DNA of 62,894 nt, counting the filler, from an uncultured Methanosarcinales archaeon (lineage in GTDB: Archaea > Nanobdellota > Nanobdellia > Woesearchaeales > JAGLXL01): assembly GCA_964472345.1 (NCBI GenBank). It is 21 parts of 21 records of this genome, joined end to end, with 100 filler letters (N's around TTAATTAATTAA, not from the genome) between each part and the next. Parts side by side here need not be neighbours in the genome. Positions count along the whole stretch, not along the records: positions 34,627 to 37,433 come from CAYYLB010000101.1; 20 more parts are not named here. One strand, 5' to 3'. The position numbers and the translations under genes were made by a program. Shown here in pieces: positions 1 through 62,894 of the stretch; within the stretch, counting starts at the first letter, position 1; each line of letters opens with the position of its first letter. The notes beneath the pieces were generated by a model. It had not been told where the DNA came from. It did not search any database and worked only from the letters and a program-made list of their open reading frames with translations.

Positions 1-226
1 TTACGACGGGAAGCGGCGCGAATGTTGCCGGAGTCTGGTAGTGGGGCTGGTTCTGCACCGCTGCCGCCTGCTTTCTCTCCCTGATCTTCCGCACGGCCGC
101 TTTCCCTCCGTGATACACTCCTTTCGAGGCAACCTTGGCAAGCCACCAGCTGCCCCTGCCGAGGCCGCGGAAGGTCGATTTGGTCATGCGCCAGGCCCAG
201 TGATTTCTTTTGTTTCTTTTTGCCAC
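1..226 (-). CDS. Hypothetical basic protein, 5' part (runs off window edge)
   Basis: GTG at 226 opens MAKRNKRNHWAWRMTKSTFRGLG... with no stop to position 1; TATA-like CTATAAATA about 25 nt upstream. Not in the ORF track. Confidence 0.5.
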   Translation of the reverse strand, partial: MAKRNKRNHWAWRMTKSTFRGLGRGSWWLAKVASKGVYHGGKAAVRKIRERKQAAAVQNQPHYQTPATFAPLPVV

Positions 227-280
227 AGCAAAGAAAAAATGGCGAGGTATTTATAGGTTTAGGAAAAAATAAGAAAGGAA

Positions 281-2101
281 TTACTGATTGCGAAGAAGGA
301 TTTGCGCCAGCCCCTCTAGTTGTTGCAACTTGTTCTTAACCCTCTGTTCTGCCAAAGGTCGGGTCGTGGGGTCGTCAACGACCTTCTGCCGCAAGGCATC
401 AACAAACTCATCCCACTGCTTGCGGATGTCAGGCATTGTCCGGAGGACTACGCCAGCGTTTGGAGGGGCAGTCGATGGTACGATGTCCCCACCTATTTTC
501 GTAAGCGCTGCCTGCAGTTCCGTGCTTGTCATTCTGACTCTGGAGGTCGGTTCATTCCCGCAAATAAGTTTTGAGCCCTCGACGCGACCCGGTCGGCCTT
601 GCGGAACGTCGTCAGCCGCCCCCGCAACATTCCCACTCGTCCCGCCGCCGCGCCCCGAGCCGGAGCCGCTGCCTGCTCCCGAGCCAGCGCCGCCGGCGTC
701 TCCTGAGCTTCCGCCTTTGCCGGGCTTTGGACCCTTTGCCTTCTTGCCGGCGGCAGCTGTACGTGGAAGATCGCCGGTGTTGTCTGCCGCGGCGGCCGCG
801 CGCCCAAGGTCACCGGTGCCATCGGCGGCATTGACTGCACGCCCAACATCACCGGCAGCGTCGGCTCCTTCAGCAAGATGGACTGCCGCGCGGATCCGCT
901 TCGTTTCCAGCGCCGCGGCTGCCAGCGTCCAGGCGCTCTTGCCGAGAAGGATTGACGCCTTGAGCGCGATGACTTCCGGCTGGATGACCGCAAATGCGAC
1001 CTCGGTCGCCAGCTGCGTCGCGGTCTCAACCTTCAGCTCATCATAGCGCTGCTGCAACCTGGCTGCTTCCAGTGCTCCGGCATCCCACGCAATCGGCAGC
1101 GAGAGAATCTGGCCGGTATTCTTGTGCATGCCGATGACAAGAGCGTAGGAGTTCGTGATGTCGTCCAGCAGAAGCTGCACCGCCGGGTCATCCTTATCAA
1201 GGATGCAGGCGCGCACCAAATCCCTGATGTACAGCTCCGCGAAGGCCAGCCCCTGAAGAGCGTCGTCATACGCCTGCTCCGCCCGGGTGAACTCCGTCTC
1301 GAGGATGGCGTTGGCCATGGCATCCGCCTTCTGCCGGAGCATCTCATCGGAAATCCGCTCAATGATCTTCTCTGCATCGAGCGTTTCGTCGGCGAGAATC
1401 TCATCGGCCAATGCAGCGATAAACTCATCGGATGGCGCGTAACGGCCGTTCTCCACGCGGCCTACTTTCTCCATCGCACGCGCCTTTGCGTTGTTCGCAT
1501 CCGCGACGCGCGCCGCGACGTAGTCCAGCGCCTGGCGCGCGGGCTCAAGGTATGCGCTGATGTCGCCCTGGCAGGTAAGCGTGCAGAGCTGCTTCCGCGC
1601 GAAAACCTCGCCAGTCGCCGGGCTCATCAATGCAATAAAATCATCTGCCGGCTGGAGCGTCCCGAAGAACGTCTCCCAGTCAGGGCTGCGTGGCTGCTCT
1701 CCCTCGCCGAGCTGGACATCCTGCTGCGTTCCCGGAATCGGCTCAAGCTCATCCGGATCGGGCAGCCCCGAGCCCGCGCCTGCATCAGCATCCGTTGAGC
1801 CGGAGGCGTCCGCAGGCGTCCCGCCGGCACCGGCCTGCTCTTCTGAGCCTGCCCCTGATTCTGAAGAAGCTCCGTCCGCGCCACCGGCACCACCAGCTCC
1901 TGCGCCGAAGGCGACGCCGACTCCGGTGGCTGCTCCCACGCCTACATCCTGGGATGATGGCCCGCCCTCTTCTGAGTCAAGGACGACGGGCACCACCACT
2001 TCACCTGTGCTCTGCGCGGAGGCGACGGTGGATACAATCAAAACAGAGAGGATAAAAAATACTGAGAGTTTCCTTGCGAGCATTGACATTAGTTGCATCA
2101 T
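281..2101 (-). CDS. Secreted hypothetical protein, paralog 1 (signal peptide, acidic Gly-rich linker, helical core, variable C-terminus)
   Basis: 606 aa ORF; hydrophobic N-terminus ending ASA|Q; shares segments with 2163..3871. Confidence 0.75.
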   Translation of the reverse strand: MMQLMSMLARKLSVFFILSVLIVSTVASAQSTGEVVVPVVLDSEEGGPSSQDVGVGAATGVGVAFGAGAGGAGGADGASSESGAGSEEQAGAGGTPADASGSTDADAGAGSGLPDPDELEPIPGTQQDVQLGEGEQPRSPDWETFFGTLQPADDFIALMSPATGEVFARKQLCTLTCQGDISAYLEPARQALDYVAARVADANNAKARAMEKVGRVENGRYAPSDEFIAALADEILADETLDAEKIIERISDEMLRQKADAMANAILETEFTRAEQAYDDALQGLAFAELYIRDLVRACILDKDDPAVQLLLDDITNSYALVIGMHKNTGQILSLPIAWDAGALEAARLQQRYDELKVETATQLATEVAFAVIQPEVIALKASILLGKSAWTLAAAALETKRIRAAVHLAEGADAAGDVGRAVNAADGTGDLGRAAAAADNTGDLPRTAAAGKKAKGPKPGKGGSSGDAGGAGSGAGSGSGSGRGGGTSGNVAGAADDVPQGRPGRVEGSKLICGNEPTSRVRMTSTELQAALTKIGGDIVPSTAPPNAGVVLRTMPDIRKQWDEFVDALRQKVVDDPTTRPLAEQRVKNKLQQLEGLAQILLRNQ

Positions 2102-2162
2102 GGTGCGACCTCCCTCTTACATTGATTATTATCCCGTTTCTGCTGGTTGCGGTGTTCCATCA

Positions 2163-3871
2163 TCAATCTCCATAAAGCCCGACCAGCCGTTGGTAAACGT
2201 CCTTGACGAATGGGCTTACGGAAGCCGATTCGGCACTCCCAAATTTTACTCTTAATACTGTCTTCGCGTCATCGAGTGATACAATGCCATTCTGGACGAG
2301 TTCCTCGAGCGCAGAGAACCACGCAACAGCCTGATCAGTGCCAAGTGGGTCAGTGATACCTGTATCGTGACTGGCGATTCTGGCAACGTCTGTCTCACAG
2401 ACTTTAACTGTGTCATATCTTCTANNNNNNNNNNCATCTTTAAAGAACTTCTCGGCTTCAGCAAGGTCTTCGGGCGAGGGCATCGTCCGAGGCAGGTCAT
2501 CAAAAGCTTCAAGTAGTTCTTTATCGGGACCAAAGATACCCTTCAAAAGCCTTCGCGCCGCCTTGTCGTCATCAGGCAACTCGCCGCCAGTCCCGCCGCT
2601 TCTTATATCATCACCGGAACCGCCGCCGGCGCTCCGTCCACTCCCGCGTCCGGCGTCGTCAGCGCCACTGCCGCCAGAGCCAGCCCCACGGCCGCGCCCT
2701 GCGCCCGATGCGCCGCTTCCGGCGTTATCCGCCGAAGCAGCCGCCCCCGATCCACGCCCGCCCGCCCGTGCAACGTCGTCAACACCCCGTGAGGCATCAT
2801 CCGCCAACCCAAAGCCTGCGCGTACGCCGGCGGCCGCTCCAACTCCTGCCCCCAGTGCAAGGCGTGCATCAGCAAATGTTCGATAAACCCACATAAGGCC
2901 TTTGAAGACATATGTTTCCGGCGCGAGCACGCTCAGCACGACGGTCTCCGTCACCGTTGCAGAAAACTCATCGACACCCTGCTCGTAGGACTCCTGGAGC
3001 TGCTGCGTTTCGATTCTTCCGGCGATGAATTCGTCGAGCGTGTGCAGATGCCGTCCAACCACTTCATGCAGTGCCGGAATCGCCGTGCCTCCAAGCGCAG
3101 CAAGCCGCTCAATCAGTTCGTTAGCTTCATCCTCATACTCGCACAGCACGCCTGCATCCCGCAGTAGCTTCAGCACCGCGAGGGAAAACATATAGTGCTG
3201 CTGGGCCATTGCCAGATGCGCGCCAGCCGCAGAAAGGTGGCCTTCCCAATCCCTTGCGGCCCTGGCAAGCGCAGACCGCACCGCTTCGGCGGCATTCGCA
3301 TCCTGCCCTGTCTGCTGATGGAGGATATCGACGGCAGCAGCATCCTGCGCAGCGGAATCCATCTGCGGCATCCCGCGCTCATTCAGGCGGTGGCTTGCCT
3401 TCTGGATATACTGGCTAATCTCATACCAGCCGGAATCGAGCTCTTCGTAGGCAAATCCAATATGATTTCTGACCATCTCCAGCATGCGCTGCACGTCCTC
3501 ATCACAGGTGCAGATGCGGTCCTTGCGCAGCACCTCGCTGGTGCCGGGAACAGAAATCTCTGTCACATCGTCAATCGCATCAGTCTGCTCGAGCCACTGC
3601 CGGACAAGCTCCTCATCATTGTTGATGCTTGGCTCTTCGCGGGACCTGCCTGCGCCAATTCCTCCCGCGCTGCCGCTAGGATCAGAGCCAAGGCCGGCGC
3701 CTTCGGAATCGGAGCTTCCAGCAGAATCGGGGCCATCGGCATTATTCCCAGCAGCAGCATCTTCATTGCCCGTGGCAAGCGCAACCGCAACGCCATTAGC
3801 GGCACCGACGCCTGGGGCAGCCGGCTGCGCGAACGCGACCGGCACCAGCAAAAAAAGCACGATGGTGAACA
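2163..3871 (-). CDS. Secreted hypothetical protein, paralog 2 (5' truncated by contig edge; 10-N gap inside)
   Basis: Signal-like ...LFLLVPVAFA|Q; DDVTEISVPGTSEVLRKDRICTC matches DDFIALMSPATGEVFARKQLCTLTC of paralog 1. Confidence 0.75.
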
Positions 3872-3971
3872 NNNNNNNNNNNNNNNNNNNNNNNNNNNNN
3901 NNNNNNNNNNNNNNNTTAATTAATTAANNNNNNNNNNNNNNNNNNNNNNNNNNNNNNNNNNNNNNNNNNNN
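3872..3971. other. Artificial contig linker (N-TTAATTAATTAA-N). Same linker at 7661, 11381, 15054, 18608, 21928, 25122, 28309, 31476, 34527, 37434, 40317, 43158, 45982, 48599, 51125, 53605, 56006, 58406, 60687; plain 100-N gap at 17397
   Basis: Identical 100-nt spacers with a six-frame stop core; genes are truncated at them. Confidence 0.98.
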
Positions 3972-3975
3972 ATGC

Positions 3976-4533
3976 CTACGGCGCCGGCTTCCCGCCAAGG
4001 AACGCGATGGCGAAGACGGCGATGGCGAAGACCAGCAGCACACCGAGCAGCTGCGGGCTGAAGAGGGTGCTGAAGACATTCTCCTGGAACCCACTCCCAC
4101 TGTCCCCTTCGGAGGTGGCATTGCCGCCGGCAGTTGCCTGCAGCGCACTCTCGCCGAAGACGTTGAATATCCCCGCAAGCAGGATGATGACGCCCACGGC
4201 GACGAGCACCCAGTTGATCGTGCGGTCATGCTGCACATACTCAAGGATGTTCTCCTCCGAATAGCCAAAGAGGCGGTACGCCAGCAGCAGCAGGATGAGG
4301 AAGATGAAGAGGAGCACGAACCATGGCGAGATGAACTCCACCAGGCTGATGATGTCGGGGTAGACCAGGGTCAGCAGGCCGAGCGCGATCGCGACAATCC
4401 ACTGGATGACTTTGCTCTCGCCGAGGATGCGCGTCTTGTTCAGGATCGCGAACACCACCGCGAACACCAGCAGCGCTGCAAAGAGCGCAGAGAAGAAGTT
4501 CAGGATGCTCAGCGTCTCAAGGAATGTTGCCAT
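3976..4533 (-). CDS. Multi-pass membrane protein, tandem paralog 3
   Basis: LLVFAVVFAILNKTRILG motif shared with the two neighbours. Confidence 0.85.
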   Translation of the reverse strand: MATFLETLSILNFFSALFAALLVFAVVFAILNKTRILGESKVIQWIVAIALGLLTLVYPDIISLVEFISPWFVLLFIFLILLLLAYRLFGYSEENILEYVQHDRTINWVLVAVGVIILLAGIFNVFGESALQATAGGNATSEGDSGSGFQENVFSTLFSPQLLGVLLVFAIAVFAIAFLGGKPAP

Positions 4534-4534
4534 C

Positions 4535-5119
4535 TTATCGGGTCAGGAAGCGCAGCCCGCGCTCGAGGAGCTTTTCCCCGTGGTGCTTCGGCGGCTCGCT
4601 GATGATCCACCAAAAGACGAGCCCGAAGACGAGGATGATCACGATGAGTGTCGAGAGGTCCGAGCCCCACCAGCCGCCGAAGGATTGGCCGGGAGCCTGC
4701 CACCAGCCGACGGTCGCGCCGAAGAGGTACCCCAGGACGAGCAGGATGGCGACCGCGATCCATCCCGGCGTGCCGCCGCCGACAAACTCTTTTCCGAACA
4801 TTCCGAAGAGGAACAGGATGAGGATGATCGCGACCGCAAGCACGCCCGCTCCGGGGATCAGGGTGTTGATGATGCGCACCGGATCGTAATTCGAGGGGAA
4901 TGCGCCGGTCATGTGCGGCACCACCGTCAGGATGGAGATGATGAGCGAAATCATGACGTTGACGTTCTTGGCGTGCTCGCCGAACAGCTTGATGCGCTGC
5001 AGGACCGCGAAGATGATGGTGAAGATGAGCAGGAATGGCAGCACGACATCAGCGATGCCGCTCAGCTCGATGCTCTGCCCGAGCGATGCAAGCGATCCGC
5101 CGGCGGTGTGGAATGTCAT
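4535..5119 (-). CDS. Multi-pass membrane protein, tandem paralog 2
   Basis: VLPFLLIFTIIFAVLQRIKLFG motif; several TM helices. Confidence 0.85.
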   Translation of the reverse strand: MTFHTAGGSLASLGQSIELSGIADVVLPFLLIFTIIFAVLQRIKLFGEHAKNVNVMISLIISILTVVPHMTGAFPSNYDPVRIINTLIPGAGVLAVAIILILFLFGMFGKEFVGGGTPGWIAVAILLVLGYLFGATVGWWQAPGQSFGGWWGSDLSTLIVIILVFGLVFWWIISEPPKHHGEKLLERGLRFLTR

Positions 5120-5122
5120 GGT

Positions 5123-5695
5123 TCAGTGCTCCTTCTTCGCTTTTTCTTCATGCGGGTGCGGCCTGCTGTCCTTGGTGACAAACCACATGAACAGGAGGAC
5201 GATGGCAAGCAGCACGACGGTCGCGACCCAGTCGAACTGCTCGCTGAGCAGGATGAACCCGATCACGGTTTGCAGCCAGCCCAGCGCATCGAGGAATATC
5301 AGCACGATCGCGAGGAAGACGATCACGATGAAGAAGCGCGCCCAGCCGGGGTGCTTCTCGAGCGTCGCTTCGCCCGTGCCATAGAAGATGCCCACCAGCA
5401 TGATGAACGAGATGACAAGGATCAGCAGCAGGACGACATTCGCGACGGCCGTGTTGATGGCGCGGACGAGCGTCGTGCTCGCGACCACGAGGAATGAGAT
5501 GACAAACGCCGCAATCGCATTGAGGTTCTTCTTGGTGTACTCCTTGTTCTCGACCTTCTCGACGCCGAGGATGCGCGTCTTCTCAAGGATGGCGAAGACG
5601 ATGGTGAAGACCAGCAGGAACGGCAGGACGATTTCATACACGCCCAGCCGCTGGAGAAACTGTATCGCTCCGCCAAAGACTGTGGGTTCCGCCAT
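5123..5695 (-). CDS. Multi-pass membrane protein, tandem paralog 1
   Basis: VLPFLLVFTIVFAILEKTRILG motif; GAGG SD upstream. Confidence 0.85.
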   Translation of the reverse strand: MAEPTVFGGAIQFLQRLGVYEIVLPFLLVFTIVFAILEKTRILGVEKVENKEYTKKNLNAIAAFVISFLVVASTTLVRAINTAVANVVLLLILVISFIMLVGIFYGTGEATLEKHPGWARFFIVIVFLAIVLIFLDALGWLQTVIGFILLSEQFDWVATVVLLAIVLLFMWFVTKDSRPHPHEEKAKKEH

Positions 5696-5848
5696 CGCTT
5701 CCTCTTTTTAAGGGATGGTTTCTCTAAATTCTTGTCCTTTATAAAGGTTACTTCGGCGTTGGGGTTGGGGTTATAGCGAAATGCGCCGCGGCTTTCCGCA
5801 CGTCAGCCTTCCCTCTCATTTATATACCCCAGCATACACACCCCCCTT

Positions 5849-6436
5849 ATGGCCGTCAACAAGGCAGACATCGCCGCGATGCGCGAGGCGCTGCAGGCAT
5901 ATGACGAGCAGCGCGAGCTGCTGATCAAGAAGAGCAGGGACGTGCTGAAGCTGAGCAAGCAGGTGATCTACGCGGTGCACCGCGATGAGCTTGCCGCTGC
6001 GGAGAAGCTGAGCGCGCAGATCCGGAAGGAAAAAGAGGCGCTGGAGAAGATCGCCCAGCACGACCTTTCGCTTGAGGATGAGGGCAGCTACCGGGTCGCG
6101 CTGCAGGAGTATGCCGAGGCGCTGCTGTACTTCTCATTCATCAGGAACAAGAAGCTTGCGGCGCGGAAAGAGCTGGGCATAGAGCCGCTGCACTACGTTC
6201 TTGGATTATGCGACCTGCCGGGCGAGCTGGTGCGGAAAGCGGTGTTCCTCGCGGGCAAGGGGCGCTTCGATGAGGTGGTTGCCATCCGCGACCTCGTCGA
6301 TGAGCTGTACGGCGAGCTGCTCGCCTTCGATTTCCGGGACAATGACATCCGGCGGAAGTTCGACGCGGTGAAGTACGACCTGCGGAAGCTGGAAGATCTT
6401 GTGCTTGATCTGAAGCTCAAAGGGAGGATGGCATGA
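5849..6436 (+). CDS. Translin/TRAX family protein (archaeal C3PO-like RNase)
   Basis: RELLIKKSRD..KLSKQVIYAVH, QEYAEA and YVLGLCDLPGELVR motifs; TTTATATA upstream. Confidence 0.9.
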   Translation: MAVNKADIAAMREALQAYDEQRELLIKKSRDVLKLSKQVIYAVHRDELAAAEKLSAQIRKEKEALEKIAQHDLSLEDEGSYRVALQEYAEALLYFSFIRNKKLAARKELGIEPLHYVLGLCDLPGELVRKAVFLAGKGRFDEVVAIRDLVDELYGELLAFDFRDNDIRRKFDAVKYDLRKLEDLVLDLKLKGRMA

Positions 6437-6663
6437 CCGGGAATGCGGCGATCGCAAAGCAGGCGAAGGCCATCATGGACAGCTTCACGCATGCGCTCGA
6501 TGCTGCAGGGAAGCAGGAGCCTGACTTTGAGGTGCGGCGCGGGCAGAACATCCGCGGCGCAGCGGCAACGCTTCCCCTGAATGAAGATTTCAGCGAACGG
6601 ATGCTGCGAAACGCTCCTGGCGTCAGGGATGGCTGCGTCGTTGCAGAGAAGAAGAAGTGGTAG
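6433..6663 (+). CDS. gatC: Asp-tRNA(Asn)/Glu-tRNA(Gln) amidotransferase subunit C, archaeal type
   Basis: 76 aa; AKAIMDSF and C-terminal FSERMLRNAP..RDGCVVAEKKKW typical of archaeal GatC. Confidence 0.7.
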   Translation: MTGNAAIAKQAKAIMDSFTHALDAAGKQEPDFEVRRGQNIRGAAATLPLNEDFSERMLRNAPGVRDGCVVAEKKKW

Positions 6664-6665
6664 CG

Positions 6666-7256
6666 ATGGCGGCTGCTGATAAAACTCCTGATCGTGCGCT
6701 TGCGAACTTCTTCTACGAGGCGGGGCAGCTCAAGCGCGTCAGGCGCAGCGGCTGGTGGACCATCAATATCAAGGATCCTGAAAGCGTCGCTGAGCACAGC
6801 TTCCGTGCGGCGGTGATTGGCCATGCGCTTGCGAGGCTGGAGAATGCAGATGCGGCGCGCGTCACGCTGATGTGCGTGTTCAACGACTTCCACGAGGCGC
6901 GGCTCAATGACCTGCACAAGGTCGGCCACCGCTACATCGATTTCAAGGAGGCAGAGACGAGAGCGCACCGCGAGCAGATGGAGCCTCTCGGCATGCTTGG
7001 AAAAGAGCTTTTCGCGCTGCATGAGGAATTCCAGCAGCAGAAGACGAAGGAATCGCTCGTCGCGCGCGACGCCGATCTGCTCGAAGGGCTCGTGCAGGCG
7101 CGCGAGTACCAGAAGACAGGCTATGCGGATGCGCAGAACTGGATCGACAACATCAGGAAGATTCTGGTGACACCTTCTGCAAAAAGGCTCGCTGCAGCGC
7201 TCGAGCAGGCCGATCCGAACGACTGGTGGCGCGGGCTGAAGAAGAGCGAGCGGTGA
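6666..7256 (+). CDS. HD-domain 5'-deoxynucleotidase-like hydrolase (YfbR/HDDC2 family)
   Basis: LKRVRRSGW, ESVAEHSFR, NDFHEARLND (H of HD replaced by N), ARDADLLE. Confidence 0.85.
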   Translation: MAAADKTPDRALANFFYEAGQLKRVRRSGWWTINIKDPESVAEHSFRAAVIGHALARLENADAARVTLMCVFNDFHEARLNDLHKVGHRYIDFKEAETRAHREQMEPLGMLGKELFALHEEFQQQKTKESLVARDADLLEGLVQAREYQKTGYADAQNWIDNIRKILVTPSAKRLAAALEQADPNDWWRGLKKSER

Positions 7257-7543
7257 TGGCTACGGTTCGCTCTGTCGGCGCCGTCATCATGCGCAACGGC
7301 AGGTACCTGCTCGTCGAGCGGAAGAACCCGCCGCTGGGCTTTGCCGGTGTCGCAGGGCACGTGGAAGACGGGCAGCCGGCTGAGGACGCGCTGCGCGCCG
7401 AGGTGGCGGAGGAGAGCGGGCTGCGGATCGTTTCATTCCAAGAGCTTTTCGAGGAGTTTCTTTCCTTTGATCAGTGCCGGCACCACCGGCAGGGCCATTT
7501 CTGGACGGTGTTTTCTGTGACGGGGGCACTTGCTGAACTATGA
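7256..7543 (+). CDS. NUDIX hydrolase (C-terminus possibly frameshifted; see findings)
   Basis: Nudix box GHVEDGQPAEDALRAEVAEESG. Confidence 0.8.
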   Translation: MATVRSVGAVIMRNGRYLLVERKNPPLGFAGVAGHVEDGQPAEDALRAEVAEESGLRIVSFQELFEEFLSFDQCRHHRQGHFWTVFSVTGALAEL

Positions 7544-7760
7544 CGACTGGAAAGCGCTGAAGCTGAAATTTGAGCTGCACGTCAGCGCGGTGAAGAAAGA
7601 GATCGAGAAGAAGCTGAAAGAATAAGCTAAGCTGCCGCAGGCGCCCCCGCAGCGGAAAACNNNNNNNNNNNNNNNNNNNNNNNNNNNNNNNNNNNNNNNN
7701 NNNNTTAATTAATTAANNNNNNNNNNNNNNNNNNNNNNNNNNNNNNNNNNNNNNNNNNNN

Positions 7761-8004
7761 CAATCGCCTCGTCACGGAAAAGGTTTTGGGGGGCGGGTAC
7801 TAACTTTAGGGGGTTAATGATGCGCTGAGCACGATACGCGATATCAAGGTCACTTAATGGGCCTGTCTTGCCTGAAGCGTAGGATCCGAAGAGGTACATC
7901 AGCTCAATGTGAAACTGCTGGCAAAGCGCCGCAATTTTTGATCCGAGACCAGGAAGAGTGAGCGGATTGATATTTCGTGTCTTGAGCGTCCGATTCAGCA
8001 GCAT
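7761..8004 (-). CDS. Minimal nucleotidyltransferase (MNT antitoxin-like), partial
   Basis: YLFGSYASGKTGPLSDLDIA (GS...DxD). Confidence 0.8.
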
Positions 8005-8108
8005 ANNNNNNNNNNTTCTTCTTTTGTCTCTTCTGTTTTTTTTGAGTTGTTGCTTCTGGCAAGGCTGGCTCCAAAAGGCTTATAGAAGACCCTGTTTTCC
8101 CGCAAGAG

Positions 8109-9521
8109 ATGGAAAGAAGAATCGTTCTCTTTTTCATCGGCATTGCGCTCGTTCAGCTGCTTCTGGGAGTGGGCAGCCAGTGGCCTGCGACGCTCACGCC
8201 TGACGCTGCGATGCATGCCGAGATCGTTGAGCTTGTGCGGCAGCAGGGCTACCCGCGCACCTGGGAGCCGTACGCCAAGACCAGCTTCACCTATCCGCCG
8301 CTGTTCCACTGGCTTGCTGCGACGCTGCCGCTTGATGCGATTGACGCAGTCCGGGCGCTTGGGCTTGTGGTGTGGCTGCTGTTCCCTATTGCGATGTATT
8401 TCCTTGTCGCGACGTACAGCCGAAGGGCTGCGCCTGTTGCTGCTGCATTCATCAGTCTCGTCCCGTCGTTCTCGACCATCTTTATCTATGGCGAATTTCC
8501 GCAGCTGCTGGCGATGCTCCTGCTTGTGCTCCAATGGATGTTTTTGCGCCGTGGGAAGCTGCTTGCCGCAAGCGTTTTTGCCGGGCTTGTGGTGCTGAGC
8601 CATCCGTTCGTGGCGCTCGCTGCGGCCGCGTTGCAGGCTTTTTTTGTGGTGCAGAAGGTACGGGCGCAGCACCGGGGGAATTACGCGGCACGGAACGCCC
8701 TTTTGTCGCTTTTCGTGATTCCGCTCGTGGCAAGCCTCTGGATGCCGGCGTATGCGCAGATTGCGCGGAACGCGCTTGCCGGGGAGTGGGAAAATGCCGC
8801 CTACAATGCCATGCAGCCCGTGTTCGGGTTCTGGAGCTTCGGGCAGATTGCCGGCTTCCTGTTCGGGATGAGCGGCCTGACGGTGCTGATCATGCTGCTT
8901 GCGCTTGCGGGGTTTTTCGCAGTGAGGGATCGGGTGCTGCGCGGCTTCTTCGCCGTCTGCGCGGCGTTCACCGTCTTCCACCTGCCATTCACGCAGCTCA
9001 AGATCCTCGACCTGCTGGCGCTGCCTGCGGTGGCGCTTGCAGCGCTTGGCCTGGTGCGGCTTGGGGGGAAGCGGTGGAAGCTTGCTGCGGGCATCGCCAT
9101 CGTGGCGCTTCTGGCTGTTCAGGTTGAGCATTTCGGGAGGGCGCGCGCTGACTGGTTCAACCCCGAAATTGCGCCGGGCGCTGAGCTGATTGATGCAGCG
9201 GGGTGGCTGGGAGAGTTCGACCGGCGAGGGGTTAGGATTTACGCGCATGAGGCGTCGGCGTGGGCTGGTGTGCTGGCAGGAAAGCTGCCGCTGGATCCGG
9301 ACGTTTCGTTCATCGAGGCGTTTTCCGACGATTATAAGAACCAGCTTGCGGCGCAAGAGGAGATCCGGCTGAGGCTGGAAGCGGGGGAGGATGCGCGGGA
9401 GCTGCTGGAGAAGCATGATATCCGGTATCTGCTGGTGCCGAAGCGCATTGCGACGGGGCTTGCGCTGCTGTATGCGAACAGCGAGTGGGGAGTGTATCGG
9501 TCGGGCGACCGGGCAGGCTGA
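8109..9521 (+). CDS. Polytopic membrane protein, GT-C-like glycosyltransferase (PMT/ArnT-like)
   Basis: PDAAMH and YPPLFHWL in the first loop, many TM helices, soluble C-terminal domain. Confidence 0.65.
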   Translation: MERRIVLFFIGIALVQLLLGVGSQWPATLTPDAAMHAEIVELVRQQGYPRTWEPYAKTSFTYPPLFHWLAATLPLDAIDAVRALGLVVWLLFPIAMYFLVATYSRRAAPVAAAFISLVPSFSTIFIYGEFPQLLAMLLLVLQWMFLRRGKLLAASVFAGLVVLSHPFVALAAAALQAFFVVQKVRAQHRGNYAARNALLSLFVIPLVASLWMPAYAQIARNALAGEWENAAYNAMQPVFGFWSFGQIAGFLFGMSGLTVLIMLLALAGFFAVRDRVLRGFFAVCAAFTVFHLPFTQLKILDLLALPAVALAALGLVRLGGKRWKLAAGIAIVALLAVQVEHFGRARADWFNPEIAPGAELIDAAGWLGEFDRRGVRIYAHEASAWAGVLAGKLPLDPDVSFIEAFSDDYKNQLAAQEEIRLRLEAGEDARELLEKHDIRYLLVPKRIATGLALLYANSEWGVYRSGDRAG

Positions 9522-9525
9522 ACCG

Positions 9526-9831
9526 CTATGCCCTTAATTTCTTCACAAACTCCTCGGCGATGAGTCTTTTCTTCCCTTGAGCAAGCTCAAAAAGCTTCTT
9601 CTTCACCATTCTCTCCGATATCGTAAAAAGGTAATTGAGCTTGATGACGCTGTCCTTTACTGCGCCTTCCTTTTTCGTGAGCGGAATCCCCCTCATTTCA
9701 ACATTGCTGGTGACGCCCGCTACCACGATATTGCCGTATTCTTCGAAAAGCACGACCGATGGCCTTGTTTTTACCTCAAACGTGTCGGTGAACTGTACCG
9801 TTGCCAGGATAACGTCACCAAATTTATACAC
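9526..9831 (-). CDS. PemK/MazF family toxin
   Basis: GTG start; YKFGDVILATVQFTDTFEVKTRPSVVL...VAGVTSN. Confidence 0.85.
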   Translation of the reverse strand: MYKFGDVILATVQFTDTFEVKTRPSVVLFEEYGNIVVAGVTSNVEMRGIPLTKKEGAVKDSVIKLNYLFTISERMVKKKLFELAQGKKRLIAEEFVKKLRA

Positions 9832-9887
9832 GAAAAAAACACCTCTTGTTTTTTTGTGTCTCAGAAATCCATGATTTCTTAGACACG
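9828..9887. repeat. 55-bp double-hairpin insertion flanked by ACACG direct repeat
   Basis: ACACG-AAAAAAAC..GTTTTTTT-GTGT-CTCAGAAATC-CAT-GATTTCTTAG-ACACG. Confidence 0.8.
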
Positions 9888-10106
9888 CTCCCACGCCTCG
9901 TCCTCCCTATTATCCCAGAGTTCTTTCATTTTTGGCTGCTGGATCTTATGAAGAAACTCGTCGTACTGGTTCATTTTCCGGACTGCAATGAACACTTTTG
10001 CCATCTGGGAGAGCAATTCATTATAGGTCTGGTGCGGATGCTCTTTTGCTTTCTTCAGCTGCGTGATGACCTCTTTCCTCAGCTGGATTGTTGATACTCC
10101 TGTCAT
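9879..10106 (-). CDS. Antitoxin partner of the PemK toxin
   Basis: STIQLRKEVITQLKKAKEHPHQTYNELL N-terminus; LWDNREDEAW C-terminal motif; directly upstream of the toxin. Confidence 0.75.
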   Translation of the reverse strand: MTGVSTIQLRKEVITQLKKAKEHPHQTYNELLSQMAKVFIAVRKMNQYDEFLHKIQQPKMKELWDNREDEAWERV

Positions 10107-10164
10107 ATATTGCCTCTTATATATCAATTATATACTAACTATATAAATCTTGTGCCGTGAATAG

Positions 10165-11379
10165 TCACACTTCTTTCGCAAAGAAAATATTGTGCTTGCT
10201 CCTGAGGAGCCTGAGCCTCACGCCCTTGCCTATCTGAGCTTCTGAGCCGAAGACGGTGATGACGCGCTCTTGCGCAACCGCCAAACGGGTCTTGGGGTAG
10301 CGGCCGGGGGCGACGATAACCGCCTGAACGGTGTCGCCCTTGCGGAAAGGCTTGGGCAGCTGCGTTGTCTCTGCTACCTTGAAGTCCTTCTTGAAGTCGA
10401 GAAGAAGGCGCATCCCCACCTCTTTTTCGAGCGCGCGCAGCTTCTCCCTGAACGCGTCCCAGCCGAGCGCTTTCACGGGGTTGCGTCCGGTCGTGTAGTT
10501 CATGAAGTTCTGGATGCAGAGCATGGGGTGGTTGCGCTGCGGAAGTGTCTTGGCGAATTCTGCCAGCTTTGGCAGTTCGCGGTCGTTGTAGCCGGGGACG
10601 TAGAGCGGGGCAATCAGGAAGTCAACGCCCTTCTCCGCGGCGTAGCGGATCATGCTCACGACGTGCGGGACGTTGTAGGGAGCGCCGGCCATTTTTGAAG
10701 CGATTTCCTGCCCGAGGGCGTTGAGGGAGATGTTGAGGCGCAGCTTCGGATAGCGTGCGAGCTGGTCGAGCAGCGGCTTGCTGAGCAGCGTGCCGTTGGT
10801 GTCGGTGCTGATCTGATAGACCTGCTCCATGGCAGAGAGGTCGGCGACAAGTTCAACAAACTCATGGTAGAAAAGCGGCTCGCCCTGGACGCCAATGTGC
10901 GCCTCCACGGGAACGCCGAGGAAATCGGCCAGCTTCCGGAACTCCTCCAGCAGGTAGTCGCGCTCGACGAGGTAGTCAGTCTGGTTTGAGCTGAGCCCTT
11001 CATTGACGGAGCAGTAGACACAGTCGAGGTTGCAGGTGGTCTGCGGCTTGACTTCGATGATGGAGGTGCCGCGGTGGATCAGCCCGAATGAAAGACTGCC
11101 GGTGAGGGGGATGCCGCTGTTCCTGTGGATGTAGACTGCCGGGTTCTTGGTGAGGATGGAGCGAAGCTGAGGCATTTTTGCCGCGAGGAGGGCGTTGAAG
11201 CGGCGCTCGGCGCGCTCTTGGGAGCAATCAAACTCAAGCGATTTCTGCCGGACGGTGCACGGGGCGATCCTTTCAAGCTCCTGCCTCCCGAGCTCGAGGT
11301 AGAAGCGCCTGCTGAGATTGACGCGGACATTCTCCTGCTCTTCCCAGAAATCGAGGGACTGGAAGGTGAGGAGGGCCAT
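10165..11379 (-). CDS. Radical SAM protein with C-terminal TRAM-like domain
   Basis: CNLDCVYC, GVQGEPL, TDTNGTLL; C-terminal ...LRLLRSKHNIFFA. Confidence 0.85.
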   Translation of the reverse strand: MALLTFQSLDFWEEQENVRVNLSRRFYLELGRQELERIAPCTVRQKSLEFDCSQERAERRFNALLAAKMPQLRSILTKNPAVYIHRNSGIPLTGSLSFGLIHRGTSIIEVKPQTTCNLDCVYCSVNEGLSSNQTDYLVERDYLLEEFRKLADFLGVPVEAHIGVQGEPLFYHEFVELVADLSAMEQVYQISTDTNGTLLSKPLLDQLARYPKLRLNISLNALGQEIASKMAGAPYNVPHVVSMIRYAAEKGVDFLIAPLYVPGYNDRELPKLAEFAKTLPQRNHPMLCIQNFMNYTTGRNPVKALGWDAFREKLRALEKEVGMRLLLDFKKDFKVAETTQLPKPFRKGDTVQAVIVAPGRYPKTRLAVAQERVITVFGSEAQIGKGVRLRLLRSKHNIFFAKEV

Positions 11380-11480
11380 GNNNNNNNNNNNNNNNNNNNN
11401 NNNNNNNNNNNNNNNNNNNNNNNNTTAATTAATTAANNNNNNNNNNNNNNNNNNNNNNNNNNNNNNNNNNNNNNNNNNNN

Positions 11481-11543
11481 ATTGGCTGGATTTACTACCC
11501 AGAACTAGCCAGAAAATACCATGCACGAACTGATTTGCGGTGA
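11481..11543 (+). CDS. 3' end of probable antitoxin/HTH partner gene
   Basis: IGWIYYPELARKYHARTDLR* ends just before the RelE-like gene. Confidence 0.45.
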   Translation: MGWIYYPELARKYHARTDLR

Positions 11544-11548
11544 TATCA

Positions 11549-11884
11549 ATGAAACTTCCTTCTACTTACCGATTCGCAGATGAAAAGATCAAAGAAGCAT
11601 ACTATAAATTAGAACGGGGTGATGACCAAGAACGAGAACTTTTCAAACTCATTAAACAAGCACTGGTCAATATTGAAGAGAATGCGTTTTGTGGGATTCA
11701 GATCCCCAAACGACTTATCCCAAAAGAATATGCGCAAAGATAGGGTGTGGGGAATGTATGGAAATATGATTTACCGCGAGGTTGGAGAATTATTTACTCT
11801 ATTGCCCGAGAAGAGGTTATCGTTATCAGTTTAATTCTGGAATGGTTTGATCATAAAGAGTATGAACGACGATTCAATTATTAG
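11549..11884 (+). pseudogene. RelE-like toxin with in-frame TAG at 11741-11743
   Basis: Same frame continues ...IPKEYAQR*GVGNVWKYDLPRGWRIIYSI...EWFDHKEYERRFNY*. Confidence 0.75.
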
Positions 11885-11966
11885 GTCGCCGCATTCTTAA
11901 AAGATTACGTCAAGAGATTGTTCCCCAGTTTTAGTCCGTGTGTGCCCCGAGTAATAATTGAGTTTA

Positions 11967-12125
11967 TCACCTCTCCACCGCCTTCGCCGTGATTTCGAGC
12001 GAGCAGCTGTGGTGGCTCCTGCAGTAGTCCTCGCAGCGCTGCGCGAGCTCGCGCGTTGCATAGGCGAAGCCGCACGACTCGCAGATGAACAGGGTCTTGT
12101 GCTGATGGGTTTCCTGCGTGACCAT
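11967..12125 (-). CDS. Small Cys/His zinc-finger-like protein (52 aa)
   Basis: MVTQETHQHKTLFICESCGFAYATRELAQRCEDYCRSHHSCSLEITAKAVER; TTTAAA upstream; not in the ORF track. Confidence 0.8.
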   Translation of the reverse strand: MVTQETHQHKTLFICESCGFAYATRELAQRCEDYCRSHHSCSLEITAKAVER

Positions 12126-12177
12126 TGTGCGCCTAGAGAATGCCTGGAAAGCGGCTGAGGATTTAAATGTTGCTGGC

Positions 12178-13122
12178 TCAAGTGTGGTGAAGAATCGGTT
12201 CTCCTACCTCAGGAAACTCTTCGCGCAGTTCTCTGATCCTATCGCGTACTTTTGCAGCAGCCTCATAGTTCTCTTTCTTTATCAGTCTTTGGAGAGTATC
12301 TTCAAGGAAAGTTACCTTCGATTCAGAGAGAGTATGGATGCGCTCATCGAGGACGCGCATACGAGCGGCTTTTTTCTCGAGAAAATCGAGAAGATCGCAT
12401 GTTCCCTTCGTCGGCTCGCTGTTGTCATCGAGTGAGAAGGCCTCCGGTTCTCGATAAATTCTTTCGGAAAGCATTTGCAGGTAATGCAGACTCCGTCGCG
12501 CTCTCTCCAGGTCCTCGCCTGTGCCATTACAGGTGTCAAGAAGTTCCCCGAGCTCCCGTTCCCTGCGTTCGTAGATGGCGCAGAGGGCAGCCATATAAAC
12601 ATCATCGACCAGTAGCCCTTGTTGAGCGACCTCTGCAAATGCTCCTTTGAGGTCTTTATCTATCTGCTGATGGAGCCCGAACAGTTCCCTCGCACGCGGC
12701 TCCGGCTTGCCCGTTACTGTAATACCATAGAGTTCTTCTGCTTTCTCTGCCAAGAAAAGAGAAAAGTCGCGGCGTGTTGCGTATTCGCCCATGAGAAGCA
12801 AACCGCGCTCGAAGCTTGCCTTTGCGTCCGTCATTCCATTCGACTGGTAATCAGTACGGAGATGATCGAGGAGGCGTTTTACCCCGGCAGCTGTAAGCGC
12901 ATTCATTTCAGGAAACGCTGGGCTGAGGTAGCTGTCTAATTCCCCCTGCGCAGCGATCGCATAAAACATCCCCCGCAGAAGGTGCTTTTCGTCGAAGCGG
13001 ATTTCTCGCTCTCCGCCAGTGCCACTTTTTTCGAACCACTCACGAACGATGTTTTCACCTTTCTCGTCAAAAAGTCCTTCAAGGCCGCTGATTGCCTTGT
13101 CGATATCCCTATTGCCAGCCAT
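12178..13122 (-). CDS. Hypothetical helical protein with C-terminal UvrB/UvrC (UVR) motif
   Basis: LQRLIKKENYEAAAKVRDRIRELRE. Confidence 0.7.
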   Translation of the reverse strand: MAGNRDIDKAISGLEGLFDEKGENIVREWFEKSGTGGEREIRFDEKHLLRGMFYAIAAQGELDSYLSPAFPEMNALTAAGVKRLLDHLRTDYQSNGMTDAKASFERGLLLMGEYATRRDFSLFLAEKAEELYGITVTGKPEPRARELFGLHQQIDKDLKGAFAEVAQQGLLVDDVYMAALCAIYERRERELGELLDTCNGTGEDLERARRSLHYLQMLSERIYREPEAFSLDDNSEPTKGTCDLLDFLEKKAARMRVLDERIHTLSESKVTFLEDTLQRLIKKENYEAAAKVRDRIRELREEFPEVGEPILHHT

Positions 13123-13257
13123 TCCCGCGGTTTATTATATAAAGTATATAAATTTTAATGTTTTAACCGCTCATTCCTCCCATTGATATGGCCACCAACT
13201 TATATGACCTTTTTGTCCCACTATCTTTAAATCCGTCCGTGCCTTGGAAAGGGGCAA

Positions 13258-14097
13258 GTGAGCAAAATGTCCTACTCAGCGTCCTCCTCGGGAAGCCCGT
13301 GCGGCTACAGCGGGATGGCTGCGGGAGGCGCCAGCTCCGGCTATGGGGGCATTGGCGCGCTCGTCAGCGGCTATGAAAGCAGCCCGCTGCAGTACCATGC
13401 GCTCGCTCCGGCGCAGTACGATGCATCGGTTGGGCACCATGCACTCGGAGCGCTGTACTCGGGAAGAGAAGCTGCGCAGCACATCTACCAGCACGCCGTC
13501 GATGTCGCGGAGAGCGCCATTCGCGCAAACAGGCTCGCGCAGGAGTATGCATTTGTCCCTGATGACTTCCTGAAGCCGGACCGGGCGGCGCAGGCGTTCG
13601 TCGGCGACGCCGCAGCGATTGAAGAGGAGGGCAAAGAAGCGTTCACCGCAACGACGGGGGATGTGTTCCCCGCCGACGTCCGCATCACCATCCTGCAGCT
13701 GCGTGAGTTCCGGAAGCTCGCTCCCGACGCGAGCGTTGTCGGCTTTTCCGTCAACCGCAGGCATGAAGGCCTGCTCAGTGATATTGTCCTGCTCGCTGCA
13801 GAAAAAGACCGCGCGCTCCTCACCCTGGGGCATGAGCTCGGCCACGTGCTGAGCAGAACCCTCGCAAGCAGGCACGATGAGGAAGCGAAGGCGTTCGCAT
13901 TTACCCGCGCATGGATGGATGCCATCCGGCGTGAGAACATCGCGGGCCTGCGCGACGCGATCGTGCCCGAGCAGCCGGCGCAGAACGGGCTGCACGATGT
14001 GGCGTTTGTGTTTGTGCAGCGGCTGCTGAATACGGGGAAGGAAGCGCTTGAGGTATATGGGGAGCTTGTCAATGGGGGAGTAGGGGTGCGTGGTTAA
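13258..14097 (+). CDS. Putative zincin-like metallopeptidase
   Basis: TLGHELGHVL then DEEAKAFAF. Confidence 0.7.
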   Translation: MSKMSYSASSSGSPCGYSGMAAGGASSGYGGIGALVSGYESSPLQYHALAPAQYDASVGHHALGALYSGREAAQHIYQHAVDVAESAIRANRLAQEYAFVPDDFLKPDRAAQAFVGDAAAIEEEGKEAFTATTGDVFPADVRITILQLREFRKLAPDASVVGFSVNRRHEGLLSDIVLLAAEKDRALLTLGHELGHVLSRTLASRHDEEAKAFAFTRAWMDAIRRENIAGLRDAIVPEQPAQNGLHDVAFVFVQRLLNTGKEALEVYGELVNGGVGVRG

Positions 14098-14432
14098 TGT
14101 CTCATGAACAGGCGGTCGCTGCATACGCAATGTCCGTTTCACTCCAAGTGACGGTACCTGAGACGCTCATTCATGTTGGCCGTGAAGCTGCAAAGCCTAC
14201 ATCGGGTGGACAATATTATAAGCCTTTGTATGTTGGTGCTAATCCCCTTCAGCAGATCGCTGATTCTGTTGGGCGTCTTGAGCGTCATAACAGATATGAT
14301 TCTCGACTGCAGCAGGCAGGAGGCTATGATCCAATGAGCAGACAAATACTTGAAGGGATTCTTGGGAACGGCCCTTCATCATCGCAACGACCGAAGTATG
14401 AGCATGAGTTGTATCGGCCGAACCTGAATTGA
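14097..14432 (+). CDS. Hypothetical protein (AT-richer than neighbours)
   Basis: TAATG stop-start coupling with the upstream gene. Confidence 0.55.
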   Translation: MSHEQAVAAYAMSVSLQVTVPETLIHVGREAAKPTSGGQYYKPLYVGANPLQQIADSVGRLERHNRYDSRLQQAGGYDPMSRQILEGILGNGPSSSQRPKYEHELYRPNLN

Positions 14433-14475
14433 GTTCCCGAAGAATATTTATAAAGTTTGGAAGCTGTGGGCTCGT

Positions 14476-15053
14476 ATGATCAGCCAACTCAGAAAAATCT
14501 TCGGTTCTCGGACGAAGGCACTGGAAGCGTTATATCTATTGAAAGATATGAAGCCGGTTGCGCGGTTCGGCTTCTACCCGCACGAGCTTGCGCCGGTCGA
14601 GCGCTTCTGCTCGGAGAGGGGGCTGTTCATCGAGCGCTCGCCTTCCAAGGTGCTGCTTTCGGATCACGGCGCCTTTTCCGACGAGGGGACGCTTGTTCCT
14701 GCGGAGCATCCCTCCGGCATGTTCCTTGTCTACATCAGCAGGAACCAGATGGCAGCGCTGCAGACGTGCCTTGCGGAGACGCGGCAGGATCACCTTACGG
14801 CGGGGCTGCTGCTGGGCTACCCGCGCTGCTGCGCAGCCTTCTTCGCCCGGGAGGCCGCGAAAGGGAACGTGAAGCCTGTGCATCCAGCGGTGAACCTGTG
14901 GACGAATCTCGCGCTGCGCGAGCAGGATGTCGTGCTGCTGAGCCACTTTCCCTGCCGGCCGGACTGCGAGGAGAGCGTGCGGATGGCGAAGGAGCGGCTG
15001 GCGATGATCGAAACGCACGACAGGGGGCTGGCGGAGGAGATGGAGCGGAAGCT
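14476..15053 (+). CDS. DUF483-like protein, 3' partial
   Basis: GLLLGYPRCC and LSHFPCRPDCEES motifs. Confidence 0.7.
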
Positions 15054-15153
15054 NNNNNNNNNNNNNNNNNNNNNNNNNNNNNNNNNNNNNNNNNNNNTTA
15101 ATTAATTAANNNNNNNNNNNNNNNNNNNNNNNNNNNNNNNNNNNNNNNNNNNN

Positions 15154-17396
15154 CCGTCCGGCTACTGCGAGGAGTGGTGGGTCCAGGACGTTGAGCGCGC
15201 TTCTGTGAATCTTTTCGAGTCGCTCGATGCGGAGAAACTTGCTTCCTACCTTGAGCTGCCTGCGCATCACATTGAGCAGCTGTTTTTGGAGCCTTTGGCG
15301 ACCCGCGTCTCTTTTGAGCAAGCGCTGCGATACGCAGAGCGCCTGAAGGTGCCCCTCCACCCATCGTTCACCTACTTCTGGAATGCGCTCACTCCCGATG
15401 ATCTCCGCGCGCTGATTACCTGGGGCGCATCCGGGCGCTATGAACTCAATGAACGCACTATCATAAAAATCATCCTTCCCCTTACCCCCAATCACCAGCG
15501 CGCAAAGCGCGCATTGGAGCTGATCGGGATCCCCCACGATGTCGCCAGCACAGAGCATGTGGTCCTGCGCGGCGATGATGCGGCGTGCCTTGCTGCCTGC
15601 TTAGGCCTGCCTGAGTGCCGAAAGCTGCATGAGCTCGTGGGAAACGGCTCAGCGTCCGTCCTGGAACTTGTCAATGCTGCTGCCCCATTCATCATTCGGG
15701 ACAAAGCGGGAACATTCATCGGTGCGCGCATGGGGAGGCCGGAGAAGGCAAAGATGCGCAAAATGGCGGGAAGCCCCCATCTCCTCTTTCCGGTCGGAGC
15801 CGAAGGAGACCGCCTGCGCAGCTTCCAGTCTGCACTGCAGCGCGGCACCATCCACGCGCAATTCCCCGTTTACTTCTGTCCGTCGTGCCGCGAGAAGACT
15901 ATCTATCGCTGCTGCGATCACTGTGGAAACCGTACCGAACAATGGTATTCCTGCACAACGTGCGGAGCGGACGCGCAGCCGCGCTGCATCCACGGGGAGA
16001 GGGAGCCTTTCGCCCAGCAGGATCTTGACGTGCGTTTCCACTTCACCCGCGCTTTGGGGCTGCTGGGGCTCACCACATACCCCGATCTCATCAAAGGCGT
16101 GCGTGGCACGTCCAACAAGAGCCATATCTGCGAGCACCTTGCCAAGGGCATCCTGCGCGCGAAGCACGGCATAGCCGTCAACAAGGACGGGACCACACGC
16201 TATGACATGACCGAGCTGCCGCTGACCCATTTCCGGCCGCGGGAGATCGGCACATCTGTTGAACGGCTCCGGGAGCTCGGCTACCTCTTGGACATATCCG
16301 GGAAGGAACTTCACGCGCCGGATCAGATCCTTGAGCTGAAACCACAAGACATCATCCTCCCTTCAAATGAGAATTCCCTTGATGAGTCCTCAAAGAAAGT
16401 GCTTTTTCGCATCGCACAGTTCATCGACGAGCTGCTCGAGAAGTTTTATCACTTGCCCCCGTTCTACCGGCTTGCCCGAGAAGAAGACCTGGTCGGGCAT
16501 CTCGTCGTCGGCCTGGCACCCCACATCTCCGCGGGGCTGATCGGGCGCATCATAGGCTTTTCCGACACCCAAGGGTGCTATGCACATCCCCTCTGGCACG
16601 CAGGCTTACGGCGGGACTGCGACGGAGACGAATGCTGCGTGATGCTCCTGCTCGATGCGCTGATCAACTTTTCACGGCAATACCTCCCCGATCAGCGCGG
16701 CGCGAAAACCATGGACAGCCCGCTGGTGCTGACGGTGCGCCTTATCCCCAGCGAAGTCGATGATCAGGCACAGGGACTTGATGTTGCCTGGCGGTATCCT
16801 CTTGAGCTGTACGAGGCAGCCGCGCAGTATAAAGACCCCTGGGAAGTGAAGGTCGACCAGATCCGGCAGCGCATCAACACCGAGCGGCAGTACGAGCAGT
16901 TCGGCTATACCCACCCCGTGAGCAGCATGAATATGGGGGTGAAATGCTCTGCATATAAAATCCTCCCCACGATGGAAGAGAAACTGCGCGGCCAGCTCGC
17001 ACTGGCGGTGAAAATCCGCGCCGTGCAGGCAGACGACGTCGCACGCCTTGTCATCGAGAAACATTTCATCCGCGACATCAAAGGAAACCTCCGCCAGTTT
17101 TCGCTGCAGAAGTTCCGCTGCGCGCGCTGCAACGGGAAATTCCGGCGGCCACCCCTGGTCGGCACGTGCACGCTGTGCGGCGGCAAGCTCCTGTTCACCG
17201 TTTCAGAAGGCTCCATCACCAAGTACCTCGAGCCGAGCATAAAGCTTACGCGCGATTTCAAGCTGCCCCCTTACCTGGTCCAATCGCTGGAAATAACCAA
17301 GCGCCGCGTCGAGAGCGTTTTCGGGCGGGTGCGGGAGAAGCAGTCGGGGCTGCTCGTATGGGTCAGCCCAGCCGGAGCACCTGCGCATGCGGGACC
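15154..17396 (+). CDS. polC: DNA polymerase D large subunit DP2, C-terminal part
   Basis: GYCEEWW, FIGARMGRPEKAK, HLVVGLAPHISAG, RRDCDGDE, C-terminal zinc fingers. Confidence 0.97.
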
Positions 17397-17509
17397 NNNN
17401 NNNNNNNNNNNNNNNNNNNNNNNNNNNNNNNNNNNNNNNNNNNNNNNNNNNNNNNNNNNNNNNNNNNNNNNNNNNNNNNNNNNNNNNNNNNNNNNNATTC
17501 ACCACAAAC

Positions 17510-17923
17510 TCAGCCGCCTTTGACGACATGTTCCTCACCGCAGGCCGTACAATGGAGATAGGTCGCTCCATCCTTTTTTGCGAGCCTCGTGTCCGGCTTC
17601 CCGCAGGACGAGCAGAGCACATACTCACCCGCATACTGGCGGACCTTCCTGTTGATTTTCGATGCAGGTATCTTCGCGCCGAGGATGGTCCGGTCGCCGT
17701 CCCACTTTCCCGGTGTTGCGAGCTCCTTGAGGAGAAACTTGAGCAGGTGGTCGGCGTCGCGGTTCACGTCCTTTGCAATCTTCCTGAGATTTGAGATAAT
17801 CGTCTTGTTCCCCTCGAGATGGCCGCGCACGCCCTCAATCTTGAAGCGATCGGTGCTCGTAATCGTCTCGGGAAGCTCCTGCATGGCCTTTTTGAGGAGC
17901 TGCCTGTAGCTGTCTTCGTCCAT
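17510..17923 (-). CDS. eif2b: Translation initiation factor aIF2 beta
   Basis: EGNKTIISN, HLLKFLLKELATPG, CSSCGKPDT, CTACG. Confidence 0.95.
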   Translation of the reverse strand: MDEDSYRQLLKKAMQELPETITSTDRFKIEGVRGHLEGNKTIISNLRKIAKDVNRDADHLLKFLLKELATPGKWDGDRTILGAKIPASKINRKVRQYAGEYVLCSSCGKPDTRLAKKDGATYLHCTACGEEHVVKGG

Positions 17924-18110
17924 GCGCCGTTCCTGGCGTCCCCCATATATAAATGTGCAGGTTGTGCAAGTTTGCCCATCTGTTTTCTGCTCAGCGCCCC
18001 TTTTCTGTTCCATCCTTATCGTCGGTGCCCCTCTCAAAGCGAAATCCGTAAGCTTTAAATATATCAGTTCTTTCATTCCCCGTGGCATCTATGAAAAAGG
18101 GGCAGGCAGC

Positions 18111-18607
18111 GTGAGAACGCTCACGCGATTATTCTTGTGCAGGGTGGTTAGCAGGCAGGCTGCCCTTCGTTCCACGCTCTGGTACCTGCTGCTCCTGTCG
18201 CTTCTGTTGGTCTTCCCATCACTCGTTTCCGCCGACAGTGGCGTTTCCAACGGCTCGTTCACGCTCATCGCGAACAGCACCCATTCCTATTACAACTTCA
18301 CGACCGGCACTGTCGGAGCGGCGGGGCACATCCGGCTCACCAATTTTACCAGCTACAACTCAGTCCTTGGCCGCTCCGGGAATGCGAGCATCATCGCGCT
18401 GGGCAACTTCTGGGGCGATTCCGACGGCCAGGAGTTTTTTGAGGACTTCTATCAAGTGGCCAATACCACCGTCACGCCGTTTTGGGGGGCGCTGCTCGAT
18501 TATATCCACGACACCAGCATCTATACCACTATCTATCCTAGCAGTGTCCTTGGCGTGCGCTTCCTGAACGGGAGCGGCCACGTGTTCTATGGGGCTGTTT
18601 TTGTCCG
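18111..18607 (+). CDS. Secreted/surface protein, partial
   Basis: Hydrophobic signal LLLLSLLLVFPSLVSA then many N-x-S/T sequons. Confidence 0.6.
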
Positions 18608-18777
18608 NNNNNNNNNNNNNNNNNNNNNNNNNNNNNNNNNNNNNNNNNNNNTTAATTAATTAANNNNNNNNNNNNNNNNNNNNNNNNNNNNNNNNNNNNN
18701 NNNNNNNGGGGGAGTGAGCAAGGTGATGGCCTAACCCTCCCGAAAACTATATAAACATGTTTAACATGATTACCGTC

Positions 18778-19014
18778 ATGGGCATCGTTGCGGTTCGTAA
18801 GGTTGATGAGCAGCTCTGGCGGTCGTTTAAGTCACGGCTTGTTCGGGAGAAGCTGACCCTCGGCGAAGGGCTCAACTTGGCGCTCAACAGCTGGCTCAGC
18901 ACTTCAGCAAAGAGAAAAGCACGCAGGAGTTTTTTCGATTCTCCCGCCGTCGAATTTACCGGAGATGATGCTGAGCGCCTCAGTGAGCGTGTGGATGAGG
19001 TCCTGTATGCGTGA
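18778..19014 (+). CDS. VapB-like (RHH) antitoxin
   Basis: Overlaps the PIN gene; ends ERLSERVDEVLY; palindrome CATGTTTAACATG in the promoter. Confidence 0.75.
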   Translation: MGIVAVRKVDEQLWRSFKSRLVREKLTLGEGLNLALNSWLSTSAKRKARRSFFDSPAVEFTGDDAERLSERVDEVLYA

Positions 19015-19421
19015 TGGCAGTCATTCTTGACACGTCCTATCTGATTGCCTATGTAAATAAGAGGGACGTCAATCATCATGAGGCACACGGACTTCGCCCT
19101 GCACTTGCCGGCGGGAAGTACGGCAGGCTCATCATTACCGATCTCATCTTCAGCGAGTTCGTAACACTCCTGAGGAAAAAGGCCCGGGATCCCCACCAAG
19201 CCGTGAAGGAAGGAGAGCTTCTCTTACACGACCCCGCACTATTCACGGCAGGAACCAGCAGTGTGGTGTTTTCTACCGCGTGGGAACTGTTTAAGCGCTA
19301 TCCCAGCGTGAGTTTTACCGACGCGGCAACTGCAGCACTTGCGCAGCGGATGAATATTCAGCATGTCTGTTCCTTTGACCGGGATTTCGACCGTTTCCCG
19401 TTTCTCCGGAGGGTGCACTGA
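19014..19421 (+). CDS. vapC: VapC PIN-domain toxin
   Basis: ILDTSYLIA, IFSEFVT, SFTDAAT, SFDRDFD. Confidence 0.9.
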   Translation: MAVILDTSYLIAYVNKRDVNHHEAHGLRPALAGGKYGRLIITDLIFSEFVTLLRKKARDPHQAVKEGELLLHDPALFTAGTSSVVFSTAWELFKRYPSVSFTDAATAALAQRMNIQHVCSFDRDFDRFPFLRRVH

Positions 19422-19428
19422 AGCTGCG

Positions 19429-19860
19429 TCACGCCAGCACAGCCACAGCGACAGCAACACAGAACCCAAACACCGCTCCCGCGATGACCTGCGCCGGCGT
19501 GTGGCCGAGCGCATAATGCGGCTCCCTGAGCTTCAGCCCGGCTTTCCTGATCAGCTGGTGCAGCAGCAGCCCTTCCTGGCCGGCAGTGCGGCGGACGCCC
19601 ATGGCATCAGTCAGCACGATGGAAGCCAGCGCGAGCGTGATGAAGAACGCGGTGCCCAGGCCTTCGCCCAGGTAAACGCTCACTGCGAGCCCGACGACGA
19701 GCGCGGAGTGCGACGACGGCATGCCGCCGGTTGCGACGAGGTCAAGCGGGTGCAGCTTCTTGTAGCGGACGAGGAAAATCAGGATCTTGAGCAGCTGCGC
19801 CCCCCCGCCGGCGATGAGGATCGTCAGGAAAAGCGGATGGGTGAGAAGCTCGCGGAGCAT
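19429..19860 (-). CDS. Divergent PAP2 family (DUF212) membrane protein
   Basis: TGGMPSSHSA, DAMGVRR, LGHTPAQVIAG. Confidence 0.92.
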   Translation of the reverse strand: MLRELLTHPLFLTILIAGGGAQLLKILIFLVRYKKLHPLDLVATGGMPSSHSALVVGLAVSVYLGEGLGTAFFITLALASIVLTDAMGVRRTAGQEGLLLHQLIRKAGLKLREPHYALGHTPAQVIAGAVFGFCVAVAVAVLA

Positions 19861-19921
19861 GGGAAAAGGAAAGCTTTAAAGATTTAAAAAGGTTTCTCAG
19901 GGTGATGGGGGACAGACGGGT

Positions 19922-20992
19922 ATGCCGGGCAGGTACGACAGCCCGCCCGCAAACAAAGGGCGCACCGCGCATAACGTTCCCGCCGCGCGCATGAGCCAGA
20001 TCTTCTTCAAGCGGCCGAAGTACATCCCGAGCGGCATCTTCCGGCTGCTTGGCAAGGTGGGCTTCCAGTCGGTCGACCTGCATTTCCACACCGAGTACGG
20101 CATCGATTCCGTCTCGCGCATCACGGAAACGCTCAGGAAATGCCGGCAGAAGGGTATCGGCGTGGCGATCACGGACCATAATGAGATCAAGGGCGCGGAG
20201 AAGGCATGGAGGCTGCGCAAGGGCGTCTTTGTCATTCCCGGCATTGAGGCGAGCACGATGCACGGCGTCCACTCGCTCTATTTCTTCTCCCGCATCGGCG
20301 ACTGCCGCTCCTTCTTCTCGGACGTCGTCAGGCCGCTGCGGAAGAAAAACCCCTTTTTCCTGCCCATCGCGCTCGAGGAGCTGATGGAGAAGGCGCGCGA
20401 CTACAGCGCCTTCATCAGCGTCCCGCATCCGTATGGGCCCGGCGTCATAGGGATCAAGAAGGTGCGGTTCCCGAAGCTGCGGATGCGCCGGCTCGAGCGG
20501 CACTTCGATCTCGTGGAGGCGCTGAACGCGGCCAACCTCCGCAGGATGAACGAGCGTGCGCTCCGCTGGGCGCGCTTCATCAGGAAGCCGATGACCGCCG
20601 GCTCCGATGGGCACACGAGCGCAGAATTGGGCAAGGCGCTGACGCTCGCCTACGGCCCTGATATCGAGAGCTACTTCGCGTCGCTCAAGAAGGGGCTGAG
20701 CATCCTGATGGGCAAGGAGCAGAACATCGTCATCGACGCGTTCCATGAGCTGGTGAAGCAGAAGAAATACTTCAGGGAAGCCCGCGCCATGGGAAAAGGG
20801 CTGTTCTGGATGAAGGAGCACACGCGCGAGTTCGAGCGGCTCGGCGAGAAGCTGCGGCGGCTTGAGCGGAAGGCAAAGCACCCCGGCAGCCTGTTCCACA
20901 GCACCGAAGCGCAGCGGCAACGGCACCTGCGGCATTACAAGGAATACCTGAAGCTGGGCGGGGGCATGTTTCGTGGGAAGGTGATGGAGTGA
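19922..20992 (+). CDS. PHP-domain phosphoesterase
   Basis: DLHFHTEYG.D, AITDHNE, IPGIE, PHPY, AGSDGH. Confidence 0.88.
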   Translation: MPGRYDSPPANKGRTAHNVPAARMSQIFFKRPKYIPSGIFRLLGKVGFQSVDLHFHTEYGIDSVSRITETLRKCRQKGIGVAITDHNEIKGAEKAWRLRKGVFVIPGIEASTMHGVHSLYFFSRIGDCRSFFSDVVRPLRKKNPFFLPIALEELMEKARDYSAFISVPHPYGPGVIGIKKVRFPKLRMRRLERHFDLVEALNAANLRRMNERALRWARFIRKPMTAGSDGHTSAELGKALTLAYGPDIESYFASLKKGLSILMGKEQNIVIDAFHELVKQKKYFREARAMGKGLFWMKEHTREFERLGEKLRRLERKAKHPGSLFHSTEAQRQRHLRHYKEYLKLGGGMFRGKVME

Positions 20993-21088
20993 AAGCGTTG
21001 CACAGCCAGGCGGATGGCTATTGCTGCCCCCGTTTCTTTCCGGCGTGAGCCGCAATTCAGGATTAGGTTATAACGAATGATTAACCAT

Positions 21089-21610
21089 TTATGTGAAAGC
21101 GGAAACAGTATTGAAAGATGCTTGCACTTCGTTGGCAGCGACAAAATAGTGGCTTAGCGTGAAGTCCTCGGGGACATCATAAACGAGTTTGACCTTCTTG
21201 GTCACTCCTGGGTTCAAAAGCTCAAAAGAAAGGACAGAATCCGGGCCAAGATAAAAGGAAATAGAATCGTCTGGTGCGAATAACCTACCTTTTTGGTCAA
21301 AGAGCCTAAGAAATTGAGAGGAAGCATATTTTGGGGAGCTTCCAATGTTTTGTATCTCAACATCCACCACAAGAAAGATTCCGTTTGCCTGCTTCCCAAG
21401 GAATTGTCCCTGAAGCAATTCTTTTCTTATTCTTTCTTTCTTTTCAGTCTTTGTTATTCTCCAGCTAAAGTCGCCGACAACAAAAGAACTTAAACCTCCA
21501 CTAACCTGTGTAGGCTGGTTTTGAGGTTCTTGTACGTTTTGGCCTGGTTGGATTGAAACAGCGCAGCCAACGACAAGAACAAGCAGAAGTAAAAAAACTT
21601 TGTGGATCAT
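21089..21610 (-). CDS. DUF4352-like putative lipoprotein
   Basis: Lipobox-like LVLVVGC; FLVVDVEIQNIG...LFDQKGRLF...LNPGVTKKVKLVYDVP. Confidence 0.8.
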   Translation of the reverse strand: MIHKVFLLLLVLVVGCAVSIQPGQNVQEPQNQPTQVSGGLSSFVVGDFSWRITKTEKKERIRKELLQGQFLGKQANGIFLVVDVEIQNIGSSPKYASSQFLRLFDQKGRLFAPDDSISFYLGPDSVLSFELLNPGVTKKVKLVYDVPEDFTLSHYFVAANEVQASFNTVSAFT

Positions 21611-21849
21611 GCAGGCACTTCCGTAATCTTTTTTTTGAAGCGCATATGCTTGTCTGCAGGAGGCTCTCTGTAGCCGATGACTTTTAAGTCACCTATGTTG
21701 ATAACCACTCCACGGATGTCTTCTCTTTTCGCCTGGTCCTTTATGTGGTCAACCCATTCCTGCGGGAGGTATATCTGATACCTTGTTCTACCACTTTGGT
21801 CTTTCCCCCCACTAAGAATTTTGGTCATAAATATGGTATTTAATATCAT
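21607..21849 (-). CDS. Small hypothetical protein, possibly AbrB/SpoVT-like
   Basis: RYQIYLPQEW; ATGA overlap with the downstream gene; BRE-TATA CGAAAGGTTTATATA upstream (true start may be the downstream Met). Confidence 0.55.
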   Translation of the reverse strand: MILNTIFMTKILSGGKDQSGRTRYQIYLPQEWVDHIKDQAKREDIRGVVINIGDLKVIGYREPPADKHMRFKKKITEVPA

Positions 21850-22110
21850 AGTATATAAACCTTTCGCTTTTGGCTATTGCTGCCCCCGTTTCTTTCCGGC
21901 GTGAGCCGCAATGGCAAGGCCAGCAGCNNNNNNNNNNNNNNNNNNNNNNNNNNNNNNNNNNNNNNNNNNNNTTAATTAATTAANNNNNNNNNNNNNNNNN
22001 NNNNNNNNNNNNNNNNNNNNNNNNNNNTGACCAAAACGTCCCACTCTTCGCTGGTCGGGCAGCCAAGTCTTTAAAAATGGCTTAAAACTCACGGCTGGCA
22101 GGTGAGCACC

Positions 22111-24051
22111 ATGTCCGGCAAAAAGGCGAAACAGGCGGCGAAAGAGCCGGTAAAAGAAGCGGAGGGCAAGGCAGCGGCAGCGCCGCCATTGCCCAAGCTG
22201 CCGAAGGAGCTGGAAGAGAAGCTCAAGGACATCAAGGACAAGCTCGACAAGTTCAAGGCCAGGCTTCTCGAGAAATTCGACAAGTACATCGTCGGGATTG
22301 CGCTGCTGCCGCCCGAGCAGCCTCAGCCGCCACAGGGGATGGCGTCTCCTGGGATGCTGCAAGGTGCGGTGCCGCCCGGAGCGGTGCAGCAGCCTGCTCA
22401 GGCGAACGCGCAGGCGCCCAAGCAGAAGGAGGAGGACAAGAAGATCAATGTCCTCGTGCTGATCGATGATTCTGATGTCAAGAAGATGACGCCCTGGGAG
22501 CTGCGGGACAAGCTCACGGCCATCATGGATTCCATTGCCAAGGAGATTGATGAGCGCCTGCGGCCGAATCCGCTGCTGCTGGGCGACCTTTGGCAGAGCT
22601 GCTATGACGGCAAGTACGATCTTCTCAAGACGATTGCGCTTGGAGCGCCGATCCACGACACGGGCATGCTCGGCGCAATCAAGCTTGCGGAAGTGCACAA
22701 GAGCATGGTGCTCAAGAAGTTCGAGAAGTACATCGTCGCCTACGTCCTCGCGGGCAGCCTCACGCAGGGGCGCGCAACACAAAGCAGCGACATCGATGTC
22801 TGGATCGTGATCGACGACACAGATGTCAAGAAGATGACGCGCGCGGAGCTGAAAGACAAGCTGCGTGCCATCATCATCGGCATGGGTGTGGAGGCGGGCG
22901 ACATCACCGGCATCAAGAACAAGATCAACATCCAAGTGTACATCTTAACTGATTTCTGGGACAGCCTGCGCGAGGCGAACCCCGTCATCTTCACTCTGCT
23001 GCGTGACGGCGTGCCGTTCTACGACCGCGGCATCTTCATGCCCTGGAAGCAGCTGCTGCGGATGGGGCGCATCAAGCCCAGCCGGGAAGCGATCGACCTG
23101 TTCATGAGCACGGGCGACCAGATGCTGGGCCGCGTGAAGTTCAAGCTCAAGGACATCGGCATGGAGGACATCTACTACGCGATCCTGACGCCGTCACAGG
23201 CCGCGCTGATGATGTATGGCATCCCGCCGCCGACGCCGCGCGAGACATCGGAGATGATGCGCGAGATCTTCGTCAAGAAGGAAGGGCTGCTCGAAGAGAA
23301 GTTCGTGAAGATCCTTGAAGAGAACATCGACATCCGGAAGCAGATCGAGCACGGCGAGAAGAAAGAGCTGAGCGGCAAGGATGTGGACACGCTGCTGTCC
23401 AACGCGGACAAGTACCTCGCGCGCATCAAGCGGCTGTTCAAGCAGATCGAGACCATCAACGAAGCGAAGGGCATGGTGGAGCTTTACGATCGCGTGATGA
23501 CCATCATCCGCGATGTGCTGAAAGCGGAGGGCATTGAGCGCGTCGCTGACGAAGAGATCATGCGCATCTTCGAGAATGAGCTGATCGCCAAGGGACGCAT
23601 CCCCGCGAAGACGCTGCGCGACCTGAACGAGATCATCGAGGCGAAAAAAGCATTTGATGGGGGCAAGCTGACCAAGCCCGAGATCGAGAAGGCGCGCCAG
23701 GGCAGCGAAGCGCTGATCCGCTTCCTGGTCGAGTACCTGCAGCGCAAGCGCGGACAGGAGCTTGAGCGGGCGAAGATCCGCGTCAAGTACGGCCAGAAGC
23801 ACGGCGAGGTGCTGCTGCTCGACACGACGGCGTTCATCATCCATGACATCGATGCGGAAAAGCCGGCGGTCAGCAAGGCGCCCGTCCGGCAGGATGGCGG
23901 CCTGGGGGCAACGGCGGAAAGCACGCTCGAGGAGATGGAGAAGGCGCTTGCGAGCGTGAAGTTCCCGCAGCGGGTGTTCATCAAGGAGCCTATTTTCGAA
24001 AAGCTGCGCGACCTGTTCGGGAAGGATGTTGAGATTCTGGTTGGCTATTAG
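22111..24051 (+). CDS. Tandem nucleotidyltransferase plus HEPN multidomain protein
   Basis: Duplicated KFxKYIV and IDDxDVKKMT..ELxDKL; GSLTQGRATQSSDIDV in copy 2; HEPN-like YYAILTPSQAALM...RKQIEH. Confidence 0.8.
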   Translation: MSGKKAKQAAKEPVKEAEGKAAAAPPLPKLPKELEEKLKDIKDKLDKFKARLLEKFDKYIVGIALLPPEQPQPPQGMASPGMLQGAVPPGAVQQPAQANAQAPKQKEEDKKINVLVLIDDSDVKKMTPWELRDKLTAIMDSIAKEIDERLRPNPLLLGDLWQSCYDGKYDLLKTIALGAPIHDTGMLGAIKLAEVHKSMVLKKFEKYIVAYVLAGSLTQGRATQSSDIDVWIVIDDTDVKKMTRAELKDKLRAIIIGMGVEAGDITGIKNKINIQVYILTDFWDSLREANPVIFTLLRDGVPFYDRGIFMPWKQLLRMGRIKPSREAIDLFMSTGDQMLGRVKFKLKDIGMEDIYYAILTPSQAALMMYGIPPPTPRETSEMMREIFVKKEGLLEEKFVKILEENIDIRKQIEHGEKKELSGKDVDTLLSNADKYLARIKRLFKQIETINEAKGMVELYDRVMTIIRDVLKAEGIERVADEEIMRIFENELIAKGRIPAKTLRDLNEIIEAKKAFDGGKLTKPEIEKARQGSEALIRFLVEYLQRKRGQELERAKIRVKYGQKHGEVLLLDTTAFIIHDIDAEKPAVSKAPVRQDGGLGATAESTLEEMEKALASVKFPQRVFIKEPIFEKLRDLFGKDVEILVGY

Positions 24052-24127
24052 CGCAGAGCATGGCATTCGTTCCGGCTGCGCGTGGCGCCCGGCGCCGTTC
24101 TCCGCCCCTCTCGTTCGTTCTCCTGCC

Positions 24128-24505
24128 TCACTTCACCCGGCGCATGAACGACCGGACCTTCTCCTCAACCCGCTTCTCGAGGATCTCGAAGCTCTCGAAC
24201 TTGTACTTCATGCCCCAGAAGCCGAAGAGGAACAGCAGCAGGATTATCGACTGCAGGAGATAGTTCCTGGCGAAGAGCGCGATCTCGCCCGTGAGGATTG
24301 GGAACGTCCCCAGCTCCTGTGCCAGGTTCAGCAGCCCGTTAACGCTCAGCAGCAGCAGCGCGGCAACGACGCTCAGCCACGCTTTCGAAAGCCGGTCATA
24401 CTTGTAGACCTCATACGCGAGGTACGCTGCGACGAGCGACCCTGCGACCTGGAACACTGCGAACAGCGCGCCGATCTCCGACAACGGAATCTTCTCAAGC
24501 ACCAT
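24128..24505 (-). CDS. Small membrane protein
   Basis: Three hydrophobic segments; coupled to the upstream gene. Confidence 0.7.
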   Translation of the reverse strand: MVLEKIPLSEIGALFAVFQVAGSLVAAYLAYEVYKYDRLSKAWLSVVAALLLLSVNGLLNLAQELGTFPILTGEIALFARNYLLQSIILLLFLFGFWGMKYKFESFEILEKRVEEKVRSFMRRVK

Positions 24506-25025
24506 GGTGCCTCACCTCATCGACAAACGATTCGATCTGCTTGATGACGTCCTTTCCCACATCCGATTCGAGCGACAGGATGATGGTCTGCACACCGTAC
24601 GAGCGCATCTTGTTCACGAGAAAATTTGAGAAGCGCCCGATCGTGTTTGCGTCATTGTAGATCAGGAGCGTCGAGAGCGAGTCAAGAAACAGGGTCTTCT
24701 CTCCCTGCAGATGCTTGACGCTCTCATGGATCGCGATGCTCAACGCCGTGAGGCTCTTCGGGCTCTCCACGAACAGGCAGTTGTCCGGCTCATCATGCAG
24801 CTCCTCCCCAAGCACTTCTTTTGAGATGCAATCGATGAAAAAGACATTGCTGAGATTGACGCCTGCCTGCTCGAATGAGCGCTGCACGTTCGTGTAAGGC
24901 TTGTTGGTCGTGACATACACCACGTTGTGCTTGTCCGTCTCTTTCTTGAATATGGCAATCACATGCTTGAAATATTCCTCGGGATTGAGCACGTAGAGGA
25001 TGATCTGTGCCATCGGGGGAATCAT
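24495..25025 (-). CDS. Inactive KaiC/RecA-fold protein (DUF835/DUF7504-like)
   Basis: VYVTTNKPY, FFIDCIS, LFLDSLSTLLIYN; no Walker A. Confidence 0.75.
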   Translation of the reverse strand: MIPPMAQIILYVLNPEEYFKHVIAIFKKETDKHNVVYVTTNKPYTNVQRSFEQAGVNLSNVFFIDCISKEVLGEELHDEPDNCLFVESPKSLTALSIAIHESVKHLQGEKTLFLDSLSTLLIYNDANTIGRFSNFLVNKMRSYGVQTIILSLESDVGKDVIKQIESFVDEVRHHGA

Positions 25026-25221
25026 TGCTGGAGACTATTTAAAGGTTCGCGTGGCAAGACTTTTGCATTTTCCGCATCCGTTTGGCGCGGCACCGCTCCA
25101 CGGGCGAACGTTCAGCCTCGTNNNNNNNNNNNNNNNNNNNNNNNNNNNNNNNNNNNNNNNNNNNNTTAATTAATTAANNNNNNNNNNNNNNNNNNNNNNN
25201 NNNNNNNNNNNNNNNNNNNNN

Positions 25222-25275
25222 GGAATCGCCATCCCGTTCCCGACGAGGACGGTGTACGTGAAGCGGGAGAAATGA
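25222..25275 (+). CDS. 3' end of MscS-family mechanosensitive channel
   Basis: GIAIPFPTRTVYVKREK*. Confidence 0.7.
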   Translation, partial: GIAIPFPTRTVYVKREK

Positions 25276-25370
25276 TGGCGCGAGGTGAACCCGCCGCAAC
25301 GGGAAGCTGATGTGGATGAAAGCATATCATATCAATAACGGTGTAGGGGAGAGTGCAGAGCAAATATCGA

Positions 25371-25462
25371 TAAATGCGGTGATGAGATTACAGTTTCTAA
25401 GCTGCATTTAGCGAGATAGATAAGCGCGCAGTTTTTGCAACAGAATCATCGCGCTTATCTAT
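25371..25462. repeat. Two adjacent stem-loops between convergent genes
   Basis: TAAATGCGGT/GCTGCATTTA and perfect 13-bp ATAGATAAGCGCG/CGCGCTTATCTAT. Confidence 0.7.
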
Positions 25463-25550
25463 ATTTCCAGAGGCGCTCGTGCACCGGGGACATCAGTTCG
25501 GGCACCAACGGAAAGTCCCACAATGCTGTCGGCTCTTGCTCGTGCCCTCA

Positions 25551-26282
25551 TCAGGCGCCACGCATACTCTGCGCAGAGAGCTCTGTCGCACCGACCACTG
25601 CGGCTGGGATTGCAATCAAGCCCGCGAGTGGGATGAGAAGCATCAGCGCAACGGATGTACCGATGCCCAGCACCAGCATGAACGAGCGGAACAGGAATGC
25701 GATGCGATCGGCGAACCCGGCGCCGGTGGCCTTCAGCACAGGGTTTACCGCTGCTGAGCCAAAATTGAAACAGGCGATGAGAGTTCCAAGCATTGCGAAG
25801 ACGATGCCGATGAACGGAAGCAGCGCGAGGAGGGCGCAGAGACTGCCGGCGATGGTGAACAGCAGCGAACGGGCGACGTCGGAAAACATTCCTTCGATGA
25901 ACCCGGACTCACGGATCCTGATGGAGTGCCTTGAGAGCACGTGCACAACCATTCTTTCGTAGAACGAATTGCCGATCATCCCTGTGATAGTGGAGAACAG
26001 GAGGACAAAGGGCGCGAGCAGCGCAACGAAGACAAACGGAATAAGCGCATACCAAAGAAACCGCAGCCAGCCTTCGGGCCTGCTCCAGATCTTCCCAAGC
26101 AGATCGTCAGCATACACGCCGGCACCAATGACCAGTGCGAGATACAAAACCGCGGTGAGCAGAATCGGAATGATCGCGAGTTTTCTCAGTTTCGGGTCGG
26201 CAAGGATGTCGCCCGCACCACGGATCACTGCCCATGCTCCCCCGAAGAACCCGAGGATCCCTGAAGGAAGCCTGCCGCTCAT
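25551..26282 (-). CDS. EI24/CysZ-like membrane protein
   Basis: PKLRKLAIIPILL, IGNSFYERM; ATGA overlap with aspS. Confidence 0.75.
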   Translation of the reverse strand: MSGRLPSGILGFFGGAWAVIRGAGDILADPKLRKLAIIPILLTAVLYLALVIGAGVYADDLLGKIWSRPEGWLRFLWYALIPFVFVALLAPFVLLFSTITGMIGNSFYERMVVHVLSRHSIRIRESGFIEGMFSDVARSLLFTIAGSLCALLALLPFIGIVFAMLGTLIACFNFGSAAVNPVLKATGAGFADRIAFLFRSFMLVLGIGTSVALMLLIPLAGLIAIPAAVVGATELSAQSMRGA

Positions 26283-28063
26283 TTTCCTTCATGGGTATTC
26301 TTCTTCGCCGCCGCGTCCAGCTCAATATGCAGCTCCTTCAGGTGCTTCGCATCGGCTGCGCTGGGAGAGCCGTCCATCGGATTCTCGGCTGCCTTTGACT
26401 TCGGGAACGCAATCACCTCGCGGATATCACGCAGCCCGCAGAGCATCGCGCAGATCCGGTCAAAGCCGAACGCAATGCCGCCGTGCGGCGGCGCGCCGTA
26501 GCGCAGCGCCTCAAGGAAGAAGCCGAACTTGCGGTGCGCATCCTCCTTTGCATAGCCGAGAAGCTGGAAGACCTTATCCTGGATGTCATGCTGGTGGTTC
26601 CGGATGCTGCCTCCGCCGAGCTCAATCCCGTTCAGCACGAGATCGTACGCGCGCGCTTTCACTTTCGCAGGCTCTCTGTCCAGCAGCGCAAGGTGCTCCG
26701 GCTTCGGCGAGGTGAACGGGTGGTGCATCGCGTCCCACCGCTTCTCCTCGTCATTCCACTCCACGAGCGGGAAGCCGGTGATCCAGGTGAAGCGCAGCTC
26801 GCCGTCCTTGATCAGCTTCAGCTCATTGCCGAGCTTCAGCCGGACCTTGCTCAGCACCTCATTGCACTTCTTCGCTGCATCCGCGACAAACAGGAGCACG
26901 TCGCCCGGCTTCGCAGCCATCGCCTTCACCAGCGCCTTCTGCTGCTTCTCGTCGAAGAACTTCACAATGTTGCTTTCAAGCCCCTTGTCCGTCATCTTCA
27001 TCCACGCCAGCCCCTTGGCGCCCTGCTCCTGCGCAAAGGCGATGTACTCCTCGAGCTGGGTGCGCGTGAAGTCTGCTTTGGCCGCGTTGATGCACTTGAC
27101 GATGCCGCCGCCTTTGGCTGCATCGGCAAAGACCTTGAACGAGGACGCTTTCGCGATCTCCGTCACGTCCACCAGCTCCAGGCCAAAGCGCAGGTCCGGC
27201 CGGTCAATGCCGTACTTCGCCATCACATCGTCATAGCTCATGCGCGGGAAGGGTGTCGTGAGCTTCTTTCCGGCTGCTTCCTTCCAGATTGCTGCCACGA
27301 GACCCTCCGCCATCTGCAGCACGTCGTCCTCCTCGACAAACGACATCTCGATATCGATCTGCGTGAACTCCGGCTGCCGGTCCTCGCGCAGATCTTCATC
27401 GCGCAGGCACCGCGCCAGCTGATAGTACCTGTCAAAACCGGCAATCATCAGCGTCTGCTTGTACAGCTGCGGCGACTGGGGCAGTGAGTAGAACTTCCCG
27501 GGATGGATGCGGCTCGGCACGATGTAATCGCGCGCTCCCTCGGGCGTGTGCTTCAGCAGCAGCGGCGTCTCAATCTCGAGGAAGCCGAGCTTGTCCAGGT
27601 ATGCCCGGGCTGCCCGTGCAGCAGTATGCCGCGTGACGAGCTGCCGCTGCATGCCCGGCCTGCGCAGGTCAAGGTAGCGGTACGTTAACCTGGTTGCTTC
27701 GCTCGGCACCTTCCGGTCGTCAATCTCCATCGGCGGGATCTCCGCCTGGTTGAGGACCTGCAGCGCGTCGGTGAAAACCTCGATGTCGCCTGTGGCGAGT
27801 GCAGGATTTTTCATCCCCGCGACACGCTCCTTCACCACGCCGCGCGCGGCGATGACGTCCTCACGCCGCAGCTTTTCTGCTGCTGCATGGGCCTGCTTGT
27901 GGAATGTCGGGTTGAAGACGATCTGCGTGAGCCCGTAGCGGTCCCGCAGGTCGATGAATATCACGCCGCCGTGGTCGCGCCGCGCGTGCACCCAGCCGCA
28001 GAGCGTGACTGCATGATCGACGTCGTTCGCCCGTAATTCCCCGCAGGTATGCGTCCGCAGCAT
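26279..28063 (-). CDS. aspS: Aspartate-tRNA ligase, bacterial type with GAD insertion (likely non-discriminating)
   Basis: MLRTHTCGELR, RRDHGG, TPEGARDY, LPQSPQLYKQ, DRQPEFTQIDIE, GAPPHGGIAFGFDR. Confidence 0.96.
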   Translation of the reverse strand: MLRTHTCGELRANDVDHAVTLCGWVHARRDHGGVIFIDLRDRYGLTQIVFNPTFHKQAHAAAEKLRREDVIAARGVVKERVAGMKNPALATGDIEVFTDALQVLNQAEIPPMEIDDRKVPSEATRLTYRYLDLRRPGMQRQLVTRHTAARAARAYLDKLGFLEIETPLLLKHTPEGARDYIVPSRIHPGKFYSLPQSPQLYKQTLMIAGFDRYYQLARCLRDEDLREDRQPEFTQIDIEMSFVEEDDVLQMAEGLVAAIWKEAAGKKLTTPFPRMSYDDVMAKYGIDRPDLRFGLELVDVTEIAKASSFKVFADAAKGGGIVKCINAAKADFTRTQLEEYIAFAQEQGAKGLAWMKMTDKGLESNIVKFFDEKQQKALVKAMAAKPGDVLLFVADAAKKCNEVLSKVRLKLGNELKLIKDGELRFTWITGFPLVEWNDEEKRWDAMHHPFTSPKPEHLALLDREPAKVKARAYDLVLNGIELGGGSIRNHQHDIQDKVFQLLGYAKEDAHRKFGFFLEALRYGAPPHGGIAFGFDRICAMLCGLRDIREVIAFPKSKAAENPMDGSPSAADAKHLKELHIELDAAAKKNTHEGK

Positions 28064-28105
28064 AGGGCGCCAAAAAAGAGGGCCGTTTATAAACATTGTG
28101 AGGGA

Positions 28106-28308
28106 GCGGCTCTGTAGAAAAAGTGGCCGTAGCATTAAAAATCCCAGCCACAGCAAGCTGTAGGGATTTTTAAGCCTCAAACTGAGTAACTATAAATCGC
28201 AGCAAGTATGGTTGTTCTCGCAGAACAGACATGCTCAGAAGAGCACTTCTGTTGCTGCGGAGTATGTACTCAGTTTGAGCAATCAAAACGCCGCGGAGCG
28301 TTTTGGTG
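28106..28308. repeat. Multi-hairpin non-coding element, truncated by contig end
   Basis: Stems TTAAAAATCCC/GGGATTTTTAA, CTCAAACTGAGTA/TACTCAGTTTGAG, CGCAGCAA/TTGCTGCG, CAAAACGC/GCGTTTTG; end motif GCGGCTCTGTAGAAA. Confidence 0.75.
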
Positions 28309-28533
28309 NNNNNNNNNNNNNNNNNNNNNNNNNNNNNNNNNNNNNNNNNNNNTTAATTAATTAANNNNNNNNNNNNNNNNNNNNNNNNNNNNNNNNNNNN
28401 NNNNNNNNAGATTTAGGTTATTATTCTAATGTTCGACCGAAGGGAGCGTTTCGTCGTGCCCCCAACTCGTCGTTAAAGTGAAAATTTAATTGCGTAAAAC
28501 AACTAATAAGTGCAATTGCCTATACCTTTGTGT

Positions 28534-29013
28534 TCAGGAATAGGCACCGCACCAGCTGCGCGCCTTCTCTATCAGCCAGCCGTACGGCCTCCCGGCGGCA
28601 GCCGACGCGAGCATCGAAGCGCCGACGGCAAGCGCAATCTGCCTCGTCTCTGCGCCCGCCGCGAGAAGAGATGCCGCGTACAGCGGCGCATAGCAGACGG
28701 CATTTGCGATGAAGCCCGCAAAGCTGTCCGCACCCCAGCGCTGCCAGCGTGCACTTTCTTCCGTTGTCCCGGAGAGGGAGAGCAGCCAGTCGCGGAACAC
28801 CCCATACGGCCTGCCCAGCGCGAGCGGCGCGAGCGCCATGGCACCCCGCGATCCGGCATATTGCGAAAAGCTGAGGCCGAAGACCACCATGTCACGGAAG
28901 GCGCCGATCACGCCGGCGATCCCAAGCGCCGCGGCAGCGGCTCCCGTATCCGCAGCGAGCGCGCGCCATCCGTGCGGCGCCTCCATCCTCTCTTCGAGGT
29001 CGCCGTCAGCCAT
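28534..29013 (-). CDS. L-alanine exporter AlaE-like membrane protein
   Basis: GRPYGVFRDWL, PLYAASLLAAGA, GRPYGWL. Confidence 0.7.
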   Translation of the reverse strand: MADGDLEERMEAPHGWRALAADTGAAAAALGIAGVIGAFRDMVVFGLSFSQYAGSRGAMALAPLALGRPYGVFRDWLLSLSGTTEESARWQRWGADSFAGFIANAVCYAPLYAASLLAAGAETRQIALAVGASMLASAAAGRPYGWLIEKARSWCGAYS

Positions 29014-29022
29014 GCGTGAGCA

Positions 29023-30081
29023 TCATTTCAGCCGTAAGCGGAGGATTTTGTCGTCCCCTTCGCGCGGGATGCCGCGTCCGTCCCGGTTGCTGGTGAGGAC
29101 GTAGAGCGCACCATCATGCGCAACGACGTCCCGCACACGCCCGATGCCTGAAACGACAGGCCCCTCAGACACGATGCTGCCATCTTCCGCGAATGTCAGC
29201 TGCCGGAGCTGCGCGCCGCGCAAGCCTGCGACAAAGAGCGTGTCGCCGATGAATGCCGCTCCTGACGGCGCGAGCGTGAACTCCTCATAGCAGCGCAGCG
29301 GGTCTTCAAACTGCTGATGCGGGCACTTCTCCGGCCAGCCGTAGTTTTTTCCCGCAGTGATGAGGTTGATCTCGTCGTGCTTCTCCGGCCCATGCTCGGT
29401 GGCGTAGAGCCGCTTTGTTTTGGGGTGCCATGCGAGCCCCTGCGGATTGCGGTGGCCGTAGCTGTACACGGCATTGCCGAACGGGTTGTCCGCGGGGATG
29501 GAGCCGTCCCTGTTGATGCGCAGGATCTTTCCCGCGAGCGATGAGGTGTCCTGCGCAAGCTCCGGCTCTGTCGCGTCCCCTGAGGTTATGTACAGCTTCC
29601 CGTCCGGCCCGAACCTGATGCGGCCGCCGTTGTGGAAGCGCGCCGCGGGGATCTTGTCGAGGATGACCTTTTCACCGGCAAGCTGCATGCCGTCGAGCGT
29701 CAGGCGGGAGACCCGGTTCCAGAACGTGCCATCCTGCTCGTACAGGTAATAGACATAGATGAACGGGCTCTGCACGAAGCCCGGGTCGACCGCAATGCCG
29801 AGCGAGCCCCCTTCGCCGCGCTCGGTGCCGTTGAGCGTCCCCAGCACCACGACGTTCCCGTTCCTGAGCGTGCTGATGCTCCCGTCGCGCTCGGTGAAGA
29901 TGAGCGTCCCGTCCGGCAGGAAGTCCAGCGCCCAGGGAACATGCAGGTTCTCGGCGAGGACTTCCATCTCAAGCGAAGTCGCCGGCTTTTGCAGGAACGT
30001 CCTCGCAAGGAGGATGGCGCCCGCGAGCGCTATGAGCAGGATGATGATAACAATGATTTTTACCGCTCTTTGTTTGGCCAC
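29023..30081 (-). CDS. PQQ-dependent sugar dehydrogenase (GSDH family)
   Basis: PWALDFLPDG, HNGGRIRFGPDGKLYI, YGHRNPQG. Confidence 0.92.
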   Translation of the reverse strand: MAKQRAVKIIVIIILLIALAGAILLARTFLQKPATSLEMEVLAENLHVPWALDFLPDGTLIFTERDGSISTLRNGNVVVLGTLNGTERGEGGSLGIAVDPGFVQSPFIYVYYLYEQDGTFWNRVSRLTLDGMQLAGEKVILDKIPAARFHNGGRIRFGPDGKLYITSGDATEPELAQDTSSLAGKILRINRDGSIPADNPFGNAVYSYGHRNPQGLAWHPKTKRLYATEHGPEKHDEINLITAGKNYGWPEKCPHQQFEDPLRCYEEFTLAPSGAAFIGDTLFVAGLRGAQLRQLTFAEDGSIVSEGPVVSGIGRVRDVVAHDGALYVLTSNRDGRGIPREGDDKILRLRLK

Positions 30082-30101
30082 GTTCTGGAGGTTTCTTTTT
30101 T

Positions 30102-30732
30102 GCTTTTTAAAGCTTCCTTGGTAATGTCCTTTCCGGACACGGCGTTCACGCCCATTGCCGCTGTTCCATTGCTACCATTTCTTCACAACAATATTTAATA
30201 AGGTCCTCGTTCCGGTGACGCCCATGGATAATCTTGAGCAGGCTGTTGAGCGGCGGGTAGAGTCCACTGACAGTATCCTTGCTCAGTTGCTTGGTAACCG
30301 CCTGCCCGACTTCAATTCAATTCGTTTAGCATTTGAATATCGTCCTGCAAATCAACGTGAAACAATAGAGTACAAGCTTACCATCTTCCCAAACTCGGAT
30401 GATGGCAGTATCACTCTTTCATCACACGGTCCTGAGAAGGATATAGGCCTCTACAGTTATGTTACTCGGGCTGCTCGTGCGTGTTTTGGTGATTTTACAG
30501 AAACACTTGAAACACCTTTTCGCGCGCCCGGTCAGGCTAGGGGTGATCCGGCAAGTTACCGCTTCGATTTCAACTCAGGACCTTTGACCCAAACAGATAT
30601 TGGGCGGTTTATTCAGGCTGTGAACCTCCTTGCGCGTCAGGTTGACCAGAACAACCTTAGGATTACTTTCGGATATCTTCAGCGGTAAAGAGCAACGCGC
30701 GCCTCTCCTTTCGCTTTTTAAAGCTTCCTTGG
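30102..30732. mobile_element. Single-gene islet flanked by exact 20-bp direct repeats (30102-30121, 30713-30732)
   Basis: GCTTTTTAAAGCTTCCTTGG twice around an AT-richer ORF. Confidence 0.7.
30224..30688 (+). CDS. Hypothetical protein (AT-richer)
   Basis: 154 aa ORF with TATA-like TTTAATAA upstream. Confidence 0.65.
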   Translation: MDNLEQAVERRVESTDSILAQLLGNRLPDFNSIRLAFEYRPANQRETIEYKLTIFPNSDDGSITLSSHGPEKDIGLYSYVTRAARACFGDFTETLETPFRAPGQARGDPASYRFDFNSGPLTQTDIGRFIQAVNLLARQVDQNNLRITFGYLQR

Positions 30733-30811
30733 CTCTTGTTTCACATCGCCGAAAGGCTTAAATATTTTAACATAATAAGCATATCCAACATAACGAACGT
30801 GAGGTACCACC

Positions 30812-31033
30812 ATGGTCAGCGTCACCCTGTCTGTTCCGGAAGAAACAAGGAAGGAGATGGACGCGTTTCCGGAAATCAACTGGAGCGCGGTCGCGCGGGA
30901 AGCCATACGGCAGCGGCTCGCCATGCTCAATAAGTTCCGGGAATTCACCAAGGACTCCGCATTGACGGAGGAGGATGCGCTCCAGTTCGGAGCAGACGTG
31001 AGCCGGAGGGCCCGGAAGAGGCACCGGAAATAG
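30812..31033 (+). CDS. VapB-like RHH antitoxin (orphan)
   Basis: MVSVTLSVPEE...PEINWSAVAREAI; GAGGT SD. Confidence 0.8.
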   Translation: MVSVTLSVPEETRKEMDAFPEINWSAVAREAIRQRLAMLNKFREFTKDSALTEEDALQFGADVSRRARKRHRK

Positions 31034-31055
31034 ATGGAACTTAAAGCCCATCCCA

Positions 31056-31475
31056 TTAGGCGTTTAGCCGCCTAAGGTCGAACGCCTGCGAGTAAAGAAG
31101 AAAATCTAAAGTTGCTCCTGCTTGATATTCTACTGGCTCTTCACCTGATTTGAAAATTTTTGCTCCTGCTGTTCCTTTCAAATAAACATGATCACCAGTT
31201 ACTCTAAGCATTGCTCCTTCTCGTAATGCAACAACAATCTCAATATTCCCTAATGCGTGATACTCTCTCAATCTATCATCTCTTGTTTCACCTTGATGGT
31301 CAATTAAAATTTTCAATTGTGGTGCAATTTCCAAAACTGCGTTACGTTCTGCTGCTGATAAGTTCACTGGATCTTGATAATGTGGATTAACATTAAATGG
31401 AACTAATCCTAAAGCATCACGACCATAACATTCAGCAGCAGGCATATCATTAGTGTTACCAATTGTTAATCCTGC
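31056..31475 (-). CDS. pepE: Dipeptidase E (peptidase S51), 3' part, AT-rich
   Basis: TIGNTNDMP, ALGLVPFNVNPHY, HQGETRDDRLREY, VVALREG. Confidence 0.85.
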   Translation of the reverse strand, partial: AGLTIGNTNDMPAAECYGRDALGLVPFNVNPHYQDPVNLSAAERNAVLEIAPQLKILIDHQGETRDDRLREYHALGNIEIVVALREGAMLRVTGDHVYLKGTAGAKIFKSGEEPVEYQAGATLDFLLYSQAFDLRRLNA

Positions 31476-31600
31476 NNNNNNNNNNNNNNNNNNNNNNNNN
31501 NNNNNNNNNNNNNNNNNNNTTAATTAATTAANNNNNNNNNNNNNNNNNNNNNNNNNNNNNNNNNNNNNNNNNNNNCGCAACCTTTAAAAGAGCCGCGGCA

Positions 31601-32536
31601 ATGCCCTTCCCCATGGCAAAAAAGAAGCCAAAGCTGTGGATCCTGTGGCTGCTCATCGCAGGAGCGCTCTTCTTCGGTGCAGCCGTGTTTGGCGTCCTCG
31701 CTGTTGCGCTTGCCGGAGCTGATTTCCGCACGGGGAATGTCGCGCTGATTAAGATCCGGGGGACGATCACCACAGATGGCGGAGCGGATACTTTTGGGGA
31801 GAGCGGCACGGGCGCTGCTGATGTCATTAGCTTCATTGAGAAAGCGGAAGAAGACTCCTTCATCAAGGCGATTGTCCTTGACATCAACAGCCCCGGCGGC
31901 TCTGCGGTCGGCTCGGACGAGATTGCGCAGGCGGTGAAGCAGGCCGAAAAGCCAACGGTCGCGTTCGTGCATGAGATCGGCACCAGCGGGGCGTACTGGG
32001 TCGCGTCAGCATCGGACCACATCATCGCCAACCGCATGTCCATCGTCGGCTCGATCGGCGTGATCGCGAGCTATCTCGAGTTTTCAAGGCTGTTTGAGGA
32101 ATATGGCATCACCTATCAGCGGTTTGTTGCCGGCAAGTACAAGGACCTGGGAAGCCCGTTCAAGGACACGGGTGAAGACGAGCGGGCGCTCCTGCAGGCG
32201 AAGCTCGACCGGCTGCACGCATTCTTCATCGACGAGGTTGCGGCGAACCGCGGCCTTGCGCGCGAGCAGGTGCAGGCGATCGCGACGGGGGAGATCTTCC
32301 TTGGCGGTGAGGGTGTCGGCCTCGGTTTGGTGGATGCGGTGGGCGGCCAGGAGGCGCTCGAAGCCTACCTGCAGACGCTGGGCATCGATGACGCGAGCTT
32401 CAGGGTCTATGAGCGCGAGCAGACGCTGCTCGATGTGCTCGGGAGCGTCGCGAGCAGGCAGTTCTTCTTCATCGGCAAGGGGATCGGGAGCGCGCTGGCC
32501 GGGGTCGTGTATCGGGCGCCGGCGCTGGTGACATAA
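31601..32536 (+). CDS. sppA: Signal peptide peptidase SppA (S49)
   Basis: LDINSPGGSAVGS, TSGAYWVASA, GSIGVI, AGKYKD. Confidence 0.93.
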   Translation: MPFPMAKKKPKLWILWLLIAGALFFGAAVFGVLAVALAGADFRTGNVALIKIRGTITTDGGADTFGESGTGAADVISFIEKAEEDSFIKAIVLDINSPGGSAVGSDEIAQAVKQAEKPTVAFVHEIGTSGAYWVASASDHIIANRMSIVGSIGVIASYLEFSRLFEEYGITYQRFVAGKYKDLGSPFKDTGEDERALLQAKLDRLHAFFIDEVAANRGLAREQVQAIATGEIFLGGEGVGLGLVDAVGGQEALEAYLQTLGIDDASFRVYEREQTLLDVLGSVASRQFFFIGKGIGSALAGVVYRAPALVT

Positions 32537-32552
32537 ACTGCGCTCGCGGCGG

Positions 32553-33122
32553 TCATTTCTCCTGTGCCTCTATCTCCTGCAGGAAGCTGAGCAGCTTTTC
32601 GCCGCTGAACATCCCGAGCGGCACCGTGCGGAAGTATTCCTGGTTCGTTCGGCTGCGCCTGCGCTCGCTGCGCGCGAGCTCCGCGAGCAGTGCCGCCTTG
32701 CTGATGATGCCGAAGAATGTCACCATAGTCCCCTCAACGATGCAGGCAACAACATAGTCGGGGATCTTCTCCGGCTCCTGAAGGAAGCGGTCCTCGGGGT
32801 AGGCGACGGTCTTCCATTTGAACGCAGACGCAGGGCCGATGCTGCGGATGCCGACGGAAACCCATGCGTCGCCTCTCTTGATCTCGAAATCAAGGCCCGC
32901 TCCCGCAGCATCGCCGACGTAGAGCGCACGGTGGCGGAAGAATGCTTTCCGGGCGATGAGCAGCTTCTTGAAGGCCTCTTCCGTGAGCCAGCAGCTGGCG
33001 AAGTTCTGCTTTTTCTGCTCCTTGTTCCGGCCGCGCCAGCCTTCGGCGGCGATCTTCTCCGCTGCCTTCTGCCCGAAGAATGCGATCTCCTCCGGCGTCA
33101 CCTGCTGGATGATGGGGCTCAC
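32553..33122 (-). CDS. Hypothetical protein, possible PD-(D/E)XK nuclease fold
   Basis: Helix with TEEAF, then GLDFEI...VSVGIRS; weak motif. Confidence 0.55.
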   Translation of the reverse strand: MSPIIQQVTPEEIAFFGQKAAEKIAAEGWRGRNKEQKKQNFASCWLTEEAFKKLLIARKAFFRHRALYVGDAAGAGLDFEIKRGDAWVSVGIRSIGPASAFKWKTVAYPEDRFLQEPEKIPDYVVACIVEGTMVTFFGIISKAALLAELARSERRRSRTNQEYFRTVPLGMFSGEKLLSFLQEIEAQEK

Positions 33123-33607
33123 AGGCTCTTCACCAGCTTGTAGCGCTCAATGCGGAAGCCAAACTTCTTGTGCAGGCGGAGCGACGGGCTGTTCCCGGTC
33201 ATGACCGAGGAGCGCACGTCCTTCACGCGCCTGCGCTTCAGCTCGGCAAGCAGCTGCGTGAGCAGCGCGGTGGCGATGCCCCTGCGGCGGAACGCGCGGC
33301 GGATGTACACCTTGCCGATGCGGCCTCTGCCGTCGTTGACGAATGCCTGCCCGAAGCCGGCGATCGTGCTGCCGACGAGCGCAACCGGCCAGAAGCAGCG
33401 CTTGTGCGCGAGCTCTTCGCGGAACGTGCGCCGCATCCTTTCCTGTTCGCGGCGGAGCTCCCTGCGCAGCTGCTGCGGCGTTTTTTTGGGATACTGCAGC
33501 CTGCGCTCGTCCAGCGCGCCCTCGAGGTAGATCTTGTAGAGTGTGTCGAGGTCGCGCCGCGCCGCGCTACGGATTCCGATCTCTTGGGGTGGTGTTCGCT
33601 TGTCCAT
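33119..33607 (-). CDS. GNAT family N-acetyltransferase
   Basis: VYIRRAFRRRGIATALL, N.PSLRLHKKFGF. Confidence 0.88.
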   Translation of the reverse strand: MDKRTPPQEIGIRSAARRDLDTLYKIYLEGALDERRLQYPKKTPQQLRRELRREQERMRRTFREELAHKRCFWPVALVGSTIAGFGQAFVNDGRGRIGKVYIRRAFRRRGIATALLTQLLAELKRRRVKDVRSSVMTGNSPSLRLHKKFGFRIERYKLVKSL

Positions 33608-34406
33608 TTTTGAATATCAGGCAGTAATGGTGATGGATGTTCGGCACGAAGCTTGAGCCCATGCCGTACGGAAACAGCGTCTTGTTGTCCTGCAGCCAGA
33701 TGCGCTCGCCGATCAGCGCGATGTCATGCTCCAGGGCTCTCGCGATGTCCGCTGCGAGCATTCGGTACCTGCCCCCGTCGCGGTAGTTCTGCACGATGAT
33801 GACCAGGTGCCTGCCCGGCCTGAGGATGGACACCGCTTTCCTGAAGACGGCCGCGAGCGCCCCGACGAAGGCACCATAGTCGCCGATGTTGCCGAGGTCG
33901 CTCGTGTCGTCGCTGTACCTCGTGTCCAGCTTCCTGCTCGCGCGCTTCTGCTGCGCCAGGCCTCGCTTGTTGAGCATGGGGCCGTATGGGGGTGACGTGA
34001 TGATAAAATCAACCGTCGGGAGATGGAACTGCTCCATGGCCGCTGCGTCGCCCGTGATCACCTGCTGCGCCGTCGGGCGCCCGCTCAGCGTCTGCTGCCG
34101 CCCCAGCCGCCCGACACGCTCCCGTGCGATCTGCGCGTATTTCTCCTGCAGCTCGATGCCGATGCCGTTGCGTCCGGCCTCCTGCGCCGCGACCAGCGTG
34201 CTCCCCGTGCCGAGAAATGGATCAAAGACCGTTTCGCCGCGCCTAGTGAAGAATTCGATGAACCCCCTGATCATCGACTCGGGGTATTTTGCGGGATGGA
34301 GCTTCTCCTGCGCGCTGCGCGGCGGCGGGTTATGAAGGAACCAGCTCTTGGTGAACTTCAGCCATGCCTTGGCGTCCAGATCGTTGAGCGTGTTGCGCCT
34401 CATCAT
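33567..34406 (-). CDS. DNA amino-methyltransferase (N4-cytosine-like, motif I before motif IV)
   Basis: HPAKYP, FDPFLGTGST, ITSPPY. Confidence 0.88.
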   Translation of the reverse strand: MMRRNTLNDLDAKAWLKFTKSWFLHNPPPRSAQEKLHPAKYPESMIRGFIEFFTRRGETVFDPFLGTGSTLVAAQEAGRNGIGIELQEKYAQIARERVGRLGRQQTLSGRPTAQQVITGDAAAMEQFHLPTVDFIITSPPYGPMLNKRGLAQQKRASRKLDTRYSDDTSDLGNIGDYGAFVGALAAVFRKAVSILRPGRHLVIIVQNYRDGGRYRMLAADIARALEHDIALIGERIWLQDNKTLFPYGMGSSFVPNIHHHYCLIFKNGQANTTPRDRNP

Positions 34407-34436
34407 AAATAGAGAAAGAAGAAGAGAATAAAAACC

Positions 34437-34526
34437 TTACCTGCGCTTCTTGCGCTTTCCCTTGCGGCCACGCGCCATCTTCGCGCGGGAAACGTCGCCG
34501 TGCCTGTCGACGAAATAGAGATAGCC
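34437..34526 (-). CDS. 3' end of a small highly basic protein
   Basis: GYLYFVDRHGDVSRAKMARGRKGKRKKRR*. Confidence 0.65.
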   Translation of the reverse strand, partial: GYLYFVDRHGDVSRAKMARGRKGKRKKRR

Positions 34527-34626
34527 NNNNNNNNNNNNNNNNNNNNNNNNNNNNNNNNNNNNNNNNNNNNTTAATTAATTAANNNNNNNNNNNNNNNNNN
34601 NNNNNNNNNNNNNNNNNNNNNNNNNN

Positions 34627-35083
34627 CCTCATCGGCCCCCGCCAGGTCGTCCTCGTCACCTGCCGCGGCAGCGTGCAGAAGCAGTTCAGCGCCGGGCGCG
34701 AAGAGCGCGACAACATCACGCCCGTCAACTGGCACATGCCCTGCGGCGCGAGCAGCTATGCCATCGCCCTGCACACGCGCTCATTCAGCGCGCAGCTGAT
34801 CCGGCAATCGGGAAGCTTCGTGGTGAATTTCATCCCTGAAACGATGAAGGCGCTCGTTGAAGAGTGCGGAGCGATGAGCGGCGCGGCCGCAGACAAGTTC
34901 GGGCGCTTTTCCATTGAAACGGAGCCGGCTGAGAAGATCGACGCTCCCCGCCTGCGCGACGCGCTCGGCTTCATTGAGTGCCACGTCGTGCAGCAGGTTC
35001 CCTGCGACGACTACATCCTCTTCATCGGAAGCATCCTGCACAAGAAGCTGCGCGACGGCTCTGCCCAGCGGCTTATGTTGTGA
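34627..35083 (+). CDS. Flavin reductase family protein, 5' partial
   Basis: PRQVVLVT, SGSFVVNF, CGAMSG..ADKF, GFIECHV. Confidence 0.85.
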
Positions 35084-35231
35084 GAAAATGTGGTGCAGGT
35101 GCCCGCGTCGCCCGCCCGGCCCCCCGTGCAGCGTCATGGCGCAAGCCCTCACAACAATCCCGCGGCCATTTCCAAAGGCCAACTCGTCAACCCACCATAT
35201 TTATAAACATCATCCATCTCGCGCCAACCGT

Positions 35232-35339
35232 GGGGCCGTCGGCTAGCTTGGTAGGCTTCACCCTTGGGGTTTGCATGACGCAGACAGACTGGGTGCGACG
35301 GGGGTTCAAAGCAGTCCGGTGAAAATCCTCCCGGCCCCA
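35232..35339 (+). tRNA. tRNA-Pro(GGG) with two introns (20 nt at 37/38: 35270-35289; 15 nt at 59/60: 35311-35325)
   Basis: Acceptor GGGGCCG/CGGCCCC, anticodon stem CACCC/GGGTG, T stem GGGGG/CCTCC; BHB-like junctions; TTTATAAA upstream. Confidence 0.9.
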
Positions 35340-35349
35340 TCTTTCTTAG

Positions 35350-35530
35350 GGCTCTTGTGAAACCCTCTCGCCTGCGCTCGGCACTGCCCGTTCGCTCGCG
35401 CTTTTTCCGCGGTTCTCATTCCCGGTGCACCATTGGTTCTTCAGCAAAGAAAAAGCGTGCCCTCGCGCGACTGAAGTTTGCCCCTGCTCGCTCACCATCA
35501 TAAGGCAGTGCATCGGGTTTCACCAGAGCC
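35350..35530. repeat. 181-bp MITE-like structured element with 16-bp terminal inverted repeats
   Basis: GGCTCTTGTGAAACCC / GGGTTTCACCAGAGCC (1 mismatch); nested GCACTGCC/GGCAGTGC and GCGCTTTTTC/GAAAAAGCGT. Confidence 0.8.
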
Positions 35531-35574
35531 ACTCTCAGAAATATTTATAAGAGCGCCTTCCGTTGGCCCGGAGC

Positions 35575-37143
35575 ATGCAGGCAGACGAAAGCGTACACTG
35601 GGCTGACCGGGCTGCGGAGCGCATCATCAGGGAAAAGGGCGACAATGAGCAGTACACCATCGCCGCAGGCATCACCCCCAGCGGCATCGTGCACATCGGC
35701 AACTTCCGGGAGATCATCACTGCGCATCTCATCGAGCGCGCACTGAAGGACAGAAAGAAAAAAGTGCGCTTCATCTATTCCTGGGACGACTACGACGTCT
35801 TCCGCAAGGTGCCCGTCAACCTTCCCGGGCAGGAGGAGCTGAAAAAGCACCTGCGCAAGCCGGTGTCCGCTGTCCCCGACCCGTTCGGCTGCCATGAGAG
35901 CTACGCGCAGCATTTTGAGAAGCAGGTGGAAGAAGCGCTGCCTGCCGTCGGCATCCGCCCGGAATTCATCTCCCAGCAGCAGATGTACCGGCGCTGCGCA
36001 TACGCGCAAAAGATTCGGCAGGCGCTGGAGCAGACCGCGGCGATAGCCGTCATCCTCAACCGCTACCGGAAAGAGCCGCTTGCCGCTGATTGGCTTCCCA
36101 TCACGGTTTTCTGCGGGCGCTGCGGCAGGGACACGACGCGTGCCACCTATGACGGCGGGTACCAGCTCACCTACACCTGCACGTGCGGCGCGCGCGAGAC
36201 CATTGATTTCCGGAAGGCGGGCATCGTCAAGCTCAAATGGCGGGTCGACTGGCCCATGCGCTGGTCGTACGAGAATGTCGATTTCGAATCCGGCGGCAAG
36301 GATCACTTCGCTGCAGGAGGCTCGTACGACACGGGCAGGCAGATCTCCACCGCAGTCTGGAAACGCGAGCCCCCCGCCTCCCTCCGCTACGAATGGATCG
36401 GGATCAAGGGCGGAGAGCAGTTCCACAGCTCAACCGGCAACGTGGTGACACTGCAGCAGCTGCTGGAGGTGTACGAGCCGGAAGTCGTGCGCTACCTGTT
36501 TGCCTCGACGCGCCCCGAGGCCGAGTTCGCAATCTCGTTTGATGCAGATGTGATCAAGATCTATGAGGACTTCGATGCCTGCGAGCGCGCCGCCTTCGCG
36601 CAGCATGCCGTTTCCGCCAAGGAGCAGGCCAAGCAGCGGCGCATCTACGAGCTCAGCTTCATCGGATCGCTGCCTGCGGGCATCCCGTTCCAGCCGAGCT
36701 TCCGCCACCTCACGACCATCCTGCAGATCCACCAGATGGATTGTGAAAAGGCAATCGGGTTCCTCGAGCACGAATTGCGGGATGCACACGGCCGCAGGCG
36801 CCTTGAGCAGCGGGCGCTCTGCGCGAAACGCTGGCTCGAGCAGTACGCGCCGGAACAGTACCGCTTCACCGTCCAGGCAGAGGTCCCCGAAGGACTGCAG
36901 CTGGGCGAGAAGCAGCGTCAGGCGCTGAAGATCCTTTCGCAGAAGCTGCGCGGGCGCGACTGGACCGACATCGAGCTGCACGAAGAGTTTTACGTCCTCT
37001 GCAAGAATCTCGGGCTGAGCAACACGGACTTCTTCGAGGCGGCATATCAGGTGCTCGTCAACAAGCCAAAAGGGCCGCGGCTCGCGAGCTTCATCCTTCA
37101 CATAGGCAAGGAGCAGGTGGCGGAATTGTTCGAGGGGGTGTGA
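35575..37143 (+). CDS. lysS: Lysine-tRNA ligase, class I
   Basis: HWAD, AGITPSGIVHIGNFRE, WRVDWPMRW, GGKDH, GPRLASFI. Confidence 0.97.
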   Translation: MQADESVHWADRAAERIIREKGDNEQYTIAAGITPSGIVHIGNFREIITAHLIERALKDRKKKVRFIYSWDDYDVFRKVPVNLPGQEELKKHLRKPVSAVPDPFGCHESYAQHFEKQVEEALPAVGIRPEFISQQQMYRRCAYAQKIRQALEQTAAIAVILNRYRKEPLAADWLPITVFCGRCGRDTTRATYDGGYQLTYTCTCGARETIDFRKAGIVKLKWRVDWPMRWSYENVDFESGGKDHFAAGGSYDTGRQISTAVWKREPPASLRYEWIGIKGGEQFHSSTGNVVTLQQLLEVYEPEVVRYLFASTRPEAEFAISFDADVIKIYEDFDACERAAFAQHAVSAKEQAKQRRIYELSFIGSLPAGIPFQPSFRHLTTILQIHQMDCEKAIGFLEHELRDAHGRRRLEQRALCAKRWLEQYAPEQYRFTVQAEVPEGLQLGEKQRQALKILSQKLRGRDWTDIELHEEFYVLCKNLGLSNTDFFEAAYQVLVNKPKGPRLASFILHIGKEQVAELFEGV

Positions 37144-37273
37144 GGAGCCGCATACGCCAGGGACCGGGTCTTATCGGCTGTTCCTGGCGGCGCTGGTGCG
37201 CGGTAGCGCGGACTTTTTGATAACGCCCGAAGGCGTATATCTTTAAAAACCTCGGTCCTTTGCACCCCGCAGC

Positions 37274-37357
37274 GCCCTTGTAGCTCAGTGGCGGAGCGCG
37301 TCCTTGGTACGCTCAACAAAAAGGACGAGGTCGAGGGTTCAATTCCCTCCAAGGGCT
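37274..37357 (+). tRNA. tRNA-Thr(GGT) with 12-nt intron at 37/38 (37310-37321)
   Basis: GCCCTTG/CAAGGGC, GCTC/GAGC D stem, CGTCC/GGACG, GAGGG-TTCAATT-CCCTC. Confidence 0.92.
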
Positions 37358-37433
37358 TGAGCGAAGCGAAAGCGCTTGGAGGTAAGAAACGCAAGTTTCT
37401 GTGTCTCCAAGGGCTTGAGCGAAGCGAAAGCGC
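37347..37433. repeat. Palindromic tandem repeat starting in the tRNA-Thr 3' end (29-bp direct repeat, period 58)
   Basis: CTCCAAGGGCTTGAGCGAAGCGAAAGCGC at 37347 and 37405 with inverted CTTGGAG between. Confidence 0.85.
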
Positions 37434-37533
37434 NNNNNNNNNNNNNNNNNNNNNNNNNNNNNNNNNNNNNNNNNNNNTTAATTAATTAANNNNNNNNNNN
37501 NNNNNNNNNNNNNNNNNNNNNNNNNNNNNNNNN

Positions 37534-37793
37534 GGGACATTGAACCACCGGACATCAAGCCTCCTGCACAGCTCCGCGAGCGCCTCGACGCTGCCGAGCA
37601 GCCTCTGCTGGTTGAATGCCGCCCCTTCCGCCGCTGCAAACGGCAGATTGATGCGGAACGTCCGCACTGCAATTTCCCGTGCGGAAAACGCGCTGCGCGC
37701 AGCGTCCAAAAACTGCTGGAGCTGCACCTCAAGCTGCTCCGCCTGCAGAAGCGCCGCGGCCGGCACTCCGATGGTGATCGTCCGCAGGTTCAT
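37534..37793 (-). CDS. DUF711-like protein, N-terminal part
   Basis: MNLRTITIG...VRTFRINLP pattern; ATGA-coupled to the upstream gene. Confidence 0.5.
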
Positions 37794-38446
37794 CGTTGTG
37801 CCCCAAGCCGCGACAGCAGGCGCACGTAGTCAAGCGGCGTGTTGATCTCTGCGAAGAAGAAGTTTCCCAGGCCGACGGCGGCGATGGGAGCCTGCTGCAA
37901 AGGCAGGTTCAGCCCGGCGAACACGTTCCGGTTTGCAAGGCAGTTTTTCTTCCACTCGCGCAGCACGCCCGCGTCCGTGATCTTGTAGATCCCAACCGCC
38001 TCAGGATCATGCTTATACTCTGCGCCGAGGTAGAGCGACTGCACCCGCGCGTCAGCGACCTTGCAGCGCACCGTGTTGATGCCTTTGTTCTCCGCATCGA
38101 GCGTGAAAACCGCGTTCGCCGGCGCCTCCCGGATTGCCTGCACCAATCCCTCGTCAAAGAGCAGGTCGGCGGAAAGGATGATGCAGGGCCGTTCATCCAA
38201 GGCGAGCGCCAGGCTGTAGCTGTTGCCCGTGATCCTCCACTGGTCGTTGTACACATACACAAGTTTCGGATAGCGGCTCATCACCCCAATCGCGTTATAG
38301 CCTACGACAACGGTCACCTCATGCTCGGGAAAGAGCCGCAGGTACCTCTCGATGATGGTTTCATTGCTCCGTGGGTCCCGGATGAGCAGCTTGTGGAACC
38401 CGTCGAGCTTGAAGCCCTGCCCTGCCGCAAGAACGATGAGTCTCAT
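37790..38446 (-). CDS. LicC-like NTP transferase
   Basis: IVLAAGQG, VVVGYN, GNSYSL, ADLLFD, EINTPLDY. Confidence 0.85.
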   Translation of the reverse strand: MRLIVLAAGQGFKLDGFHKLLIRDPRSNETIIERYLRLFPEHEVTVVVGYNAIGVMSRYPKLVYVYNDQWRITGNSYSLALALDERPCIILSADLLFDEGLVQAIREAPANAVFTLDAENKGINTVRCKVADARVQSLYLGAEYKHDPEAVGIYKITDAGVLREWKKNCLANRNVFAGLNLPLQQAPIAAVGLGNFFFAEINTPLDYVRLLSRLGAQR

Positions 38447-39603
38447 GATAACCCCTTCCGCACATCCTTGCCCTTCAGCTGCTCCAGCGGGATGGCGCAT
38501 TCTCCCACTGCGCTCGGGAACTTGTGCTTCACGGTCTTGTACGGGTAATGCTCACCGCGTGCCGCCCGTGCGATGACCAGCGGAACGCTCACCGGCTCTT
38601 CCTTGCGGAGCGTCCAGACCTTGACATCCTCATAATTGAAGCCCTGGACAGGCACATGGCTAAGCCCAAGGCGGAGCGCAGCCTGGAGGCGGTGCTGCCC
38701 GTCAAGGACAAGGTTATGGTTCTTCTCGACGGAAAGCGGCCTGGTCCACTGCTGCTCGTGCAGGATCTTCTGCATGAGCTGCTGCACACGCGCCTCGTCG
38801 AACCCCTCGATATGCTTGAGTTTCCTGACATCGGCGAGCGTGATGTCGCCGGCAGCGGGCCCCTGCTGGTCAAAGTTCCGTTCCGCGATGAGGGCATATT
38901 CGCCGGCGGTGTTGAACGTCTCGAAGAGGTAATGCTCTGCGTTTCCCTCGATGCAGGGCAGCTCCGCAAGGTGCTCGATCCACGGGATGAGATAGTACTG
39001 CTGGAAGGTGCGCTGCGCATACGCGCTCACCAGTTCCCGGAAGCGCGGCAGCTCCTTCGCGCTGACGCGCATAATCCCGGTGAGCTTTGAGTACCCGGCG
39101 TATTCCCCGCGGTACTCAGGGACGATCCGGATGTCGGTGATGTTCCCGAAGCGGTCACTCGCAAGGATGCCGCCGTACTGCGGCGGGTGGAACGCCCCGC
39201 GGGTGAACCAGACGGACCTTCCTTCGAAATCCGCGCCGGTCACGTACGCGACAAGCGCATCCTCCATGACCATGTCAGCCTCGAAGATGGCCAGCGGCTC
39301 GCGCACCGCGGCGAGCGCCAGCTCCATCGAGTGGATGTTGACGTCCTCCGCATAGCGCTCATTCACGATGATCTCGACGGTGACGCCGGGGATGCCGCGG
39401 ACAGAAGCGATGAGCTTCTCCTTGAGATACCCGACAACGAGCACGACGCGGGCCACGCCGCTTTTCCTGAGCTGGAAGATGAGCCGGTTGAGCAGCGGCT
39501 GGCCGTGGCAGGGAAGCAGGCTCTTGGGCGTATCGTCGGTGAGCGCACCCATGCGCCTGCTCGATCCTGCTGCGAGGATGATGGCAGTCTTAATTTCCTG
39601 CAT
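38443..39603 (-). CDS. LicC-like cytidylyltransferase fused to a ParB/Srx (SerK/SbnI-like) domain
   Basis: N-terminal AIILAAGSSRRMG..PKSLL; C-terminal LKHIE..., LVLDGQHRLQAALRLGLSHVPV, YPYKTVKHKFP. Confidence 0.85.
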   Translation of the reverse strand: MQEIKTAIILAAGSSRRMGALTDDTPKSLLPCHGQPLLNRLIFQLRKSGVARVVLVVGYLKEKLIASVRGIPGVTVEIIVNERYAEDVNIHSMELALAAVREPLAIFEADMVMEDALVAYVTGADFEGRSVWFTRGAFHPPQYGGILASDRFGNITDIRIVPEYRGEYAGYSKLTGIMRVSAKELPRFRELVSAYAQRTFQQYYLIPWIEHLAELPCIEGNAEHYLFETFNTAGEYALIAERNFDQQGPAAGDITLADVRKLKHIEGFDEARVQQLMQKILHEQQWTRPLSVEKNHNLVLDGQHRLQAALRLGLSHVPVQGFNYEDVKVWTLRKEEPVSVPLVIARAARGEHYPYKTVKHKFPSAVGECAIPLEQLKGKDVRKGLS

Positions 39604-40316
39604 CGCTCTGCCCTCCGGCGGATAAGGAGCCCCTGCCGCTGCCGGCAGCGCCGCTTCGGGCCTTGCGCGCCAGGATGAAATACCCCCGCACACGGACCAG
39701 CGGGCCGAGAATGCGGCTGCACGGCGCCATGATGGGCCGTTTTCCCAGGAACCCGTACGCGACGCGATCGACGAGGCGCCTGTTGCCCAGCAGCCGATCG
39801 AGGGCCTTCTTGAAGAAATCCATAAGGATCCCGTACTGGTACGCATGGTTGATGCGCACGTCAACGACCTGCAGTCCGGCGGACGTGATGTCCCCGAGGA
39901 TTTTGGACAGCGGCCAGTAGATGATGTGGTAGCTGCCGGTGCGCACTAAGGTCCTGTTTCTCCGGAAGAGCGGGGTGCGGAACAGCACAAGCCCGTGCTC
40001 GCTGAGGTGCCTGCGGACATTCCTGAAGAACGGGATGAGGTCAGGCTCATTGAGGTAGGGGATGACCGCCCCGTCGAAGATGACATCGAACTTCCGCCTG
40101 AGGTCCATCCGCGCGACATCCTTGCAGAGGAATGTGACATTCTTCCTGCCGCTCCTCCGCGCCTCATTCTGCGCAATGCGAATGCCGTTGGGCGAGAGAT
40201 CGACGCCGACGACCTCCCTGAAGTGATTCGCGAAATAGAACGAATGCCTGCCGCGCCCGCATCCGAGACTTCGCGGCGTGTCCGCGCCAGGCGCCCGCGC
40301 GCTGCACAGCCCGGCC
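39590..40316 (-). CDS. Class I SAM-dependent methyltransferase, 5' partial
   Basis: LGCGRGRHS, VVGVDLSP, KFDVIF, HLSEHG. Confidence 0.8.
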
Positions 40317-40416
40317 NNNNNNNNNNNNNNNNNNNNNNNNNNNNNNNNNNNNNNNNNNNNTTAATTAATTAANNNNNNNNNNNNNNNNNNNNNNNNNNNN
40401 NNNNNNNNNNNNNNNN

Positions 40417-40701
40417 GTGCGGCTTCCGCGCGGGAGAGAAGTGTTCGGCATCGTGCAGCAGCGGTATGGCGGCAGCCGGATGAAGGTGCTCTGCCTTGAC
40501 GGCAAGACGCGCACCTGCCGCATCCCGGGCAGGCTGAAGCAGTCGCTGTGGGTGCGCGAAGGCAATATCGTGCTGGTCGAGCCGTGGGAGCTGACGGCGA
40601 ATGAGCGCGGCGACATCGTGTACAAGTACCACAAGAACCAGGTCGAACTCCTCCGCAGGCAGGGGCATCTGCGCAAGCTCGAGCACACCGATGAATTTTG
40701 A
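40417..40701 (+). CDS. eif1a: Translation initiation factor aIF1A, 5' partial
   Basis: RLP..REVFG, CLDGKTRTCRIPGRLK..LWVREG. Confidence 0.95.
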   Translation: MRLPRGREVFGIVQQRYGGSRMKVLCLDGKTRTCRIPGRLKQSLWVREGNIVLVEPWELTANERGDIVYKYHKNQVELLRRQGHLRKLEHTDEF

Positions 40702-40797
40702 CTGCAGTGAGAGGTTAGTATTTATTTTTTAGTGGTTACATATTTTCTCCACTTTCAAATAGAAATCTTTAAATAGAACGCGCCTTTTCTCCGGCGC

Positions 40798-41274
40798 ATG
40801 GAGCGACCGGGCACCGCGGGGTTTGTGCTGCATCTTGCAGTCCTGCTGGTGCTGTTCTTGGGGCTGAGCAGCGCGGTGTTTGCCGCCCGCGGCACGCTGC
40901 TGCGCCTTGAGCTGCTGATCACCGCAGGCCTGCTCGCGCTCGCGGTGCTTGCGATGTGGCGCTACCTGGCTCAGGGGGAGACGGCCATGCTGCTGCTGGT
41001 GTATGCCGCAAGCATGCTGAACGTCGTCGTGCTGTTCATTTCGCTGCGGCAGCTCGCGAGCCTGCCGCTGCTGCTGTCCGCGATCGGCGTGTTCCTGGCG
41101 CTTGTCCTGCGCGAGCAGCCCGCGCCCGCAAAGGAGCAGGAGCCGTGGGCGACGAAGGATGTGAAGATCGAGGAGATCGAGCCGGAGCACGTCTCCGAAG
41201 CGCCTGCCGCTGCACCAGCGAAGCGCGGGCGGAAGCCTGGAAAGCGGAAACGCGGCAGGCCGCGGAAGCAGTAA
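40798..41274 (+). CDS. Membrane protein with basic C-terminal tail
   Basis: Four TM segments; KRGRKPGKRKRGRPRK (AT-hook-like). Confidence 0.7.
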   Translation: MERPGTAGFVLHLAVLLVLFLGLSSAVFAARGTLLRLELLITAGLLALAVLAMWRYLAQGETAMLLLVYAASMLNVVVLFISLRQLASLPLLLSAIGVFLALVLREQPAPAKEQEPWATKDVKIEEIEPEHVSEAPAAAPAKRGRKPGKRKRGRPRKQ

Positions 41275-41307
41275 GGTTTTTATCCTTCTCCCGTTTGCTG
41301 CCGATGC

Positions 41308-41754
41308 GTGAAGACGGATCTGACCATATGCGCCTGCATCATTGCTGAGGAAAAGCTGCTTCTCATCCTCCACCGCAAGCTCAAGCTGTGGCTGTTTCCC
41401 GGCGGACATATCGAGAAGGATGAAACTCCCGACGCTGCCGTGCGGCGTGAGGTTGCGGAAGAGGTCGGGCTGCGCGCGGAGCTGGTGAAGGGGTCTGCGG
41501 CCAAAGCTCCGGGCGAAATCGAGGTCCTCGCCGTTCCATTCTATGTCAACCTGCACTCCGTGGGCGACCACCACCACGTCGGCTTTTTCTATCTCTGCAC
41601 AACTTCCGACAGCAGGGTGCAGCTGAATACGGGGGAAAGCGATGCGTACCGGTGGCTTTCTGCCGGAGAGCTCGCGTCAAGCCCGCTGCCCGCTGACAGC
41701 ATCAGGAAAATCGCGCAGCTGGCGTTTGAGCGCTATGGCGCCCTGCGAAGGTGA
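41308..41754 (+). CDS. NUDIX hydrolase
   Basis: WLFPGGHIEKDETPDAAVRREVAEEVGL. Confidence 0.92.
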   Translation: MKTDLTICACIIAEEKLLLILHRKLKLWLFPGGHIEKDETPDAAVRREVAEEVGLRAELVKGSAAKAPGEIEVLAVPFYVNLHSVGDHHHVGFFYLCTTSDSRVQLNTGESDAYRWLSAGELASSPLPADSIRKIAQLAFERYGALRR

Positions 41755-42197
41755 AACAGGAGGAGAAGCGCAACGCCGATCGTGATTGCCGCGTCCGCAC
41801 CGTTGAACACCGGCCAGAAGCTGAAGTCGATGAAGTCCGTCACCGCGCCGAAGGCGATGCGGTCGATCAGGTTGCTCATCGCGCCGCCCATGATGAGCGC
41901 GACCGGCACGCGGGGGAGCTGCTCCTCGTCGTTCTTCGCGTGGTAGTACCACCCGAGGAACGCGATGATCGCGATGCTGGCAGCGATCAGGAAGGTGTTC
42001 AGGCCCTGCAGGATTCCGAAGCCTGCTCCGGTGTTCGTGGTGAGCGTCAGCGAGAGGAACGGGGCGGCAAGGGCCAGGGGCTTGCCGGACGTGAGCGTGT
42101 TCCTGGCGATGAGCTTGGTGAGCTGGTCGAGAAGGATGACGGCAAGCGCAACCAGGGCAAGGCGCACGTCCGGGCGTCGCATCGCGGGCGCTACCAT
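41733..42197 (-). CDS. lspA: Lipoprotein signal peptidase II
   Basis: LDQLTK, NTGAGFG, GGAMSNLIDR, VTDFID, WPVFNGADAAI. Confidence 0.92.
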   Translation of the reverse strand: MVAPAMRRPDVRLALVALAVILLDQLTKLIARNTLTSGKPLALAAPFLSLTLTTNTGAGFGILQGLNTFLIAASIAIIAFLGWYYHAKNDEEQLPRVPVALIMGGAMSNLIDRIAFGAVTDFIDFSFWPVFNGADAAITIGVALLLLFHLRRAP

Positions 42198-42556
42198 CGG
42201 TAGGGTTTTTCTGCCTTCTCGTCAACGCCGGCAATCTTCTCGAGCCGCGCAATGCGGATCTCAATGTTTGTCAATGCCGAGCGGATGGCATCGAGCTTGC
42301 TGAGGATCAGCTCGACGTCACGCGACGCAAGCGCCTGCTGCGCCGCCGGGTTGAAGGTGGGCGGCTGGTAGGAGCGCAGCGGTGACGGTGACGGCTCGAA
42401 ATCAGGCTGCAGCTCGGGCGGCGCCTGCGGCTTTGGCGGCGGTGAAGCGCCGAGCTCCGGAAGGCCGAACTCGTCGGGCGGCATCGGCTCGTAGGGAGGC
42501 TTCTCGAGCGCAAGGTCAGATTTCTTTTTTCCGAGCAGTTTGCCGAAGATGCCCAT
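42191..42556 (-). CDS. Hypothetical Pro-rich protein with C-terminal coiled coil
   Basis: MGIFGKLLGKKK...ELILSKLDAIRSALTNIEIRIARLE. Confidence 0.75.
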   Translation of the reverse strand: MGIFGKLLGKKKSDLALEKPPYEPMPPDEFGLPELGASPPPKPQAPPELQPDFEPSPSPLRSYQPPTFNPAAQQALASRDVELILSKLDAIRSALTNIEIRIARLEKIAGVDEKAEKPYRW

Positions 42557-42557
42557 A

Positions 42558-43157
42558 TCATTCAATTGCTTTGATGAGAAAGGATGGAATGTTTGCGGCT
42601 ATTTTAAAGGTGACGGTTTCCGGCTCGAGCGCGACGGTTCCTTCCGCGGATCCGGTGAGCAGGAAGAGGGCATCCTCCTGAAGGGCCTGCGCGGCAAGCC
42701 CGGCGAAGAGGAGTCCGCGCGCCTCGTGGTCCGTCGTTATGTGCAGCTGCTCAAGGGAGCGCTGCATGAGCTGGCGGGTTTCCGGCGTGTCCTGCGCGCC
42801 CTGCTCCGCAAGGAGCCGCGCGATAAGGCGCTCGCGGGTGTTCGCTGCGCGGATCTCTTCAAGCGGCTGTCCGGGGGTGAAAGCCTGCGCGTCGATGAGG
42901 ACAACGCGGAAGTAGCTGTCGCGGACCGCCCTGAGGTTATGCGCCTCGACGGACGGCTGGAGCTGCTGGAGCCGCCCTTCATCCAGATAGCGCAGCGCCT
43001 CTGCCGCCGCCAGCTTGCCGTCAAAGCCCGCGATGAGCCTGCCGCTCTCGTGCAGGAGGAAGAGGTTCTGCGCGTCGGGAAAGGTGTCCGCAAAGGCCCG
43101 CGCCTCGCTGATGACATTGATGCCGACGGCAGCGCTGAGAGCCACCGCAAGGATGGC
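42558..43157 (-). CDS. Hypothetical protein, partial
   Basis: Open frame to contig edge; stop abuts next start. Confidence 0.6.
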   Translation of the reverse strand, partial: AILAVALSAAVGINVISEARAFADTFPDAQNLFLLHESGRLIAGFDGKLAAAEALRYLDEGRLQQLQPSVEAHNLRAVRDSYFRVVLIDAQAFTPGQPLEEIRAANTRERLIARLLAEQGAQDTPETRQLMQRSLEQLHITTDHEARGLLFAGLAAQALQEDALFLLTGSAEGTVALEPETVTFKIAANIPSFLIKAIE

Positions 43158-43309
43158 NNNNNNNNNNNNNNNNNNNNNNNNNNNNNNNNNNNNNNNNNNN
43201 NTTAATTAATTAANNNNNNNNNNNNNNNNNNNNNNNNNNNNNNNNNNNNNNNNNNNNGCGCAACGAGAGAACGGAGCAAAGCAGAGTGCTTGCGGGCGCC
43301 GGCAGCCGC

Positions 43310-43696
43310 TCAGGAGCCCGCCGACGGGCTTTGCGACGCCCGGCAGCGCGAGCATATCCCCATGACATTGATTTGGAAATGGCAGATCTCCTCATCGGTC
43401 GCAGCGCTCAGGAAGTCGGCCCGCTTCAGCTCAAGGTGCTTTGTTTCGCCGCAGTGCTCGCAGCAGAAATGCGAGTGGTTCTTCTCGCTCAGGGAGTAGA
43501 CCTTCCTGTCGCCGCAGATATAGTGGTGGAGCGTCCCATTCTCTTCGAGCGTCTTCAGGAAGCGGTAGACGGTCGCAAGCCCGATGCGGGGGTCTTTCCT
43601 GGCGACTCTCCGGCGGAGGGCTGGGGCGTCAAAAAATGAGCGCAGGCCGTTCAGTTCCCCGTACAGGAGCTGCTTTTGTTTCGTCATGCGGCCCAT
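43310..43696 (-). CDS. Fur family regulator (Zur-like)
   Basis: IGLATVYRFL, HSHFCCEHCG, GICSRC. Confidence 0.9.
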   Translation of the reverse strand: MGRMTKQKQLLYGELNGLRSFFDAPALRRRVARKDPRIGLATVYRFLKTLEENGTLHHYICGDRKVYSLSEKNHSHFCCEHCGETKHLELKRADFLSAATDEEICHFQINVMGICSRCRASQSPSAGS

Positions 43697-43732
43697 GCCC
43701 CTGGAGAGAGTCACCTGGTATATAAACATTTC

Positions 43733-43755
43733 TTATTGATAATAAAAATCAATAA
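43733..43755. promoter_or_regulatory. Fur/Zur-type operator between divergent TATA boxes
   Basis: TTATTGAT-N7-ATCAATAA perfect inverted repeat between fur and ZIP genes. Confidence 0.7.
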
Positions 43756-43787
43756 CATTTATAAACACCGGACCCGTTCATTGCCTC

Positions 43788-44561
43788 ATGGCGGCGGAAA
43801 CCTGGCTCTATACGCTCGCAAGCCTCGTGCTCGTGAGCCTGCTGTCGTTCATCGGCATTGTTCTCCTCTCGTTGCGCAGGCCGTTCCTCGAGAAGATGCT
43901 GCTCTTCCTCGTCAGCTTTGCGGTCGGCGCGCTTCTCGGCGACGCCTTCATCCACCTCTTTCCTGAGGCCATCGAGAGCGGCACGACACCTCTCGCATTC
44001 GGCATCAGCGCCCTCCTCGGCTTCGTCATCTTCTTCGTGATAGAGAAGTTCCTCCGCTGGCATCACCGCCACCTCTTTCCGCACGCGGAAGAAGGGAGCC
44101 ATCACCATCGCTTCGCGCAGCCCTACGTATGGATGAACCTGTTCGGCGACGGCATCCACAACTTCATCGACGGCGTCATCATCGCAGGCAGCTACCTTGC
44201 CAGCGTCCCGCTCGGCATCACCACCACGCTTGCAGTGGTCTTCCACGAGGGGCCTCAGGAGCTTGGCGACTTCGCGATCCTGATCAGTGGCGGCCTCAGC
44301 CGCATGAAGGCGCTCTTCTTCAACTTCCTTTCTGCGCTGTCCGCAATCGCCGGTGGCCTGCTCACCTTGCTCCTTGGCTCGCGGATCGAAGGCCTCACCC
44401 TGTTCCTCCTGCCGTTCACCTTCGCTGGCTTCACCTATATTGCCATGGCCACGCTCATCCCCGAGCTTCACCACGAGGACACACCCCACAAGCTCGTCGT
44501 CCAGGTCGTTGGCATCACGCTCGGAATCGTGGTGATGGCGCTGTTGCTGCTGCTGGAGTGA
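43788..44561 (+). CDS. ZIP family zinc transporter
   Basis: FAVGALLGDAFIHLFPE, DGIHNFIDG, HEGPQELGDF; His-rich loop. Confidence 0.95.
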   Translation: MAAETWLYTLASLVLVSLLSFIGIVLLSLRRPFLEKMLLFLVSFAVGALLGDAFIHLFPEAIESGTTPLAFGISALLGFVIFFVIEKFLRWHHRHLFPHAEEGSHHHRFAQPYVWMNLFGDGIHNFIDGVIIAGSYLASVPLGITTTLAVVFHEGPQELGDFAILISGGLSRMKALFFNFLSALSAIAGGLLTLLLGSRIEGLTLFLLPFTFAGFTYIAMATLIPELHHEDTPHKLVVQVVGITLGIVVMALLLLLE

Positions 44562-44565
44562 GCCC

Positions 44566-45111
44566 ATGCTGCGCGTCCCCCTCGTTTCGATCTGCGTCGC
44601 CGCGGCCCTTCTCTCGCTTGCATTTGAAGTCACCGTCCAGGGCTCTCCGTACACGGAAGCGCAGGAGGAAGTGGTCGCCTACGTGCAGGGCATGGGCAGC
44701 ACGCTGCCGGTGTCGCTGACGGAGCGCGAGCGCGAACATCTTGCGGACGTGCGCACAGTCCTGCTCGCTGCACAGCTCTCTCTTCTTGTCACCCTCGCCG
44801 GTGCGTTTGCCGCAGGCCGCCTGCTCTCGGAGCGTGCGCTCGGAGCGGGCCTGCTCGTGGGCGGCGCTGCCGTGCTGGTGCTTGCCGCGCTCCTCGCCGC
44901 CGCAGCCATCGCCGCGTTTCCGCCGCTGTTCGACACGCTGCACCGCATCCTTTTCGCTCCCGGAAGCTGGCTTTTCCCCGCAGAAAGCACGCTGATCCAG
45001 CTGTTCCCGTTCAGCTTTTTTGCGCTCATGGCGAAACGTATATTAATGCTTGCTGCGTTCCTGGGCGTGGGAAGCAGTTTGGCTGGCCTGCTGCTGAAAC
45101 GGACGGCGTGA
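44566..45111 (+). CDS. DUF1461-like membrane protein
   Basis: EREHLADVR, FDTLHRILF, WLFP..STLIQLFP. Confidence 0.8.
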   Translation: MLRVPLVSICVAAALLSLAFEVTVQGSPYTEAQEEVVAYVQGMGSTLPVSLTEREREHLADVRTVLLAAQLSLLVTLAGAFAAGRLLSERALGAGLLVGGAAVLVLAALLAAAAIAAFPPLFDTLHRILFAPGSWLFPAESTLIQLFPFSFFALMAKRILMLAAFLGVGSSLAGLLLKRTA

Positions 45112-45148
45112 CGCCGGCCGGCGCCAGTCTCATCGAACGAGGTATTTC

Positions 45149-45325
45149 ATGCGTCTCCAGGCCTTCGGGTTTTCCGCGCGGTTGGTTGTCATCCTTCTCC
45201 TCATTGTCCTGCTCATCCTCATCTTCCTCCTGGTCAAGCTCGTGATCATGCTGCTGCCGGTGCTCATCACCATCATTATTATCCTTGTGCTCTTCCACTA
45301 CCTGAACAGGAAAAAGAGGGCATAG
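45149..45325 (+). CDS. Small membrane protein (58 aa)
   Basis: GAGGT SD; MRLQAFGFSARLVVILLLIVLL...LNRKKRA*; abuts tpiA start; not in the ORF track. Confidence 0.7.
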   Translation: MRLQAFGFSARLVVILLLIVLLILIFLLVKLVIMLLPVLITIIIILVLFHYLNRKKRA

Positions 45326-45981
45326 ATGAGACCGCTGATTCTTGTCAACTTCAAGGCGTACCAGGAGACGGCAGGCGCACGCGCATCCGCCCTTGCTGAG
45401 CTCTGCGAGCGCGTCGCGCGCACTGCAAGCGCAGATATCGCCGTCGCTCCTCCGCTGCCGTCGCTCGCGCTTGTCGCCTCTTCCGTGAAGATTCCCGTCT
45501 TCAGCCAGCATTGCGACGCTTCCGGCGCCGGCGCGTTCACGGGCCACGTAACTGCATCAGGCCTTGCTGCCTTCCGCGTCCACGGCTCCCTGCTCAACCA
45601 TGCGGAGCGCCCGCTCCCCCTGCGGACGCTTGCAAGAGCCGTGCAGCAGTGCCGGAAGCACAAGCTCACCACCGTCGTCTGCGCCCCGTCGCTGCGCTCC
45701 ATCAGCGCCATCCTCAGCGTCTGCACACCCAGCTACATCGCCTACGAGCCGCCTGCCTTGATCGGAGGATCAGTTTCCGTCACCACCGCGAAGCCTGGCA
45801 TCGTCACCGCCGCGGTGCAGCTCCTCAAAAAGAAAAGAAAAAGCGTCAGGCTTCTCTGCGGCGCAGGCGTCAAAACACGCCAGGATGTGCAGGCCGCGCT
45901 TCGGTTGGGCGCTGCCGGCGTTCTCGTCGCGTCAGCGGTCGTGAAAGCAAAGGATCCTGAACGCGCACTGCGCGCGCTGGT
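45326..45981 (+). CDS. tpiA: Triosephosphate isomerase, archaeal type, 3' partial
   Basis: LVNFKAY, SLLNHAE, IAYEPPALIG, LCGAGV. Confidence 0.95.
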
Positions 45982-46081
45982 NNNNNNNNNNNNNNNNNNN
46001 NNNNNNNNNNNNNNNNNNNNNNNNNTTAATTAATTAANNNNNNNNNNNNNNNNNNNNNNNNNNNNNNNNNNNNNNNNNNNN

Positions 46082-48230
46082 CGCCATCGCCGCCGGTCCT
46101 TCCGCTGGTATCGCTTGCGCCACCTCCTCCCCCCGAGCCGAGCAGCAGCGTCATGTTATCTCCGCCGGAGCCATATCCCACACCGCCATTTCCTCTTGTC
46201 GAGGCTGTGCTGTTCGGCTGCTCGCCTCCCACGCCACCGGCGCCGCCGAAGGCGCCGCCGCCTCCGCCTGCAGAAGCAGAGTTCGCTGTTCTTGCGCCCC
46301 CGCCGCCCCCGCCGCCATTTGCTGTTGATGCGGCGGAACCGGCAACGCTATTCAGGCCGTTTGTTCCCTGCGTCGCCGTGCACGAGGCGCCGTTGCACCC
46401 TGCTCCGCCCGCAGCGCCGCTCCCGTTGCCGATAATCTGGCCGCCGCTCTGGACGGTGAAGTTGCCTTTGTTGCCCAGGCTGATGTTCACATGACCCACA
46501 TTGGTCGCGTTCTTCTGACATATCAGGAGAACGCCCGTCGCCGTCACCAATATCTTATCATAGGCGGTCACCTCACCGCAGAGCTCCGTAACCACCCCAT
46601 CAATGGTAAGGTTGCCCTGGGGATCGATGATATGGTCGAACTCGACAGCCCCGTTGACGACACGCAGGTCGAACACGTCCTGGCTTTCAGAGAGGTTTGT
46701 CAGGTAGACAGTGGTGTATGCGCTGTCGGCGAACGTGTCAAAGTCTGCGATGAGCGCGCTCTCGTCAAGCTCATAGACTTCGATGCGCGGGCTTCCATTG
46801 ACGCTCCGCGGATAGATGGTGATATCCCTCTCCTTGGTGAGGTTCTGCGCAAATGTCACGCGCACGTATTCTCCATCCTTGATCGTCTCGCTCCATACGT
46901 TGTCCTGCGCGTGGAGCTCCTCGTAGATGTCGGACAGGGCAGTCCTGTTCTCGTTGAGATGCATCGCTTTTGTGATTTCAATGATTATCTCATAGGTCTG
47001 GCCGCTGAGGTGCGGCACGACCCACTCGATTGAGTCGATGAGGCCGTCCTGGTCATTGTCGATGATCTCAAACGGTATTGGCCTGAGCTCATAGCTCGAG
47101 GAGCGCGGTGGCGCTTCCGGCAGCTGTTCACTGATTGCCGTTTCGTCGCTGACCTCCCCGACGCGCTTTACCATCGTTTCGACGGACTCATAATCATGCC
47201 AGTAGAGCCTGATGCGCGCGTGCTCGTCAACTGCAACACCGGTAATCTCGGCCGATGCGATGATATCAGTATAGTGCAGCGCATCCGGCGCTGAGATGGT
47301 TATCCGCTTGCCGCTCGTGGTGATCTCCTCAACTGCCTGTGGTGCGGCCGTTGTGTATTCAATGGTATAGGCGGAATCTGCGCCGTCGAGCGCCACCCGC
47401 ACCGGCCCTGCCGCTTCCTGGCTCGCAACTGCCGCACCCGTGGCACCGAAGCCAAGCCAGCGGAAGAGTGCCTCGGCCAGCGTTGCGTTCCTGCCGCCAT
47501 CAGGCGTGAAGATGGCACTACCAGTGATGAGGCTGGCTCTTGCCGGCACGCTTCCGGCGGCTCCGTCCTGCGTCCTCGTGAGCGTGATGTTGGTCGCGTT
47601 TGGCGCGAGCAGGATGGTTGTGCTCTCGGCGCTCAGGAGCGTGACGTTCTTCACCCAGTGCACCGGCTCGCCGACGCGGATCTTCTTCCGCACCGTTTTC
47701 ACGATGGCTGTCGCGTTCGCGGCGCTTGTGGGGGCGGCCGTGCCGCCTTCGACTGCCGTTTCGCTGAGAGGTATGCCCGAAGGCGTCTGGTGGGCAAGCG
47801 TGTCTCCTGCCGGTGCTTCGATCACGTCAGCCACGGACAGGCCCGTCAGCTGCTGCTTCTCCCACGGACCGAGAATAGCAATGCTTGCGCCGAGCAGAGT
47901 GAGCAGGACGACCAATGCAACGAGCGGCAGCACGCGCCGCGGCATTTTGTCCCGCTGCGCTCCTTGTGTTGTTTCCTCAGCTTTGAGGCAGCGCTTGTAG
48001 TTGGCAATTGACAGGTCGTAGCTGGCAAGCGAGGCTTCGAGTGTCCTGCCCTTCAGCACAGCGTGGAGCGTGGAATCGTACTCTGCGAGGCCGATGCTGC
48101 CGTCGAGGAAGCGCTCCCGCAGCTCCTTGGCGGACTGGCGGAGCTTGAGCTTCTGGATCTCGCAGAGCTTGATGCTCCTCAGTAGCTCGAGCTTTCTCCT
48201 TTCGCTGTTCGAGTGCCTAGTGCTTGCCAT
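46082..48230 (-). CDS. Large membrane-anchored surface protein with Gly-rich region, partial
   Basis: TM helix near the N-terminus; beta-rich extracellular part; GGGGGA repeats; many sequons. Confidence 0.8.
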
Positions 48231-48598
48231 GTTTCTTTTGAGCCCGCTGATAGACGGTCCAGATGGTGCGATCGTCACGGTGGAGGACGACCGCAATCGC
48301 GTGATAACTGAGAGAACATTCTTCCTTGAGATGCACCACAACAGCCTCTAACGCCGATAACGCCGCATCCGCAAGAACAGAAACAGGAATCCGGAATTTC
48401 GGCTCTTCAAAAGAAAAGCGTGCAGCATGCTTCTTCTTCGCTTGGGCATACATATGCCACACATTCCGCTCGTCCCGGCCGATCAGTTCCGCAATAGCCC
48501 GCAGCGAAAGCTGCTTCTCTTCCTTGAGATACTTCACGACACACTCAAGGACAGTTAATGAGCGGGTAAAGATGGCAGAAGGGAACGACGCGCCTTCC
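48217..48598 (-). CDS. Tandem sigma-70 region 4-like HTH protein, partial
   Basis: Two repeats: LSLRAIAELIGRDERNVW and LSYHAIAVVLHRDDRTIWTVY. Confidence 0.8.
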
Positions 48599-48698
48599 NN
48601 NNNNNNNNNNNNNNNNNNNNNNNNNNNNNNNNNNNNNNNNNNTTAATTAATTAANNNNNNNNNNNNNNNNNNNNNNNNNNNNNNNNNNNNNNNNNNNN

Positions 48699-48895
48699 CG
48701 CGGAGCGTTTTGGTGTGCCAAAAAATCCCGCAGATTTTTGAGCACCGTCAGCTGGAGCAGCGCCGGAGCCGCAGGCGGAGGCGCGATTGAGTACGTTCGC
48801 CGTGGTTCGGGAAACGCATGGCGGTGCGGGCTCCGGGCGTGGTTCACTGCGCCATGTGCGTGAGCGAAGGCACTGAGGTACTGAAAGCACCGCAA
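48699..48895. repeat. Multi-hairpin non-coding element; shares CGCGGAGCGTTTTGGTG with 28292-28308
   Basis: AAAAATC/GATTTTT, CGCCGTG/CATGGCG, GGAGCC/GGCTCC stems. Confidence 0.6.
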
Positions 48896-48941
48896 AGATT
48901 AAATATAACCTAGGATATAATTTTAATGAGGGTGATATTAT

Positions 48942-49148
48942 ATGACACTGACGATCCAGCGGGCAAAGAGGGTCGGAGGATCGCTCATGGTCCGCATCCC
49001 GAAGGAGGTTGCCGAGATTGAGGGCGTCCGGCAGGGGGATATGGTGAAGACCGAAATCCAAAAAGTCCGGCGCGACTGGTTCGGGGCATTTCCCGGGCTG
49101 AAGCCGTTCAACAAGCGCGAGGACCGATTCCGCTCGAAATATGAATAA
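48942..49148 (+). CDS. AbrB/MazE-type antitoxin
   Basis: KRVGGSLMVRIPKEVA..EGVRQGD. Confidence 0.88.
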   Translation: MTLTIQRAKRVGGSLMVRIPKEVAEIEGVRQGDMVKTEIQKVRRDWFGAFPGLKPFNKREDRFRSKYE

Positions 49149-49530
49149 GATCATTCTTGACAGCTCCGCGGTGATTGAGTACCTGCGGGGGACTGAGAAA
49201 GGAAAGAAGGTCCAGGACCTGCTGGAAAAGCCGGCAACGGCTGCTGCGCTGACGGGATTGACTGCAACGGAAGTCTTCGTGAAATCACTCCGGGAGGCAC
49301 AGGCCGTGGCGCAGGTGCAGTTGGCATTGCAGTCGCTCGCGGCGGTGCTGCCATTCGATCTTCTGTTAGCCGAAAGCAGCGCACAGGTCTATCTCGATCA
49401 GCGCAAGAGAAAGCCGAAGTTCGGGCTCGCGGATGCCCATGTCGTCGCCGCGGCCAGGCTGCACGGGGCGAAGGTCCTTACGTGCGACAACGATTTTGCC
49501 GGCGTGCCGGAAGCGGTTGTTCTGCGATGA
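49141..49530 (+). CDS. vapC: VapC PIN-domain toxin
   Basis: ILDSSAVIEY, GLADAHVVA, LTCDNDF. Confidence 0.9.
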   Translation: MNKIILDSSAVIEYLRGTEKGKKVQDLLEKPATAAALTGLTATEVFVKSLREAQAVAQVQLALQSLAAVLPFDLLLAESSAQVYLDQRKRKPKFGLADAHVVAAARLHGAKVLTCDNDFAGVPEAVVLR

Positions 49531-49660
49531 GGTGATAGCTCACCTGATGCGGCAGGAAGGGGTTGCCCGGAGAGCGCGCCCTTGCGCCAGGCCCATCCGG
49601 GCGCGGAGTGCGGGCGTCGGGGCCGTGGCGGGCGGGACTTTCACAGATGCTGAGAATGCC

Positions 49661-51121
49661 CTAGCCGATGAACCGCCGCGCCCAGGCTGCTTTGAGGATG
49701 TGCTGGTGCAACGCCGCCTCATCGTTCGCGTGCAGCGCCCGGAGCACTTCGGTCGTCGCCTTCTCGTGCTCCTCATTGATCGTCACGTCAAACTGCTCGA
49801 GCGCCTTGGTGAGCTGCGGGAGCAGTGCGGGGGCAAGCTGCCCGATGTTCCTGCGGTTTGCGTACTGCAGTGCTGACTGCACATCACCCGAGAGATTGCG
49901 GTAGATGGTGCTTTCGAGGAATGCAGTGTCGTTGTCCGTGAGCGCATCCATGCCGAGCAGTTCCGGCGGGATGCCGAGCGAGTAGAGCGCCGCACAGAAA
50001 GTTATGGCGCGCGGCAGCTTCAGCCCGGCGCTGGCGCGTGCGTAGCCGAACAGGCCGATGTGCAGCTTGCGCTGCCGCCGCGCAGGTATGTGCTTCGCCA
50101 TCTTCTGCACCCATGGTGCGATGAGCGGCAGCTGCTTTTCATATGCCCTGGAGAGGCGTTCGCCCATCTCGCTGACGCGCTCTCTCTCCATGGGGATCGC
50201 CTTTCCCCGCGCCGTGCCGTTGATATGGTCGATGGCATCGCGCACCTGGCGGTTGGGGTAGTCGTACTTGAATGCGGACTGTATCGTGAATGTCTGGACG
50301 CTCGGGTAGCCTTTCAGGACGTTGAGGTTGTCCGGCCTGAAGTTGCCGCGGAAAGGAGCGCTTCCCACGCCGATGATGGGGGCGAGATCGATGGAAAGCT
50401 CCCTCTCGAGCTCTTCAAGGTCGGCCATGGCAGCCTTGTTGAGCAGCACGGCCGTCAGCCAGCCGTAATTGAGCGCGGGGTCGCTGCGCGCGAGCCAGAC
50501 GCGCTGCCGCTCGATGCGCTTTCCTTCGATGTAGCCTTTGAGAATTGTTTTGATGTTCTGGAAGCTCGCTTTGTCCTCGATGAGCGGGATGAGGCTGAGC
50601 TGCTCTGGCCGGTACTCGCCGATCCAGTCGCGGACACGCATGCTCCCGAGGCTGGCGTCCTGCTTGCCGACGACGCACGTCGTGTAGTAGTTCCATGTGC
50701 GGTTGAGCTCATCCGCGCTGCTCGTCATGGGCAGGACGACCTCAAAAATCGGGGGGAGGTCATCGCCGTAGAACGCCTTTGCCGCATCAAAGGAGCGCGG
50801 GATGCTCTCGAGCGTCTCGGTGAAGACCTTGGCCTCTGCCTTGTCGATGGTGGGGTTCGGGAGCCGTACCGTCAGGAAGAGGTCTCGCCCGAGGCGGCTG
50901 CTGCGGAAAAACTGGTCATATGTGCTGAGCAGCTTCTTGACCACTGAGGTGTCAACTTCCTTGCCTTCGGCGTCCCAGAGCTGCTCGGTGATGTTGAGAT
51001 GGGAGAAGACGTAGTATGCCTCTTGGACCTCATCGTGATCCTTCATCAGGGAGTTCTCTGCAAAGAACGGGACGGTGACGTTGTCCGGGTGCTGCGTGGA
51101 CATGCATCGCGGGATTTTCAT
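49661..51121 (-). CDS. ppcA: Phosphoenolpyruvate carboxylase, archaeal type
   Basis: IPRCMSTQHPDN, WDAEGK, LARSDPALNYG, GSAPFRG, LPRAITF. Confidence 0.96.
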   Translation of the reverse strand: MKIPRCMSTQHPDNVTVPFFAENSLMKDHDEVQEAYYVFSHLNITEQLWDAEGKEVDTSVVKKLLSTYDQFFRSSRLGRDLFLTVRLPNPTIDKAEAKVFTETLESIPRSFDAAKAFYGDDLPPIFEVVLPMTSSADELNRTWNYYTTCVVGKQDASLGSMRVRDWIGEYRPEQLSLIPLIEDKASFQNIKTILKGYIEGKRIERQRVWLARSDPALNYGWLTAVLLNKAAMADLEELERELSIDLAPIIGVGSAPFRGNFRPDNLNVLKGYPSVQTFTIQSAFKYDYPNRQVRDAIDHINGTARGKAIPMERERVSEMGERLSRAYEKQLPLIAPWVQKMAKHIPARRQRKLHIGLFGYARASAGLKLPRAITFCAALYSLGIPPELLGMDALTDNDTAFLESTIYRNLSGDVQSALQYANRRNIGQLAPALLPQLTKALEQFDVTINEEHEKATTEVLRALHANDEAALHQHILKAAWARRFIG

Positions 51122-51342
51122 CGCNNNNNNNNNNNNNNNNNNNNNNNNNNNNNNNNNNNNNNNNNNNNTTAATTAATTAANNNNNNNNNNNNNNNNNNNN
51201 NNNNNNNNNNNNNNNNNNNNNNNNGGAGCCCCCCACCGGAAAGAGGCTGGCGTTGCGACGCTGAAGGAAATCAAGGAGCTATTCGTGCGGAGGCTGGAAG
51301 GCACCCATAAGCTTTAAAAACTTCTCCTCACCAGAGAGAGGC

Positions 51343-52137
51343 ATGTTTCGGAGACCGGGCCCGCGCGTGAAGTTCAGGGAGCTGCTTGCAGATGGGCTTG
51401 CGCGCGACCGGAAGCTCGGGCTGAACGACATTCCCCGGAAGGTGAACCGGTTCATCGGGGCGGCGCTGGCGTGGGCATTCCTTCAGACGACGATCACGGC
51501 GAACCAGGTGACTCTCCTGATGCTGCTCCTGTATTACGCCGGCCTGATTATCGTTGCGCTCGGAGATTTCCGGACTGCACTCATCGGGTTCGCGCTCGTC
51601 TTCTTCGGCGATACGCTTGACCTTGCAGATGGCATCGTCGGAAGAAGGAACATCGCCGACGGGCTGCGCAAGAACACCAAGGACCGCTTCCGCGTCGTGC
51701 TGCTCGCCGGCTATCATCATGAGGGGACGCCCGGGCTCGTCCTTTTTGCGCTTGCGGTCCACTCCCTCCTGAACGGCGGCGCGACTCCCGTGTTCATCCT
51801 CGGTGCCCTCGCCGCGCTCTTCGAGACCAAGACATTTCACCTCTTCCGGCTGAGGGACTGGATCATCCTGCGCTCCGACCTCACTGAGCAGTACAAGGGT
51901 GTGCGTGAGACCAAGAACATCTTTGCAGAATCAGCCGGGAAGCAGAAGCTGCTGAAGCTCGCGTCCTTCCCGCTCAAGTACCTGATCCTGATAGGGCTTG
52001 CTGCACTCCTCTTCCGCCAGCTTGATGCCGCCCTTGTCTTCTATGGCATCTACGTCCCGCTGCGCTTCCTCGCGTTCTTTGCCTACAACTATCTCCAGTT
52101 CAAGCGCATCGAAGACTCGCGGCCCGACCGCAAATGA
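51343..52137 (+). CDS. CDP-alcohol phosphotransferase family protein
   Basis: ITANQVT, DTLDLADGIVGR (second half of motif divergent). Confidence 0.75.
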   Translation: MFRRPGPRVKFRELLADGLARDRKLGLNDIPRKVNRFIGAALAWAFLQTTITANQVTLLMLLLYYAGLIIVALGDFRTALIGFALVFFGDTLDLADGIVGRRNIADGLRKNTKDRFRVVLLAGYHHEGTPGLVLFALAVHSLLNGGATPVFILGALAALFETKTFHLFRLRDWIILRSDLTEQYKGVRETKNIFAESAGKQKLLKLASFPLKYLILIGLAALLFRQLDAALVFYGIYVPLRFLAFFAYNYLQFKRIEDSRPDRK

Positions 52138-52260
52138 GCGAAGCGCTCTGATCACATTTGCTGCCTTCCCGTACCTTTGTATGCGGCGTTCTTCGGGGGA
52201 GGTTGCAGAGGTGCCTGTCCTGAAGAAATGTTTATATTCTCCTTGCCCAGCGCGGCGCTT

Positions 52261-53604
52261 ATGCTCGACGCGGAACTTTACCATCAGTTCTCTGAACTTC
52301 CTGCCAGGAAAGTCCGTGGCCGGCCGTTCGGCGAGTTCCTTAACATTGATGGCGTGCCGGTGTGCTGGTTCTTTCACACCATCATCACGAGCGGCACGCT
52401 GCCGCCGCTGTTTGTCTCACCCTCCCGCCCGACCGAGCGCGCTCCGCTCCGGCCCCGCGAGCGCGCCCTCCTCCTCCTCCGACCCCCCCCCTTCCCCCTC
52501 GCGCCCCCGCTGAGCGAGGCGATCAAGCGCTCCGTCCGCAGCACCATGCCCCTCCGATCGCGTGCAGGGCGCCGCAATCCCGTCCTTTTCCTCACATTCC
52601 CCCACCATGTCAGCCCTGATGAGCTGTTCCGTATCGGGAGCGTCGTCGATGCGCTCAACCGCGGCGGGCGCGCGTCGCCGCTCGTCGTAGCCGCAAGCCC
52701 GCTGATGAGCCTTTCGTTCCGGCAGCTTGCGCGTCTCCGTGTCCCTTCCATCTATGGCTATCTCACTCCTGAAATCCTTGCCCGCGCGCGCTCTGCTGCT
52801 GCAACGCTCGCTTCCCGGTGGCAGCAGCTCTCCGCTTCAGAGAAAGCCGCGCTTTTCCGGTTTTCGAACAGGCTGTCGTACTGGCCGCGCCTCCGGCACA
52901 CGCTCGACTTCCTCTTTTCCCGGACGTTCCTCACCCTGCTCTGCACCTACTACTTTCTTTTTGATGAGATCATCAGGAATGAACAGGCCAAGGTCGTGGT
53001 TGTCACGTCGGTGAGCGGTTTCCTTGAGAAATGCCTGTTTGCCGCGGCACGCAAGCGCGGCATTCCTGTCGTATGCATCCAGCACGGCGCTGCGGACAAC
53101 TTCGGCTCACGCGATTATTTCCCCGGGAAGACAAAGCTTGCGGTCTTCAGTGCCTATTACCGGAAGATCTGGATCGCCGGCGGGATGAAAAAGAGCGATG
53201 TCGCTGTCACGGGACCAGTCATCTTCGACGGTGTCGAGCGGTTCATTTCGATGAAGAAGCCAGCACTGCCGTTCAAGGATATTGTTATCATCACCCAACC
53301 ATTCGTCCGCGACGGCCTGTTTGACGCACCTGCCTATCTCTCCTCCCTCACCGCTATCCTTGAGCAGCTCCTCCTGCACTATGGCGGCGTGCATGTGACG
53401 CTCAAGCTCCATCCACGGGAGAAAGCCCGCGATTACGCGCCGCTGCAGAAACAATTCCCTTCGCTTATCCTTTCTACTGCGCAGGAGCGGGCTTCCTTTT
53501 ATTCGCTTCTCAAGCGCGCCGATCTTGTCCTGCATTTCGGATCCACGGCAGCGCTGGAGGCGATGGTCATCGGCCGGCCGGTGCTTACGGTCGAGCTGCA
53601 CTCC
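52261..53604 (+). CDS. GT-B fold surface-glycan biosynthesis protein, partial
   Basis: VCIQHG, VTGPVIFD, LKLHPRE, STAALEAMVIGRPV. Confidence 0.75.
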
Positions 53605-53704
53605 NNNNNNNNNNNNNNNNNNNNNNNNNNNNNNNNNNNNNNNNNNNNTTAATTAATTAANNNNNNNNNNNNNNNNNNNNNNNNNNNNNNNNNNNNNNNN
53701 NNNN

Positions 53705-53881
53705 TATGAAGGCCACGGCCTGCGCTGCTTCGATCCGTTTGACGGCCGCCAGCATGCCAGCGGCGGCCGCGTCCTCATCTTCAAGGCGGACTGGGGCTGC
53801 TCGGGCACCCATTATGCGTTTTTCCGTGAGGAGGATGCCGCTGCGGCTCCTTCGGCTTCTGCTGCGTCGGGAGAAGCGTAA
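53705..53881 (+). CDS. aglB: C-terminal end of AglB (continues 58506..60686)
   Basis: First 55 bp identical to 60632-60686; frame YEGHGLRCFDPFDGRQHASGGRVLIFKADW...GEA*. Confidence 0.85.
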   Translation, partial: YEGHGLRCFDPFDGRQHASGGRVLIFKADWGCSGTHYAFFREEDAAAAPSASAASGEA

Positions 53882-53932
53882 CCATGACGACTCCCATTAA
53901 GTTTATATATCTCTCACTGCCGATGAAAAGCC

Positions 53933-54601
53933 ATGACGAACCTTACGAGCCCCTCTCCCTGCCTCATTGTGGTTCCTGCCCGGAATGAGGAGCGGACGAT
54001 CGAAGCAGTGGTCACCCAAGCGCGCTCCTACGGCCGCGTGGTCGTCGTCGATGACGGTTCGGACGACCGCACTGCGGAACTCGCCCGGCGCGCGGAAGCC
54101 ACGGTGCTGCAGCACATCGTCAACCTTGGGAAAGGAGCCGCGCTCAAGACAGGATGTGATTATGCGCTTCGGCTCGGCGCTCCGGCGATTGTCGTGCTCG
54201 ATGCTGATGCGCAGCACAATCCGCGGCTGATTCCACACTTCCTGGAGCTGCTCTCCCGCTGTGATGTCGTCTTCGGCTCCCGCTCATTCACGGCAGCGAT
54301 GCCTGCAGTCTTCCGCTTCGGCAACCGCGTGATCAGCGCTCTTGCGCAGCTGCTCTATGGCGTACGGCTGCATGACACCCAGTGCGGGTATCGCGCTTTC
54401 ACCGCCGCTGCCTACGAAAAAATACGGTGGCAGAGCTGGGATTACAGCGTCGAATCGGAGATGGTTGCACGTGCCGGCCGGCGGAAGCTGCGGTATGCGG
54501 AGCTCCCGATCGAGACCATTTATCAGGATACCTACAAGGGAACAACGGTGCTCGACGGCATCAAGATTGTCATAAAAATGCTGTGGTGGAAGGTGAGCTA
54601 A
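53933..54601 (+). CDS. GT2 glycosyltransferase (Dpm1-like)
   Basis: VPARNEE, VVDDGSDD, NLGKGAAL, LDADAQH, DTQCGYRA. Confidence 0.93.
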   Translation: MTNLTSPSPCLIVVPARNEERTIEAVVTQARSYGRVVVVDDGSDDRTAELARRAEATVLQHIVNLGKGAALKTGCDYALRLGAPAIVVLDADAQHNPRLIPHFLELLSRCDVVFGSRSFTAAMPAVFRFGNRVISALAQLLYGVRLHDTQCGYRAFTAAAYEKIRWQSWDYSVESEMVARAGRRKLRYAELPIETIYQDTYKGTTVLDGIKIVIKMLWWKVS

Positions 54602-54943
54602 ATGGTGCTTGGCGTCCAAATCCTCGGGATCATCTTCGGCGTCGTGCTGCTCTATCTTACCTTTGTGCACTACAAACGCAAGGAATTGCGCAAGCTTGAG
54701 TTCCTGTTCTGGCTCGTCATCTGGGTGCTGTTCCTTGCCCTTGTGCTGTTCCCCAACGTCCTTGACAACGTTGTCGTATCGCTCAACCTGGTGCGGACGA
54801 TGGACCTGTTCACGATCGTCGGCTTCATGTTCCTCATCGCACTGACATTCTACAACTATGTGATGAACCTGCAGCACCGCAGGAAGCTGGAGCACCTGGT
54901 GCGCGCCATTGCGCTCGAGCGGGCTCCGCAAGCCAAAAAATGA
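54602..54943 (+). CDS. DUF2304 membrane protein
   Basis: Three TM helices after a Dpm1-like GT2; ends LEHLVRAIAL. Confidence 0.85.
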   Translation: MVLGVQILGIIFGVVLLYLTFVHYKRKELRKLEFLFWLVIWVLFLALVLFPNVLDNVVVSLNLVRTMDLFTIVGFMFLIALTFYNYVMNLQHRRKLEHLVRAIALERAPQAKK

Positions 54944-56005
54944 ATATCCTATTTGTCCTTGAGAATTACCACCCCCACATCGGCGGCGTGGAGAGCGTCT
55001 TCCAGGGGCTTGCCGAGGGGCTGGCAGCACGCGGGCACCGTGTCACACTTATCACCCGCCGGCTGCCTGCAACTGCAAAGCACGAGATCCTTCACGGGGT
55101 GCGCATCATCCGCGCTGCGAGTTTCGGCAGCAGGCACTGGTTCACCTTTACCGCATTTCCCGCGGCGCTGCGCTGGGCCCGATGGGCTGATGTTGTCCAT
55201 ACCACCACCTACAACGGGGCGCCGCCCGCCTGGCTTGCCGCACGCATTTTCCGGAAGCCGGCCATCATCACTGTCCACGAAGCGCTCGGCCTGCGGTGGG
55301 CGACACTTGCGGACGTTTCACGGCCCGCCGCGTGGCTCTACCGGACATTTGAGCGGATGATCCTGCGGCTCGGGTTTGCGCGGTACGCTGCGGTATCGCG
55401 CTCAACGGCGCGCCAGCTCCTGCAGGCCGTCCGCACGAAGCACCGGCGCTCCGTGCAGGTGGTGTACAACGGTCTTGACTATGGGCTTTGGCGGCGCCAG
55501 CCTGCTGCTGCGGCACGGCTGCGGCGGCGCTTTAGCCTTACGGGCAGGTTTGTCGGCCTGTTTTATGGGCGGCCGGGAGTAAGCAAAGGGCTGGATGTGC
55601 TGCTCCGTGCGCTGCCTCTTGTTGTGCAGGCGATCCCTTCATTCCGTCTGGTTGCGATTGTCAGCGAAGATCGGGCGTACCATGCCCGGGCGCAGCGTTT
55701 GCGCTCGCTTGCCGATCAGCTCGGGATGCGCGATCGTGTACTGTTTCTCTCCCCCCGGCCGCGGCGCGAGCTGCCCGCGTACGTCGCGATGGCCGACTGC
55801 GTCATTGTGCCGAGCCTCAGCGAAGGCTTCGGTTTTGCGGCAGCGGAGGCAAGCGCGGCCGGCGCGGTGGTTGTCGCAAGCGATGTCGATTCAATCCCCG
55901 AGGTGGTGAGCGGCAAGTGGCTCCTGTTTCCGCCCGGCGACGCGCGCGCCCTCGCCGCTGCCGTCGTCCGAGCCTCCCGCGGGAGCTACCGGAAAACACG
56001 CTTCC
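54940..56005 (+). CDS. GT4 glycosyltransferase, 3' partial
   Basis: PHIGGVE, SKGLDVLL, PSLSEGFGFAAAEA. Confidence 0.92.
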
Positions 56006-56105
56006 NNNNNNNNNNNNNNNNNNNNNNNNNNNNNNNNNNNNNNNNNNNNTTAATTAATTAANNNNNNNNNNNNNNNNNNNNNNNNNNNNNNNNNNNNNNN
56101 NNNNN

Positions 56106-56626
56106 TGTCCGAAGATCTGCGCACCGGTCACGTTGATGGTGCTGCCTGTTCCAAACAGCGAACCGTTGCTCCCCTCCTCGCTGTAGTCATGCACCAGCGT
56201 CGAGTTCTCTCCCCTGGCGCTGTTATTGTTGAAGTGGAACAGCAGCATGTTCCCCGTCATGTTGGCATTGTAGCTCGGCCACCGGCTTTCATCAAGTTGG
56301 CCGTCGGGAAGCTCCATCTGGTAGGGTCCGGTCACCCATGAGATGTTGAGCCACTGCGTGACAACGCTGGCATTGAACACCTTGCTGGTGTAGTTGGCAG
56401 AAGCGTAGGTGGTGTTGAGCTGGAACGCATTGCTTGTCGCGTTGAAGTAAGACTGGTTGAAGTTGCCGTCCGCAAAGCCCCCCGAGCCGTTCGTCACGAA
56501 GATGGCTGCTCCCGTGATGCCTCCCGGCTGATTCACAACAACGAGCAGCGATGCAGCAGCAAAGAGGAGCGCGAATCCCACGGCAAGGGCATTCAGCAGG
56601 CTCCGGCGGGGTGAAGCGCTATCCAT
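56106..56626 (-). CDS. Secreted surface protein (LamG-like domain start), partial
   Basis: TM then GITGAAI; NMLLFHFNN...VHDYSEEGSNG. Confidence 0.7.
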
Positions 56627-56879
56627 CGCTCTCACCCATCCCCATGACAACCGTCAGCGGATCCTTCAGCGTGTACCGCCGTTTCCTCGAATCGCCCGGA
56701 TCAAGCGCTACCGCCAGCCAGCCATGCCTTTTCAGCGTTGAAAGAACGACACTCACCAGGCGCTCATTTGCCTCATGGAGAACATCACGGGCGGCATCGT
56801 GCGAGAACTCCTGCTGCCGGAACGCCTTCCAGAGCGCAGCATACCTCACTTGCAGCCACTTGGGTATTGGCTTGCTCAC
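56619..56879 (-). CDS. Winged-HTH (MarR-like) protein
   Basis: VSVVLSTLKRHGWL..DPGDSRKRRYTL. Confidence 0.75.
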   Translation of the reverse strand: MSKPIPKWLQVRYAALWKAFRQQEFSHDAARDVLHEANERLVSVVLSTLKRHGWLAVALDPGDSRKRRYTLKDPLTVVMGMGESDG

Positions 56880-57211
56880 TGCGGTGACACCGAGCCTATA
56901 ATTGGCATACTGATTTATAAAGATATCTATTAGATGAACATTTAAAATAATCAAAAGATATTAATAAAAGTTAATAGATATTAATAATAGTATATAATAT
57001 TTTATAATAGCAAATAGCTAATATAAATAAGCCGACCGAGGCAGATGGTTGCAGCAGAAATTCGCACACACCTCAACATCGGCTTCCAGCGAGAACAGCA
57101 AAACCTGGCAACCTGCCACCACTCAAAATATGTGCTTTGGCAACGCAGAGATGGCGCTGATCGACAGGCCAGTCCGGCGATGACGAACCGGAACCTCAGG
57201 ATGAAGCCCTC

Positions 57212-57468
57212 AGGGCGTCATTGAAAAGCTCGCCAAGGGACCAGTGAGCGCCTTGGGCCATGTACAAAGCCTAGCGGACGCTGCACGTTCTCCGCGCCTC
57301 GGGCTCTGCACGAGGCTCAGGAAAAGCGCACTTTTCCGCATGGCGAACGGAAACTTTTCAATAACCGCAGGTCAACTGATAGCGGTTTTGAGCACAACAA
57401 ACTCTCGGAGTTTGTGTGCCCGCACTCATAGAGCGCTCGGCACACCCATAGTGTTTCAATAACGCCAC
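57212..57468. repeat. Multi-hairpin MITE-like element with 13-bp terminal inverted repeats
   Basis: GGCGTCATTGAAA (57214) / TTTCAATAACGCC (57454); internal hairpins GCCTCG/CGAGGC, GGAAAAG/CTTTTCC, ACAAACTC/GAGTTTGT. Confidence 0.75.
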
Positions 57469-57486
57469 GAAAGCGTTATAAAGTGC

Positions 57487-57789
57487 ATGGCCTTCATCGC
57501 TGCGATGAAAAATGAAAAGCTCAGACCCATCAAGGCCATAATAGCCAAACTGCTCAAATCGAGAGGCATCGCCAGGGCAGGGATTTTCGGCTCCGCTGCG
57601 AGAGGTGAGCAGGGCCATCGAAGCGATATCGATGTGGTGGTTGAATTTAACGGGGGCCTCTTGGAACTCGTAAGGCTGGAAAGAGAACTCCAGGGGCTGT
57701 TAGGCCGCAAGGTCGATCTCGTGACCTATAATGAGATCACTCCATTACTAAAAAAAAGAATATTGGATGAAGAAGTAAGGATACTATGA
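57487..57789 (+). CDS. MNT (MntA-like) antitoxin
   Basis: IFGSAARGEQGHRSDIDVVV, LLGRKVDLVT. Confidence 0.92.
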   Translation: MAFIAAMKNEKLRPIKAIIAKLLKSRGIARAGIFGSAARGEQGHRSDIDVVVEFNGGLLELVRLERELQGLLGRKVDLVTYNEITPLLKKRILDEEVRIL

Positions 57790-58143
57790 TAAAGAACCAT
57801 AAGGTTTTTATCCAACACATTATGAACAGCATCACAGATATCAAATCGTTCACCAAAGGAGTGACGGAGAGTTCATTTTATTCAAATAAGGAAAAACAAA
57901 GCGCGGTCGTGCGGCAGCTGGAGATTATTGGAGAAGCAGTAAAAAAACTTACCGCGCGAATTCACCGGTAAATACCCGGAAATTCCGTGGAAAGACATCG
58001 CGGGAATGAGGGACAAGCTGATGCATCATTATTTTGGAGTCGACAGAAAGGTCGTCTGGAATACGATAAAAAAAGACATACCAATCCTCAAAGAAAAACT
58101 CCTTGCCATCAGGGAACCAGGCAAAACAAACGGCCAACACTAA
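57786..58143 (+). pseudogene. HepT/DUF86 HEPN toxin with +1 frameshift in the A7 run (57941-57947)
   Basis: AVVRQLEIIGEAVK then shifted frame NLPREFTGKYPEIPWKDIAGMRDKLMHHYFGVD. Confidence 0.85.
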
Positions 58144-58270
58144 TGCTGACGCAGCAAGACCCACCGCCCCCAGCTTCTCCGTACCGAGCGCTCTCGTAAT
58201 CTGTTGGAAAAGAAACCGCCGCGGCGAGCGCGCTCACCCGCGGCAATCGGCGGGGCGCTGCTCGAATGAG

Positions 58271-58405
58271 TCACTGCAGCCTTCCGTGGCTCCGCCTGCT
58301 CGGCCGTGACTTCTCGTACCCTTTCCCCTTTCCGGCCAGGCCGCGCACCTTCGTTCCCGCGCTGGTCTTGCCGTGGAAGACGCGCGAGCGCTGCTTCTGC
58401 GCGCA
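58271..58405 (-). CDS. rpl15e: 50S ribosomal protein L15e, 3' end
   Basis: RSRVFHGKTSAGTKVRGLAGKGKGYEKSRPS. Confidence 0.85.
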   Translation of the reverse strand, partial: CAQKQRSRVFHGKTSAGTKVRGLAGKGKGYEKSRPSRRSHGRLQ

Positions 58406-58505
58406 NNNNNNNNNNNNNNNNNNNNNNNNNNNNNNNNNNNNNNNNNNNNTTAATTAATTAANNNNNNNNNNNNNNNNNNNNNNNNNNNNNNNNNNNNNNN
58501 NNNNN

Positions 58506-60686
58506 GCGTGATGGGCGCGTTCCTCACGGTCGGCGCGCTCATCTCTGCGCTGTCCATCATACCTGCGTTCTTCATCGGCCGCAAGGTCGGCGGCAACGTC
58601 GGCGGTTTTTTTGCGGCATGGTTCACTGCGGTCAACATCTTCTTCGTCAGCAGGACGGCAGGCGAAAGCTCGGATACGGACGCGTACACTGTTTTTCTTC
58701 CTCTCCTGATCGCGTGGGTTTTCCTTGAAGCGCTCTCCTCGAGCGACTGGAAGAAGCAGCTTGGCCTGATGGCGCTGAGCGGCTTTCTTGTAGGCCTGTT
58801 CGCGTTCGCGTGGTCGGGCTGGATGTTCATCTTCTATATCCTTCTTGCGACGCAGGGCGCCCTGCTCGTGTATCATACCCTCTTTTCACTATGGAAGAAG
58901 CAGCCGGTGAAGATGCAGCTTCTCCGCGGAGGCGCGCTCGCCGGCACTTTTGCGCTGCTCTCCACCATCTCGACAACACTGTTCACCAGCTTCCATGAGG
59001 TCGGCAAGCTCTGGCGCGGGCTCATCGGCTTCGTCGAGATCAAGTCCGTCGCGACGACAAAAATATGGCCGAATGTGCTGACGACGGTTGCTGAGCTGAA
59101 TCCTGCATCTCTGTCATCAGTCATCTCACAGTTAGGGGGCTATTTTCTCTTGACGCTGGCAATCATTGGTATTCTCTTTACCTTGAAGCGGAAGGATATG
59201 GACTGGCTGGAGTTCCTATCTTTTACCTCTCTCGGGGGGGGCATCGGGATGGTATTGCTGGGCCATGGATTGCTGATCCAGAACCCCCCGAAACTTGGCG
59301 CTCGCACCTATATTATATTTGGCATCATTTTTATTCTTGCCGCAGCAGTCGGATTTTATTCTCTCTTCAAAAACTATGGATTCCGTGCATGGGATCCGCT
59401 CTATTCCCTTCTGTTCGGTCTGTGGCTCGTCACCACGCTCTGGGCGACTTCCAGGGGCGTGCGGTTCACGCTTCTTGCGGTGCCGGCGATCGCCGTCGGC
59501 CTGGGGCTGTTCTGCGGGCTGGCCTATCAGTATCTCGTCAAGTGGATCCATCAAGGCATGCACGTGAACCGTGTCCTCGTCCAGGCTGTTGTGGTCGCGC
59601 TCCTGCTCATGCTCATCGTGAAGCCCACGCGCGACAGCCACAGCCAGGCCACCCATGTGACCCCCGCGGTCAGCGACGGCTGGTGGGATGCGCTTACCAA
59701 AATCAAGGACACCAGCAAGCCGGATGCAATCATCACCTCCTGGTGGGATTTCGGGCACTGGTTCAAGGCGATCGCGGACCGGCCGGTGACATTTGACGGG
59801 GGGAACCAGAATACGCCGCAGGCGCACTGGGTCGGGAAGCTGCTGCTGACGCCCGATGAGAATGTTTCCTTCGGCATCCTTCGCATGCTGGACTGCGGCG
59901 GCAACCGCGCATTTGAGGAGGTTGACAAGAACATCCACTCAATTCCCCGCTCGGTCGATCTCCTCAACGAGCTCATCATCCTCAGCCGGGACAAGGCTGC
60001 GCAATTGCTCGCGCGCAAGGGGTTTACGGCTGCCGAAACTGAAAGCGTCCTGCGGAACACCCACTGCCAGCCGCCGGAGGCGTTCCTCATCGCTTCCGAT
60101 GACATGATCGGCAAGTCGGGGGTCTGGGGCCACTTCGGCGCGTGGGACTTCTGGCGCGCTGCCATGGCGTTCCGGGCGCGGCGGCTTCCTGCGGGAGAGG
60201 CGGAGCGCGTCCTCTTCTCCGAATTCAACCTGAGCCCTGAGCGCGCACGCAGCATCTACCAGGATATGCTGCAGGACGATCCCAACAAGTGGATCGCACC
60301 ATGGCCGTCCTATCAAGGCGGGTTCAATCCCTGCGATGCGAACAATGAAACAATCCTCTGCCGCATCCGCACCGGACAGGAAAATTCCTTTATCCCCGTG
60401 CTGATTAACCGGAGCACCATGAATGCCACCATCCCTTCGCAGCCTTCGCAGAACGGCGGATACGTCCCCAACAGCATCACCTTCGCAACGCCGCAGGGGG
60501 TTGAGAACATCGCCTTCGATGGCAAAAAGATAGGGTTTTCCCTGATCCTCGTCCCCCAGGGGAATGACCAGTTCGCAGCAATCATCGCGGATCCGCTGCA
60601 GGCGAACAGCATATTCACGAAGATGTACTTCTATGAAGGCCACGGCCTGCGCTGCTTCGATCCGTTTGACGGCCGCCAGCATGCCA
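58506..60686 (+). CDS. aglB: Oligosaccharyltransferase AglB (STT3), partial
   Basis: SRTAGESSDTD, TTVAEL, SWWDFGHW, DMIGK. Confidence 0.95.
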
Positions 60687-60786
60687 NNNNNNNNNNNNNN
60701 NNNNNNNNNNNNNNNNNNNNNNNNNNNNNNTTAATTAATTAANNNNNNNNNNNNNNNNNNNNNNNNNNNNNNNNNNNNNNNNNNNN

Positions 60787-61770
60787 ATAAAGGACGACGG
60801 CTTTCCCTTCCACCGCATCGGCGCCACCTACGAGAATGACCCAAAAGAGGCGATGGCATTCTTCCTCGGAAAGTGCGTGCAGCTCCTCGCCGATCTGCTC
60901 CGGCGGCACCGGCCCGACATGCTCCTTGTTCTCGGGGACCGGGCAGAGATGCTCGCAGGCGCGATCGCAGGAGCCTATATGGGCATTCCCGTCGCCCACC
61001 TGCACGGCGGCGAGCGCACCTCGACCGTCGACGAATTCGCACGCCACGCCATCACGAAGCTCTCGCACATCCACCTCCCCGCAACAAGGAAAAGCGCCGA
61101 GCGCATCGCGCGCATGGGTGAGGAGCGCTGGCGGATACACATTGTCGGCGCGCCCGGGCTCGACGAGATCCGTGCGATGGCTCCGGGAGACAGGCGGGAG
61201 CTCTGCGCAAGGCTCGGTTTCGACCCCGGGAAACCCATGGCGGTCGTCGCGCAGCACCCCGTGTCCATCGAAGAGCAGCACGCTGCCAGGCAGATGCGCG
61301 CGACGCTCGAAGCAGTCAGGCAGCTCGGACTGCAGGCCATCATCATTTACCCGAACGCTGACGCCGGAGGGCGCCGCATGATTCAGGCCATTGAGCGCTG
61401 CCGCAGCATACCTGCATTCAGGATATTCAGGAACATTTCCCACTCCCGGTTTCTCGCGCTGCTGCGGTGCGCAAGCGTCCTGATAGGAAACTCGAGCAGC
61501 GGCATCATCGAAGCGCCGTCATTGAGGCTGCCGGCAGTCGACATCGGGACACGGCAGGAAGGGCGCGAGCGCGCGGCAAACGTCATCGGCGCAGCTTACA
61601 GGACAGAGGATATCTCCCGGGCGGCCAGGCGGGCGCTGTCGAAGGCATTCCGCAAGCGGCTCACGGGAAAAAACCCGTACGGCGACGGGAGGACCGGAGC
61701 GCGTGTCGCGCAGCTCCTTGCCACGCTCCCGATTAATGAGAGGCTTCTCCAGAAGAGGATGAGCTACTGA
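60787..61770 (+). CDS. neuC: UDP-GlcNAc 2-epimerase, hydrolysing (NeuC/LegG-like), 5' partial
   Basis: LGDRAEML, HLHGGE, RHAITKLSHIH, GNSSSGIIEAP, GTRQEGR. Confidence 0.92.
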   Translation: MKDDGFPFHRIGATYENDPKEAMAFFLGKCVQLLADLLRRHRPDMLLVLGDRAEMLAGAIAGAYMGIPVAHLHGGERTSTVDEFARHAITKLSHIHLPATRKSAERIARMGEERWRIHIVGAPGLDEIRAMAPGDRRELCARLGFDPGKPMAVVAQHPVSIEEQHAARQMRATLEAVRQLGLQAIIIYPNADAGGRRMIQAIERCRSIPAFRIFRNISHSRFLALLRCASVLIGNSSSGIIEAPSLRLPAVDIGTRQEGRERAANVIGAAYRTEDISRAARRALSKAFRKRLTGKNPYGDGRTGARVAQLLATLPINERLLQKRMSY

Positions 61771-61771
61771 T

Positions 61772-62719
61772 ATGAACATAGTCTTTATGGGTCACGGAAA
61801 GTGGGCATGTGAAACGCTGCGCACCCTCGTCGCGGGCGGCATGCAGGTGGCGGCGGTCGCCTGCGAGCGTGACGAATTTGACCAGAAAGAGGACGAGCAC
61901 TACCGGCGGCTGGCGGGATTCGGCTTCTATGAGTCGTTAAAAGAGGCTGCACGGCAATTGCAGCTTCCTGTCGAGCAGCCGGAGGACGTCAACAGCGACG
62001 AATTCATCAAGAAGCTCGACAGGATCAAGCCGGATCTCATCGTCATCGTTTCCTATCATCCCATCATCAGGAAGGCAATTCTTTCGGGATACAAAGTGAT
62101 AAACGCGCACGGAGCGCCGCTCCCTTCCTATCGCGGGCGCGCGCCCATCAACTGGGCGATCATCAATGGTGAGAAAGAGACAGGAGTGACCGTGCACGAG
62201 GTGAACGAGGACATTGACACAGGAGATATCATCCTCCAGGAGCGCATCCCCATCAGCGAAGACGACGCAGCGATTGACGTGCTGAAGCGCAGCCTCGAGT
62301 GCTACCCACGGCTTGTCAGCAGGGCGATAGGGCTCATCGAATCGGGCAAGGCCGAAAAGGTGCCGCAGGATCCCTTCGCCGGAAGCTACTTCCCAAAAAG
62401 AAAGCCTGAGGATGGGAATGTCGACTGGAGCTGGACAGCGCAGGACATCTACAATTTCATGCGGGCGCTGACACACCCCTACCCCGGAGCATTCACGTCC
62501 AGCGGCGGAAAAAAAGTGTACCTCTGGAAGGCAGAGAATCCGAAGAACAATAAGAAAAGGGTCTCCCCCGTCGCAGGCCTCGTGTTTGGCAAGACCGCAG
62601 GCGGGGGCATTAACGTGACCACAAGAGACTCGTCCATAACAGTCACAAAGGTGCAGATCGAACATGAAAAAGAAAAAAACGCTGCGGAAATCATCAAGGT
62701 CGGCACAAGGTTCGGCTAA
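61772..62719 (+). CDS. Formyltransferase (Fmt/ArnA-like; probably sugar N-formyltransferase)
   Basis: INAHGAPLPSYRGRAPINWAI, IDTGDII, RALTHPYPGAF. Confidence 0.88.
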   Translation: MNIVFMGHGKWACETLRTLVAGGMQVAAVACERDEFDQKEDEHYRRLAGFGFYESLKEAARQLQLPVEQPEDVNSDEFIKKLDRIKPDLIVIVSYHPIIRKAILSGYKVINAHGAPLPSYRGRAPINWAIINGEKETGVTVHEVNEDIDTGDIILQERIPISEDDAAIDVLKRSLECYPRLVSRAIGLIESGKAEKVPQDPFAGSYFPKRKPEDGNVDWSWTAQDIYNFMRALTHPYPGAFTSSGGKKVYLWKAENPKNNKKRVSPVAGLVFGKTAGGGINVTTRDSSITVTKVQIEHEKEKNAAEIIKVGTRFG

Positions 62720-62894
62720 GCGTAAGCAGCAGCTCAGGGAAAGGCTCATGCGGCAGCTCAGGCTTCTCAGCGGAGACAGGAAGAAGATAAAAGACGCGAA
62801 GATAAAGAGCATCCTCAGCGGAATCCGGCAGATAAAGAATGCGGGGGTCATCAGCTGCTATGTGTCGAAGCCGTATGAAGTTGGGACGCGGGCG
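62664..62894 (+). CDS. 5-formyltetrahydrofolate cyclo-ligase, 5' part
   Basis: KQQLRERL...AGVISCYVSKPYEVGT pattern; runs off window. Confidence 0.65.
   Translation, partial: MKKKKTLRKSSRSAQGSAKRKQQLRERLMRQLRLLSGDRKKIKDAKIKSILSGIRQIKNAGVISCYVSKPYEVGTRA

Follow-up and report, generated by a model that had tools for sequence, protein, structure and literature searches.

Two intervals of an uncultured archaeal genome, here called element 1 and element 2, are bounded by inverted ends in which a variable five-base box (N5) separates a conserved outer box from a conserved inner one, and we asked what kind of element carries such ends. The first-pass annotation of this DNA had offered two readings, namely MITEs from GGC-ended IS5-like elements and folded ssDNA/RNA substrates analogous to integron attC sites. 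The window, i.e., the whole stretch of 62,894 nucleotides that was analysed, is a chain of 24 short contigs (C90-C112) with runs of N and a TTAATTAATTAA linker between them, and distances across the joins are therefore meaningless. Element 1 comes from contig C101, element 2 from C110, and a third, single end from C98, where it lies 200 bases short of the contig's end. The genome behind the window comprises 1,264,057 bases in 120 contigs at 57% G+C, with completeness rated at 100% and contamination at 0.31%. We infer both a Woesearchaeota-type DPANN archaeon as the host and the name of its order.

Ends, copies and target duplications

The reported ends were all recovered. Element 1 starts with GGC-TCTTG-TGAAA at 35350 and closes with TTTCA-CCAGA-GCC at 35530, and element 2 starts with GGC-GTCAT-TGAAA at 57214 and closes with TTTCA-ATAAC-GCC at 57466. 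The third end lies at 28106-28120 of the minus strand. Compared as inverted repeats, the two N5 boxes within each copy agree at 4 of 5 positions. Within the window the motif is not enriched: a 14-nt end pattern with up to one mismatch gave 20 matches against 17.8 (sd 4.0) expected from 100 shuffles, 33 of which reached 20. In the whole genome the end motif is clearly commoner than chance, with exact ends recurring 34 times (TTTCAATAACGCC), 10 times (TTTCTACAGAGCC) and, for several others, three to five times each, among them TTTCTACGAAGCC, TTTCACCAGAGCC and TTTCACCGGAGCC with five each. Pairing of opposite ends 70-1000 bp apart yielded 47 candidates, 14 of them with a perfect 8-base flanking direct repeat and six with 7 of 8 bases repeated, and filtering by TIR likeness or flank repeat left 33 two-ended copies of 132-337 bp from the pattern search of the 1.26-Mb genome.

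The TIR of each copy is 13-20 bp long and has the form GGC-N5-(A/T)GAAA, and the two ends of a copy agree at 14-19 of 20 nt across the 33 copies (16 of 20 in element 1). With a one-base register shift allowed, the flanks repeat 8 of 8 bases in 19 copies, 7 of 8 in seven and at most 6 in seven, so that 26 of the 33 copies carry a direct repeat of at least 7 of 8 bases. Most copies of subfamily A have a duplication of 8 bp, five other copies have one of 9 bp, and the duplicated bases have little sequence preference of their own. BLAST with the 33 copies returned 85 intervals covering 11.8 kb, approximately 0.9% of the genome, and the copies are single and scattered over many contigs, with no arrays. 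Small, non-coding and multicopy, with TIRs and a target duplication of fixed length, the family has the properties of MITEs.

Four subfamilies were distinguished, and further end types exist. Subfamily A ends in GGCGTTATTGAAAAGTTC, subfamily B in GGCTCTGTAGAAAAGTGGCC and GGCTTCGTAGAAAAGTGGCC, and subfamily D in GGCTCCGGTGAAAAAGTCCGGCGCC and GGCGAAGGTGAAAAAGTCGGGCGCC; in subfamily C, GGCTC-N4-GAAACCC continues into TCTCGC at one end and into GATGCAC at the opposite end. Two other genomes (G002 and G060) contain small MITEs with A-type ends, 8-bp duplications and, by eye, the same layout relative to promoters. In public Woesearchaeota-type records a partner end was found at 13 of 24 archaeal loci, 134-270 bp in length, with a flank repeat of 8/8 in five of the 13, 7/8 in five and lower in three.

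Element 1 (35350..35530) is a 181-bp MITE copy of subfamily C. Its left TIR (35350..35365, plus strand) is 16 nt long with one mismatch to the right TIR (35515..35530, minus strand), the element is 62-72% identical to five full subfamily C copies, with approximately 45 bases conserved at each end, and the only ORF over it is a minus-strand frame of 55 aa. It is an old, diverged copy. The flanking 8-mers, TTTCTTAG (35342..35349) on the left and ACTCTCAG (35531..35538) on the right, are the two copies of a decayed target duplication, alike at 5 of 8 positions. A tRNA-Pro(GGG) gene (35231..35341, plus strand) adjoins it as first described, with its 3' end 8 nt before the element. This tRNA seemingly has two inserts, a 20-nt intron in the usual place and approximately 14 nt in the T arm; it was missed by Rfam and by ARAGORN on the intact window, and ARAGORN called it only once a script had removed the second insert (13-17 nt near 35306-35325). 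On the same contig, just past the lysine-tRNA ligase gene that follows element 1, lies another tRNA-Pro (anticodon TGG; 37274-37357) with a 14-nt insert.

Element 2 (57214..57466, 253 bp), described at first as one element, proved to be a composite of two MITE parts without a flanking duplication. The first part (57214..57368) is by eye a subfamily A copy, much like the 157-bp copy at C58:5706-5862, with its inner end altered to AACCGC for AACGCC. The second (57369..57466) contains a hairpin module, 17 nt of which are identical in C42 in another MITE family, and the right end of a further subfamily, 89% identical over 28 nt to C26:11914-11941. The flanks of element 2 repeat at 1 of 8 positions, or 4 of 8 with a one-base register shift. 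The third end opens the first 201 bp (28108..28308) of a subfamily B copy that is cut by the end of contig C98 and resembles the 337-bp subfamily B copy at C8:19766-20102.

The original observation therefore stands in part. The ends are as described, and the statements that no target duplication is visible and that the interiors are unrelated are limited to the two copies on which they were based. The duplication went unseen because elements 1 (5/8) and 2 (1/8) belong to the seven copies that repeat at most 6 of 8 bases. The interiors of elements 1 and 2, which are of different subfamilies, are indeed unrelated, whereas element 1 shares with full copies of its own subfamily the identity given above.

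Two more repeat families were noted outside the window. One is MITE-like, with a different inverted repeat at its ends (GGGGTTGGTGCGAAAT...; C70:3641-3775, C38:10150-10246, C24:1297-1414 and C49:76-208), and has an inner module (CGGCACTGCCAGCTCGCTCCGC) in common with subfamily C. The other has the ends GTTTAGCACC...GGTGCTAAAC (C2:14619-14708 and, with flanks, C42:7589-7718), and its hairpin module, AACCGC-AGGTCAACTGA-GCGGTT, recurs within element 2 at 57363-57390.

Placement relative to promoters

The first-pass annotation had missed the position of the copies at promoters. To guard against circularity, we built a BRE/TATA matrix of 16 positions from 882 crude-ORF upstream regions away from any copy (consensus R-A-A-A-N-N-T-T-T-A-W-A-W-A), and we compared it with 42 copies, namely the 33 two-ended ones and nine with ends set by eye; 25 other inspected intervals were left out because they were incomplete, lay at contig ends or belonged to other families. 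A site scoring 8 bits or more, with the first T of TATA 13-15 nt outside one end, was present in 36 of the 42 copies (30 of the 33 found by pattern and six of the nine set by eye), the distance being 13 nt in four, 14 nt in 24 and 15 nt in eight. The same condition held for 0.9% of 20,000 positions drawn at random and, when the draw was confined to DNA outside crude ORFs, for 3.0% of 20,000. In 31 of the 36 copies an ORF of at least 50 aa starts 18-60 nt past that T, most often at 30 nt (11 copies), with 31 nt in four. The mode at 30 matches a genome-wide peak of AT-rich octamers at -31/-30 from start codons, so that most mRNAs are leaderless. The order of features is thus TIR, duplication, BRE, TATA and a leaderless start codon approximately 30 nt past the first T.

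The distance follows the length of the duplication, as 14 nt goes with 8-bp duplications (19 of 24) and 15 nt with 9-bp duplications (5 of 8), which indicates a fixed promoter-near cut, at the upstream edge of the 6-bp BRE, and a variable far cut. As judged by eye from their flanks, copies of subfamily A lie in either orientation relative to the promoter, approximately eight in each.

Two of the three copies noted at the outset follow this rule. Next to element 1, the BRE/TATA of the lysine-tRNA ligase gene (35538..35551, plus strand; 16.6 bits, matrix site at offset 7) contains TTTATAAG with its first T at 35544, which is 13 nt beyond the end of the element and leaves 31 nt to the ATG at 35575. 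The ORF that starts there (35575..37143, plus strand) was read by eye from its sequence as a class I lysyl-tRNA synthetase, and it is 55-60% identical to single-copy homologues in four of eight same-family genomes. Outward from the third copy on the minus strand (28086..28107), the duplication (28100-28107), BRE (28094-28099) and TTTATAAA (28086-28093) follow one another by eye, with TATA 14 nt out and a minus-strand ATG at 28063, 30 nt past the first T.

Element 2 is one of six exceptions, together with the copies at C12:19841, C18:13208, C18:15932, C5:16798 and C5:13281. Its nearest BRE/TATA (57469..57484, plus strand; 15.2 bits, matrix site at offset 2) has GTTATAAA from 57475, and with TATA only 8 nt outside, element 2 breaks the 14-nt rule. 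The ORF beyond it (57487-57789) has its listed ATG only 12 nt past TATA, and an in-frame ATG at 57505 lies 30 nt past; the latter fits the leaderless rule better, so that the listed start is probably too early. The copy at C5:13281-13412, old and decayed, seems to lie between a TATA and the start codon of a gene on the minus strand. It and a neighbouring copy stand on opposite sides of that TATA, a palindromic TTTATAAA, each at 14-15 nt (C5:13281-13630 = L205:7482-7831).

Taken together, the pattern points to promoter-edge-directed transposition, and the copies are very probably MITEs, non-coding deletion derivatives of IS5-family insertion sequences (IS) of Woesearchaeota-type (DPANN) archaea that were placed by such targeting. 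A DDE transposase made in trans would bind the ends and move the element, and it would cut the target with a stagger of 8-9 bases to leave an 8- or 9-bp duplication. The transposition machinery itself would pick the promoter edge, and it may recognize either the BRE/TATA sequence or DNA bent by TBP/TFB. If the transposase does aim at the promoter edge, the mobile element would have a safe harbour in a genome with almost no spare DNA, where insertion breaks neither gene nor promoter.

The same distribution might arise from near-random insertion of MITEs with no targeting, if selection in a compact genome kept only those copies that lie just upstream of promoters. The genome is small, with crude ORFs of at least 150 aa already covering approximately 75% of it; an insertion within a gene, or between its TATA and start codon, would do harm; and the one copy seemingly on the gene side of TATA is the decayed one at C5:13281-13412. 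Selection surely removes insertions inside genes and promoters, and its contribution could be the purging of such harmful insertions. It does not explain, however, why the distance is exactly 14 nt in 24 and 13-15 nt in 36 of the 42 copies, against 3% for random non-ORF positions, since sites further upstream or between convergent genes would be equally harmless. Moreover, the distance moves by one base with the duplication length, and autonomous IS of other genera obey the same rule (see below). We therefore consider selection without targeting improbable and retain promoter-directed insertion.

No empty site was seen in the four relatives compared at the lysine-tRNA ligase locus, where the upstream neighbourhood is unconserved and holds no tRNA, or in four public DNA runs compared, as contigs, with an 11.5-kb segment carrying four copies.

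Variable boxes, hairpins and folding

The alternative that the elements are structured small RNAs, or attC-like RNA/ssDNA recombination substrates whose terminal helix is kept by compensatory change, bears on the N5 boxes, which had been taken to covary between the two ends of a copy. Agreement between the two N5 boxes is 5/5 in 18 copies, 4/5 in six, 3/5 in six and 2/5 in three, and its mean of 4.18/5 lies above the 2.56 obtained for shuffled partners (sd 0.27, maximum 3.58 in 2000 shuffles), a comparison that gives no probability because the copies are kin. Fifteen of the 18 perfect cases are from one subfamily. In subfamilies B (four copies) and D (two copies) the N5 boxes of the two ends are unlike in a fixed manner, and unlike boxes were found in three subfamily pairings, e.g., TCCGG/GAAGG, which agree at 2/5. 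The apparent covariation arises because each subfamily has its own N5 and is thus a mark of subfamily identity; as the boxes differ in a fixed way in B and D, their agreement elsewhere reflects common descent within a subfamily, with no need to pair.

The folds themselves are strong. Element 1 as single-stranded DNA reaches -34.9 kcal/mol (z = -3.2), and subfamily A copies fold at -61 to -128 kcal/mol. Subfamily A (17 copies, of which the window includes only 57214-57368) is modular, with a 133-bp base form to which one to three hairpin cassettes are added to give 157-272 bp, and its interiors are GC-rich hairpin modules that are present or absent among copies of 132-272 bp. At least one inner stem of this subfamily shows a two-sided change (GCTCGA/TCGAGC versus GCGCGA/TCGCGC). 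Three of the subfamily A loops read TGCG on the same strand. Folding energy has no strand bias, as the strand with UGCG loops folds better in seven and worse in 10 of the 17 copies.

The strong folds, the N5 agreement above shuffled partners and the two-sided change in the inner hairpin would suit such an RNA or recombination substrate. Target duplications flank the copies, however, and whole subfamilies have ends that differ at 2-3 of 5 N5 positions; both strands fold equally well, and subfamily A meets the promoter in both orientations. Rfam models matched only one tRNA in the window at gathering score, and the region around element 1 (35150-35600) gave no match even at E up to 1. Integron attC sites do resemble these elements in their imperfect inverted repeats, where a variable middle lies between conserved outer and inner boxes, but they stand in cassette arrays beside an integrase gene and lack target duplications, whereas the copies here are single, scattered and flanked by duplications. 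This second reading of the first-pass annotation is accordingly very unlikely, and descent of the copies from insertion sequences is pursued below.

Source insertion sequences and known systems

A 1023-bp IS with TIRs GGCTAATATGAAACCCT / GGCTTTTGTGAAACCCT was found at L168:689-1711 in a genome of the same family. Its 309-aa protein matches NF033579 (IS5 family) with an E value of 8e-39 and 133.8 bits, against a cut-off of 140, and it also matches PF01609 (45.8 bits, cut-off 23) and PF05598. PF01609 is present in 139 of 401 genomes of the order and L168 homologues at E up to 1e-10 in 71 of the 401; genomes G139, G320 and G377 are included in these tallies, and no sequence-level claim rests on any of the three.

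From the loci returned by the L168 homologue search, 15 IS of 893-1023 bp were delimited by their ends, and their TIRs equal the MITE subfamily TIRs of this genome over 13-16 nt. The right TIR of element 1 equals the right TIR of a 937-bp IS in L182 over 16 nt, and the first 13 nt of its left TIR equal the right TIR of the L175 IS. The shorter variant of subfamily B (C8, C10) matches the L199 TIR at 15 of 16 positions, and the C75 copy equals the L184 TIR over 16 nt. The best match of eight further IS transposases was NF033579 in all eight cases, above the cut-off in four. For 12 of the 15 IS the locus includes both flanks, and six of these 12 have a perfect 9-bp duplication. A promoter site with its first T at 14-15 nt accompanies 10 of the 15 autonomous IS, as judged with the matrix from this genome; the related genomes (26-48% G+C) are AT-richer than its source, so that chance matches are commoner there. 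The derivation from GGC-ended IS5-like elements is thus supported by the TIRs, by the 8-9-bp duplications and by IS5-family IS with the same TIR types in related genomes. IS ends together with an ordinary duplication were named at the outset as the outcome that would make these elements plain MITEs, and this is what we observe. The original finding reduces to a known kind of element with one unusual property.

No cognate IS was found for subfamily A, the nearest TIRs matching at approximately 12 of 16 positions. Searches of this genome with PF01610, PF12762, PF01609, PF00872, NF033572 and NF033517 found no transposase; NF033529 (ISLre2) also gave no match here, a blank that is uninformative as the model matched in no control genome. 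As no transposase gene was found in the assembly, either an IS missing from it moves the copies or they have become stranded. A tblastn search of this genome with 11 IS proteins gave a single match (E 2e-4), to a PIN-domain gene that is not a transposase. This false match lies at L210:1135-1804 (C16), where a 172-aa gene and a 79-aa gene overlapping its start were read by eye as a PIN-domain toxin and antitoxin. The 30 best PF01609 loci of the order contained no IS with these ends, and the TIRs of ISHvo2 (Haloferax) and of an IS5-family gene of Methanomethylovorans gave nothing clear.

Co-option of the MITEs as insulators or upstream modules of host promoters, with their position kept for that role (e.g., through a factor that binds the TIR beside the BRE, or through hairpins that halt read-through into the promoter), would fit a TIR that always ends 8-9 nt from the BRE and GC-rich hairpin modules that are added, lost and common to MITE families with different TIRs, yet it is highly improbable as the explanation of the placement, since copies in both orientations and with several unlike TIR types occupy the same place, kilobase-long autonomous IS stand there too, which fits an insertion preference better, and co-option would add to targeted insertion rather than replace it.

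Targeted insertion of MITEs was then compared with known systems. IS5-derived prokaryotic MITEs are likewise 130-340 bp long, non-coding, mostly intergenic and present in many copies, with the TIRs of full-length IS and 8-9-bp duplications; the difference is that nearly all copies here occupy one fixed spot against BRE/TATA. IS903 of the IS5 family also measures approximately 1 kb and has one transposase of approximately 300 aa, a 9-bp duplication and ends starting with GGC, and its inverted repeat presumably resembles GGCTTTGTTGAAAACT (L183). A tblastn search of 72,556 plasmids with the L168 transposase returned 122 records, all below 60% identity. The ten genera named among them are haloarchaea and Roseomonas, with no enterobacterial genus and no genus that bears IS903, and the best match is an archaeal IS5-family gene at 31%. 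The Ty3 and Tf1 retrotransposons of yeasts are steered to promoters by contact of the integration apparatus with the transcription machinery; they are eukaryotic retroelements with integrases, whereas contact with TBP/TFB is only proposed here.

MITEs of IS5-type IS are ordinary, and their density in Woesearchaea is already in print: a 2024 census (PMC11602168) reports a Woesearchaea genome with 105 MITEs per Mb. What is unusual here is the placement at the promoter edge; in that census, the word "TATA" does not occur and "promoter" occurs twice. We found no description in the literature of insertion at the BRE edge in archaea, and the supplements of PMC11602168 and PMC3942029 may list insertion sites. 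The nearest parallel in bacteria is DDE transposition of the TnGBS conjugative elements and the ISLre2 family, which takes place 15-17 bp upstream of sigma-A promoters and in one preferred orientation (PMC3942029). Both systems thus insert at a fixed distance upstream of promoters, but TnGBS/ISLre2 uses a Mutator-like transposase and -35/-10 elements of bacterial hosts, whereas an IS5-family transposase, archaeal BRE/TATA and both orientations are involved here. Membership in the TnGBS/ISLre2 group, which is marked by a p-MULT 3 transposase, was considered and rejected, as IS with these ends encode IS5-family proteins instead. Archaeal ISH6 prefers an AT-rich, TATA-like target (AANATNTT), whose likeness to archaeal promoters its authors note (PMC3942029). 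It shares with the present family the taste of an archaeal IS for such a target, but it is Mutator-like and duplicates the AT-rich motif itself, whereas the duplication here is little biased in sequence and TATA stays intact 6 nt away.

A bolder version of promoter-directed insertion is possible but doubtful, namely that IS5-family transposases of DPANN archaea read the core promoter in its assembled or bent state (TBP/TFB on BRE/TATA) and cut exactly at its upstream edge, and that the MITE hairpins insulate tightly packed genes. If true, this version would give Archaea a DNA transposition system directed at promoters, a counterpart of Ty3 with TFIIIB and of TnGBS with sigma-A promoters. A transposase that aims at the promoter edge could also be used to probe archaeal promoter architecture or for promoter-directed insertion. 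The copies mark real promoters of an uncultured archaeon at single-base precision, and they explain part of the fragmentation of such assemblies. In the public DNA contigs compared with the 11.5-kb segment carrying four copies, breaks and raised depth occur at the copies, and one joint skips 52 bp inside a copy.
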